Assembly (NCBI GenBank): GCA_043767805.1
Contig: JAYUGC010000074.1
Location: 1-33,537 of the forward strand
Length of the DNA: 33,537 nt
Direction of reading: 5' to 3'
Source: Pseudomonadota bacterium
GTDB taxonomy: Bacteria > Bdellovibrionota > FAC87 > UBA2466
In this document: positions 1-33,537 of the stretch, in pieces
Layout: each line of letters opens with the position of its first letter
Position numbering within the stretch: the first letter of the stretch is position 1
Position numbers and translations under genes: made by a program
Notes under the pieces: model-generated
The model's input: the letters and a program-made list of their open reading frames with translations, nothing else
Databases searched by the model: none
What the model was told of the DNA's origin: nothing

Positions 1-2
1 CT

Positions 3-1499
3 GCACTCGCGACCGCGTCACCCGAGCTCGATAAGCGGTACGCGTTCGAGCACGTGGCGGTCGTAATCTTGAACGCGGATCAAGAGCCGGTGTACGCCGA
101 TCAAGTGAAGAGCTCTCTCATCGAGTGGCTCGATCGTCAGCTACGCTTTCAAATCATTTCTCTCGGCGAAGGCGTCGTGCAGAAAGCATTCCCCGGCGGC
201 GCCGCGCCTTCGCTGGGCGCGCCTCACTCCGAAGCGCTCGGTCCGTATCGCGCGCTCCTCACTCAGTGGGCCGGCGAAGGCATCGACGGCGTGGTCATGG
301 CGGAGATTCAAAAGAGCGAAGAGGTCTATCAGATTTTTGCCGCGCTTTTACTTCCCGCCACGGGCGAAGTCGTTTACTCGGTCGTCGTTCCCGTCGCGCA
401 AAGCCATCAGCTCGTCGGATTCGCCACCGCGGCGAAAGACGCCGCCGACCAGCTTTCCAATTCCATTCCTTTTGATGGAGCCATCGTGAAGCGGGAAGGG
501 TACCGCGTGATCTTGAACCGCGGAACGCCGAAGCTTCTCGTGGGGCAGCATCTCGCCGTTTACAGTCTCGAGCAGAATAGGGGCGGCCTGGCCTTTGAAG
601 AGACGGGAGCTATCGAGCTCACACGCGTAGAGCGCAATCTCGCTTTCGGCACCGTTCTCGTCGAAAAAGAGGGCCATTCAGTAGTGGCGGGAAATAAAAT
701 CCGTCTCAACCAGCCGGCCGTATACGCGCATCGCTTGCCGCTCGCGGGAGCAAATACCCGCGGTCCCGCCTCGATCTTTTCCAACGAAGTGACGATGCAA
801 AAGGGCGAGCTGGGAACGGTCAATGTCGACTTCGGCTTTTCGCTCGTGACGCTAGCTCTCGCGACCGCCAACAACACGGCTTCCAATTCGAAGACGGCGG
901 TTTACCCGGGCGCCTCTCTCCAGGGTGAGCTCTGGCTCACCGGCAGAATCTTCATGGACCTGGGCTTTCAGCTCGCGTCCGCCACTTTGACCACAACGGG
1001 CGGCGGGACCACTGAAAATCTAAATTCGTCTCTCTCCGATTTTCGCGGGTCGCTCGGTTATCGCCTGCTACTGACGCCTCGGAGCGAGGGCCCCACCGCG
1101 CGGTTCTCCTTGGGCTACACGAGCCACAAATTCACGATCGATCCGGCGCGCGATCCGCTGTTCTTCGGCAGCGCGAACTACAAAGGCCTTTCGCTGGGCG
1201 CGGGCGCCCGGCTTCCGCTGACCGATAAATGGGGATTAGGCGCCGATGTCTTCGCTCTAATTTTTCCGTCGCTCGACGAGGGCCCGATTACCAGCGGCGC
1301 GCAAGTGACTCAAGTCTCGGCTATCGAGTTTCTGGTGAAGGGTTACTACAACTTCACCCCCGAACTGGATTTAGAAGCCAAGATCTTGTTTCAGGGTTAC
1401 AGCGCGCAGTTCGCGGGCAGGGGAACTCGGCCCGTGTCGCTCCTCTCTTCGAGCCGCAGCTCGCGCCTCCTCTCGCTCGGCCTCTCTTACTATTTCTGA
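3..1499 (+). CDS. Outer-membrane protein, 5'-truncated by the window edge: periplasmic alpha/beta domain, FlgT-C-like beta domain and C-terminal beta-barrel
   Basis: The frame is open from position 3 (ALATASPELDK..., resembling a signal-peptide end). The C-terminal ~230 aa are amphipathic beta-strands ending LGLSYYF (terminal Phe typical of BAM substrates). Confidence 0.7.
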   Translation, partial: ALATASPELDKRYAFEHVAVVILNADQEPVYADQVKSSLIEWLDRQLRFQIISLGEGVVQKAFPGGAAPSLGAPHSEALGPYRALLTQWAGEGIDGVVMAEIQKSEEVYQIFAALLLPATGEVVYSVVVPVAQSHQLVGFATAAKDAADQLSNSIPFDGAIVKREGYRVILNRGTPKLLVGQHLAVYSLEQNRGGLAFEETGAIELTRVERNLAFGTVLVEKEGHSVVAGNKIRLNQPAVYAHRLPLAGANTRGPASIFSNEVTMQKGELGTVNVDFGFSLVTLALATANNTASNSKTAVYPGASLQGELWLTGRIFMDLGFQLASATLTTTGGGTTENLNSSLSDFRGSLGYRLLLTPRSEGPTARFSLGYTSHKFTIDPARDPLFFGSANYKGLSLGAGARLPLTDKWGLGADVFALIFPSLDEGPITSGAQVTQVSAIEFLVKGYYNFTPELDLEAKILFQGYSAQFAGRGTRPVSLLSSSRSSRLLSLGLSYYF

Positions 1500-1500
1500 T

Positions 1501-1857
1501 CTCGCCTTCCGGGCGTTCGATCCGGGGCGGTCACTGGATGCTGGTACAAGGTAATACCTGGCCCCTTACACTGGTCCTGGACGGGCAGGAGATATTTGAA
1601 ACCTCTCGCGATTCATTAGGATGTCGTGCGGTCTTTTTTCGTTCGAAGGCGCTTCGGTAGGAAAGCCGCTCACTTATCCGTGCTCCAGGTCCAGCGAAAG
1701 GGGCCAGGTATTACAAGGTAGGCTATTTTGATCTTGGCCTCACGGACCCCTCATTGAGATCGGGCTGGCGTTAACGAGCCGCCCTTCAGGGGAAGATCTA
1801 ATTGATTACCTCGTACCAGCAACCAGTGACTGGGCCGGATCGAGCGCCGAAGGCGAG
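1501..1857 (+). ncRNA. Candidate large structured RNA or nested palindromic element of unknown family
   Basis: 1501-1547 pairs with 1813-1857 (~42/45 pairs, two G-U on the + strand). 1551-1581 pairs with 1684-1714 (28/31). A third arm spans 1716-1811. No credible ORF. Confidence 0.6.
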
Positions 1858-1913
1858 CGTTTCGTAGGTGTATTCTTGCGTAACACGGCGGAACCGTGTT
1901 GAGATTCGGTGCG

Positions 1914-2058
1914 CTTCCCCGATTCGTCTGGGCACTAGCCGGGCAGATCTACGGCCTTTCACGTACTTATCAGATTGTGCCGCTCTCCCTGCCTGGAAGA
2001 TCGCCAAACCCCGAGCCTGGAAATGTCGGCCGTTGGCTTGCACTAGATAACGGGGAAG
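1914..2058 (+). promoter_or_regulatory. Structured 5' leader whose closing stem covers the purine-rich sequence before the J-domain gene start
   Basis: CTTCCCCG 1914-1921 pairs with CGGGGAAG 2051-2058. CCGGGCAG 1939-1946 pairs with CTGCCTGG 1989-1996. ATG is at 2066. Confidence 0.4.
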
Positions 2059-2065
2059 GAAGGCG

Positions 2066-2743
2066 ATGAAAGCGCAGCAAGTTCAATCCTATCGCGATCG
2101 ACTCCACCGGGAACGCGCCCACCGCGACGACTCCGACCCTCATGATTTAGTCGATTACCGCGATTCCTTCTCTCGCGTGTATTTTTCGTCGGGCGCTTTT
2201 CTAGCCGCCGAGTACGTGACTGAAACCGCGATGACCATGGTGCCTTCGGGCCTGATTTTCCCGCTCGGCTTTCTGATCTTCTGGGCGGTCTATTACACTT
2301 ATTACAAGCCAAGTTTTTTGGAGGCTCAGCTCTTTTTCCGGGAGCGCTGGAATTGGAATGCGATTCCCGTGGTCCTTCTCGGAGTCGCCATTTGGTTCGT
2401 TAAGGCGTCTTTGCACGATGCGGTTCGGATCGCAAAGTTTTGTCTCGGCGTCCGGAAGAAAGCGCCCACCCTCGCTCCCGCGCTCCAACGCGCGGGCACG
2501 CTCGCCCTCGTTTCAAAGAAAGCCGAGTTGCCGCCCGAAGTGAAAGCCGCGCTCGAAGATTTGGGCTTCGAAGGTTTAGTGAGGTGGGAACTCATCCAGC
2601 ACCGCTACCGGGTTCTGGCCAAGCGGTACCATCCCGATCTCAATCCGGAAATCACGCGCTCGGGTAACCGCTTCATGCGGCTCGACGCTTCCTATCGCCG
2701 GCTGGCGAGCGTGCGCCATCGCTACTTCATTTCTTCGAAATGA
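2066..2743 (+). CDS. Membrane-anchored protein with C-terminal J domain (class C DnaJ-like co-chaperone)
   Basis: Two hydrophobic segments, then ALEDLG...RYRVLAKRYHPDLN...FMRLDASYRRL with the HPD motif. Confidence 0.85.
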   Translation: MKAQQVQSYRDRLHRERAHRDDSDPHDLVDYRDSFSRVYFSSGAFLAAEYVTETAMTMVPSGLIFPLGFLIFWAVYYTYYKPSFLEAQLFFRERWNWNAIPVVLLGVAIWFVKASLHDAVRIAKFCLGVRKKAPTLAPALQRAGTLALVSKKAELPPEVKAALEDLGFEGLVRWELIQHRYRVLAKRYHPDLNPEITRSGNRFMRLDASYRRLASVRHRYFISSK

Positions 2744-2744
2744 A

Positions 2745-2991
2745 TCACTGGTAGTAGATGGTTCCCGTCGCGTTATAGAGGAACTCGTTGCCGTACTGGC
2801 TAGAGAGCCTTGGTTCCCAGTTGCGCCTTGAGCTCGGCTTTCCAGGCCGCGCAGCGCTGGTCGAAGAGGTCGCTGACTTCGGCACTGGTGGACGCAGCCG
2901 CGAAGAGCGTTTCCTTTACTTCCAGATCGCCCGCTTGGGCGCTCAGACTGAGCAAAAAGGAGATGAAAAGAATCATGGAAAGATATTTCAT
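2745..2991 (-). pseudogene. Small secreted protein interrupted by a frameshift or deletion
   Basis: GAGGGA RBS and ATG 2991, signal peptide MKYLSMILFISFLLSLSAQA, stop TAG at 2800-2802. A shifted frame continues SQYGNEFLYNATGTIYYQ* to TGA at 2745. Confidence 0.5.
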
Positions 2992-3138
2992 GTGTGGTCC
3001 CTCTGTTTGAGACCTGCCTCGGTTGGCCGAATGCTTGAGCAAATTGCGTACCAGAAGGATTCGGGCTGAAACGGCGGAATTGCCGTGACGCGCTAAGTAT
3101 AAAAAGGTGGCGCTGGGAGCCTTTTGCCACCGTCTCAC

Positions 3139-4170
3139 TTAAGCGCCGCGGCTCTGTTTCGGATTGGCGGCTTCGTTACTGCGAGCAGACGAGGACAGCG
3201 TTTTCAGCTCTTTCTTGATCTCGCGGGCGTACGGACCCATCGGATCTAAGGTAAGCGCTCTTTCGAGAAAGCCGACGGCATTAGTCGCTTCGCCAAGCTT
3301 CGCGTAATTGCGCCCGACGTAGAGGTACGTTTCGGCGAGATCCGCGTGAGCTCCCGAGGGAGCGGATGAAATCGAATCGAAAAGCGCTTTCTGAGAGTTC
3401 GCGAGATCGCCCAAGCGATGGAGCAAAATGCCCTCGAGCCGCGGCAAATAGTAACCCGCGTACAGGGTTCTTTCGGGGCCGAGCTGCTCTTGCGATCGTT
3501 TCAGAAGGCTCGCTTTCGCCGCTTGAATAAGAAGAGCCGCGCGAGGCGGCGTTTGATTGCGGTAGAGCAAGAGTTTAGCGAGCTCGTAGTTCGCCTCGAA
3601 GTCGGACGGGTTCTTTTTCAGAATCTGCTCGTACTGATCGGCCGCGCGATCGAAAGACTGGTCTCGTTCCTTCGCTTTGCCTTGCGCCTCGTAGGCGAGT
3701 CCCAGATAGAAATCGACGCTAGGCGAGCGGCTACTGAACTCTCTCGCCCGGAGTAAGCTTTGGATCGCCTCGTGTGGATGACCAAGCCACACGTGAGCGA
3801 TGCCGACTTGAAGGTAGGCGAGGGATTCGTGCGGCCGTTCTTTCACGAGGCTTTCCGCCACGGTGAGGGCGCGCTCGTGCAGGCCGGTCGCGAGGTAGCA
3901 GTAATAGAGGATGTACTTCGCCCAAGTCTGCTGGGCTTGCGCGTCCAAAAGAAACGCCGCTTCAAATTGATTGATGGCGCGGGGGTAATCGCCTTTCCAG
4001 TAACTGTGAAACCCCTGATCGATGAGCCGCTGATTGAGGCCTGCGGAGCTCTCACTGTAAGAAGCGTTGAGGCGTTTAACAAAAATGGGATCAGCCGTTA
4101 CCATCGGAGCGGGACCGCTTGACGCACAGCTCAGCAGGCACAGAAACACGCTAAGAGACGCTATTTTCAT
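3139..4170 (-). CDS. TPR-repeat lipoprotein
   Basis: Lipobox LLSC; several TPR-like motifs (AYLQVGIAH, FYLGLAYEAQG, YLYVGRNYAKLG...ALTLDP). Confidence 0.85.
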   Translation of the reverse strand: MKIASLSVFLCLLSCASSGPAPMVTADPIFVKRLNASYSESSAGLNQRLIDQGFHSYWKGDYPRAINQFEAAFLLDAQAQQTWAKYILYYCYLATGLHERALTVAESLVKERPHESLAYLQVGIAHVWLGHPHEAIQSLLRAREFSSRSPSVDFYLGLAYEAQGKAKERDQSFDRAADQYEQILKKNPSDFEANYELAKLLLYRNQTPPRAALLIQAAKASLLKRSQEQLGPERTLYAGYYLPRLEGILLHRLGDLANSQKALFDSISSAPSGAHADLAETYLYVGRNYAKLGEATNAVGFLERALTLDPMGPYAREIKKELKTLSSSARSNEAANPKQSRGA

Positions 4171-4301
4171 GGCTCTAGGCTCGCTCAGGTCTTTTGTTTT
4201 GTAACGACGCAGTTCGAAGTTCTTAACCCGCGAACGCGTTCCTCCCGAAAAGGGTGATGTCAGTCCTCACTACCCCCGCTACAACTAATCAGAGGTGTTG
4301 A

Positions 4302-4934
4302 ATGTTTAAAGGTTCATTATTGTTGGCTGCGGCGTGTCTTACTTTCGTCGCTCAAGCGGCCCACCAAGCCCCTCCCGCGGGTTTTGAAGATCCCGTCCTT
4401 TTCGCCAAGCTTTTGAAGGGAAACGTGGTCGTTGAGCAGCTGCCGTCGACCAAGACGGAATTTCGCAGCGTCATTCGCGCGTACTTCAATCGCGTAAGCC
4501 CGGACGCTTACGCGGATCTCTATACGAGCCATAAGAAATGGATCGGCCTTCTTGCGGAAATCAAGGACGCGAAGACGCTTTCCTCGAACAACGAGAAGAC
4601 CGAGCTCTCGTACTGGCTGAAGATGAAGATTTGGTACACGGTCCTGTCGTTTGAGATCGAGCCCGTCGGAAAGCAGAACATCGTGGCCGGAAAAGACGCC
4701 ATTTCCGAGTGGACGCTCAAAAACGAGATTACCAATTACAAAGACAGCCTGACGCTCGCCGAGGAGAGCATCCGTCTCATTCCTTACGAGGGCGGCATTC
4801 TCGTCGAAGACAACGTTCACGTCGTGCTCGCGGCGGAAACGGCGTTTGCCAACACGGTCAGAAAAGAGATCGAAAAGAAGTGGAGCCAGCTGATTGGCGC
4901 GTTCCGCAAATCGCTCGGCGGCGACAATAAATAG
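4302..4934 (+). CDS. Secreted protein, possibly START/SRPBCC fold
   Basis: GAGG RBS, Sec signal peptide ending AQA, helix-grip-like pattern with a long C-terminal helix. The fold is inference. Confidence 0.65.
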   Translation: MFKGSLLLAAACLTFVAQAAHQAPPAGFEDPVLFAKLLKGNVVVEQLPSTKTEFRSVIRAYFNRVSPDAYADLYTSHKKWIGLLAEIKDAKTLSSNNEKTELSYWLKMKIWYTVLSFEIEPVGKQNIVAGKDAISEWTLKNEITNYKDSLTLAEESIRLIPYEGGILVEDNVHVVLAAETAFANTVRKEIEKKWSQLIGAFRKSLGGDNK

Positions 4935-4937
4935 CTG

Positions 4938-4968
4938 GTCAGCGTTCAAGCGAAGCTTGAACGCTGAC
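4938..4968. repeat. Perfect 14-bp hairpin with GAA loop (GCGAAGC core)
   Basis: GTCAGCGTTCAAGC-GAA-GCTTGAACGCTGAC. Confidence 0.9.
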
Positions 4969-4978
4969 TGACAATAGC

Positions 4979-4994
4979 CAAAAGGTACCTTTTG
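4979..4994. repeat. 16-bp perfect palindrome with GGTACC core
   Basis: CAAAAGGTACCTTTTG; related to 13067-13098. Confidence 0.85.
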
Positions 4995-5028
4995 AAAGCC
5001 CGGGGGCTTTGGCCTTCCGGGCTTTTTT
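4995..5028 (+). terminator. Rho-independent terminator, probably bidirectional
   Basis: AAAGCCCGGGGGC-TTTG-GCCTTCCGGGC-TTTTTT between convergent genes. Confidence 0.8.
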
Positions 5029-6163
5029 ACGCTGCTTTTATGTGGGGCGCGTTCGGCTTGCTCTGGTCTTTGGACTCGATCCGCCGGATGAGCGAAGAGC
5101 CCCAGGCGATGGTCGGTTTTTCGGCGAGCACGAAGAGAAGTTTCGCCGCCCCGAGATTGACGAGCGCGACGGCGGGAAAGAGCAAAAGGAAATTCACCTC
5201 GGCGGGCAAGGTCCACGGGAGCAGTTTCGTTATAGGCAAGTCTCTTAGCCATTCCATCGACAGCATATGAAATAGGTAGAGCGAATAGCAGCACCTGCCG
5301 AATTGCCTGACGAGCCGCGTGCGGCATAGCCAGCCAACCGGGCTCCGGTCGTGAAAGCTCATCAAGAAAAACGCCGTCATCGAGAGCATGCCGCGGTCAC
5401 TTGCCTTGGTGAACCCTTCCATCAGAGCTACTACACAGGCGAGGTAAAGCCATCGTCGCGCCGTTTTATCCTCGAAAACCTGACGCTGCATCGAAGGATC
5501 ACGCCATACGAAGAACAAGACGATTCCCATGGCAAACGAGTACCAATGGTTCAAGGGGAACCACGAGATGAAGTACAGAGTATCCTCGAGTCCCAGGAGA
5601 GGCGCGGCCCTCAGCCAAACGTAGCTCACGGAATAGGTGGCGACGAAGAATGCGAGCGCTCGCCTGAGGCTCGTCAGCCGCACCACGACCAGGGGAAAGA
5701 TGGCGTAGAACGATTCTTCGACGAAAATGGACCACTGCCACCCGCCGATCTCGACTCCGCTAAAGCGGTAGAAGCCGAAGTACATGAAGATATTCGGCAG
5801 CAGATCTCCAAGGGTGAACCGGTTGCGCAGCCAAGCAAAGAGAAGCATGGAGGCCCACCACAGCGGTAAGATGCGAAAGGCCCGGCGGATGTAAAAGTTC
5901 CTGGCAGGGTTACGCTCCTGCCCCGCCCGGCGTGAATAAGAGGCGTAGAGAGTGAAGGCGCTGACCAGAAAGAAAAGCTGGACGCCTCTTTGTCCCAGCG
6001 CCATGAAGAAGGTAAAGGATCCGGCGAGCTTCGCGCCCTCGCCGCCAATTCCCTGAACGAAAAGGTGATCGGCCATTACCGCGAGAATCGCGATGCCGCG
6101 CAGCCCGTCGATAAAGGGCAGCGAGACAAGGTTTTCTCGCGCCTGTTTTGGGGGCAAATCCAT
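5027..6163 (-). CDS. Acyltransferase family 3 (OafA/YrhL-like) membrane O-acyltransferase without an SGNH domain
   Basis: IDGLRGIAILAV..H, GVQLFFLVSAF, FYIRRAFRILPLW, WSIFVEESFY, SLYLFH and EKP motifs. Confidence 0.92.
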   Translation of the reverse strand: MDLPPKQARENLVSLPFIDGLRGIAILAVMADHLFVQGIGGEGAKLAGSFTFFMALGQRGVQLFFLVSAFTLYASYSRRAGQERNPARNFYIRRAFRILPLWWASMLLFAWLRNRFTLGDLLPNIFMYFGFYRFSGVEIGGWQWSIFVEESFYAIFPLVVVRLTSLRRALAFFVATYSVSYVWLRAAPLLGLEDTLYFISWFPLNHWYSFAMGIVLFFVWRDPSMQRQVFEDKTARRWLYLACVVALMEGFTKASDRGMLSMTAFFLMSFHDRSPVGWLCRTRLVRQFGRCCYSLYLFHMLSMEWLRDLPITKLLPWTLPAEVNFLLLFPAVALVNLGAAKLLFVLAEKPTIAWGSSLIRRIESKDQSKPNAPHIKAA

Positions 6164-6244
6164 GGCTTCTTATCGGAAGATCCCGGGATTTTGCTCAGCT
6201 ATTCCTGAATCTCGCAGCGCAGTGCATTGGAGATCCGAAAACGG

Positions 6245-7444
6245 CTAAACCCGCTTTTTCCAGCGGAGCGTGATGAACCAGCCGAGCACGAGGATGAGGC
6301 TTCCGAGGAAGTAGGGCGAGCCAGGTAAGTAGTTTGGGCTCGCTCTATCGGAGGTGAGCGAGAAAAGCGTCGTCATGATGAGCGGATTCAAGATCGAGGT
6401 CAGGCTCATCACGCTCATGAGCGCGCCTTGGAACTCGCCTTGCTCGGTCTCGGGGACTTCTTTCGTAATAAGCGCCTGAAGGGCGGGGTTCGCGGCCCAG
6501 AAAATCGATCCGACGGCGAGAATCGCGATCATCATCCAGCCGTGCGACGAGACCCCGAAGAGGAAGAAGCTGATCGCCTCGCCGAAGCAGCCGAAGATGA
6601 CGAGATTGATCTCACCGAAGCGTTTGACGAGGGGGCCCGTGAGTCCTCCTTGTGAGATGGCGCTCAGGATTCCCACGACGGCGAGCGAGATGCCGACCTC
6701 GGTCGGCCCCCAATTGTAGCGGTGCTTCGTATAAAGCGTCCACATCGTCGGGTGCGTTTGTCCCGCGAGGTTCAGCAAAAAGAAAATCCAGACGAGAGTG
6801 CCAACGCCTCTGAACCGGCCCAAAGCTTTCAGCGCGTGAAAGGGGTTCAAGGCCTTGGCGTCGAACTTCCGGCGCTTGTCTTTCGGAAGGGATTCCGGGA
6901 GAACGAAAAAACCGAAAATGAAGTTCAGGAAATTGAACGCCGCCGCCGCGAGAAACGGCCACTGCGCTCCGTGGGAGGCGAGCAGGCCGCCAATGGCGGG
7001 GCCGATGATGAAACCCAGGCCGAAGCCCGCTCCGATGACGCCGAAATTCTTGGAGCGGTTCGAGTCGTCGCTGATGTCGGCGATGTAGGCGTTGGCGACG
7101 GTGAAGCTCGCGCCGCTGATCCCGGAAATGATGCGGCCGAGGAAAAGAAGCGGCAAGGTTGGCGCGAACGCCATGAAGAGATAGTCGACGCCGGCGCCGA
7201 GTAAGGACAGTAGGAGTACCGGTCGGCGGCCGTACTGATCGGAGAGCCGTCCCAGGATGGGGGAGGTGGCGAATTGGAGGATGGCGTAGAGCGCGATGAA
7301 GTAACCGAAGGTGCGCGAGACCGACGCTTCGTCGGTGATGAACCGGCGGACCACGTCGGGAAGCACCGGAATGATGATACCGAGGCCGATGGCGTCGATG
7401 GCCAGCGTCACGAAGATGAAAAGAATGCTGGCTTTGCGGTTCAT
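6245..7444 (-). CDS. TCR/Tet-family (DHA1) MFS efflux transporter
   Basis: DAIGLGIIIPVLP, motif A GRLSDQYGRRPVLL, motif C GFGLGFIIGPAIGG; about 12 TM segments. Confidence 0.92.
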   Translation of the reverse strand: MNRKASILFIFVTLAIDAIGLGIIIPVLPDVVRRFITDEASVSRTFGYFIALYAILQFATSPILGRLSDQYGRRPVLLLSLLGAGVDYLFMAFAPTLPLLFLGRIISGISGASFTVANAYIADISDDSNRSKNFGVIGAGFGLGFIIGPAIGGLLASHGAQWPFLAAAAFNFLNFIFGFFVLPESLPKDKRRKFDAKALNPFHALKALGRFRGVGTLVWIFFLLNLAGQTHPTMWTLYTKHRYNWGPTEVGISLAVVGILSAISQGGLTGPLVKRFGEINLVIFGCFGEAISFFLFGVSSHGWMMIAILAVGSIFWAANPALQALITKEVPETEQGEFQGALMSVMSLTSILNPLIMTTLFSLTSDRASPNYLPGSPYFLGSLILVLGWFITLRWKKRV

Positions 7445-7612
7445 CCGAAAACTTATATCAGGTTTGGTGATTTATTTTTTGTCCAAACGCTTGGTTCCAC
7501 CGGCATTGATTTGCGGGACGTCGGAGTCCGGAAAGTGGCTCTGTAAAAAGGATCTCCGGTCCCGATCCGAACCGTGACAGGCTAGAAGTTCTGGCATAGT
7601 TTTCGGATCCCT

Positions 7613-8086
7613 ATGAAGTGGAAAACGCGGCTGCAACGGACAGGTGCTTTGGCAATTGCGACGGGAGGATTCGTTGGATTCTTTCCGGTCGCGCCGGGTA
7701 CGGCCGGATCTCTCGTTGCGTCGTTATTTTTGTGGGTGGTTCCCGGAATTCCGCTCTGGGTTCACATCGTATTAATCGCGGTAGTCCTGGTAACGGGCGC
7801 TTGGGCGAGTGACAAGACGTGTCAAATTCTGAAAAAAGCAGACGCTCAGCCGATCGTGATCGACGAAATTGTCGGCATCCTGATCACCATGGTAGGAATA
7901 CCGCTGACCGATTACTGGCTAGTTTGTGGCTTCGTCTTGTTTCGCATCTTGGATGTCATCAAGCTTCCCCCCGCCAACTACTTCGATGAGAAGGTGAAGA
8001 ATGGCTGGGGAGTCATGTTGGACGATGTAGCGGCTGGGGTTTACGCAAACATAATTTTACGGCTCATGTTACGGGCGCAATTTTAA
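7613..8086 (+). CDS. pgpA: Phosphatidylglycerophosphatase A
   Basis: APGTAGS, IVIDEIVG, FRILDVIK, GWGVMLDDVAAG. Confidence 0.93.
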   Translation: MKWKTRLQRTGALAIATGGFVGFFPVAPGTAGSLVASLFLWVVPGIPLWVHIVLIAVVLVTGAWASDKTCQILKKADAQPIVIDEIVGILITMVGIPLTDYWLVCGFVLFRILDVIKLPPANYFDEKVKNGWGVMLDDVAAGVYANIILRLMLRAQF

Positions 8087-8095
8087 GGAGACAGT

Positions 8096-9274
8096 ATGGA
8101 AATCCAAAAACAAGGCACGGCCCACTCGGAAAATCGGCAGAAGGCAGTATCGGTAGCGCTAGACGCCATCGAAAAACAGTTTGGCAAAGGCGCCATCATG
8201 AAATTGGGCGACAAGGCCCTTTCCATGGACCTGGGAGTCATCCCCACGGGATCCATCTCTCTCGACTTGGCCCTCGGCATCGGCGGCTTGCCCCGCGGCC
8301 GAATCGTGGAAATCTACGGACCGGAATCTTCCGGTAAAACGACCATCGCTTTGAACACCGTCGCTCAAGCGCAGAAGCTCGGCGGCGTCGCGGCCTTCAT
8401 CGATGCCGAGCACGCGCTCGACGTGGTGTACGCAAAGAAGCTCGGCGTGAACACGGACGAGCTACTCATCTCGCAGCCGGACACCGGTGAACAAGCTTTG
8501 GAGATTTGCGAAATCCTCGTGCGCAGCGGCGGCGTGGACGTCATCGTCATCGACTCGGTCGCGGCCCTCGTGCCGCGCGCGGAGCTGGAAGGCGAGATGG
8601 GAGATAGCCACATGGGTCTCCAGGCGCGTCTCATGTCGCAAGCGCTTCGTAAACTGACGGGCTGCATTAGCAAATCCAAGACCTGCGTCATCTTCATCAA
8701 CCAGCTCCGCATGAAGATCGGCGTCATGTTCGGTAACCCCGAGACCACCACGGGCGGTAACGCTCTGAAATTCTACTCTTCCATCCGCCTCGATATCCGT
8801 CGCGTGTCGGCTCTGAAGAAGGGTGAGGAAGTCACCGGTAGCCGGACGCGCATCAAGGTCGTGAAGAACAAGATGGCGCCTCCGTTTAAGTCGGTGGAAT
8901 TCGACATGATCTTCGGAGAAGGCTTGTCCATGGAAGGCGAAGTCCTCGACTTGGCCTTGGCGCAGAACATCATCGACAAGAGCGGCGCTTGGTTTGCCTT
9001 CGAAGGCGAGAAGCTCGGACAGGGCCGTGAGAACACCCGGATTTTCCTCAAGGAAAACCCCCAGTTCGTCGATAAGTTGCGTAAGAAGATCGAAGAGAAA
9101 GTCGCCAAGGAAAACCCCCTGATGTTGGGGCGTTTGACTACGGCGAACGCGAGCGCTGAAGAAGCGGCGGACGACGAGGATGAGCTCGATGATAACGAGG
9201 GATCCAAAACTAACGCCGGAGAAAAAGCAGGCCGCGCTCCTGCAGCTCGAGGTAATTCTAAAAAAGGCCACTGA
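8096..9274 (+). CDS. recA: Recombinase RecA with a long acidic/basic C-terminal tail
   Basis: [52 protein letters not shown]. Confidence 0.99.
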
Positions 9275-10502
9275 AAAAGGGGCCTCCGATCTCCATTTAA
9301 AAGCCGGCCTTCCCCCGATCGTTCGGGTGAATGGCCGGCTTTACTATTTGGGCGATGACGCCGCCGATGACGTCTCTCGCCTGACCAATCCGCTCCTTTT
9401 CCAATTCGCTTATGCCCTCATGACCGAGCGCCAAGCCGAGCGCTATGAGAACGGCGAGGAAGTGGATCTCGGTTACGAAATCCCGGGAGCCGGGCGTTTC
9501 CGTATCAACCTCTGTCAGCAGCGCTCGAACCCGCGCTTGGTCTGCCGCTATATTCCCGACGTCATTCCGTCCTTCGACGAGCTCTGCTTGCCGTCGGTCG
9601 TGGGCGAGCTCGCGATGGTAAAACGCGGCCTCATTCTGGTTACGGGCGCGACGGGTAGCGGAAAGTCGACGACGCTTGCGGCCCTTATCGATCAAATTGC
9701 GAGAAACCGTTCCTGCCACATCGTCACCATTGAAGATCCCATCGAGTTCGTCTTCAAAGATCGTAAAAGCATCGTCACCCAGCGGGAAGTAGGCCTCGAT
9801 ACGAGAAGTTTCGTCGACGCTTTGAAGTACGCCCTTCGCCAAGATCCCGACGTGATTCTGGTGGGCGAGATGCGCGACTACGAAACGATTCACATGGCTT
9901 TGAACGCCGCGGAGACGGGTCACTTGGTGCTTTCCACTTTGCACACTGTGGATGCTCCCGAGACCATCAACCGCATTCTCGGCACCGTTCCGGGAGACGT
10001 TCAGCAGGCGGTGCGCTCGCAGCTCGCTTCCGTCATCGTCGGCGTCCTGTCCCAGCGCCTCCTTCGCCGCGCGGATGGCAAGGGCCGGATTCCCGCTCTG
10101 GAAATTTTGCTCAAGAACCAGCGCATCACCGACATGATTCTCGATCCGGCACGCACCAAAGATCTTCAGCGCGCCATCGGCGAGAGCCAAAGCTCGGGCA
10201 TGCAGACTTTCGATCAATCTCTCATGGGCCTCTTCCAGCAGGGCCGTATCACCAAGGAAGAAGCGCTCAACTACTGCTCCAACGTGCGTGATTTCCAGCT
10301 GCGTCTCGCGGGTATCGTGTCGGGAGACTGGCGCGAGAAGGAAGCGAGAGAGCAGCAGAAAGAAACAAGCCGCGCCGATCAGATCCAGCAAGTGCTCGAC
10401 TCCGAGAATGAAGAGCACAAGATCGAGATCGAAGGCCTCGCTACTGTTCCCGAGGAAACGGTCCTCGCGAAGCCCAAGGGCTTCTTCAAAGCGAAGAAAT
10501 AG
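9189..10502 (+). CDS. pilT: PilT/PilU-family type IV pilus retraction ATPase
   Basis: GASDLHL, Walker [53 protein letters not shown]. The likely start is ATG 9189 (GAGGA at 9176-9180). Confidence 0.92.
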
Positions 10503-11508
10503 AGTCGCCGACGCCCCGTTTGTAGAGAAAACCCACTTCGTCGACCACGTAACGGGGGACGAGGTAGCCGCTCAGCCGCGCCCTTAGGTCGTGATGGATT
10601 TGTAAGCCGCGCTCGCGCGAGACGTCGAAGTGCGCGGTTCCCGCCGCCCGATCGGGATGGTGGAGGTAGTAGGGAAGAATCCCAATCTCAAAAAGCTTTT
10701 CGCTGAGCTCCGCCAGGGTCTCGCGGCTGTCGTTTACGTCTTTGAGTAAAACCGACTGATTCAGCATCATCGCGGCGACTTGTTTTAGTCGCGAGCAAGC
10801 GGCCGAAGCTGCCTCGGTGATTTCCTTGCCGTGATTGAAATGAGTCACGAGCACCACTGGAAGGCGAGTCGAAGCGATGGCTCGCGCGAGGGCGTCCGTA
10901 ACTCGAGCCGGAAAGGTGACCGGTACTCGAGTGTGAATGCGCAAGCGCTTCACATGAGGGAGGGCGGCCAAAGCCGAAATGAGGTGCCGAAGCGTGAGGT
11001 CGGTCACCAAGAAGGGATCGCCTCCGGAGAGAATCACTTCTTCGACTTCGGGATGTTCGGCGAGATATCCCAAAGGCTCGGAAAAATCTCCTCCGAACAA
11101 GTCGGTCCGGAGCTCGTTCAAGAGGGACTTACGAAAACAGTAGCGGCAATAAAGCGAGCAATTGGGCGTCAGATGGAAAAGCGCGCGGCCCTGATAGCGG
11201 TGCGTGATACGCGGGGCCGGCTGGTGTTCCAAATCGGACAAAGGATCAGCCTTGAAACCCTCTACTTCGATGAGCTCCTCCAGGGCCGGAATGGCCTGAA
11301 GGCGGATGGGGCACTTGGGGTTCTTCGGATCGATGAGCTCCGCGTAGTAGCGCGGGAGGGAAAACTTGAACTTTTTCAGAACTCTATCGAGTCCGGCGGC
11401 CCTCTCTGGCGGTACCAGGCCGGCCTCCACCAGGTCTTCAGCCGAACGGAGGTTTCTCGCCCATTCCAGCTGCCAGGACGTTTCGGGGAGGGGGAGGGCC
11501 GGTTCCAT
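10486..11508 (-). CDS. KamA-family radical SAM protein, EpmB-like (short type)
   Basis: CSLYCRYCFRK, ILSGGDP, RIHTRVPV, NQSVLL, PYYLH, LSGYLVP. ATG 11508 is preferred over TTG 11526. Confidence 0.88.
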   Translation of the reverse strand: MEPALPLPETSWQLEWARNLRSAEDLVEAGLVPPERAAGLDRVLKKFKFSLPRYYAELIDPKNPKCPIRLQAIPALEELIEVEGFKADPLSDLEHQPAPRITHRYQGRALFHLTPNCSLYCRYCFRKSLLNELRTDLFGGDFSEPLGYLAEHPEVEEVILSGGDPFLVTDLTLRHLISALAALPHVKRLRIHTRVPVTFPARVTDALARAIASTRLPVVLVTHFNHGKEITEAASAACSRLKQVAAMMLNQSVLLKDVNDSRETLAELSEKLFEIGILPYYLHHPDRAAGTAHFDVSRERGLQIHHDLRARLSGYLVPRYVVDEVGFLYKRGVGDSISSL

Positions 11509-11578
11509 CCGCTGGGGGTACCACAAAACCGATTCCTAGTGTAGATTCCGTGCTTTGAAATTCCCCAAGGGGTAGTTC

Positions 11579-12955
11579 ATGACCGAGCAGAAAACACATC
11601 AAGGCGCCGCTCCCCAGCCCTACTCATATAAGTACACCACCGATTTTCGTGAGCCCGACTGGCGCCGCTTGCCGGGTTACAAAACCGTAACCGAAGCCGA
11701 ATGGAACGATGCCCTCTGGCAGCGCCGGAATATGGTGAAAAACGTTCCTCAGCTCAAAGCCGTGTTCGGCGATTTTCTGAACGACGAGCTCGCGAACGAC
11801 ATGCTCGCGGACCAGAAGCAGATGGCCACCATGGCCATGCTCATTCCGCCCCAGATGGTCAACACCATGAACGAAAAGGATCTCAAAAAAGATCCCATTC
11901 GCAATTACATGGCGCCGGTCCTTTCCGACCGCGAAAAAGTTTGGCCGAGCCATCCCATGGCGAGCCGGGACAGCCTTCACGAGCACGACATGTGGGCCGT
12001 CGAAGGGCTCACGCACCGCTACCCGACGAAAGTTCTCGCGGAAATTCTTTCAACCTGTCCCCAGTACTGCGGCCATTGCACCCGCATGGATCTAGTAGGC
12101 CAGAGCGTGCCTCAGGTCGATAAGCGGAAGTTCGCGACGGGACAAAAAGATCGTCTTCTCTTGATGCTCGATTATCTGAGAAAGACGCCCACCGTTCGGG
12201 ACGTCGTCGTTTCGGGGGGCGATATCGCCAATATGCCGGCGGCCGTTCTCGAAGAGTTCATCTCGAGCCTTCTCGACATCGAGAACATCCGGGACATCCG
12301 GTTGGCCAGTAAAGGCATGGCGGGCTTACCCCAGCATTTTCTCCAAGACGAAGTGCTCACGGCTTTCGACCGCATGGCGAAGAAAGCCATTTCTCGCGGG
12401 GTTTCCCTCGCGCTGCATACGCATATCAACCACGCGCAAAGCATCACGCCGCTCGTCGCGAAAGTCGCGCGTAAGCTTCTCGATATGGGCTTCCGTGATG
12501 TCCGTAACCAGGGCGTGTTGCTCAGAGGCGTGAACGATTCTCCGAAGCTTCTCCTGGATCTGTGTTTCAGGCTCATCGATCACGCGTGGATTACGCCGTA
12601 TTACTTCTACATGTGCGACATGATCCCGAACTCCGAGCATTGGCGCGTTTCGGTCGCCCGCGCTCAGAGTATTCAGCACGATATGATGGGCTACTTGCCC
12701 GGTTTTAATACCCCGCGCCTTCTGTGCGACGTGCCGTTCGTCGGTAAGCGCTGGGTCCACCAGATTCATTCTTACGATAAAGTGAAGGGCATCTCTTACT
12801 GGACGAAGAATTACCTGACCAGCATCGAGAAGGATCAGCCCGAGGCGCTCAACAAATTGTACGAGTACTACGATCCTATCGATACGCTCCCCTCCGAAGG
12901 CCAGGAATTCTGGCGCAAAGAGGGCGAGCGCTTCAAAAACGAGAAGAACCACTGA
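11579..12955 (+). CDS. kamA: Lysine 2,3-aminomutase-like radical SAM protein (long type)
   Basis: EGLTHRYPTKVL, CPQYCGHCTR, VVVSGGD, RNQGVLLRGVND, PYYFYMCD, DVPFVGK. Confidence 0.85.
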   Translation: MTEQKTHQGAAPQPYSYKYTTDFREPDWRRLPGYKTVTEAEWNDALWQRRNMVKNVPQLKAVFGDFLNDELANDMLADQKQMATMAMLIPPQMVNTMNEKDLKKDPIRNYMAPVLSDREKVWPSHPMASRDSLHEHDMWAVEGLTHRYPTKVLAEILSTCPQYCGHCTRMDLVGQSVPQVDKRKFATGQKDRLLLMLDYLRKTPTVRDVVVSGGDIANMPAAVLEEFISSLLDIENIRDIRLASKGMAGLPQHFLQDEVLTAFDRMAKKAISRGVSLALHTHINHAQSITPLVAKVARKLLDMGFRDVRNQGVLLRGVNDSPKLLLDLCFRLIDHAWITPYYFYMCDMIPNSEHWRVSVARAQSIQHDMMGYLPGFNTPRLLCDVPFVGKRWVHQIHSYDKVKGISYWTKNYLTSIEKDQPEALNKLYEYYDPIDTLPSEGQEFWRKEGERFKNEKNH

Positions 12956-13066
12956 GACGGTTGCTAGTTTCCGAACCACCCAACGGACACCGAGCCTTTC
13001 TCGGTGAACTACTATACTTGGGCGCAGGTCCACCCCGAGATCCAGTTTCAGTTTTTCCTGTGAGCC

Positions 13067-13098
13067 ATCTTAAAAGGTACCCTGGTACCTTTTAAGAT
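13067..13098. repeat. Perfect 15-bp inverted repeat with GGTACC cores
   Basis: ATCTTAAAAGGTACC-CT-GGTACCTTTTAAGAT at the 3' end of the pfk gene. Confidence 0.9.
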
Positions 13099-14195
13099 TA
13101 CGTGTCGCCGAAGTGGATGCCGCGTTTGCGCGCGGCTTCCATGAAGGGCGAGTCCGGCACGATGTAGCGGTTTTTGCCAGCGCCGGTGTCTAAAGGCACG
13201 AGCTCCACGTTGTCGTTGCGGTACGCCGTCATCGTGTCGAAGTTGCCTTCCATGACAGCTTTCACCGCGGCGACACCGAAGCGGCTCGCGAGCACGCGAT
13301 CGAAACCTTCGGGCGATCCGCCCCGGAGCAAATGGCCGAGGGTAATCGCGCGGCTCTCACGGCCCGTGAGCTTTTCGAGCTCCAGTGCCACGTGATTGCC
13401 GATACCGCCCAAGCGCACGGCTTCTGGTGAGTCCTCAATCATCCGGCTCACGACTTGAGCTCCGCCCACGGCTTTCGCGCCTTCGGAGACGACGACAATC
13501 GAGTAGCGTTTCTGCGTGTGATAGAGATCGTTCAAGTGCGCCGCGAGCTTCGTCAGCTCGAACGGAATCTCGGGGATGAGGATCGCGTCCGCGTCGCCGC
13601 CGAGACCCGCGAAAAGGCCAATCCAGCCCGCGTTGCGGCCCATGACTTCCACCACCATGATGCGGTGATGGCTCTCGGCCGTAGTGTGCAGCTTATCGAG
13701 CGCTTCCACCGCGGTTGCTACCGCCGTGAAAAACCCGATGGTGAACTCGGTGCCTTGTAAATCGTTGTCGATGGTCTTCGGAATACCGACGATATTGACG
13801 CCCTTTTGGACCATGGCGTGCGAGATGGCTTGCGTGCCGTCGCCACCGACCACGATCATGGCGTCGATGTGCTCGCGCTTCAGGTGCTCGACCACTTCGT
13901 CGGAGCGATCCTCGTAAGTCTTTTCTCCGTTCCGGATGATTGGCACCCGGAAGGGCGTGTCGACGTTCGAAGAGCCGAGCATCGTGCCGCCCTTTGAGAA
14001 AATTCCCGTCGTGTTGATAAGGTTCAGCGGAACGAACTTGTTCTCGAGAAGGCCTTTGAAGCCGTCCGGAACTCCCATCACTTGAATGCCGTATTCCTGA
14101 ATGGCGGTTTGCACCACCGCGCGGATGGCGGAGTTGAGGCCAGGGCAGTCGCCCCCGCCGGTTAGCAAGGCGATTTTCTTGATGGGTTTTTTCAT
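13098..14195 (-). CDS. pfkA: 6-phosphofructokinase, probably ATP-dependent
   Basis: TGGGDCPGLN, GGDGT, PKTIDND, EVMGR, LGHLLRGG. Confidence 0.93.
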   Translation of the reverse strand: MKKPIKKIALLTGGGDCPGLNSAIRAVVQTAIQEYGIQVMGVPDGFKGLLENKFVPLNLINTTGIFSKGGTMLGSSNVDTPFRVPIIRNGEKTYEDRSDEVVEHLKREHIDAMIVVGGDGTQAISHAMVQKGVNIVGIPKTIDNDLQGTEFTIGFFTAVATAVEALDKLHTTAESHHRIMVVEVMGRNAGWIGLFAGLGGDADAILIPEIPFELTKLAAHLNDLYHTQKRYSIVVVSEGAKAVGGAQVVSRMIEDSPEAVRLGGIGNHVALELEKLTGRESRAITLGHLLRGGSPEGFDRVLASRFGVAAVKAVMEGNFDTMTAYRNDNVELVPLDTGAGKNRYIVPDSPFMEAARKRGIHFGDT

Positions 14196-14200
14196 GATAG

Positions 14201-14539
14201 CTACTTCTTGAACTTGACCGCGAAGGCCTGCATCGCCTTCAAAAATCCGATTCGCTCGTAATGCACGTCGATAACGGCGTCGGCTTTCATTTGCTTGCCG
14301 CCGTCCTTCAACCGTTCCAAAGCCCCGTCGTACGTCCAGGCGCGCACTTTAACCTGGCCCAGGTAATCGAAGGGGCGGGCTAAGTTGCGGCTGGTCCAAA
14401 TGAGCTCAGGGGTCTTGGCTTCTTCGGCGTCGGAAACGAACGCCGTTTTCGGCGACTCGACGAGCTCGGTCTGGGCGCAGCCCGCACAGAGCAGAGCCAA
14501 CGCGACCGCCGTGGCCAAGAGCTTTGGGGATTGATTCAT
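14201..14539 (-). CDS. Small lipoprotein, YbjQ-like domain
   Basis: Lipobox-like CAGC; FDYLGQV...MKADAVIDV...AFAVKFK pattern. Confidence 0.7.
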   Translation of the reverse strand: MNQSPKLLATAVALALLCAGCAQTELVESPKTAFVSDAEEAKTPELIWTSRNLARPFDYLGQVKVRAWTYDGALERLKDGGKQMKADAVIDVHYERIGFLKAMQAFAVKFKK

Positions 14540-14666
14540 CTGCCCCGTTCATATCCTACGGAGCCCACCCCCTCAAGTCCCAACTCCGGTTCATTTGTGA
14601 CTGAGGGATCGGGGGGTTACAATGACTGGGACTACTTTAGTGGCGGTGCGCCAAAGGGGGCAATCA

Positions 14667-15818
14667 GTGTCGTTTTCTCTCTGGAATGATGAACAGGACC
14701 GGCCCATTCAGCATCTGCGCATCATCGATATGACGGTGATGCTCCCCGGGCCCTACCTGACCCGGGTGCTCTCCCAGTACGGCGCCGACGTCATCAAAAT
14801 CGAGGCGCTTCCCCACGGCGATCCCATGCGCGCCCTTCCAGACACCTCAATTTTCGAGCTTTTGAACCGGGGAAAGCGCTCCCTTGCCGTGAATTTGAAG
14901 AACGAAGAGGGAATTTCCCTCGTCCGCCAGCTGGCCGGGGAGGCCGACGTTTTCGTGGAGAATTTCCGCGAAGGGGTGCTCGATTCCATGGGCCTCGGGT
15001 ACTCCGACCTGTCCGAGGAAAACCCCGATTTACTCTATCTGTCCGTTCGGGGGCTCGCCGGAAAAAACTCGGTCCACGCGGGCCATGATCTCAACTTCAT
15101 CGCCCAGTCCGGGGTAGGGGAATGGTACCTGGAAAATGGGTCGCCCAACTACAGCACTCACTTTGGAGACATCGTGGGCGGCATGCTCATGCCGGCCTTG
15201 AAGCTGATGCTTCATCTCGCCAATCCCAATCGCCGCGGGATGCACCTCGTCTCGAATATGGACGAAGGCTTTCGTTCGCTTTACCTCGCCCGGGCCTACG
15301 ACGCCTTCAAGGCGGAAAGCATGCCGGACGAGGTGAAGAAGCGCTACGGCACTCACCGCAATTTCGACGGCTCCTTGCCGCACTCCCGCTTTTATCGTTG
15401 CCGCGACGGCCAATGGGTGTCGCTCAACGCGGTTCAGGACAAACACTGGATTGTGTTCTGTGAAGTCGTCGATCGGGAGGCCTGGAAGCCGCGCGGCACC
15501 GATCCGTCCCTCGTTCCGGAGATGGAAAAGCTCTTTCTCGACGCTCCGGCCGCTTATTGGGAAGCACTGGCCGGCACGCGTGAGCTTTGCCTCTTCCGCG
15601 TGGTCCCGTGGGAAGAGCACTTGAGCTTTTCTCAAGCGCGGCCTCAGCTCTCCACCGATCCGCTCACCTGGGGCGGCTTCGCGCCAAATCCGAACCTGGG
15701 CAAAACCCCCGCTCTCGGCGAGGACACTTACGCCGTGCTGCACTCCATGGGTCTCAGCAACAAAGAGATTTCCGATTGGGTGCAAGCCGGAGTTCTGTCC
15801 AACGTGAAACCTACATAA
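14667..15818 (+). CDS. CaiB/BaiF family III CoA-transferase or acyl-CoA racemase-like protein
   Basis: LPGP...GADVIKIE...GDPMR, NRGKRS, ADVFVENFR, GHDLN. The likely start is GTG 14667 after AGGGGG. Confidence 0.88.
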   Translation: MSFSLWNDEQDRPIQHLRIIDMTVMLPGPYLTRVLSQYGADVIKIEALPHGDPMRALPDTSIFELLNRGKRSLAVNLKNEEGISLVRQLAGEADVFVENFREGVLDSMGLGYSDLSEENPDLLYLSVRGLAGKNSVHAGHDLNFIAQSGVGEWYLENGSPNYSTHFGDIVGGMLMPALKLMLHLANPNRRGMHLVSNMDEGFRSLYLARAYDAFKAESMPDEVKKRYGTHRNFDGSLPHSRFYRCRDGQWVSLNAVQDKHWIVFCEVVDREAWKPRGTDPSLVPEMEKLFLDAPAAYWEALAGTRELCLFRVVPWEEHLSFSQARPQLSTDPLTWGGFAPNPNLGKTPALGEDTYAVLHSMGLSNKEISDWVQAGVLSNVKPT

Positions 15819-15825
15819 ATCCAAG

Positions 15826-15840
15826 CTATCACCGGCATAG
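15826..15840. promoter_or_regulatory. Putative LysR binding box (T-N11-A)
   Basis: CTAT-CACCGGC-ATAG dyad upstream of the dioxygenase, followed by an AT-rich tract containing TTGATT. Confidence 0.45.
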
Positions 15841-15901
15841 GATGCATTGATTTTATTTAATGCCCGGACTCCTTCATGTTGGAAGACATAACGGAGGATC
15901 C

Positions 15902-16576
15902 ATGACCGATACCAAACTGATTTCTAGACGAAAGCTCATCGCGGGAGCCGCGGGGATGCTGGCGACCGCTCAAGCGTTTGCGGCGGCTCAGTGCCAGCTC
16001 ACCCCTCGCCAGCAGGAAGGCCCTTACTATCCCGAAGCGGACCTAAATCGCGACAACGATTTGACCGTGATGAATCCCGCCCGGCCCGGCGCGGTCGGCC
16101 AGGTGATTTATCTCGGCGGTCTCGTGCTCGATCCGGAGTGCCGGCCGATACGGGATTCCGTCGTCGAGATTTGGCAAGCGGCGTCTACGGGACGCTATAA
16201 CCACTCTCAGGATCCCAATAAGGATTTGAAGCTCGATCCGAACTTCCAGTACTGGGGCCGCACCCGTACGGACACGAAGGGAGCTTATCTCTTCAAGACT
16301 GTCATCCCGGGCCATTATCCGACGAGCCCCAGCACGTTTCGGCCGCCCCACATTCACGTGAAGGTGCACGCGAGTGGTTTTCTGTCGCTGACGACGCAGA
16401 TCTATTTCGATCCGCGCTCCTACAACGACGCCAAGCTCGCGCAGATCGTCGATCGCTTGAATAAGCTCGAGTCGGTGTCGGCGGACCTGATCGTACTCTA
16501 TCGCCCCGCGGGTAAAGTGAACGAGCCTGCCGCCAAATCGGGCCGGTTCGACTTTACGATTCGGCCGAACGCTTAG
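15902..16576 (+). CDS. Intradiol ring-cleavage dioxygenase family protein with twin-arginine signal
   Basis: GGAGG RBS; SRRKLI signal; EGPYY, EIWQA..GRY, PGHY and RPPHIH iron-ligand motifs. Confidence 0.9.
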   Translation: MTDTKLISRRKLIAGAAGMLATAQAFAAAQCQLTPRQQEGPYYPEADLNRDNDLTVMNPARPGAVGQVIYLGGLVLDPECRPIRDSVVEIWQAASTGRYNHSQDPNKDLKLDPNFQYWGRTRTDTKGAYLFKTVIPGHYPTSPSTFRPPHIHVKVHASGFLSLTTQIYFDPRSYNDAKLAQIVDRLNKLESVSADLIVLYRPAGKVNEPAAKSGRFDFTIRPNA

Positions 16577-17447
16577 TGCAACAGATGTCCAGAATCCTCC
16601 GGGACAGCAAACGGCTGGCCTTGGAGGTCTGGGCATCGGCGCGATAGACGAGGCAGTGCGAATCGGCGAACTTCGGTCCCTTGTCTAGAGGCTTGATGCC
16701 GTAGGTATCGAGGCGGGTCGCGACGAGCGCCGGCAAAATGCCGATACCGGCGCCGGCGGCGACGAGCGACGCCACCACTTCTAGATTGGAAGAGGTGAGG
16801 ACGCGCGAGAACTCCAGTCCGTGTTTGGAGAGCTGGCGGAGTATCGACTGGGATTGCACCAAGTCCGGATCGCAAATGAGCACGGCGTGGCCGCCGGTGA
16901 GATCCTGGAGCTTAGAAGGTTTCTTCGAGGTCCATAGGGAAACCTCGTCTTTGCCGAGGGTCTTGATGACGAGATCGGGGTGCTTCCAGGGATTCACGAC
17001 GATGCCGAAGTCCGTCTTGAAGCTGATGACGTCTTCCGTGATCTTGCGGGACAGATCGTGGGTGAGCTTCAATTCGAGATTGGGATGCTCGCCAAGGAGC
17101 GCCGGGATGAGCTCTGGAAAAGAGTAAAGCGCTACGGAGGGGTGCGCGCCGATGACGTAGCGGCCGCGGATCTCGTCTTCTTCCTTGAGCGTGTCGTCTC
17201 GGAGCCGTTCCCATTCGTGCACTAGCTGACGGGCACGGCCCAGGAATTTCTGGCCGGCGTGGGTGAGCTTGACGCCCGACTTACTCCGGATGAGGAGCGC
17301 CGTTCCGAGCGAAGCTTCGAGCCGCTGAATCGCCAGGCTCAAAGTGGGCTGACTGATGCCTAAGCGCTCAGCCGCGCGCGACACATTGAGGGTATTGGAA
17401 ACCTCGATGAAATACAGGAGCTCGGAAGCTGAGGGAATGGTCGCCAT
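16554..17447 (-). CDS. LysR-family transcriptional regulator
   Basis: SRAAERLGISQPTLSLAIQRLE...LTHAG HTH; LVAAGAGIGILP. Confidence 0.95.
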   Translation of the reverse strand: MATIPSASELLYFIEVSNTLNVSRAAERLGISQPTLSLAIQRLEASLGTALLIRSKSGVKLTHAGQKFLGRARQLVHEWERLRDDTLKEEDEIRGRYVIGAHPSVALYSFPELIPALLGEHPNLELKLTHDLSRKITEDVISFKTDFGIVVNPWKHPDLVIKTLGKDEVSLWTSKKPSKLQDLTGGHAVLICDPDLVQSQSILRQLSKHGLEFSRVLTSSNLEVVASLVAAGAGIGILPALVATRLDTYGIKPLDKGPKFADSHCLVYRADAQTSKASRLLSRRILDICCTKRSAES

Positions 17448-17535
17448 GAGGTCTAGGTCTAGCCGAAAGCGGCGTCCTCAGCCACTATTTCCCATTCGGT
17501 CCTCACGGAGGCGGAGCTCCCGATTGAGAGGGCGT

Positions 17536-17976
17536 TCAGACCTCGAAAAAGTCGACGTTGAGGCAGACCATTTCCTCCTCGGAAACGGTCTCCTTCACTG
17601 CCTTGCGGGCGCCGTCGACTCCTTTCAAAATTTCTTCCCGCACCCGCTTGATGTCGTTTCGTGCCAATGTAAAAACGCCGGAGAAATGAATGTCGTCGGG
17701 AGCGACCCGATCCAGGGCAGCGAGCGCACGCATACGCCAGTTAGCGTGGTGGTAGTGGCTCATCAAGGAGTCGTTAGCGAGAAAAATACGGTTCGCTCCG
17801 TTTTTTAGCTTTGCGCCTTCCACTTTCACCAAACCCACGGACACCAGAAATTCCAAAATGGACTCGAGCTCCGTCGCGGAGATCCTTAATCTACGCGCCA
17901 GGCCCTCTCTCGTTTGAAGGGAGGGAAGGGTAACTCCCATGTGAGCGGCCGCGTACTTCCAGGACGAGTAGTAATT
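17536..17976 (-). pseudogene. C-terminal half of a DUF4423/TIGR02147-like protein
   Basis: The frame reads NYYSSWKYAAAHMG...LEFLVSVGLV...HHANWR...CLNVDFFEV. An in-frame TAA at 17977-17979 sits upstream and no N-terminal HTH is present. Confidence 0.7.
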
Positions 17977-18042
17977 TTATCTGGAGGGGCGGCAATGCTA
18001 TGCGCTACCTTCTTCCCTGTTGAAACAAACTTGGAGGCCCAT

Positions 18043-18582
18043 ATGACTCGCTCAGTTTTCAGTGTCGCTCTTTTCACTCTTTTATCGGTTCCTTGCTTCG
18101 CCGGAGAAAGCAGCGGTGGATTACCCCAGGCCGTCATACCCGCGAATGTGTCCTACGCCTGCGCCGCTTTTCAGGTCGTCTACAACATTACGAATAAGAC
18201 GCCTCACTATGTGAAGTACAAGAGCCTGCCATTTTCCTTCGTAGCAAAGAGCGGCAGCCTCGTAGCGGGAATCGGGGCCAGTCTCTCCCACGCCTTTACT
18301 TAGCAGGAATGGGTGCGGGTCGAGGGCGAAGCGGCGGACGAAGCCGAAGCACAAGCTACCAAAGGCGGCTCCGTCCTCATCGAGTTCCGTCTTGTCGATT
18401 ACACGAAGAACGATGAAGTCGACCTTCGCCTGTGGCTCGACGTCCCCGCGCCTGGCGAAGTCTTCGTGAGCTGAACGCTTTCGCTCTCGGAAAAGAAGTT
18501 CGAAATATCGGTAGTGAGCAAGACCCGAACGGCCGATTACAAATCACGTTCTCTTCAGGTTCAGTGCAAAGCGGCTCCTTGA
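18043..18582 (+). pseudogene. Secreted protein with two in-frame premature stops
   Basis: GGAGG RBS and signal peptide. The same frame stays protein-like through TAG 18301-18303 and TGA 18472-18474 to ...LQVQCKAAP* at 18580-18582. Confidence 0.7.
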
Positions 18583-18795
18583 TCTTTCTATGGTGCCGGG
18601 GCCGGGAAAACCCGGCTCCGGACGATCCTTAGCCAGATAACGTCATAATGAGCGGCTCGCCCTCTCCTAGTCCGAGGCTAATGCTCAGATCTAGAACTCA
18701 TGCTAAATTTCGCGCCCCGTCGAAGCCCGGGAAGTAGAATGAGATTGAGCTCGAGAATGAGCATGACCGGAAAAATTCCGCTGGCGCGAAATGTT

Positions 18796-18812
18796 TGCCC
18801 CCAACCGGATTC
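18796..18812. repeat. 17-bp duplicate of the tRNA-Glu 3' region (att-like)
   Basis: TGCCCCCAACCGGATTC is identical to 18897-18913. Confidence 0.85.
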
Positions 18813-18815
18813 TGC

Positions 18816-18891
18816 CTTCGCTAAAGCTACGGCGCGACGAGCGTGCTATTTTGAGTGAGTGCTGGCTTGCCGAGACGGAGCCTTGGCGAAG
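18816..18891. repeat. Imperfect palindromic (REP-like) element downstream of the tRNA
   Basis: CTTCGCTAAAGCTACGGC (18816-18833) pairs with GACGGAGCCTTGGCGAAG (18874-18891). Confidence 0.6.
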
Positions 18892-18893
18892 TC

Positions 18894-18969
18894 TGGTGCC
18901 CCCAACCGGATTCGAACCGGTGTTTTAGCCGTGAGAGGGCCACGTCCTAGGCCTCTAGACGATGGGGGC
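18894..18969 (-). tRNA. tRNA-Glu (anticodon CTC)
   Basis: 76-nt cloverleaf GCCCCCATCGTCTAGAGGCCTAGGAC...; anticodon loop CTCTCAC, GGTTCGAATCC T-arm, encoded CCA. Confidence 0.97.
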
Positions 18970-19022
18970 TATGAGGCCACCGTTCATAACACACGAACCT
19001 CAAAAATCAATATAATCATCCC

Positions 19023-20858
19023 ATGGTAGCGTGGCTTGTCGTCCTTGTGGCGTGTGTCGGATCGGGGATTTCCGTCGTTCTGAAACTGGGCCTTTTTAAG
19101 GAAAAAGGACTAGTGGCCGGGGTGGGGGCATTACTCGGTCTGACGGTCTATACGACACTCGCCTACCTCTTCTCGATCCCCTTTGATTCGGCGAAAATCG
19201 GATGCGCTTTGGCGCTCATGGCCCCGCTCCTCGCCTTTCTTTGGGCGAGACACGATCGCAAGTTGAGCCAGGAGTGGAAGCAGCTCGGGCTCGACCGAGG
19301 AGGGGTATGGGTCTTCGGGGTGACCTTTCTCTTGTACCTTCCCATTTCCCTGAAGCTCTTTTTCGATCGGGAGGGGGCGTTTTGGACGGGCATCGTAAGC
19401 GCTTTGGGCGACGTCACTTGGCATGTGGCGACGACAACTTCCTTTGCCGAGGGACAGGCCTTTCCGCCGGACAATCCCATTTTTTCCGGCCATCCTCTGG
19501 TCTACCCGTTCCTTGTGAATTTCTTGAGTGGCGGCTCTCTGGCCTGGGGCGCGACTCTACCGACCGCGATGAACGTACCGGCCGTCATCCTCCTCCCGTT
19601 ACTCGCAACGCTCTATTACTTTCTCGTGCGCGAATATTCCGGGCGGCCGAAGGTCGCCGCTCTCTCGACGTTGTTTCTCTTGCTCGCCGGATCCGTAGTA
19701 GGTTGGTTTCGGATCGTTCAAGAGTTTCGGGTGAGCCCTGAGCCTTGGTATCTCGTTCCGTTTCATTTCCCCTATCAGGATTTTTCCGGCTCGGGAGCCA
19801 GCGCGGAGGGACTGCACTTCGTTAATCCCGTCGTCTCCTTGATTCTGCCTCAGCGTTCATTTCTGTTTGGTTTACCCATCGCCTTTTGCCTCTTGCTGCT
19901 ATGGGGAAAAGGAAAAGACAAGGCTAGCGCCCTCGTGGCCGGACTACTCGCCGGCATGTTGCCTCTGTTTCACGCCCATACTGCTTTGGCGCTCATCCCA
20001 AGCCTCATTCTCGTCACGCCGAAGCCGCGCTGGAAAATGGCGCCGTGGGCGCTCGGGGCGGCGGCACTCTTCGGAATTCCCGAGGGAATCTATTTCCTCG
20101 CGCTTGGGCCCATGAGCTCGCATTTTTCCGTCAAAGCGTTTTGGATGGCGGAGAAAACGAATGCCTTGCTCTTTTGGCTGCGAAACTGCGGCGTCGTCTT
20201 TTTAGTGTCCGCCCTCGCGCTGAAAGCGCCGGTTAAGAAAGAGCTCAAGCAACTCGCCCTCGCTGGTCTCGTGTTGTTCGTGCTTGGGAACTCGTTTCAA
20301 TTCGCGCGCTGGATCTGGGACAACTACAAGATCTTTTACTTCGCGTGGATTTTCGCCGTGCCGGCGGCGGTGGCGCTCGGCGTTCAGTGGCAGGAGGCGG
20401 GCGGGAAGGGTAGGGCTTGGGCCTTGGGCATTCTCATCGGGCTGCATCTGATATCTGGCGCGCTCGATACCTGGAAAGTGCTTCTTCCCACGTCGGCATC
20501 GTTTAGTGAGTTCGACGCGGGCGCCCGCGCCGTCGCCGAGCGGATTCGCGCGGCGACGCCGAAGGGCTCTCGCCTCGTTCAGGGAACGAGTTACAACACA
20601 CCCGCGGTGCTTACCGGCCGCCGCACTTACCTCGGTTATACGGCGCACGTATGGAGTCACGGCTGGGAGCCCGCTTCGCGGGAGACGGAATTAAAGCGCC
20701 TCTTTGCGGGCGAGATGGCGAGCCCCACCGATATGCGCGTGGATTACGCGCTCGTCGGGCCGCAAGAGCGCGTGCAATTTCCGCACATAAAACCGCACCC
20801 GGCTTGGCGCTTACTCTTTAGCCAAGACGGTTACGACGTGTATCGGTTGCCCGATTGA
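19023..20858 (+). CDS. Polytopic membrane protein, GT-C glycosyltransferase-like
   Basis: More than 12 hydrophobic segments; a loop with GDVTWH and FPPDNPIFSG..LVYPF; a soluble C-terminal domain with LTGRRTYLGY..HVWSHG. The function is inference. Confidence 0.6.
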   Translation: MVAWLVVLVACVGSGISVVLKLGLFKEKGLVAGVGALLGLTVYTTLAYLFSIPFDSAKIGCALALMAPLLAFLWARHDRKLSQEWKQLGLDRGGVWVFGVTFLLYLPISLKLFFDREGAFWTGIVSALGDVTWHVATTTSFAEGQAFPPDNPIFSGHPLVYPFLVNFLSGGSLAWGATLPTAMNVPAVILLPLLATLYYFLVREYSGRPKVAALSTLFLLLAGSVVGWFRIVQEFRVSPEPWYLVPFHFPYQDFSGSGASAEGLHFVNPVVSLILPQRSFLFGLPIAFCLLLLWGKGKDKASALVAGLLAGMLPLFHAHTALALIPSLILVTPKPRWKMAPWALGAAALFGIPEGIYFLALGPMSSHFSVKAFWMAEKTNALLFWLRNCGVVFLVSALALKAPVKKELKQLALAGLVLFVLGNSFQFARWIWDNYKIFYFAWIFAVPAAVALGVQWQEAGGKGRAWALGILIGLHLISGALDTWKVLLPTSASFSEFDAGARAVAERIRAATPKGSRLVQGTSYNTPAVLTGRRTYLGYTAHVWSHGWEPASRETELKRLFAGEMASPTDMRVDYALVGPQERVQFPHIKPHPAWRLLFSQDGYDVYRLPD

Positions 20859-21083
20859 TCAGGGGCGCTTTAGGACGAGGTCGTAATCGAGGCCGGTATT
20901 CCCGTTGGAAAAACCGTGAACGACTCCTTCGGCGGCGCCCGTGGATCCTTTTCGAAACGAAATAGTCCACTTGGTGGTGTCGTTACCCGAATGCGAGTAG
21001 AGCAGCAGCACCCCCTGATCCGGGATGAACTCGGAATCGGTGAAGTCGATGTTGGTGGGACCCAAGTCCCAGCTCGCCACCAC
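20859..21083 (-). CDS. Small hypothetical beta-rich protein or gene fragment
   Basis: 74-aa ORF filling the intergenic gap, with a purine-rich run before GTG and a stop abutting the neighbouring gene. Confidence 0.4.
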   Translation of the reverse strand: MVASWDLGPTNIDFTDSEFIPDQGVLLLYSHSGNDTTKWTISFRKGSTGAAEGVVHGFSNGNTGLDYDLVLKRP

Positions 21084-21172
21084 CGACGGCCCCCCTCTTA
21101 CCTGCGATCCAGGGCCTCGAGAGGAGCTTTGTCAAAAAAAACCGTGGGGAAACGCTAACGCAGCGTTCAGAT

Positions 21173-21856
21173 CTACTTGAACGCCAGCCGGTATTGATTC
21201 GGCGGACCGAAGGAGATCTCCACGTGAATGGGATTTAATTTCCGGCGCAGATTGAAGATATGCACGTCGAGCGTCTTCGATCCGACCTTCACGTTTCCCC
21301 ATACCTTTTGCACGATGTCATTGCGAGTTACGGTGTGCTGAGGCGCTTCCTGAAGCAGGCTTAGAATCTGGAACTCCTTCGCGGTCAAAAGCGCGGAGGT
21401 GGACTCGTCGTGGTGCACGCGCATGGTGCTGGGATCGATCCGCAGGCCCCGCGGTTTCGAATAGGGGCCGGTGGCTTGAGAAGAAGGACGGTTCAAGATG
21501 AACTCGGTCTTTACGAGCAGCTCGCCCTTACCGAAAGGCTTGGTGATGTAATCCAAAGCGCCTTTTGCGAAGCACTTTCTGAGCGCGTCGGTGTCATCGA
21601 GCGAGGAAACCACCAAGAACGGGATGCCATCGATGAGGCTCGCTTCCGGTGATTCCAGGAAAGAAAGAAACGATTCACCGGGAAGACGAAGATCGCACAA
21701 CATGAGGTCCGGCTTGCCGTGAGGCAGGGCGGCACGCATCTCTTCCACAGAAGAAAGCAGCTTCAGCGCGTATTGATCGCCGAAGACGTTCTCGTAAACG
21801 TAACGTGCGCCTTCTTCATCCTCGAGGACCCAGACATTTTTGCGAGTATTTAACAT
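21173..21856 (-). CDS. OmpR/PhoB-type DNA-binding response regulator
   Basis: VLEDE, LCDLRLPG (phospho-Asp), DYITKPF, LTAKEFQIL, TLDVHIFNLRRKL. Confidence 0.93.
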   Translation of the reverse strand: MLNTRKNVWVLEDEEGARYVYENVFGDQYALKLLSSVEEMRAALPHGKPDLMLCDLRLPGESFLSFLESPEASLIDGIPFLVVSSLDDTDALRKCFAKGALDYITKPFGKGELLVKTEFILNRPSSQATGPYSKPRGLRIDPSTMRVHHDESTSALLTAKEFQILSLLQEAPQHTVTRNDIVQKVWGNVKVGSKTLDVHIFNLRRKLNPIHVEISFGPPNQYRLAFK

Positions 21857-22669
21857 TTATGCTCGCGCCTCTCGCGTTAAGCGCAAAGCGTATCCGAAGG
21901 TACCGCGCTCAGGGAAAAATATGCATTTCAGGTCCCCGTTCCAATCCTCGATTAGATTACGGACTGATTGCGTTTCTAAATCCAAACTCTCGTCCTCGCA
22001 AGTTTCCCCTGCGATTGCGATACGCAGTTGTTCAGACCCTGGCTCGACCGAGACCGAGATGGTACCAGGAGCGCTGAGGCATCTGCCGAGCAAAACGGAC
22101 AAAGCGCGTACCAGCGCTCCCGATCCGATCTGCACCATTTCATCCGGAGCGGCCGCCGCGTTCAGCGAGCGAAGCGCCGGATGATCGGGGAAGCGGGCGC
22201 GTACCACGCGCAGGGCTTGTTCGTAAGCCAGGCGAAAGGACACGGGCCCTTCTTCGTCCCGTATCGCTCGCGTGAAGACCCGAAGGTGATCGAAAGTCTC
22301 GAGAGTGCGATCGGAGCTGCGAGTGAGTTGCTCCACGAACCGTGGGGTGCCCGCGACGGCGGGATTCTCGGTGAGTTGCTGAATGCAAAAGCGCATCACG
22401 TGCAAGGGAGTCCCAACGTCATGGATTGCTTCTCCCGCTGCTTTCCACAGCGGAGCTTCGGCGGTGGACCCAAACTTCGAAAATCTCCAAGACATGCGCC
22501 GCGAAAAATTGATCAGAGCGAAACCGGCGAAGGCTTGAAGCGCCGCGAAGGCCCCCCATTGCCAAGTTTGCCCGGAAAGGAGCAGAAAAGCACCTCCTAG
22601 CGATGTCACCATCCCTAGAATCCAAATTAACGGCCAGCCACTTCGGACCAACCGGCGCAGGCTTTTCAC
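21857..22669 (-). CDS. Membrane-anchored histidine-kinase-like protein with a degenerate ATP-binding domain
   Basis: Two TM segments and H-box AIHDVGTPL, but no N-box Asn and no DxGxG or GxGLG. AGGAG RBS precedes GTG. Confidence 0.7.
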   Translation of the reverse strand: MKSLRRLVRSGWPLIWILGMVTSLGGAFLLLSGQTWQWGAFAALQAFAGFALINFSRRMSWRFSKFGSTAEAPLWKAAGEAIHDVGTPLHVMRFCIQQLTENPAVAGTPRFVEQLTRSSDRTLETFDHLRVFTRAIRDEEGPVSFRLAYEQALRVVRARFPDHPALRSLNAAAAPDEMVQIGSGALVRALSVLLGRCLSAPGTISVSVEPGSEQLRIAIAGETCEDESLDLETQSVRNLIEDWNGDLKCIFFPERGTFGYALRLTREARA

Positions 22670-22765
22670 GGATCACTCCTCTGGTAACGTACAACGTGAT
22701 TCTTTGAAGTCATAAGGTTGCGCATAAATAGGCCATTTGTCCTTCTGAAAAGGAGTTAAATTTTC

Positions 22766-23329
22766 TTAATGATTTCTATGTAGGTACCAACTTAACGCGA
22801 CAAAGTCATAAAGCGCGTGGGCGAAAGCGGGCGCGAGCCATCCGCCGGAATGTACTTGCAGAGCTCCCAACGCGACTCCGATGATCGCCGTGCAGACCGC
22901 GTAACCTCTCGTAATTGAATGAGCCGCGCCGAAAACGATTCCTGCCAGCAAGCAGGATAGGGGAAGGCTTACGAAGTTTTCCAGCCAGCTCTGAAGCCAC
23001 CCTCGAAAGAGCGCTTCCTCTCCCAAACCGGCGAGGGCGGAAACCGTTAACAAACCCAGCGGTCCGAGGCCGAAAAACAACGGGCGCGCTCGCTCGTCGA
23101 GGAAAAATCGTATTTTTCGGAGGGGCGCGTAGGAAGATCGGTAGGTGAATTGGAAGGCGATAAAGCCCACTCCAGCGAGTCCTAACGCGACGGCCCACCC
23201 CGAAACGGTGGAGTGAAAACGGCTGAGTAGGGGAACGTTCGTCAGTTGCGCGAGGAGAGCCGCTACTAAGAAGAGAGAGCCTTCGAACGCGCCAATGAGA
23301 GCCAGGCGCCTGCCTGCTTCGCGCGTCAT
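22766..23329 (-). CDS. CPBP (CAAX/Abi) family intramembrane protease
   Basis: GEEALFRG, FGAAH, HALYD. ATG 23329 overlaps the upstream stop (ATGA). Confidence 0.9.
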   Translation of the reverse strand: MTREAGRRLALIGAFEGSLFLVAALLAQLTNVPLLSRFHSTVSGWAVALGLAGVGFIAFQFTYRSSYAPLRKIRFFLDERARPLFFGLGPLGLLTVSALAGLGEEALFRGWLQSWLENFVSLPLSCLLAGIVFGAAHSITRGYAVCTAIIGVALGALQVHSGGWLAPAFAHALYDFVALSWYLHRNH

Positions 23330-24054
23330 CGCTTCGCGCCGGCAGTGGGCGAGAACGCGCCCTTCACCTGAAACTCGCCCGGACGGGCGGCCAAAACGTC
23401 TTTTTGGGTGAGCAGGTTCTCGAAGCGCCACCGATCGCGCTCCGCTTCGTCCGCGAAGCCGATGGCGACCGTGAGGCCGGTCATCTTCTTGTCGCTCCAT
23501 TCGGTGAACTCACGCTGAGTGACGTTGAGAGTGAAACGCGTGGGCTTTCCGGGAACGACGGTGAAGACCTGAGACGTTTTCAAAACTTTTACGTTGAGCC
23601 CCAGCCGGCCGAAGATGACGCCATTGATCGCGAGCGTACGATTCATGGTGTCGAGGTTATAAGCTTCGAACGAAACCGAGCCGGGACCCGTCAGTTTTCC
23701 GTCGTAGTGAAGTGTGCCCGAACTTTGCGTCCGTGCGCTGGACACCGAGCCTGGGCGAGAAGGCGCCCGTCCGTCGTCGCTCTCGGCGCTAGTTTCCGCC
23801 GATTCCGCGGTCCCCCCCGCGCCTTTCGCGCAAGCCCCCGAGCGAGCGATACAGTGGACGGTTTCGCATTTAGCGAGGCAGCCGGGATCGGTATGATCTT
23901 TTTTCGTCGGGCATTGCTCGAAACAGTTCCAGTAAGCCGGGCGGCAGCAGAGCGCCATGCCGGAAGTGCCCGCGACTTCTTCGGCCGCGGGGCCTTCGGC
24001 GCGCGCGTCCAGAGCGAGGAGTAAAAGCAGGGAAACGACGTGAAACCGGCTCAT
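23326..24054 (-). CDS. Secreted protein with Cys-rich N-terminal domain, linker and beta-rich C-terminal domain
   Basis: Signal peptide MSRFHVVSLLLLLALDARA; 8 Cys within ~40 aa; coupled to the CPBP gene. Confidence 0.7.
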   Translation of the reverse strand: MSRFHVVSLLLLLALDARAEGPAAEEVAGTSGMALCCRPAYWNCFEQCPTKKDHTDPGCLAKCETVHCIARSGACAKGAGGTAESAETSAESDDGRAPSRPGSVSSARTQSSGTLHYDGKLTGPGSVSFEAYNLDTMNRTLAINGVIFGRLGLNVKVLKTSQVFTVVPGKPTRFTLNVTQREFTEWSDKKMTGLTVAIGFADEAERDRWRFENLLTQKDVLAARPGEFQVKGAFSPTAGAKR

Positions 24055-24075
24055 GAGTTGGGATATTATCCGGCC

Positions 24076-24336
24076 ATGGACAAAGAAGCCACCGCCAGAG
24101 AGCTCATCGGCTACCTGACCTCGCATCTGGTCGGTAAAGGAGCGGACCTCGACGGAAAGACGTCACTCTTCGAGGGACGGCTTCTCGATTCGATTCGTCT
24201 CATGGAGCTCATCGATCACGTCGAGAAATGCTACGACGTGTGGGTGGCCCCCATGGAGATCGTGCTGGAGAACTTCGATTCCGTGGACAGGATAATAGGC
24301 TTTTTGGAAAGAAAGCACGCGCCCCGCGACGCCTAG
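24076..24336 (+). CDS. Acyl/aminoacyl carrier protein (DltC-like)
   Basis: 86 aa; SLFEGRLLDSIRLMELI (phosphopantetheine Ser) and ENFDSV. Confidence 0.9.
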   Translation: MDKEATARELIGYLTSHLVGKGADLDGKTSLFEGRLLDSIRLMELIDHVEKCYDVWVAPMEIVLENFDSVDRIIGFLERKHAPRDA

Positions 24337-24467
24337 AACTCCATGTAGCGGAAAGGCGCGAGCTGGGTGAGCAAGGCGTAGCCTGCCAGGGCGCCCAAGA
24401 CCAGCAGGGCGGTCATAAGAATTTGCGCCGCGACTCCGAGAGAAAACCAGGGGCGCTGAGGCGTCAT
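24333..24467 (-). CDS. 44-aa single-TM DltX-like peptide with C-terminal FxYxxF motif (below the ORF-track cutoff)
   Basis: MTPQRPWFSLGVAAQILMTALLVLGALAGYALLTQLAPFRYMEF*; GGGGGA RBS; ATGA overlap with the SGNH gene stop. Confidence 0.8.
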   Translation of the reverse strand: MTPQRPWFSLGVAAQILMTALLVLGALAGYALLTQLAPFRYMEF

Positions 24468-25591
24468 GGATTCCCCCACTGAGTGAGAAGCGGCGTTGCC
24501 GACGGCCTCAGGCGCGCGATCGCGCTCGCCAAAGCGTAGTGATAGCGGAGCTTGCCGCCACTGGTGGGCTTTAGGTGCACGGAATCGACGAAATCCTCGG
24601 GAGTAAGCCCAAGGGTCCAGGCGAGATCCAGGTACTCGATGCCCTCGGTTTCGGCGAGCGCTCGCGTGAACGCGCTTATCACTTCCACTTTCGCGGGAAT
24701 CAAGCGGCGGAAATCGGGGTTCATCGGAGTTTCGAAAAGAGCGACTCGGTAGCCTTTGGCGCGCGCGATCTGAATGGCCTCGGCCAGAAGCTCGAAGGAC
24801 TCGAGATAGGCATTTTTTCTCTCAAAAAGATGATGGCGCAAGCTCTCCGGCTTGAGACGCGGGCTACTCTCGCGGGAAAACGCGAGAGAAGGCACGGGCG
24901 CGCCTTCGACGTAAGCGAGTTGTTTCGCTTCTTCCCGTTTCGGCCACACGCTCCACTCGGGGATCTTACCGGAGAGTAAGTGCTTTCGGTTCATGGGAAG
25001 GTAGAGGCGCAGGTAGTTCACGAAAGCTGGAAGCACGAAACGAAACCGCCAGCCACTCTCCCCGCGGCTCTCCGCGTAGCGCGCGACCGTTGGCGATGCG
25101 AGCATGAGGTGGCTGGTGCGCGCCGCTTTCGCGACATCGGCGGAACGCTCGCGAAAGCGCATGGCGGTGGTCGCAATCAGCACGAGTCCCCGTCCCGGGG
25201 GCAAGTTCTCGATGATTTGCACGGTCTCCGCCATGGCTTGTGTCGGCGTGTGCAAAGTTATGACTTCGGGCGGCTCCTTTTTGCCTAAGCGCTCGATGGA
25301 ACGAGTCAGCGCGGACTCCCCGAAATAGGCGTGGTAGAGCGCTGACGAGCCTAATAAGATCACGCGTTCCCGTCCGGGGTGAGCGCGCATTTTGCCGAGG
25401 CGGTACGGGATGTAACTCCACAGATCGTGCGTCCAGATGAGAAAACGCCCGGCGGGAGCGCGAGAGAAAACGAACGAGCGCAACGAAAGTTCCATCCCTC
25501 CCAGAACGAGCCCCGCGACCAGGACGCCCGCCAAAAGGTACCTCGGCCTCGTGTGGCGAAAGCCCGCGAGGAAACTTTGCCGGCGGTTCAT
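24464..25591 (-). CDS. Membrane-anchored SGNH-like acyltransferase (DltD/AlgJ-like)
   Basis: N-terminal TM, VILLGSS and DFVDSVHL (DxxH). ATG 25591 overlaps the MBOAT stop. Confidence 0.8.
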   Translation of the reverse strand: MNRRQSFLAGFRHTRPRYLLAGVLVAGLVLGGMELSLRSFVFSRAPAGRFLIWTHDLWSYIPYRLGKMRAHPGRERVILLGSSALYHAYFGESALTRSIERLGKKEPPEVITLHTPTQAMAETVQIIENLPPGRGLVLIATTAMRFRERSADVAKAARTSHLMLASPTVARYAESRGESGWRFRFVLPAFVNYLRLYLPMNRKHLLSGKIPEWSVWPKREEAKQLAYVEGAPVPSLAFSRESSPRLKPESLRHHLFERKNAYLESFELLAEAIQIARAKGYRVALFETPMNPDFRRLIPAKVEVISAFTRALAETEGIEYLDLAWTLGLTPEDFVDSVHLKPTSGGKLRYHYALASAIARLRPSATPLLTQWGNP

Positions 25592-26769
25592 CCCGCCTCC
25601 TGACTCGGCCACGGGGTGAGACAAGCCGCGAAGAGTGACCAAGCGGAGCTCAGATCTTTTGCCGTCACGAACGCGTAGCCGAGAGCGACGAAGAGGAGGG
25701 TCAGTGGAATACCGACGAGGGAGTCCAGGGCGGGCCGATCTTTCCATGGCCGCCAGCGCCGCCATTTCGCATAAGCGACGAGTCCCGACGCGTGATAACC
25801 GGCCCACGCCACCCAGTTCCAGGAAATTTGATGCCAAAGACCGAGCGTCAGCATCGACGCGTAAGTGGCGATCCAAGGCTTGCGCCAAACTCCGAGCACG
25901 GGAAAATAAACCTGATTCCGGCACCAGTGGGAGAGAGATATGTGCCAGCTCCGCCAGAAATCGGCGAGGTTGGTACGTAGAAAAGGCTTATCGAAATTTT
26001 CGGGGAGCCTATAGCCGAATAGGCCGCCGAGACCCACGGCGATGTCCGTGTACGCCGAGAGATCGAAGAAGGCGTAGAGAAACATCAAGATCACGAAGGC
26101 GAGGGGGGACGCGGGAGGGTAAGTCGCCAGAGCGAGCGAAGGCTGCGAGAGAAAGTCTCGTGTGAAGTCGCCGAACGCGTACTCAAAAAGCCAGCTCACA
26201 AGGAAGAGCTTCTTGAAATAGCCCGTGAGGATCCGGCGCAAACCCTGGGCCGCGCGGTCCCAGTCCCACTGTGGGTTTCTCTGTCCGTAAAAATTCTGAA
26301 ACGTATCGATGGGGCCCGCGGGTAAGGCGGGAAAGAAAAAGAGAAACGCCATGAGCCGGGGCCAGGACGTGTCGGTCAGGGTGCCTCGGTATCTGTCGGC
26401 GGCATATTGAAGCAGGCGAAAAATAAAATAACTGATGCCCAGGGGCGCGAGAAAGTAGCGCTCGAGCCAGGTTCCCGAGGCCAAACGCCCTATGAGCCAC
26501 GGCGCGGCCTTCACCATTGCCAGAATCGCTAGCGAGAACGAGAGCAGAAGCAGGAGCGGCCGGGAGCGGCCGGGTTTGGCGCTCAGGTGAACGAGGGTCG
26601 CGGCGCCCAGCGCGATCGCAGCAAACAGCGGATGGAGCGCCGCGAGAAAGAGAACGGAAGTTATCCAAATCAAATGAGTTCGGGAGTTGGCGCTTCGCAG
26701 CAATATCCAATGAAGCACCAACGTGCCCGCGATGAATAGAAAGAAGCGCGGATCGAGGAAGAGTCCCAT
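25588..26769 (-). CDS. MBOAT O-acyltransferase (DltB/AlgI-like)
   Basis: PLGISYFIF, FFPALPAGPI, DLSAYTDIA, PENFDKPF, FWRSWHISLS, GLWH. Confidence 0.95.
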   Translation of the reverse strand: MGLFLDPRFFLFIAGTLVLHWILLRSANSRTHLIWITSVLFLAALHPLFAAIALGAATLVHLSAKPGRSRPLLLLLSFSLAILAMVKAAPWLIGRLASGTWLERYFLAPLGISYFIFRLLQYAADRYRGTLTDTSWPRLMAFLFFFPALPAGPIDTFQNFYGQRNPQWDWDRAAQGLRRILTGYFKKLFLVSWLFEYAFGDFTRDFLSQPSLALATYPPASPLAFVILMFLYAFFDLSAYTDIAVGLGGLFGYRLPENFDKPFLRTNLADFWRSWHISLSHWCRNQVYFPVLGVWRKPWIATYASMLTLGLWHQISWNWVAWAGYHASGLVAYAKWRRWRPWKDRPALDSLVGIPLTLLFVALGYAFVTAKDLSSAWSLFAACLTPWPSQEAG

Positions 26770-26982
26770 GAGTATTGAAGAGAGCCTTGAGATTACCCCC
26801 GCGCCCGGAGTGGGGCAACCAGCGGGGCTTCAGCGAAAGAACACTCTCGGTAATAATGCATAGTGTCGACGGAGAAGGCCGACAGTCAGCTGTTAAGAGA
26901 AAACCTCGGGTCTTCCTTAGGTTTCGATTGCCTCGCCTATACTGAGATCTATAAAACCCTTGGGAATGGGTTGGAGGTTTCT

Positions 26983-29900
26983 GTGATTCCGAATTTGGTT
27001 CGCGCTCGTGTCGCCGTGGCCGCTCTTTTTCTTGTCGTCACTCAGACGGCCTTCGCGGTTAAATTCACCCAGCGAGAGTTCAAGTTTCAGGTGCCCGCGC
27101 GGGCGCAAATAAACTTGGATCTCAAGACGATCGTGAAAGAGGTTTCCCTCCTGGGCGGAACCGTTCACTACACCGCGCACAATCTTCCCAGCTGGTTGAG
27201 CCACGATCAGGATGCGCAGCACCTCGTCGGCTCTCCGCCCATGGGCACGAACGGCGTGCACCGCTTTGGCATCGAAGTCTCTCAAGGATCCACTTCGGAT
27301 TTTTCGTTCATCGAGTACACGGTTTTTTCTCCGCCGAAGTGGAAGCAGCCGCTCGTCGAGCTAGGCACGCAATGGGAAGGCCGCGCGTTCACTTTGGACT
27401 TGAACGACTACATCGAGAATCAGATCGGCCGTTCCTTGTCTTTTTCCGCTACGGGCCTGCCGCCGTGGATGTCGCTTTCGGCCGATGGTCTTTTGTCCGG
27501 CCTGCCTAGCCATTCCGATTTCGGAACTTATACCGGCATCATGTTCCGCGTGGATGGACCCTTTGGTACTTACTCCACCGCGGGAGCCGCGGGCCAGGTT
27601 CGCCCAGTTCCCATTCTTCCCAAGTGGACGAAGAACGTCGTCACCATCGACGACGCCACCGAAGACACCCTTTATGAGCGCGTGCTCGCCGAGTTCGTTT
27701 CCAACCCCGATGGCCTTCCTCTGAACTTCGCTTTGGTCGCGGGAAAATTCCCCCCCTGGATCAACATTACCAATCAGGGCAAGCTTTTCGGCGTTCCCCG
27801 CCGTCAGCACCTGGGCGCCAGCAGCATCGACGTGGAGCTTTCCGCTTCGGCGGCCGGGCTTACGCAAAAGGAAGTCGTTCGCTTTACCTTCCAGGTGAAT
27901 CGCATCAACAAGGCGCCGATTTGGAAAGAAAGCACCGTGCTCCTGCCGAGAGCCCTCGAAGGCAATCCTTACCTCGCGGACCTCAGCTCCTATGTCGACG
28001 ATCCGGATCTGGCTCTCGGCGACGGGTTGTTTTTGGAAATCGTGAGCGGGCCGACTTGGGCTACCATCGCGCCGCCGGCTCTCCTTAAAGGAACGCCTCC
28101 AGTCAATTTCCTGGGCGTTCAGACCTGGAAAGTCCGTGTCTCCGACGCGGGCGGACTCTCGGCGACCGCCACGGTCACCACCGAAGTGGTGAAAGCAAAT
28201 AAGCCGCCCACCCTTCAGGCGGGACTCAAATTCACTTTGAAAGAGCGCAAGGCGTATCAGGAAAATCTCGGTAAGTTCACCTCCGACGCGGAGAACGAGA
28301 TTGTGACCTACGAGCCCATGAACTTCCCGTCGTGGGCGAGACTCGCGCCAGATGGCAAGCTAGAGATGGCGCCGCAGCACGCCGACTTGGGGGATCACAC
28401 GCTCTCCGTTCGTTTAGGAGACGGCACTTCCAAAGCCGTGGGGACTTTCGTCGTTACCGTGCAGGCCGATCCGAAGGCGCCCATTTGGCTCGAAGATCCG
28501 ATCCGGGTCTCCGCCATTTCGGGGACACCCTTTGCGCTCTCAATCGCCGACAAGGCGAAGGAGCTCAATAACGGAGAACTCACCTTCTCGAAAGTTTCCG
28601 GCCCGGCTTGGCTCGCGGTGGACGCCGCGGGGCGTGTGGGCGGGTCGCCCAAAGACGCCGATGTCGGCGAAGCGAAGTTCATGGTCTCCGCTAAAAACAG
28701 CATCGGCGAAACTCAAGCGACGTTGCTGGTCCGCGTGAGCCAGGGCAATCGGCCCCCGCAGTGGACCCAAGATCCTTTGACGCTCCCGGCGGCGAAGTTC
28801 GATCTTCCATTTAGTTTCGATTTGTCGGCTTACGCCCAAGATCCCGATGGCGATTTCCTGCGTTACACGAAGGTCTTCGGCCCGTCTTGGATGACGCTCT
28901 CTTCCGACGGCAAAGTCTCCGGCATGCCGAGCAGCGGCGACCAAGGGGACTACGCGGCGGTGTTTGAAGTCAGCGACGGCAAGGTAGCCATGCAAGTCGG
29001 CGCGAAGGGCAAAGTGGGCGACACGAACTCGCTCCCGGTGCTCAAGGGCGCAATGCTTACTTTCCTCGTGAAAGCGAAGGGAAGCCTTTCCGAGAACCTC
29101 GCTCAAAAGAAGTACGTGGATGACGCCGATGGCGACACGCTGACCTTCACGGCGGATGGATTCCCGGTCTGGGCGGCTTTGACGTCGCAAGGTCAGTTGA
29201 CCTTGAGCCCGACGGAGCTCAACGCGGGTAACTTCACGCTTCGGTTTACGGTCAGTGACGGCAAAGGTTCCGTGAATGGAACGATGACGGTTCGCATTTC
29301 GAAGGATCCTCGCCCGCCGCTCTGGCTAGAAGATCCGGTGCAGGTCGGCGCCTCGCCGAATCAAGCTTTCACGATTTCCCTTACGGAAAAAGTGCAGGAC
29401 TTCGATGGTCTCGCGCTGACTTTCCAAAAGGTCTCGGGACCGTCGTGGTTAAGCGTCGCCGCAAATGGCGTTGCCTCGGGCACGCCGGCGACGGCTAACG
29501 TCGGCGTCAACACGTTCCAGATCTCGGCCTCCAGCGCGAACGGCGCCATCGAGGGAACGCTGAAAATCAACGTGCGCACGAACCTCTATCTCGTTCAGTT
29601 CCCGCTGGATAACGGCGGACAAAACCCGCGCACGGAAATTCTCTGGGCCATCGACAACTCGGCGGCTACCGCTCCGTACTTAAAGAGTCTCTATTCCGGC
29701 GTGCAGACCTTCTACACCGGCTTGGAAACGGCGGGCGTGAAGGCGGTCTCCGGAGTCATTTCCACCCGCGAATGGGACGGGCGTTTCCTGACCGATAACG
29801 GCGGAAGCGCGCTGCTCACCGGGGCTCCGGCGGATGTAGCGGCGGATTTCCGCCGCCGGGTGGAGCGGGCTCCCACGGGGGCTATCCAGAACTCTCCGTT

Positions 29901-30519
29901 CTGGGCGCTGTCCAGACTGTTTGAAGTCAGCAAGACCTCGACGACTCAAGTGTCGAAAGGCTTCTGGTCCGACGCGACTCCCATGGAAGTGTTCGTACTG
30001 ACGGGCGCGGGGGATAATTATCCGCAGCTCGTCGCGGGAACCGATAAGGAGAAGTACTCGACCGATGACTTCTTGAGAAGCTTCCTGCGCTTCCACGAGC
30101 AGAAGGGTCAGCCCTTCACGGTCAGCGTGTACGACATGCGCTGTCCGCCGGCCTATGACCCGGCCAATCCGGCGGCGCGACCGGCTTACTTGACGCTCTC
30201 GAACGCGACGCTCGGCACTTACTTCTACCAGGACGAAACTTGCCGGGATGGCGTCAAAGGCGCTGTTAGTGACTTCCTGAAAGCGGCGGCTTTCCGGGCC
30301 CAGGTCTTCTCGAATCAGCGGATCAAGCTCGATTGGCCGCCGCTCGGTAAGAATCTGAAGGTCCGCTTAAAGCGCGGCTCGCTGACGACGCTGCCGGGTA
30401 ACACCGGCGCCTCCGACGATGCGTGGTACTACGACGCGAAGACGAAGGAAGTTGTTCTGCGCTGGCACAAGATCCTGACCCGCGTGCAGCCCGGCGACGA
30501 AATTCAGATCACTTACTAA
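26983..30519 (+). CDS. Large secreted adhesin-like protein: about 9 cadherin-like/Ig repeats plus a C-terminal VWA-like domain
   Basis: GGAGG + GTG 26983 and a signal peptide. Repeats of ~92-98 aa contain PxW, DPDGD, GPSW, G.LSG.P and VSDG motifs; EILWAIDNS follows. Confidence 0.85.
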   Translation: MIPNLVRARVAVAALFLVVTQTAFAVKFTQREFKFQVPARAQINLDLKTIVKEVSLLGGTVHYTAHNLPSWLSHDQDAQHLVGSPPMGTNGVHRFGIEVSQGSTSDFSFIEYTVFSPPKWKQPLVELGTQWEGRAFTLDLNDYIENQIGRSLSFSATGLPPWMSLSADGLLSGLPSHSDFGTYTGIMFRVDGPFGTYSTAGAAGQVRPVPILPKWTKNVVTIDDATEDTLYERVLAEFVSNPDGLPLNFALVAGKFPPWINITNQGKLFGVPRRQHLGASSIDVELSASAAGLTQKEVVRFTFQVNRINKAPIWKESTVLLPRALEGNPYLADLSSYVDDPDLALGDGLFLEIVSGPTWATIAPPALLKGTPPVNFLGVQTWKVRVSDAGGLSATATVTTEVVKANKPPTLQAGLKFTLKERKAYQENLGKFTSDAENEIVTYEPMNFPSWARLAPDGKLEMAPQHADLGDHTLSVRLGDGTSKAVGTFVVTVQADPKAPIWLEDPIRVSAISGTPFALSIADKAKELNNGELTFSKVSGPAWLAVDAAGRVGGSPKDADVGEAKFMVSAKNSIGETQATLLVRVSQGNRPPQWTQDPLTLPAAKFDLPFSFDLSAYAQDPDGDFLRYTKVFGPSWMTLSSDGKVSGMPSSGDQGDYAAVFEVSDGKVAMQVGAKGKVGDTNSLPVLKGAMLTFLVKAKGSLSENLAQKKYVDDADGDTLTFTADGFPVWAALTSQGQLTLSPTELNAGNFTLRFTVSDGKGSVNGTMTVRISKDPRPPLWLEDPVQVGASPNQAFTISLTEKVQDFDGLALTFQKVSGPSWLSVAANGVASGTPATANVGVNTFQISASSANGAIEGTLKINVRTNLYLVQFPLDNGGQNPRTEILWAIDNSAATAPYLKSLYSGVQTFYTGLETAGVKAVSGVISTREWDGRFLTDNGGSALLTGAPADVAADFRRRVERAPTGAIQNSPFWALSRLFEVSKTSTTQVSKGFWSDATPMEVFVLTGAGDNYPQLVAGTDKEKYSTDDFLRSFLRFHEQKGQPFTVSVYDMRCPPAYDPANPAARPAYLTLSNATLGTYFYQDETCRDGVKGAVSDFLKAAAFRAQVFSNQRIKLDWPPLGKNLKVRLKRGSLTTLPGNTGASDDAWYYDAKTKEVVLRWHKILTRVQPGDEIQITY

Positions 30520-30525
30520 TCATTC

Positions 30526-31182
30526 TTAGCGACGAGCGGTAGTGGACTGAAGGTAGAGCGAGACGGCGCCACAGGCCATGGCCGGAAAGACCCAGCTCCA
30601 TTGGAAGCCCAGAAAAGAGGGCAGGGAGACTAGGATGAGAGCCAGCGCCGTGAGCGAGACGAACGGCTGAAAGCGAAAGAGCGCTCCGACCAAAGTCACG
30701 ATCAGCAGAAACGTTTGCATGACCGTGAAGTCGATGTCCCACGTGGTGAGCGCCGTCGGCTCCCAAGCCATCGACCATTTCGGCACGACGTCATACCAGC
30801 TGCGACCGGCCGCATCCGGCTGAACTAGGTTCGGGTACTTAAGCCAGAAAAACGGATACCGCCGTCCTCCGCCGATAAAGAGCATCATCAAGAAGGAGAG
30901 CTGAGCCGTGTTGATTAGGATCATCAGCGCCCAGAGCGCGCCGAGAGGACGGCGGAGCCAGCCGCGGTGATAAGCGAGGGCAACCGTGAGGGAGGCCGCC
31001 GCCACTTGATAAGGATGATTCGGAAGCCCGAAACCCTTAAAACCCAGCGCACACGTCAGTAGCCCGAGAGCGACGGAGATCAGAATGTGACGAGAGTCTA
31101 TCTGCGCGGGAGCCGGTCCTTGCCCCAAAGCCACTTCGACCCGTTGTACCCGTTCCTCGAGGGACAGATGGCGTAGCTCCAT
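30526..31182 (-). CDS. Hypothetical multi-pass membrane protein
   Basis: About 6 hydrophobic segments; start ATG 31182 preceded by TACAAT. Confidence 0.7.
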   Translation of the reverse strand: MELRHLSLEERVQRVEVALGQGPAPAQIDSRHILISVALGLLTCALGFKGFGLPNHPYQVAAASLTVALAYHRGWLRRPLGALWALMILINTAQLSFLMMLFIGGGRRYPFFWLKYPNLVQPDAAGRSWYDVVPKWSMAWEPTALTTWDIDFTVMQTFLLIVTLVGALFRFQPFVSLTALALILVSLPSFLGFQWSWVFPAMACGAVSLYLQSTTARR

Positions 31183-31220
31183 CCGTAGATTGTAAGCGAA
31201 GGACGCCGGGTAACCTAGTT

Positions 31221-32330
31221 TCACCGAAGCGCGGCTTGAAGCTCGCGCGCGAGAAGCTGATGGAAGTAGTAGCCGGGAGCTTCCCGCTTCACGCTGAAGC
31301 GGCCCGTATCGTAGGAATCGCTGCAAATGCCGCGGTAAGCATCCTCGCAGATGTCGACGTCTTCGAGTTGCACCTCATGTGCCGCGCGCACGCTTTCTTC
31401 CATGAAGCTCGTCGTCTTTTCGCCTTTGTCGCCGGTGGCGAAGAAATCGATGTGCACCCGGCACTTATTGGGGCCGAGGGGCACGACCAAATTAGTGTCC
31501 AAGGTGTTCTCGTAAATATTGAGCATTAAATTGGGGTGCACCCACCAGTAGTAGGCGTTCTCACCGGTGCGCACCCGGCTAATCTCCGAAGCCCCCGCCG
31601 ATTTGAGCGGGCTGATTTGAACGCTCGAGCGGTCGGCGATCTCGGACCGGTAGGTCGCGTAATTGATGACCGAGGAAAGCGCGGGATGAATGGTCCGGAT
31701 ATGGTAGCCGCCGTCCAGATAGTTATCGACGAAGACCTTCCAATTGCAGTGCAAGTCGTAAGAAGCCCGCTTGTAGAACCAATATTGGTTTAGGTCGATC
31801 TCGGGCATTTTCGGCGAAAGGTGATCCAAATAGGAGATGAGGGTTTGGAGCGGTGTCTTCCAGTGGACGAAGACCCAAGGGCCCCAGGTGTCGACCGACC
31901 AGGCGGGAAGGCTATTGTCTTCCTTGCTAAACGCGGCGACTCCTTCGAACTCGGGCGTCGTTTTGAGCGCTCCGGTGAGATCGTAATTCCAGCCGTGGTA
32001 GCGGCAGGCAAAGGCGTTCGCTTTGCCTTCGCAGCGGCGCTCTACGCGCGCGGCCCGGTGGCGGCAAACATTGGAGAACGCGCGGAGCGTGCCGTCTTTG
32101 TCGCGGGCGACGATGATTGGCTCGCCGGCGATTTCGGTCGTAAGAAAGGAGCCGGGCTCTATCACCTGAGAGGTGCGCCCCGCCAGCTGCCACGTCCGCC
32201 GGAACACCACGTTTAGCTCGTGATCGTAGACTTGAGCGTCGTGGTACCAGAGGGACGGAATCGTGGAGGCGCACTCCAGAGACAACTCCGGGTTGTACGC
32301 CGCTAGTTTCGACCGAAGCGCATCTGACAT
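31221..32330 (-). CDS. Rieske oxygenase alpha subunit (choline monooxygenase-like)
   Basis: CRHRA...CRYHGW Rieske motif; NWKVFVDNYLDGGYH..IHP and EDV mononuclear-iron motifs. Confidence 0.92.
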   Translation of the reverse strand: MSDALRSKLAAYNPELSLECASTIPSLWYHDAQVYDHELNVVFRRTWQLAGRTSQVIEPGSFLTTEIAGEPIIVARDKDGTLRAFSNVCRHRAARVERRCEGKANAFACRYHGWNYDLTGALKTTPEFEGVAAFSKEDNSLPAWSVDTWGPWVFVHWKTPLQTLISYLDHLSPKMPEIDLNQYWFYKRASYDLHCNWKVFVDNYLDGGYHIRTIHPALSSVINYATYRSEIADRSSVQISPLKSAGASEISRVRTGENAYYWWVHPNLMLNIYENTLDTNLVVPLGPNKCRVHIDFFATGDKGEKTTSFMEESVRAAHEVQLEDVDICEDAYRGICSDSYDTGRFSVKREAPGYYFHQLLARELQAALR

Positions 32331-32440
32331 AGCGTGATTTTTATCGGGTTGGAGGGCCGTTAGCAACCGTTCAGGGGTAGGCGGCAAGACCGTGCGTCGG
32401 CCCTAGGCATTGGGCTAGGGTCATCTACGGGGGGGAATTC

Positions 32441-33520
32441 ATGACACGCCTTGTTCAAGCCTTGGGCTTTGCCGTCGTTATTTTAGGTGCGACCGGTTTT
32501 CAGCCGGTCGGTCAGTTCGACGCGAACGATCCGCAGCTTTCCCGATTCTCGGTTACGGCCGTTTCCGAAGCGGTCCTGCGCACCTTGTCCGAGAAGTTCG
32601 AAGTGGAAGGGCGGGACGGGAATACTTTCTTCGTCATCGTGCCCGCGTACCGAGTGGCGGAGCTCAGTGGCCTAGTTCCCGAAGCGAAGCTTCTCGAAGC
32701 CGATCTGTCCGAGGAAGCCCGCCGGGCCATGGAAGGCACGTGGGGCAGGGGCTACCACGATTTCACCGCGGTGGAAGAACATCTGCGGCAGATTCTCACC
32801 AAGTACCCGCAGATGACGAAGCTAGAGGCGTACGGCAAGTCTCACGAGGGCCGTCCACTTTACGCGCTCAGAGTCGCGACCAGCAATAACCAGCCGGCAG
32901 TGATGCTGACGGCCGCGACCCACGGCAACGAGATCATCACGGTCGAAGTGCTCTTCGGAGTTTTGGATAGCTTGCTCGCGGGTTACACGACGAGCGCGCG
33001 CGCGAAACAAATCATCGATGGGCATCAGATCTATTTCCTGCCCGTCATCAACCCTGACGGTTACGTGAAGCAGCAGCGCTACGCCAACGGCGTCGATCCG
33101 AATCGCGAATACCCTTATCCCGACAAGCCCAATCGGACGCCGAACGAGTGCATCACGAGCGTCATGAATTTTTTCAGCACGCGCAGCATCAAGGGGTCCA
33201 TCGATTTTCACAGCTTCGGGGGACTCATCATGTACCCGTGGGCCTACACCGACGACTCGCCGGATCGTCAGGACGCCGAATCTTTTGCGCTGACCACGAA
33301 GTACATGGCTCAGGTCAATCATTACCGCGTGGGCCAGATTTCGAAAATTCTTTACCCGGCGCCAGGCTCCAGCGCGGATTACTATTACTGGAAGAACCGC
33401 ACCCTTGCGCTCGGCGTGGAGATTGGCGGCGCTCATGCTCCGCCTGTCTCGGATATTCCTAAGCACGTGGAAGCGAACCTGGAATCTACGTTGCGGTTCT
33501 TGGAGACGGTCCGGCGGTAA
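32441..33520 (+). CDS. Secreted M14 zinc carboxypeptidase with pro-domain
   Basis: HGNE, NPDG, NGVDPNR, DFHS, YPW, VEIG. Confidence 0.92.
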   Translation: MTRLVQALGFAVVILGATGFQPVGQFDANDPQLSRFSVTAVSEAVLRTLSEKFEVEGRDGNTFFVIVPAYRVAELSGLVPEAKLLEADLSEEARRAMEGTWGRGYHDFTAVEEHLRQILTKYPQMTKLEAYGKSHEGRPLYALRVATSNNQPAVMLTAATHGNEIITVEVLFGVLDSLLAGYTTSARAKQIIDGHQIYFLPVINPDGYVKQQRYANGVDPNREYPYPDKPNRTPNECITSVMNFFSTRSIKGSIDFHSFGGLIMYPWAYTDDSPDRQDAESFALTTKYMAQVNHYRVGQISKILYPAPGSSADYYYWKNRTLALGVEIGGAHAPPVSDIPKHVEANLESTLRFLETVRR

Positions 33521-33537
33521 GATCAAAGCAGAGAATG

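Follow-up and report, generated by a model that had tools for sequence, protein, structure and literature searches.

A strongly folding 357-nt stretch downstream of an outer membrane protein gene: probably two non-autonomous mobile DNA repeats, one nested in the other

Introduction

Among the foldback repeats described in bacteria, Correia in Neisseria, ERIC in enterobacteria, and BOX, RUP, and SPRITE in the pneumococcus are dispersed, intergenic and lineage-restricted sequences of 100-200 nt, able to form hairpins on both strands (for Correia and ERIC this is general background, and the comparison with them is a descriptive one). The REP/REPIN-RAYT systems are built of small GC hairpins that combine, in inverted orientation, into a larger one, and they are situated downstream of genes; typical REPINs are shorter than ~190 nt. 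Apart from this length, both descriptions also apply to the larger of the two repeats discussed below. As for the insertion sequences (IS), the elements of the IS1 family are recognized by target duplications of 8-9 bp (mostly 9 bp), short inverted ends and a length of ~0.8-1.2 kb, IS1 proper having two frameshifted ORFs. The assignment of a MITE to the IS that moves it has a precedent in Acinetobacter, where, according to the available text of PMC6382973, MITEAba12 was assigned to ISAba12 by their common terminal repeats and 9-bp duplications, the identity being confined to the repeats; moreover, the available text of a review on MITEs (PMC10969869) reports that pneumococcal repeats insert into one another.

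The stretch analysed in the present work occupies positions 1501-1857 of a window of 33,537 nt (the whole stretch of DNA examined: contig JAYUGC010000074.1 of the Bdellovibrionota assembly GCA_043767805.1); positions given without a contig are those of the window. A sequence-only reading had proposed that these 357 nt are an undescribed structured non-coding RNA or else a folded non-autonomous DNA element. The second proposal is right in kind, with the difference that two elements are present: with a probability of roughly 0.85, the stretch consists of two mobile DNA repeats, both non-autonomous and one nested in the other, and is no single RNA gene.

Fold and Content of the 357-nt Stretch

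The element starts 1 nt past the TGA stop codon of an ORF carrying an OMP beta-barrel domain, in agreement with the position first assigned to it, and is followed after 208 nt by a gene with a weak DnaJ-domain match (Table 1). In the minimum free energy (MFE) fold of the + strand, the outer helix (1501-1547/1813-1857) has 42 pairs, two of them G-U, which reproduces the earlier count of ~42 pairs out of 45 with two G-U pairs working on the + strand; the second helix (1551-1581/1684-1714) has 28 pairs, again as previously counted (28/31), and is returned by an inverted-repeat search as a 31-nt repeat with 90% complementarity. The third arm placed at 1716-1811 is present too, and corresponds to the centre of the outer repeat (see below) and not to a separate arm.

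The MFE of the + strand is -195.2 kcal/mol, compared to -128.5 +/- 5.8 for 100 dinucleotide shuffles (z -11.5); the check on both strands suggested by the sequence-only reading gives -179.3 (z -12.2) for the reverse strand, so that no strand is favoured by folding. Such a behaviour is expected of inverted-repeat DNA and would not be predicted for a strand-specific RNA. The ORF list contains no ORF of note inside the stretch, as had been stated, and no promoter-like or terminator-like site is predicted within it; the comparison with Rfam, also recommended earlier, yields nothing usable, the only two matches of cmscan over 1300-2200 having E values of 1 and 2.6 and scores of 16-18 bits, to be compared with gathering scores of 38 and 196.

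Table 1: Coordinates of the features at the locus and of the transposase paralogues found elsewhere in the same assembly.
Feature	Position	Strand	Remarks
Upstream gene, OMP beta-barrel domain	3..1499 (5' end off window)	+	PF13505, E 8e-11; TGA at 1497-1499
Outer repeat, left part	1501..1553	.	Matches ~35 genome loci; boundary from the 9-bp duplication
Target-site duplication TACAAGGTA, left copy	1545..1553	.	9 bp
Inner MITE, 158 nt	1554..1711	.	TIRs ~1554-1581 and 1684-1711; no ORF
Target-site duplication TACAAGGTA, right copy	1712..1720	.	9 bp
Outer repeat, centre and right arm	1721..1857	.	69-86% identity to ~20 other loci
Downstream gene, weak DnaJ-domain match	2066..2743	+	PF00226, E 6.9e-6, just under cut-off
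Paralogue of the C43 transposase	C178:~10084-10914		IS1-like
Paralogue of the C43 transposase	C71:~11243-12073		IS1-like
Paralogue of the C43 transposase	C143:4-669		IS1-like
Paralogue of the C43 transposase	C159:~21139-21707		IS1-like

Composite Structure of the Stretch

The search of the stretch against its own assembly (G000; 4.52 Mb in 204 contigs, 57.9% G+C) splits the query into two parts with different distributions. Positions 53-211 of the query match only two other places, C18:32536-32694 (99%) and a copy on contig C44 (97%) truncated to 124 nt, while the remainder of the query (1-52 and 212-357) has counterparts of 69-86% identity on ~20 other contigs; the full composite of 357 nt is found once. 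When the inner element and one copy of the 9-bp repeat are removed, the remaining 190 nt can be aligned with 22 other loci (67-83% identity) with no break where the insertion took place; these loci represent unfilled sister sites. A small GC hairpin closes the outer repeat at either end (~1501-1515 and ~1845-1857), and between the first of these and the inner element lie the left arm and the target TACAAGGTA. Folded alone, the copy of the outer repeat at this locus reaches -115.4 and -109.4 kcal/mol on the two strands (z -11 and -12) and the inner element -76.4 and -69.8 kcal/mol (z -6.7 and -7.1); the strong, RNA-like fold of the whole on either strand is due to two nested sets of inverted repeats.

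The right junction between the inner and the outer element is also present in contigs assembled from four DNA runs of one study, one of which may be the source sample, and compared over 1000-2400 (a 69-nt contig in three of them and a 165-nt contig in the fourth), with at least 34 letters on each side; the contigs break at the borders of the repeats, and the left junction, with 29 letters, falls short of the 31 letters required to count as bridged. No joint skipping either element occurs in the contigs of the four runs, a result that carries no information on polymorphism, since rare variants are lost from contigs.

A likely history of the locus is that an older palindromic intergenic repeat of ~190 nt, with ~35 diverged copies in the genome, first settled directly after the stop codon of the OMP gene, and that a 158-nt MITE would later have entered its left arm at the target, duplicating 9 bp, its mobilization in trans being most likely due to the DDE transposase of an IS1-like element at C43:32576-33636.

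The Inner MITE and Its Probable IS1-Like Partner

The boundaries common to its copies define the inner element as a sequence of 158 nt with the ends ATACCTGG... and ...CCAGGTAT; once the duplication is set aside, its terminal inverted repeats (TIRs) measure ~28 nt, and no ORF of at least 40 aa is confined to it. The assembly contains three copies, one of which is truncated. Both full copies are flanked by a perfect 9-bp direct repeat, the one under study by TACAAGGTA and the second (C18:32537-32694, 99% identical) by its own duplication, CTTCTTTCA; the truncated copy on C44 was left out of this scoring. Two independent and perfect 9-bp duplications argue for transposition of the inner element. 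An 18-mer of the MITE end recurs at six loci among genome contigs and was discarded as a chance match, five of the occurrences lying in frames that spell QYLAPYTG, which we take to be the ATP synthase alpha subunit, and the sixth having no further similarity.

A fuzzy search of the assembly for the MITE end sequence retrieved an inverted pair 1061 bp apart (C43:32576-33636). This element has the termini ATACCTGGCCCCTT... and ATACCTGGTCCCCTT..., with inverted ends of ~24 nt, lies between the two copies of a perfect 9-bp duplication (CAGGTTCTA) and, unlike IS1 proper with its two frameshifted ORFs, contains a single ORF of 294 aa. Against the NCBIfam model NF033558 for IS1 family transposases, this ORF has an E value of 3.3e-15 and 56.6 bits (55-57), below the curated cut-off of 100, hence the label "IS1-like" used here; Pfam returns only weak InsA-type zinc-ribbon and HTH matches. 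Its length, inverted ends and duplication, together with the N-terminal Cys-pair/HTH region and a DDE-type body matching the IS1 model, are like those of the IS1 family, from which it departs in its score. Four paralogues (Table 1) are present in the same genome at 53-57% identity, all five proteins scoring below the NCBIfam IS1 cut-off, and ~370 database relatives of ~290 aa, with no precomputed Pfam domain, are unnamed or annotated as "transposase-like protein", many of them on contigs of 1-2 kb.

The right end of the MITE is identical to the left end of the C43 element at 19 of 20 positions and its left end at 14 of 14, with no similarity between the two beyond these 14-20 terminal bases. 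The common termini and the 9-bp duplications make the C43 element the likely mobilizer, and we infer that the inner element is most likely a MITE moved in trans by the C43 transposase, because the same kind of evidence paired MITEAba12 with ISAba12. With that pair as it is described in the available text of PMC6382973, the elements considered here have in common the small size, the lack of an ORF, the TIRs, the 9-bp duplications and an identity to the co-resident IS limited to the termini; they differ from it in that the likely IS partner is a distant, IS1-like one, that the MITE is GC-rich and not AT-rich, and that it has only three copies.

Two solitary ends, at C65:~9535 (- strand) and C194:~5046 (+ strand), resemble the terminus of the IS1-like element and the MITE, with [AC]TACCTGGCCTCCTTGGCTGG followed by a G-rich stretch, and may belong to another small derivative family.

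The Outer Palindromic Family

Iterated nhmmer searches of both strands of the assembly gave 71 matches, merged into 35 loci, of which 28 extend over at least 128 nt. The copies are 67-86% identical, the best pair reaching ~86%, and no near-identical copies are present. The observation expected of a DNA repeat in the sequence-only reading, dispersed copies without covariation, was made, covariation being negligible (see below), with the reservation that the copies are diverged and not near-identical. Shorter, hairpin-only forms were found by regular expression on contigs C9, C34, C62, and C100. A small GC hairpin, made of CGCGC and GCGCG around a variable loop of 3-5 nt, terminates the consensus and is present in inverted orientation at each end of most full copies; proceeding inwards, the consensus continues with TTCGATCCGG, an arm of ~35 nt (GGTCACTGGTTGCTGGATGCTGGTACGAGGTA), a degenerate palindromic centre around CGTTAACG, and the mirrored arm and hairpin. 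Five GATC sites, well above chance, occur in the ~190-nt consensus (TTCGATCC twice, TTGATCTT, GAGATCGG, and AGATCTAA).

The distribution of the family is apparently narrow. None of 40 related genomes, one of them from the same genus, contains the outer part, which was the part searched in them, and among 400 genomes across the phylum, a search in which only two candidates were scored per genome, neither the outer nor the inner family gave a convincing match, single short ones appearing at E values of 5e-4 and 7e-4. A 23-mer of the outer arm was retrieved at one metagenome locus with no family member, and was set aside as a chance match. Compared to Correia, ERIC, BOX, RUP, and SPRITE, the family has no sequence similarity, unusually long arms (~45 nt, so that nearly the whole element pairs) and GC-hairpin ends, and no TA or other duplication was found. 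A reading as integron attC sites was rejected, since the copies are homologous to one another and, instead of forming arrays, are spread over many contigs in the neighbourhood of housekeeping genes.

From their dispersal alone, we infer that the outer copies have been mobile. With TTCGATCC or the terminal hairpin taken as the anchor of each end, inspection of the flanks by eye revealed no consistent direct repeat; a repeat of 2-3 bp could be missed because the ends of the element are ragged. Similarly, no long element with outer-family termini was found in the assembly, which, being divided into 204 contigs, may leave a partner unassembled.

Pairs of outer copies in some cases bracket single genes: this is observed on C156 (the whole contig of 3589 nt), at C150:7336-10059 and at C38:3244-5860, the bracketed genes encoding the exonuclease VII large subunit, a Wzt-type ABC ATPase (ABC transporter) and an FTR1-cytochrome c protein. 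Four pairs of copies spaced by less than 3 kb were counted by eye, whereas a rough hand estimate gives fewer than one for 35 loci. No transposase lies between paired copies, the enclosed genes being housekeeping ones.

Orthologous Spacers in a Same-Genus Genome

The genome of a congener (G001), whose coding flanks are 72-82% identical to those of G000 at the nucleotide level, contains the outer element at none of six orthologous loci. Nor does any of these represent a clean empty site: an unrelated palindrome is present at one locus, other DNA of 1-4.8 kb at four, and the sixth locus is divided between two contigs. At the OMP locus, a convergent gene ends 2 nt past the stop codon of the OMP gene, and no such element is present. 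At the locus orthologous to the copy on C66, the spacer of 234 nt contains an unrelated palindrome of ~176 nt (G001:C33:14245-14420; z -9.2) with the motifs ACGTGGAC/GTCCACGT, which recurs at 70-84% identity at no fewer than four further loci of G001 and has no match in G000. These differences indicate that the spacers turn over, each species having its own foldback repeats.

Tests for a Selected RNA Structure

For 23 outer copies, the RNAalifold consensus has an energy of -24.1 kcal/mol, to which covariation contributes only -0.44. Double changes are seen in 11 of 27 pairs, mostly in the same three copies (C130, C156, and C108), which form one subfamily with matched changes on both arms. Several arm mismatches are common to many copies, such as ACC vs TAC beside GAGGTA, and are inherited from a master copy and not repaired. 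In co-directional gene contexts, mismatches of the G-U transition type number 54 in the sense and 56 in the antisense orientation. The complementarity of the arms is 0.732 within copies and 0.709 between copies (permutation p 0.03), a noisy comparison in which several arms are mis-anchored; this excess, together with the matched changes of the subfamily, may point to some pressure to keep the outer hairpin. Taken together, the results on covariation, G-U mismatches and conservation fit decaying mobile DNA, and nothing in them points positively to selection on an RNA structure.

Placement at Gene Ends and Alternative Explanations

The genomic context of the outer family was assessed against a rough gene set called from codon usage (3953 genes, 88% coding). 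All 35 midpoints fall outside the called genes, 8 of the loci overlapping a gene edge by 1-62 nt. Both neighbours are called at 30 loci, of which 16 lie between co-directional, 9 between convergent and 5 between divergent genes, compared to 61%, 19%, and 19% of the spacers genome-wide; the convergent excess is not significant at this number of loci. The element is nearer to the upstream stop than to the downstream start in 11 of the 16 co-directional spacers, and a stop codon reading into the element is found within 80 nt at 20 of 44 anchored ends; at 16 of these, it lies 3-31 nt from the anchor, the stop thus directly abutting the terminal hairpin, as it likewise does at the OMP gene. Such a placement could mean that insertions are tolerated there, or that the family has a preference for gene ends.

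These observations bear on the possibility that the outer hairpin has been co-opted, or tolerated, for an RNA-level role in the 3'-UTR (terminator-like, protecting the 3' end, or slowing ribosome release), which would be compatible with a mobile origin and would make the copy at the OMP gene one such site, now interrupted by the MITE. The exclusion from genes in a densely coding genome, the stops close to the anchored ends, the bias towards the upstream stop and the share of convergent spacers all speak for this role, as does the different palindromic repeat held by an orthologous convergent spacer of the congener; terminator-like roles for such repeats are also mentioned in the available text of the MITE review (PMC10969869). 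On the other hand, the hairpins have no following T-run and no terminator-like site is predicted at this locus, covariation is negligible and the G-U mismatches are balanced between the two orientations, the convergent excess lacks significance with 30 loci, and a position next to stops would equally result if purifying selection removed the insertions that hit promoters and genes. Both the role itself and its extension to the OMP locus are regarded as unlikely.

In a bolder version of the same idea, which we hold to be rather unlikely, the ~190-nt family and the palindromes of the congener would be selfish 3'-end hairpins homing just past stop codons. An enzyme so far unrecognized has to be posited in this case, because no target duplication, DDE partner or flanking RAYT was found for the outer family. 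If true, such hairpins would be T-tract-free structures acting at transcript ends or in ribosome release, and at 1501-1857 the insertion of a MITE would have disabled or remodelled one such functional hairpin.

A REPIN-like doublet has also to be considered, in which case the outer family would owe its movement, as single-stranded DNA and with no target duplication, to a RAYT (Y1) transposase. The small GC hairpins in inverted orientation at the ends, the hairpin formed by the whole element and the lack of a detected target duplication would agree with such an origin, and the genome does encode three PF01797-type proteins, two of them with clear RAYT-like motifs. None of the three Y1 genes, however, is flanked by the outer family: the one on C66 is flanked by a different repeat, the one on C86 has no outer family beside it, and the one on C84 runs off the contig, its missing end not being found elsewhere. 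In addition, the ~190 nt of the element far exceed the length of a REP doublet, and near-identical copies are lacking. The link to a RAYT was rejected on the flanks of the Y1 genes, and a REPIN-like nature is considered very unlikely.

A true REP-RAYT system is present in the same genome, in the form of a 25-nt hairpin, C[CT]AAAAGGTGTGTGGATACTTTTAGC, found at ~55 sites, mostly as inverted doublets 60-110 nt apart (e.g., C11:35215/35278, C14:5001/5094, and C21:17075/17158). Two inverted copies of it flank the RAYT-like Y1 gene at C66:16716-17468 (PF01797, 26.8 bits); the second RAYT-like gene, at C84:3-560, is the one that runs off the contig end. The first ~100 nt of contig C175 (1-~100) consist of a tandem 14-nt unit, GCTAAAAGGTGTGA, related to the stem of this REP-like hairpin.

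Finally, the proposal that the whole 357 nt are one undescribed large structured RNA gene, suggested by the very low folding energy and z-score, the absence of an ORF and the two G-U pairs that work on the + strand, has a probability close to nil, given that the reverse strand folds equally well, that two unrelated repeat families meet at a 9-bp duplication in a composite occurring once in the genome, that covariation is negligible and the G-U mismatches show no strand bias, that no convincing match was found in the relatives searched (40 genomes for the outer part, 400 for both parts), and that Rfam offers no usable match.

Conclusions

Nested repeats are already known in bacteria and, read as a MITE inserted into an older palindromic repeat, the 357-nt stretch is an ordinary feature. 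It carries a caution, in that an extreme intergenic folding energy here comes from nested inverted-repeat elements and not from an RNA gene, and it adds two new repeat families for annotators to mask. The inner element would provide a new example of the pairing of a MITE with an IS1-like element, whose transposase belongs to a poorly annotated clade. The outer family is of modest interest, its copies abutting stop codons, and so is the observation that two congeners have different palindromic families in one orthologous spacer.

Follow-up and report, generated by a model that had tools for sequence, protein, structure and literature searches.

A putative five-component Dlt-type acyl relay with a separately encoded candidate ligase in a Gram-negative bacterium of the Bdellovibrionota

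We found that a four-gene locus (positions 24076-26769) in an uncultured Gram-negative sediment bacterium of the Bdellovibrionota encodes an MBOAT/SGNH system which, as judged from its protein sequences, is of the Dlt type and not of the fused AlgI/PatA type. The window referred to below is the whole stretch of DNA that was analysed, 33,537 nucleotides in length. We think it fairly probable that the four genes encode the carrier and the membrane-bound portion of a Dlt-type relay of five components, that the ligase of this relay is encoded on another contig (C66) and that the acid transferred is likely not D-alanine. From the gene content, motifs, folds, co-occurrence and phylogeny that were observed, we infer the following chemical steps and the pairing of the carrier with a remote ligase: the adenylate-forming ligase would activate a carboxylic acid and load it as a thioester onto Ser39 of the holo-carrier; the short MBOAT would accept the acyl group from the carrier at the cytoplasmic face and pass it to Tyr41 in the FRYMEF tail of a microprotein at the periplasmic face; and the membrane-anchored SGNH protein would receive it on Ser83 and deliver it to a periplasmic or envelope acceptor. 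In the window's genus, the ligase gene would have moved to contig C66, behind PfaA-like polyketide synthase genes. A Dlt-like relay of MBOAT, SGNH protein, shuttle peptide and carrier in a diderm, with the ligase elsewhere, had been put forward in a sequence-only reading of the window, and the architecture, the co-occurrence of the parts, a ligase of the same clade in this genome and the presence of LpxC support it.

The ORF list and the sequence place the MBOAT, SGNH-like protein and microprotein genes on the minus strand and the carrier gene on the plus strand (Table 1). The plus strand reads TCAT at 25588-25591 and again at 24464-24467, so that the MBOAT/SGNH and SGNH/microprotein junctions are both ATGA stop/start overlaps, and the CTAG at 24333-24336 contains both stop codons of the convergent carrier and microprotein genes. 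The coupling of the three minus-strand genes and their convergence on the carrier gene, both described in the sequence-only reading, were thus borne out by the ORFs and the sequence. Scans of positions 23300-27000 gave 1 promoter against 0.7 in shuffles and 6 terminators against 4.6 in shuffles, neither being better than shuffled sequence. The sequencing runs listed as containing the locus included none of RNA; three DNA runs contain it and may be where it came from. The host is a diderm with outer-membrane proteins, as had been assumed, since LpxC was found in the genome (316 bits) and an outer-membrane beta-barrel protein is encoded within the window.

Table 1. Features of the locus, its neighbouring genes and the candidate ligase
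Feature	Position	Strand	Basis
MBOAT, short, DltB-like in architecture	25588..26769	-	Pfam MBOAT, 393 aa
Membrane-anchored SGNH acyltransferase/esterase-like protein, putative DltD role	24464..25591	-	375 aa from ATG at 25591
DltX-like microprotein, one transmembrane helix	24333..24467	-	44 aa from ATG at 24467
Stand-alone carrier protein	24076..24336	+	86 aa; carrier fold and Ser39
Ig-repeat (He_PIG/Big_9/cadherin-like) surface protein, 1218 aa (neighbour)	26863..30519	+	Pfam; divergent from MBOAT gene
OmpR-type response regulator, HisKA-like protein, Rce1/CAAX-type protease, secreted protein without family (neighbours)	21173..24054	-	Pfam
Candidate relay ligase	contig C66, 30360-31646		best genome match to operon-ligase profile

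The microprotein ends in F39-R-Y41-M-E-F44 (FRYMEF), which fits FxYxxF, a C-terminal acyl-shuttle motif with an acyl-carrying tyrosine according to excerpts from PMC12148441. Among 86,127 stop-to-stop frames of at least 30 aa in the whole genome, only six end in F.Y..F (three fused MBOATs and the microprotein being among them), so the match of the microprotein is far from chance. The same-genus microprotein is 59% identical and shares the tail APFRYMEF, and the equivalent peptides end in FRYEGF in sister-family Bdellovibrionota and in FRYVGF in Thermoleophilia.

The window MBOAT was recognized by Pfam (PF03062, E 8.1e-20, 71.8 bits against a cut-off of 27) and aligned to the DltB structures 8jem/6bug in PDB with E about 5e-27, H276 and H313 both being aligned to DltB histidines; these two residues are invariant in 13 MBOATs of the clade. 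Its C-terminus reads ...PWPSQEAG, with no FxYxxF tail, and it is about 60-70 aa shorter than three other MBOATs of the genome, which are of the fused type (452-465 aa; tails FLYFQF, FIYFEF and FIYYVF; contigs C29, C82 and C168). The excerpts from PMC12148441 state that in PatA/PatB and AlgI-type systems the MBOAT passes the acyl group via the FxYxxF tyrosine to an SGNH transferase outside the membrane, that the MBOAT itself carries the motif on additional helices, that the donor is acyl-CoA and that there is no carrier or microprotein; here, in contrast, the motif lies on a peptide separate from the 393-aa MBOAT. The AlgI/PatA hallmark, FxYxxF on a C-terminal extension of the MBOAT, is absent from the window MBOAT and present in the C29, C82 and C168 paralogues. 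In the same excerpts, the split MBOAT/microprotein form and the use of a carrier distinguish Dlt from other MBOAT/SGNH pathways, which are described as having neither a carrier protein nor a DltX-like microprotein, and the locus shows this Dlt-type architecture, with a separate FxYxxF microprotein and an MBOAT without a tail.

The 86-aa protein scored 18.8 bits against Pfam PP-binding (PF00550), under the cut-off of 20.8, and its model (pLDDT 88.8) has the shape of a phosphopantetheine carrier, a four-helix fold with helix 2 starting from residue 39. The predicted modification site is Ser39 in LLDSIRL (codon 24190-24192), which is invariant in 13 carrier proteins, and three phosphopantetheinyl transferases are encoded in the genome. 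Among the Foldseek matches listed for the model, all were carrier proteins or complexes containing one, with PltL, PigG and DltC at the top (TM 0.79 to holo-PltL). The closest solved sequences were type II peptidyl/acyl carrier proteins (6cxt, PigG, E 1.2e-5), with DltC at E 0.11.

Related loci were found with the MBOAT alignment, and the counts given here are of the 46 MBOAT-clade loci whose flanks were long enough, which are mostly from Thermoleophilia, are not independent and represent three lineages. The carrier and the SGNH gene were present at 46/46 loci, the microprotein and the ligase each at 45/46, and the sole locus without a ligase was that of the window's own genus. The linkage of the carrier to this MBOAT clade, on which the sequence-only reading depended, is therefore strongly supported, and the adenylation enzyme that it had proposed to look for alongside this carrier clade was present at 45 of the 46 loci, with a ligase of the same clade elsewhere in this genome. 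A dedicated carrier and a ligase are thus linked to the MBOAT across the related loci; here the carrier is adjacent and the ligase unlinked, and loading of the one by the other is predicted. Gene orders differ between the lineages: C-X-A-D(n)-B-D in Thermoleophilia, where carrier, microprotein, ligase, one to three SGNH paralogues, MBOAT and SGNH form an operon with a flavoprotein gene upstream; X-C-D-A-B in sister-family Bdellovibrionota; and B-D-X convergent with C in the window's genus.

With the ligase gone from the locus, the carrier gene on the opposite strand and acyl-CoA used by most bacterial MBOAT/SGNH systems (excerpts from PMC12148441), the MBOAT of the window's genus might have come to use acyl-CoA as its donor, in the manner of PatA/AlgI, the carrier being a leftover or working elsewhere. 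This seems quite improbable, because within the genus the carrier shows the highest conservation among the five parts (74% identity, with Ser39 retained), because both species have its gene tail to tail with that of the microprotein, and because the MBOAT falls inside a clade whose other loci all hold a carrier.

The window MBOAT grouped in one clade with homologues from Bdellovibrionota and Thermoleophilia (SH-aLRT 99), apart from two control DltB sequences, and is 40-46% identical to the Thermoleophilia MBOATs. Both the MBOAT tree and the ligase tree come from quick searches, with SH-aLRT as the sole support measure; they gave long-branch warnings and include few outgroups, and the MBOAT tree is a polytomy between Thermoleophilia and Bdellovibrionota in which a single Bdellovibrionota clade was not rejected (p-AU 0.323). 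The Thermoleophilia operon shares with the present system its MBOAT clade and its ligase clade (SH-aLRT 99 for each) as well as the carrier and microprotein families. It differs in having all parts in one operon, several SGNH paralogues and a monoderm actinobacterial host, whereas in the window's genus there is a single SGNH gene, the carrier gene is convergent and the ligase gene has moved beside a polyketide synthase.

The system is common in Thermoleophilia and rare in Bdellovibrionota, with strong matches in 4/401 genomes. Such patchiness, together with the absence of a ligase from the locus, would fit a decaying, non-working remnant of a transferred operon, an explanation that we find extremely improbable: none of the four ORFs is disrupted in either species of the genus, the translational coupling and every catalytic residue being retained while the relay genes of the two species have drifted to 54-74% identity, and the G+C content of the locus (59.8%) is like that of the genome (57.9%).

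Neither Pfam nor NCBIfam has a dedicated family for the SGNH protein, the Pfam match being weak and below cut-off (Lipase_GDSL_2, E 0.075), and the SGNH profile found nothing significant among PDB sequences (best E 0.19). A full HMM scan of 1.84 billion proteins recovered 496 cluster representatives of the family at E<=1e-3, against 4 proteins by a word-based homologue search. In an alignment of 53 SGNH-family sequences no columns are invariant except S83, D336 and H339, the predicted catalytic triad. Block III reads E287-x-P289-x-N291, N291 reaching at least 90% conservation among 15 sequences. The structural model, of middling confidence (pLDDT 66.8) and with residues 147-218 unmodelled, matched TesA (4jgg_A) by VIA with Z 16.6 and rmsd 2.2 over 166 residues. 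The best VIA matches were generic SGNH hydrolases, not DltD; Foldseek returned DltD structures at ranks 1-7 and 10 over about 372 columns with low TM of 0.37-0.43. An SGNH fold with Ser in block I, Asn in block III and Asp-x-x-His in block V was confirmed at the level of this predicted structure. The resemblance to DltD in sequence is weak, hhalign of the family profile against a control DltD giving a probability of 40.7% over 80 columns.

The absence of a DltA-like ligase from the window, noted in the sequence-only reading, held: no AMP-binding gene was found in it, and all 12 AMP-binding matches of the genome lie on other contigs. One of these, on contig C66, scored 227 bits to the operon-ligase profile, no other paralogue of the genome exceeding 160 bits, and is the only genome paralogue that falls in the clade of the operon ligases (SH-aLRT 99), apart from DltA. 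It aligns full length with the operon ligases, keeps all core adenylation motifs and has one deletion of about 55 residues. Its identity to its relatives (62/36/35%) shows a divergence parallel to that of the other four parts. When it was used as a query against 61 relatives at E<=1e-40, matches came from the same four genomes as with the SGNH profile, the match being the operon ligase itself in two of them. These comparisons suggest that the C66 ligase is probably the ligase of the relay.

In both species of the genus the C66 ligase gene lies, with short gaps, between an AT-ACP-KR-DH synthase gene (PfaA-like) and an old-yellow-enzyme gene; it is probably co-transcribed with the polyketide synthase genes and so may serve that pathway instead. 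If it served the synthase operon only, the relay could still work as proposed with its carrier loaded otherwise, by another adenylating enzyme, for which 11 further AMP-binding matches in the genome offer candidates, or by a fatty-acid- or polyketide-linked transacylase. We consider this unlikely, since no other paralogue of the genome falls in the operon-ligase clade and the C66 enzyme has the distribution of the relay and not that of the synthase (4 versus 17 of 61 genomes); most of the 17 relatives with a PfaA-like synthase are without the relay.

The favoured reading, in which the C66 ligase feeds the relay, can be extended speculatively to a rewired relay, to which we attach a small probability: the ligase would activate the product of the PfaA-like synthase, and the relay would export this product and attach it by an ester bond to an acceptor in the periplasm or outer membrane, possibly the neighbouring Ig-repeat protein. 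If true, this would be a route for carrier-dependent lipidation or acylation across a membrane of a diderm, one without a described counterpart. The window's genus offers a natural experiment, the ligase having been split from the relay and joined to a polyketide synthase operon, and so provides a lead to the acyl group.

The nature of the acyl group can be approached from the ligase itself. The best NCBIfam matches of the operon ligases and of the C66 ligase were fatty-acyl/aryl-CoA ligases, DltA being absent among the best 25 matches listed, and in the protein atlas the operon ligase fell in generic adenylate-forming enzyme clusters only. The D-alanine-ligase models TIGR01734 and NF003417 were thus not among the matches listed for the ligases of the clade or for the C66 ligase, whereas two control Bacillota operons were at or just under the cut-off of the former and well above that of the latter. 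The operon ligase is 23% identical to a control DltA, and the Asp of the DltA FSFD motif is aligned to Thr. We take this position to be the alpha-amino-group binder of amino-acid-activating enzymes, so that the acyl group, on the evidence of the ligase sequences, is probably not D-alanine or another alpha-amino acid.

With the other Dlt models, too, the parts stayed below cut-off. Against NCBIfam LTA_dltB (TIGR04091) the window MBOAT scored 151.1 bits, under the cut-off of 375, whereas the two control operons scored 465 and 445. The 151-bit match is unspecific, as further MBOATs in three other genomes reached 136-208 bits with the same model, many of them from frames of a length that would accommodate fused forms. 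The carrier scored 16.7 bits with TIGR01688 (cut-off 52) and 20.4 bits with NF003464 (cut-off 68), against 80/74 and 81/75 for the controls. For the SGNH protein there was no NCBIfam match at E<=1 to the DltD model TIGR04092 (cut-off 150), which gave the controls 300 and 318 bits. An MBOAT phylogeny, which the sequence-only reading had named as a check, agrees with the NCBIfam score in placing the cluster outside the characterised DltB clade.

Compared with Bacillota DltXABCD, the system shares the same five roles, a short tailless MBOAT, a microprotein of about 45 aa with FxYxxF and a stand-alone carrier with its Ser in an LDS motif; in addition, the model of the membrane-anchored SGNH protein matches DltD structures first in Foldseek. 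It differs in gene order, in a ligase that is unlinked and of the acyl/aryl-CoA-ligase type, in an MBOAT of a separate clade and in its host, a diderm without teichoic acids. Since it falls short of every one of the four NCBIfam Dlt models and its ligase does not resemble DltA, it is not a canonical Dlt system.

A diderm with a dlt operon has been described before: excerpts from PMC3544676 describe dltBAC plus dltD/pbpG in the Gram-negative Dickeya dadantii and call them homologues of the Gram-positive D-alanine system. Both are Dlt-type systems in a diderm, with the acceptor unknown according to those excerpts for Dickeya; in our comparison, which used the Dickeya genes by description only, the present ligase differs in being unlinked and not DltA-like. 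Since dlt genes confer polymyxin resistance in D. dadantii (excerpts from PMC3544676), since the five roles and the shuttle motif are the same as those of Dlt, and since a two-component system is encoded nearby, the locus might be a divergent true D-alanylation system that, like Dickeya dlt, puts D-alanine on an envelope component. We judge this very improbable given that the four NCBIfam Dlt models fail where the two control Bacillota operons lie well above the DltB, DltC and DltD cut-offs, that the ligase clade stands apart from DltA (with the low identity and the Thr for Asp noted above) and that the MBOAT clade stands apart from the two control DltB sequences.

AlmEFG of Vibrio cholerae is another diderm system in which a ligase and a small carrier feed an envelope modification, that of lipid A with glycine; its transferase is a cytoplasmic-face LpxL-type acyltransferase and not an MBOAT/microprotein/SGNH relay. 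The literature search found no paper on the present system; the Lipocone preprint deals with another subject. As the clade has a carrier, a microprotein and a non-DltA ligase, carrier-fed trans-membrane acyl relays would not be confined to teichoic-acid D-alanylation and would also exist in one lineage of Gram-negative bacteria. If the chemistry is confirmed, the system would represent a novel way of modifying the envelope in Thermoleophilia and Bdellovibrionota and would broaden the range of substrates of the tyrosine acyl-shuttle.

The flanks of the Thermoleophilia and sister-family loci hold genes for an LPG_synthase_TM protein, a Polysacc_synt flippase, an FMN reductase and an esterase (Pfam), among which no consistent clue to the acceptor was found. 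We treat the Ig-repeat protein gene and the genes at 21173..24054 as neighbours, as context only, and do not assign them to the system. In the same-genus locus (L019), a 1220-aa ORF, matched by size and position alone, occupies the equivalent place beside the MBOAT gene. The same locus also holds similarly sized ORFs in the same order as the genes at 21173..24054, matched by layout alone.

The three minus-strand genes of the locus, for the MBOAT, the SGNH-like protein and the microprotein (Table), are translationally coupled. TCAT was found on the plus strand of the window at 25588-25591 and 24464-24467, and therefore each minus-strand junction is an ATGA stop/start overlap, while the microprotein and carrier genes are convergent, with both stop codons inside CTAG at 24333-24336. 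The coupled genes, the two ATGA overlaps and the convergent carrier gene described in the sequence-only reading were thus confirmed to the base. The tail-to-tail overlap is kept in the genus, being 4 nt in the window and 16 nt in the other species, and the G+C content of the locus (59.8%, genome 57.9%) is genome-like. We consider the host a diderm, as that reading did, because its gene content includes LpxC (316 bits) and, in the window, an outer-membrane beta-barrel protein.

Table. Coordinates of the relay genes and of other features discussed in the text
Feature	Position	Strand	Length	Remark
MBOAT	window 25588-26769	-	393 aa	
SGNH-like protein	window 24464-25591	-	375 aa	
Microprotein	window 24333-24467	-	44 aa	
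Carrier protein	window 24076-24336	+	86 aa	
Membrane protein candidate	window 19023-20858	+	611 aa	
Fused MBOAT paralogue	C29:10605-12002			ends FLYFQF
Fused MBOAT paralogue	C82:8703-10082			ends FIYFEF
Fused MBOAT paralogue	C168:20109-21467			ends FIYYVF
Unlinked ligase	C66:30360-31646			
Synthase operon region (L022)	C66:24000-40000			
DUF5989 microprotein (L120)	C85:1874-2020	-	49 aa	ends APFIYTLF
Microprotein/carrier overlap, other species	L026:9398-9413		16 nt	
Gly/Tyr-rich protein, sister family	L020:5033-5800	-		
Gly/Tyr-rich protein, sister family	L021:3508-4347	-		
FMN_red-type flavoprotein, Thermoleophilia	L052:2926-3849	+		
FMN_red-type flavoprotein, Thermoleophilia	L027:3944-4921	+		

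The 393-aa protein is firmly assigned as an MBOAT (Pfam E 8.1e-20), and its only solved relatives by sequence were the DltB structures 8jem and 6bug (E about 5e-27). According to PMC12148441, FxYxxF is an acyl-shuttle motif, with its tyrosine receiving the acyl group at the MBOAT and delivering it to the SGNH enzyme; Dlt is set apart there from other bacterial MBOAT/SGNH pathways by its carrier protein and separate microprotein, the others having the motif fused to the MBOAT and using acyl-CoA. The window MBOAT has no FxYxxF tail, and three paralogues of the fused AlgI/PatA type in the same genome (452-465 aa) exceed it by about 60-70 residues; upstream of the C82 paralogue a stretch shows weak similarity to the SGNH protein of the window (tblastn E 0.038). 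The 44-aa microprotein consists of one hydrophobic helix and a C-terminal F-R-Y-M-E-F. The genome-wide control showed this ending to be specific: among the 86,127 stop-to-stop frames that reach 30 aa, only 6 end in F.Y..F, namely the three fused MBOATs, the window peptide, a DUF5989 microprotein on contig C85 and one apparent chance match. Since the MBOAT is short and tail-less, the motif is on a separate microprotein and a carrier is present, the system is of Dlt type by architecture. The C85 gene lies between SxtJ-like and carbamoyltransferase genes, next to rhamnose-type sugar-nucleotide genes and with no MBOAT on that stretch, and its peptide may shuttle a different group, for instance carbamoyl, on its tyrosine. 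Other split forms, with ORFs of 38-50 aa directly after MBOAT genes (L087, L088, L089, L097), end in FIYTDF (a Desulfocucumis MAG), FLYALF (two unclassified MAGs) and FKYLNW (a Flavobacteriales MAG, with two ligase-like genes upstream).

The 86-aa protein scored 18.8 bits with Pfam PP-binding, just below the cut-off of 20.8, and its model (pLDDT 88.8) has the four-helix carrier fold, with Ser39, invariant in 13 homologues, starting helix 2; all listed Foldseek matches were carrier proteins or complexes containing one (top, holo-PltL, TM 0.79). The SGNH-like protein has no Pfam or NCBIfam family of its own, and its profile retrieved 496 cluster representatives (E<=1e-3) from 1.84 billion proteins. 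In an alignment of 53 members the only invariant columns were S83, the block I serine, and D336 and H339, the block V Asp-x-x-His; block III reads E287-x-P289-x-N291. Its model (pLDDT 66.8, residues 147-218 poorly modelled) had DltD crystal structures as its first Foldseek matches (ranks 1-7 and 10; about 372 columns, TM only 0.37-0.43) and matched SGNH hydrolases such as TesA over 166 residues (VIA Z 16.6, rmsd 2.2), while 18 of the 53 members touched Lipase_GDSL_2, 2 DltD, 1 ALGX and 1 DUF1574 in Pfam.

An alignment of the window MBOAT and three relatives was used to gather 80 loci, which were scanned with profiles made for the relay parts; 60 had an MBOAT of at least 300 bits, 46 of them with flanks of 5 kb or more upstream and 1.5 kb or more downstream. 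In these 46 flanked loci, mostly from Thermoleophilia and not independent, the carrier and the SGNH protein were present in 46 each, a small ORF ending in F.Y..[FW] in 45 and an adenylating ligase in 45 (the exception being the second species of the genus to which the window belongs), and all four occurred together in 44. The gene order was carrier, microprotein, ligase, 1-3 SGNH genes, MBOAT, SGNH in Thermoleophilia; microprotein, carrier, SGNH, ligase, MBOAT in the sister-family Bdellovibrionota genomes G034 and G036; and MBOAT, SGNH, microprotein, convergent with the carrier, in the window's genus. Because the same parts are kept across three gene orders, there is good evidence that they are functionally linked with the MBOAT. 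Among 401 Bdellovibrionota genomes the SGNH profile exceeded 400 bits in four; a fifth had a 116-bit match cut off at a contig edge, and four more scored 42-69 bits. The MBOAT tree placed Bdellovibrionota and Thermoleophilia in one clade (SH-aLRT 99), distinct from that of the two control DltB sequences (SH-aLRT 100); within it the Bdellovibrionota lineages and Thermoleophilia formed a polytomy, and a single Bdellovibrionota clade was not rejected (p-AU 0.323). Both clades joined the Chloroflexota MBOATs in a group with weak support (91); carrier and ligase genes lie near 3 of these 4 MBOATs, a hint that the carrier-fed assemblage may be wider. Public records label the clade's MBOATs AlgI, MBOAT family or, in one case, DltB. 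We regard the finding as real, and architecture, co-occurrence and phylogeny support the earlier proposal of a Dlt-like relay in a diderm.

The system is nevertheless not canonical Dlt. Two Bacillota dlt operons, as positive controls, scored 465 and 445 bits for DltB (cut-off 375), 80 and 74 for DltC (52), 300 and 318 for DltD (150), 584 and 571 for DltA NF003417 (476) and 565 and 544 for DltA TIGR01734 (about 560), the second DltA falling just under this stricter cut-off. The window gave 151 bits for DltB, a model unspecific enough to give 136-208 bits with other MBOATs in three other genomes, 16.7 for DltC, no DltD match and, as had been claimed, no DltA-type ligase with either model. At the Bacillota locus L128 (G067:C17) the true Dlt genes run dltC, dltD, dltA, dltB (open frames with provisional starts: DltB 467 aa, DltA 600 aa); DltB, DltC and DltD pass their cut-offs, and DltA scores 571 against 476 (NF003417) and 544 against 560 (TIGR01734). 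The clade's ligases best matched fatty-acyl and aryl-CoA ligase models. The aspartate that DltA carries in FSFD binds, in adenylation domains, the substrate's alpha-amino group; in an operon ligase, 23% identical to a control DltA, it aligns to a threonine, which argues against an amino acid as the relay substrate. We read the system as a Dlt-type relay in a diderm, with a ligase of another type whose gene lies apart from the other parts, within a polyketide synthase operon. The diderm Dickeya dadantii is reported to carry dlt genes, its dltB mutant being polymyxin-sensitive (PMC3544676). No paper on this clade, or on a Dlt-type relay whose ligase is not DltA, came up in our literature search, although the survey of Schultz et al. 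2023 may list such systems.

A profile built from nine operon ligases scored about 760 bits on the G034 and G036 operon genes, and its best match in the window's own genome was a gene on contig C66 (227 bits, other paralogues <=160), with a counterpart of 244 bits in the same-genus genome G001. With the C66 protein as query (E<=1e-40), exactly 4 of 61 relatives matched, namely the own genome, G001, G034 and G036, the match in the last two being the operon ligase itself, and the SGNH profile matched the same four. The C66 protein aligns full-length with the operon ligases and keeps the core adenylation motifs, lacking a single stretch of about 55 residues ahead of the P-loop. A quick tree of 24 ligases united the C66 type with the operon ligases in a clade (SH-aLRT 99), outside which were the Chloroflexota-locus ligases and the two control DltA, the latter grouping with the own genome's NRPS-type domains (99). 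Compared with its counterparts in G001, G034 and G036, the C66 protein is 62/36/35% identical, which tracks the identity of the MBOAT (64/40/46%), carrier (74/38/41%), microprotein (59/30/32%) and SGNH protein (54/24/28%). The ligase gene has the same neighbours in both species of the genus, an AT-ACP-KR-DH gene of a PfaA-like synthase on one side and an old-yellow-enzyme reductase gene on the other; on C66 the order is FabI-like reductase, ketosynthase, AT-ACP-KR-DH, ligase, old-yellow-enzyme reductase and a 677-aa protein without family. The AT-ACP-KR-DH gene had matches in 17 of 61 relatives, and the synthase is therefore more widespread than the relay. We read the C66 gene as the relocated relay ligase, which may act in the relay, with the synthase or in both roles. 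An FMN_red-type flavoprotein gene is found immediately 5' of the carrier gene in two Thermoleophilia loci, and in the window's genus the relocated ligase is followed by a flavin ene-reductase of a different family.

The gene and protein anatomy is shown by the analysis, and from it we infer the chemical steps. The ligase would adenylate a carboxylic acid and load Ser39 of the holo-carrier (the genome encodes three phosphopantetheinyl transferases), the microprotein would receive the acyl group from the MBOAT on its Tyr41 at the periplasmic face, and the SGNH enzyme would accept it on Ser83 and esterify an acceptor. Neighbouring genes give only hints of the acceptor: a 1218-aa Ig-repeat surface protein gene adjoins the MBOAT gene, with a 1220-aa ORF at the same place in the same-genus genome, and in G034 and G036 the MBOAT gene is followed by one for a secreted protein of 255-280 aa, Gly/Tyr-rich and highly repetitive, a conserved neighbour that could be the acceptor or an unrelated wall protein. 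Another window gene, near the two-component system that neighbours the relay, encodes a product of 611 aa with numerous long hydrophobic segments; it had no Pfam match at E<=0.01 and is probably a polytopic membrane protein.

Follow-up and report, generated by a model that had tools for sequence, protein, structure and literature searches.

We found that a 44-aa open reading frame in a 33,537-nt stretch of DNA from the Bdellovibrionota (the whole stretch is called the window here) probably encodes an inner-membrane microprotein that acts in trans as an acyl-tyrosine shuttle, as DltX does. We put this reading, in which the microprotein is translated as the third gene of a coupled operon and the donor is most likely a carrier protein encoded beside it, at about 0.75. 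The relay principle itself is the same as that of the known acyl-tyrosine relay. New are the sequence families of the microprotein and of its SGNH partner and the clade of the MBOAT, as well as the different gene order, the lack of a nearby DltA and the Gram-negative host.

The acyl-tyrosine relay, which runs from an MBOAT through a shuttle motif to an SGNH protein, was worked out only in 2023-2025, and Schultz et al. (2023) is reportedly the primary paper on the DltX mechanism. As described in the accessible text of PMC12148441, DltB moves D-alanine from DltC onto the invariant Tyr in the C-terminal FXYXXF of DltX, DltX passes the group to the Ser of DltD, and DltD modifies lipoteichoic acid. 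In PatA-type MBOATs, the same hexapeptide is fused on two extra helices and the donor is acetyl-CoA, and the accessible text says of non-Dlt pathways that they have neither a DltX-like microprotein nor a carrier protein (PMC12148441). The DltX of B. thuringiensis has 48 aa and ends FIYNEF (PMC5541007, accessible sections). The available part of PMC13653941 supports the shuttle role and a contact between DltX and DltD, and describes the models of DltB action as still debated.

A short ORF closes a translationally coupled operon

The microprotein ORF is on the minus strand (Table 1) and runs from an ATG at 24467..24465 to a TAG stop at 24335..24333, with the product MTPQRPW...LAPFRYMEF. Its ATG shares bases with the TGA (24466..24464) of the upstream ORF (...QWGNP), forming ATGA, and the start of the SGNH-type gene, which has AGGAGG upstream, is coupled to the MBOAT stop by another ATGA. 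The gene order is MBOAT, SGNH-type gene and microprotein, with the carrier gene convergent. Hence, with ATGA at both junctions, the MBOAT, the SGNH-type gene and the microprotein form one translationally coupled unit. An alternative in-frame GTG at 24479 would give a 48-aa form; the ortholog in a second locus (L001, described below) and three of the four other family members favour a form of 42-46 aa instead.

Residues 6-39 of the microprotein are uncharged, the maximum 19-residue Kyte-Doolittle mean is 2.19, and the C-terminus F-R-Y-M-E-F fits F-x-Y-x-x-F. GC content by codon position is 0.62/0.44/0.78, and the neighbouring genes are alike. The initial annotation had listed a ribosome-binding site, an ATGA-coupled start, one TM helix and the terminal F-x-Y-x-x-F, and had placed the gene after the SGNH gene rather than first as in dltXABCD; all of these features are present, on the minus strand, and the gene is third and last in its operon. 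It had also called the peptide unannotated, but the exact 44-aa sequence is already present in a protein collection (sources NCBI and Logan, 3 contigs). Hence, some pipeline calls the microprotein as a protein.

Promoter and terminator scans around the operon gave no excess over shuffled sequences. Since the count of terminator-like sites (6) is within the shuffle range (5.1 ± 2.3), the hairpin in Table 1 is by itself no evidence.

Table 1. Features of the microprotein locus, with positions in the window.
Feature	Position	Strand	Basis or remark
44-aa single-pass membrane microprotein, putative acyl-tyrosine shuttle (Tyr41)	24333..24467	-	Translation, L001 ortholog, 4 further members, codon-position GC
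Shine-Dalgarno-like GGGGGA	24472..24477	-	4 nt 5' of the microprotein ATG
Terminator-like hairpin, weak	24319..24332	-	Directly 3' of the microprotein stop
86-aa carrier protein (PCP/DltC-like), LLDS phosphopantetheine site	24076..24336	+	Convergent; longest ORF from GTG 24040
375-aa DltD-like SGNH-type protein (MNRRQSF...), N-terminal membrane helix	24464..25591	-	Putative acyl acceptor and final transferase
393-aa short DltB-type MBOAT, catalytic His313 in GLWH	25588..26769	-	Pfam, NCBIfam, PDB, AF2 model

The microprotein is conserved most strictly in its tail

A scan of 185,579 species genomes gave 67 pattern matches and one confirmed locus, L001, in an uncultured Pseudobdellovibrionaceae MAG. 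There, a 44-aa ORF (7107..7241) occupies the corresponding position; CCATGA again forms the junction, and GGAGGAG is upstream. It is identical to the window microprotein at 26 of 44 residues (59%), and the final nine residues are the same. Across these nine sense codons, the two loci differ by three synonymous changes and no non-synonymous change. The opposite strand encodes carrier C-termini that are unrelated between the loci. Hence, with only synonymous changes in the tail codons, it is the microprotein frame that is under constraint. The test that the initial annotation had named, conservation of the ORF and its Tyr in orthologous clusters, came out positive, as the ORF is kept in the one available locus and the Tyr in 6 of 6 family members.

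We searched 1.84 billion representative proteins with a two-sequence profile (E<=0.001) and found four more microproteins of 42-46 aa (E 5.5e-10 to 1.8e-4), which end PFRYMEL, PFRYMEF, PFRYMEY and PFRYEGF. In the six-member alignment, W7, L10, A20, P38, F39, R40 and Y41 are invariant; P38-F39-R40-Y41 is thus kept in 6/6 members, and the last residue is F in four, L in one and Y in one. All six have 42-46 aa with an uncharged stretch of 19-34 residues and a maximum hydropathy of 2.0-2.2, and conservation is strictest in the extramembrane tail, not in the helix. The flanks carry a charge of +1 to +2 on the N-side and -1 to +1 on the C-side in the five of five members examined, a bias that would place the N-terminus in the cytoplasm and the tail PFRYMEF in the periplasm.

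The family is small (6 sequences), and its full genomic context comes from the window and L001. The same gene linkage elsewhere is suggested by weak proxies: one microprotein (P0009) and an SGNH homolog (P0006) have the same source (ENA) and contig size (2439), and another microprotein (P0010) and an MBOAT (P0017) have the same source (Logan), contig count (2) and longest contig (10402). The microprotein ORF is a real, conserved gene, and we infer its translation.

The motif is rare among small ORFs. Of the 2702 ORFs of 20-120 aa that the window and 23 loci contain, 7 end [FWY]xYxx[FWYLM]. Five of the seven are TM microproteins, namely those of the window, L001 and Leptolinea (L003), Listeria DltX (L010) and a DUF5989 member (L022), and two are short, non-TM chance matches. 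Within the window, the one motif-bearing ORF among 344 small ORFs is the microprotein. The scan showed no dltX ORF in a Limosilactobacillus dltABCD plasmid locus (L011). Hence, it can miss true cases.

The MBOAT partner is short and DltB-like

The MBOAT matches Pfam MBOAT (8e-20), and its sole NCBIfam match is DltB (TIGR04091, 4.9e-44), at 151.1 bits and so below the cut-off of 375. Its only PDB sequence matches are DltB (8jem/6bug, E 5e-27), aligned to within ~10 residues of both C-termini. The AF2 model (pLDDT 88.1) has DltB 6bug_C as its best fold match (E 4e-13, TM 0.70), and this ranking is biased towards DltB to the extent that the PDB may hold no AlgI/PatA-type structure. The initial annotation had described the MBOAT as short and as ending ...PWPSQEAG with no motif, and this is borne out: it has the same end point as Listeria DltB in an eight-sequence alignment, and long MBOATs run ~70-80 residues past the DltB end to a terminal F(I/L)Yxx(F/Y). 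H313 (in GLWH) and H276 are invariant in 40/40 aligned relatives and in 8/8 sequences across DltB and the fused forms. The MBOAT is DltB-like in length, in fold and in its missing fused motif, and it is below the DltB equivalog cut-off.

At least 702 relatives match the MBOAT at E<=1e-20. The 120 best-listed of these span 343-483 aa, and the motif is absent from the last 15 residues in all 120. Source pipelines label relatives AlgI, and some relatives are labelled Thermoleophilia. We also surveyed 22 of 183 plasmid records matching the MBOAT, picked for taxonomic spread and not at random. Long MBOATs (460-522 aa) were found in 16 records, with the fused terminal motif in 16/16; five records have DltB-type genes, with a DltX ORF seen only in the complete Listeria operon; and in the remaining one, from Leptolinea (Chloroflexota), an annotated 47-aa TM ORF lies directly upstream of an MBOAT that lacks the motif.

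In a quick maximum-likelihood tree of 40 rows, the 8 fused MBOATs form one clade (SH-aLRT 100) and the 32 motif-less ones are all on the other side. The window MBOAT belongs to a 5-row clade (100), which is nested in a 26-row 'short' clade; the 5 DltB rows are separate from this 'short' clade. The Leptolinea MBOAT has a long branch and an uncertain placement. Hence, given this branch and the quick method, only the main split of the tree is trustworthy.

The second partner has a DltD-like predicted fold

The SGNH-type protein has only 4 homologs among 5.8 billion proteins, and G81-S82-S83 and D336-x-x-H339 are invariant in 5/5 members. The best PDB folds for its AF2 model, which is mediocre (pLDDT 67.5), are those of DltD (6pfx, 6o93, 3bma and 7dxm; E 2e-5 to 1e-4, TM about 0.4), followed by generic SGNH enzymes including PatB. 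At the sequence level, 3/5 members have sub-threshold matches to Pfam Lipase_GDSL_2 (E 0.03-0.075), the family profile against PDB sequences gave noise only and no DltD, and tblastn of the protein on plasmids gave no match. The 'SGNH gene' of the initial annotation thus lacks a significant Pfam match, and its product has the invariant GSS/DxxH residues and a DltD-like predicted fold.

We also considered the microprotein ORF as a broken-off C-terminus of the SGNH-type protein and ruled this out, as the homologs share the same end point and L001 keeps the ATGA junction.

A carrier gene lies convergent to the operon

The carrier gene was absent from the initial annotation. Its stop and that of the microprotein overlap by 4 nt. 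The carrier is below the Pfam PP-binding cut-off (0.0027, 18.4 bits vs 20.8) and below the cut-offs of all NCBIfam ACP models, with DltC at 5e-4 and 16-20 bits vs 52-68. Its best PDB matches are type II carriers (6cxt, 1e-5; PigG, 6.5e-5), with DltC at 0.11. Its LF..LLDS, including the conserved Ser, aligned with two DltC sequences.

The carrier ortholog in L001 is 69% identical, with a C-terminus unrelated to that in the window, and the convergent arrangement with overlapping 3' ends is found in 2/2 loci. The order in L001 is that of the window: a divergent 1220-aa He_PIG-type protein, the MBOAT, the SGNH-like gene, the small ORF and the convergent carrier, and beyond the carrier a Cys-rich secreted protein, a CPBP protease, a kinase and a regulator. 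In the window, the operon has a 1218-aa surface protein next to it. We scanned 27 ORFs of the 33.5-kb window and 8 of the 13-kb L001 locus and found no DltA-like or AMP-binding gene. Hence, with no adenylating enzyme gene at either locus, it is synteny that supports the carrier as the donor.

The microprotein resembles DltX in architecture

Like DltX, which is a microprotein of ~45-50 aa in the accessible texts of PMC12148441 and PMC5541007, the window product has one TM helix and a C-terminal F-x-Y-x-x-F, and genes for a motif-less DltB-type MBOAT, a DltD-type SGNH protein and a small carrier accompany its own. The F, Y, E and F of Listeria DltX (FIYNEF) and of the window microprotein (FRYMEF) are identical. 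Unlike dltX, which comes first, the window gene closes its operon and is coupled to the SGNH gene; the carrier gene runs convergent to it, there is no dltA nearby, motif position 2 is Arg and not Ile, and the host is Gram-negative. Position 2 is Arg in 6/6 family members, and it is Ile or Leu in the 19/19 other motifs seen (16 fused, Listeria DltX, the Leptolinea ORF and one DUF5989 member).

None of the 6 members matches Pfam DltX (PF12459) at E<=10, and the Listeria DltX control gave 1.2e-15 in the same scan. The Pfam scan of the members found no family match at all at E<=10, and NCBIfam at E<=10 gave nothing for the 2/2 members tested. The microprotein was likewise without a match by phmmer against the PDB (E<=10) and by tblastn on plasmids (E<=10), and a word-indexed protein search with it recovered only itself. 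With hhalign, only the last 7 residues of the family and Listeria DltX aligned (E 0.077), and an Atlas search gave a score of 0.88 to a cluster with 15% PF12459 members, which is a lead only. The label 'DltX-like' in the initial annotation holds for architecture, motif and context, but not for membership in the Pfam DltX family.

The initial annotation had also identified the terminal F-x-Y-x-x-F as the motif of DltX and of AlgI/PatA-type MBOATs, in agreement with the accessible text of PMC12148441. In the PatA/AlgI-type enzymes, the same hexapeptide is fused behind a TM helix as the extreme C-terminus, in many cases with a Pro before it (PF-x-Y), and is presumed to relay the acyl group through its Tyr to an SGNH partner in the same way (PMC12148441, accessible text). 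Unlike in these enzymes, the helix and motif in the window are a separate gene product, and the fused enzymes use acyl-CoA, whereas the window encodes a carrier alongside. The hhalign comparison of the microprotein family with eight fused tails covered 17 columns (E 0.018) at a probability of 2.6%, at which homology between the microprotein and the fused tails is not demonstrable.

DUF5989 (PF19451) has a 49-aa TM microprotein ending APFIYTLF in a Sinorhizobium plasmid locus (L022), where it lies beside AlgX-like SGNH genes and the MBOAT has its own fused motif. The hhalign comparison with this member was the best for the microprotein family and better than that with DltX (26 columns, 42% identity, pairwise E 2.3e-4, probability 44%), and 0/6 microprotein members match PF19451 at E<=10. 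In the literature searched, whose coverage is short of most subscription papers, we found no mention of DUF5989.

The Leptolinea sp. HRD-7 plasmid (L003) is like the window in that a TM microprotein, ending WIYQGF, is directly beside a motif-less MBOAT. Unlike the window, its microprotein (annotated as a 47-aa hypothetical protein) is upstream, with no carrier or SGNH gene annotated beside it, and hhalign found no detectable similarity between it and the microprotein family. A further comparison is with the dlt operons of Gram-negative soft-rot enterobacteria (Dickeya, Pectobacterium), in which a small ORF has DltX topology and no sequence similarity to Firmicute DltX (PMC5541007, accessible sections). 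These operons, compared here by description only, are complete and include dltA (PMC5541007, accessible sections), whereas the window has no dltA nearby, and its SGNH-type protein and microprotein are in no named family. Within a literature coverage short of most subscription papers, we found no description of such a microprotein outside dlt operons.

Proposed mechanism and alternative explanations

We infer every chemical step of the mechanism by analogy with DltX and PatA. The carrier would be loaded elsewhere and would offer its thioester to the MBOAT from the cytoplasmic side, and His313 would catalyse transfer of the acyl or aminoacyl group from this donor to the hydroxyl of Tyr41. Next, the tail of the microprotein would swing over to the SGNH protein, which is anchored in the membrane; the Ser82/83-Asp336-His339 site of this protein would accept the group and transfer it to an envelope polymer. 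The two genes are coupled by ATGA, which may keep the microprotein and the SGNH-type protein in step. The proposal of the initial annotation that the microprotein supplies the motif in trans gains support from the conservation of the ORF, from the motif-less DltB-type MBOAT and from the DltD-like partner.

The point on which an alternative carries most weight is the donor: the microprotein may be a shuttle fed by acyl-CoA, as PatA and AlgI are, with the carrier next to it by coincidence or belonging to another pathway. We regard this as doubtful. There is no adenylating enzyme nearby to load the carrier, whose gene is on the opposite strand and outside the operon and whose product is below every curated cut-off, and source pipelines label relatives of this MBOAT AlgI. 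On the other hand, the only NCBIfam match and the best sequence and fold matches of the MBOAT are to DltB, a carrier-fed enzyme; the carrier is syntenic with overlapping 3' ends in 2/2 loci; and it has the LF..LLDS of DltC and is similar to stand-alone aminoacyl carriers. An unlikely alternative is that the microprotein has only a structural or assembly role, bridging the MBOAT and the SGNH protein or stabilising them, with the group passed directly from the MBOAT to the SGNH protein or the acceptor and no acyl-Tyr formed. Conservation and coupling show that the microprotein matters rather than what its chemistry is, no other motif seen has the Arg that is invariant here beside the Tyr, and models of DltB action are still debated (PMC13653941, available part). 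Against this alternative, conservation is strictest outside the membrane, in the tail and not in the helix; DltX and PatA are acylated on the Tyr of the very motif that this tail carries (PMC12148441, accessible text), and the MBOAT has no copy of the motif of its own.

That the microprotein belongs to another class, such as a bacteriocin with MBOAT immunity or DUF5989, with a role unrelated to acyl shuttling, is very improbable. Such a pairing has a precedent in a plasmid locus (L012), where an annotated bactofencin-family bacteriocin gene is directly upstream of a lone DltB homolog, and hhalign gives a better score to the DUF5989 member than to DltX. The microprotein, however, has a TM helix and the shuttle motif, and its gene is coupled to that of an SGNH enzyme rather than to export genes. 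With no leader, no cationic character and this SGNH coupling, we rejected a bacteriocin/immunity pairing like that in L012. Kinship with DUF5989 is compatible with a shuttle role, since DUF5989 ends FIYTLF and is found beside AlgX-like SGNH genes in L022. Least credible of all, and strongly disfavoured, is that the ORF is a chance frame or untranslated 3' operon sequence; it is short and hydrophobic and has no family match, but six members keep the length and share an invariant C-terminal motif, the tail changes are synonymous only, the ATGA coupling and Shine-Dalgarno sequence are conserved, GC by codon position is coding-like, and the motif arises by chance in about 2 of 2702 small ORFs. We therefore retain the reading of the microprotein as an acyl-tyrosine shuttle in trans, most likely fed by the carrier.

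Implications

The window locus does not overturn the known relay mechanism. Together with the Leptolinea example, it would be an in-trans form of the shuttle outside the canonical dlt operon, and in the window this form is in a Gram-negative lineage. Three of the four locus components are in no named family, and the three-gene operon with its carrier offers a compact system for the generality of the shuttle chemistry. The locus raises the questions of which cargo is carried and why an Arg is next to the Tyr.

A wider reading, which we think less likely than not and put forward only as a whole, is that 'split' envelope-acylation systems form a large class beyond the Firmicutes that has gone unrecognised and of which this locus is the first visible part. 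Taken together, its parts would be that each short, motif-less MBOAT depends on a hidden, mostly unnamed acyl-tyrosine microprotein; that the Bdellovibrio-related branch is fed by a peptidyl-carrier-type protein and modifies a Gram-negative envelope polymer with an aminoacyl or some other unusual group rather than acetate; that the invariant Arg beside the Tyr is tuned to the cargo or the acceptor; and that DUF5989 is a third branch of the shuttle-peptide principle. The locus may also point to hundreds of short MBOATs with partner peptides missed by annotation.

An arginine in the putative shuttle motif and a further split arrangement

In the peptide of the window (24333..24467), residue 40, at position 2 of the F-x-Y-x-x-F motif, is arginine, and it is invariant in the family (6/6 members). 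Each of the 19 motifs seen elsewhere (DltX, the Leptolinea and DUF5989 proteins and 16 fused motifs) has isoleucine or leucine at this position.

On the Leptolinea sp. HRD-7 plasmid AP024711.1 (locus L003), a gene for a 47-aa protein lies 5 nt upstream of the gene for an MBOAT that lacks the fused motif. The pair is the second example of a split arrangement beyond the dlt operon of the Firmicutes.

On the Sinorhizobium chiapasense plasmid NZ_CP133152.1 (locus L022), we found a DUF5989 microprotein whose C-terminal end is APFIYTLF; AlgX-like SGNH ORFs adjoin its gene, and a long MBOAT with its own fused motif is encoded 3.2 kb away. DUF5989 presumably resembles the small SxtK-type proteins that neighbour carbamoyltransferases. 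No mention of it appeared in the literature searched. Its members may represent a further family of acyl-tyrosine shuttles.

Three Firmicute plasmids (loci L004, L012 and L014) carry a DltB homolog without dltA, dltC, dltD or dltX, and in one of the three (L012) the homolog lies directly 3' of a bactofencin-family gene. Chromosomal Dlt partners presumably serve these lone homologs.

Genes around the operon

The carrier-protein and Cys-rich protein genes start ~20 nt apart on opposite strands, both in the window and in L001, the orthologous locus of a Pseudobdellovibrionaceae MAG. A sigma-70-like match (24040..24069, + strand) ends 7 nt before the carrier ATG, so the carrier mRNA would be nearly leaderless; sigma-70-like matches in the promoter scan were no more numerous than expected by chance.

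About 11 kb from the carrier-protein gene is a KamA-family gene, adjoined by another radical SAM gene; the aminomutase-like product of the KamA-family gene could supply a beta-amino acid. The gene for a polytopic membrane protein, which matched nothing in Pfam or NCBIfam, lies a short way downstream of tRNA-Glu(CTC).

The operon flanks hold the same three genes in the window and L001, encoding a repeat protein, a Cys-rich protein and a CPBP protease. Together, these may constitute a surface-protein sorting module.

Features of the window and of the plasmid loci compared
Locus	Feature	Position	Strand	Remarks
L003	Annotated hypothetical protein, 47 aa	4271..4414	+	One TM helix; ends PLWIYQGF
L003	MBOAT, 483 aa	4419..5870	+	
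L022	DUF5989 TM microprotein	8299..8559	+	PF19451, E 2e-24; start likely ~8410
L012	Annotated bactofencin-family bacteriocin	3447..3596	+	
L012	Lone DltB homolog	3668..4855	+	
L004	Lone DltB homolog	3689..4855	+	
L014	Lone DltB homolog	3689..4891	+	
Window	Radical SAM	10486..11526	-	
Window	KamA-family radical SAM aminomutase-like	11579..12955	+	Lysine 2,3-aminomutase model 5.6e-57, below cut-off
Window	tRNA-Glu(CTC)	18894..18969	-	
Window	Polytopic membrane protein, 611 aa	19023..20858	+	
Window	CPBP/Rce1-like intramembrane protease	22766..23500	-	Weak myxosortase-family matches
Window	Cys-rich secreted protein	23326..24054	-	No family; start at 24054
Window	Carrier-protein 5' region	24040..24076	+	
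Window	He_PIG/Big_9/cadherin-like repeat protein, 1218 aa	26863..30519	+	Divergent; weak similarity to myxosortase-dependent protein model
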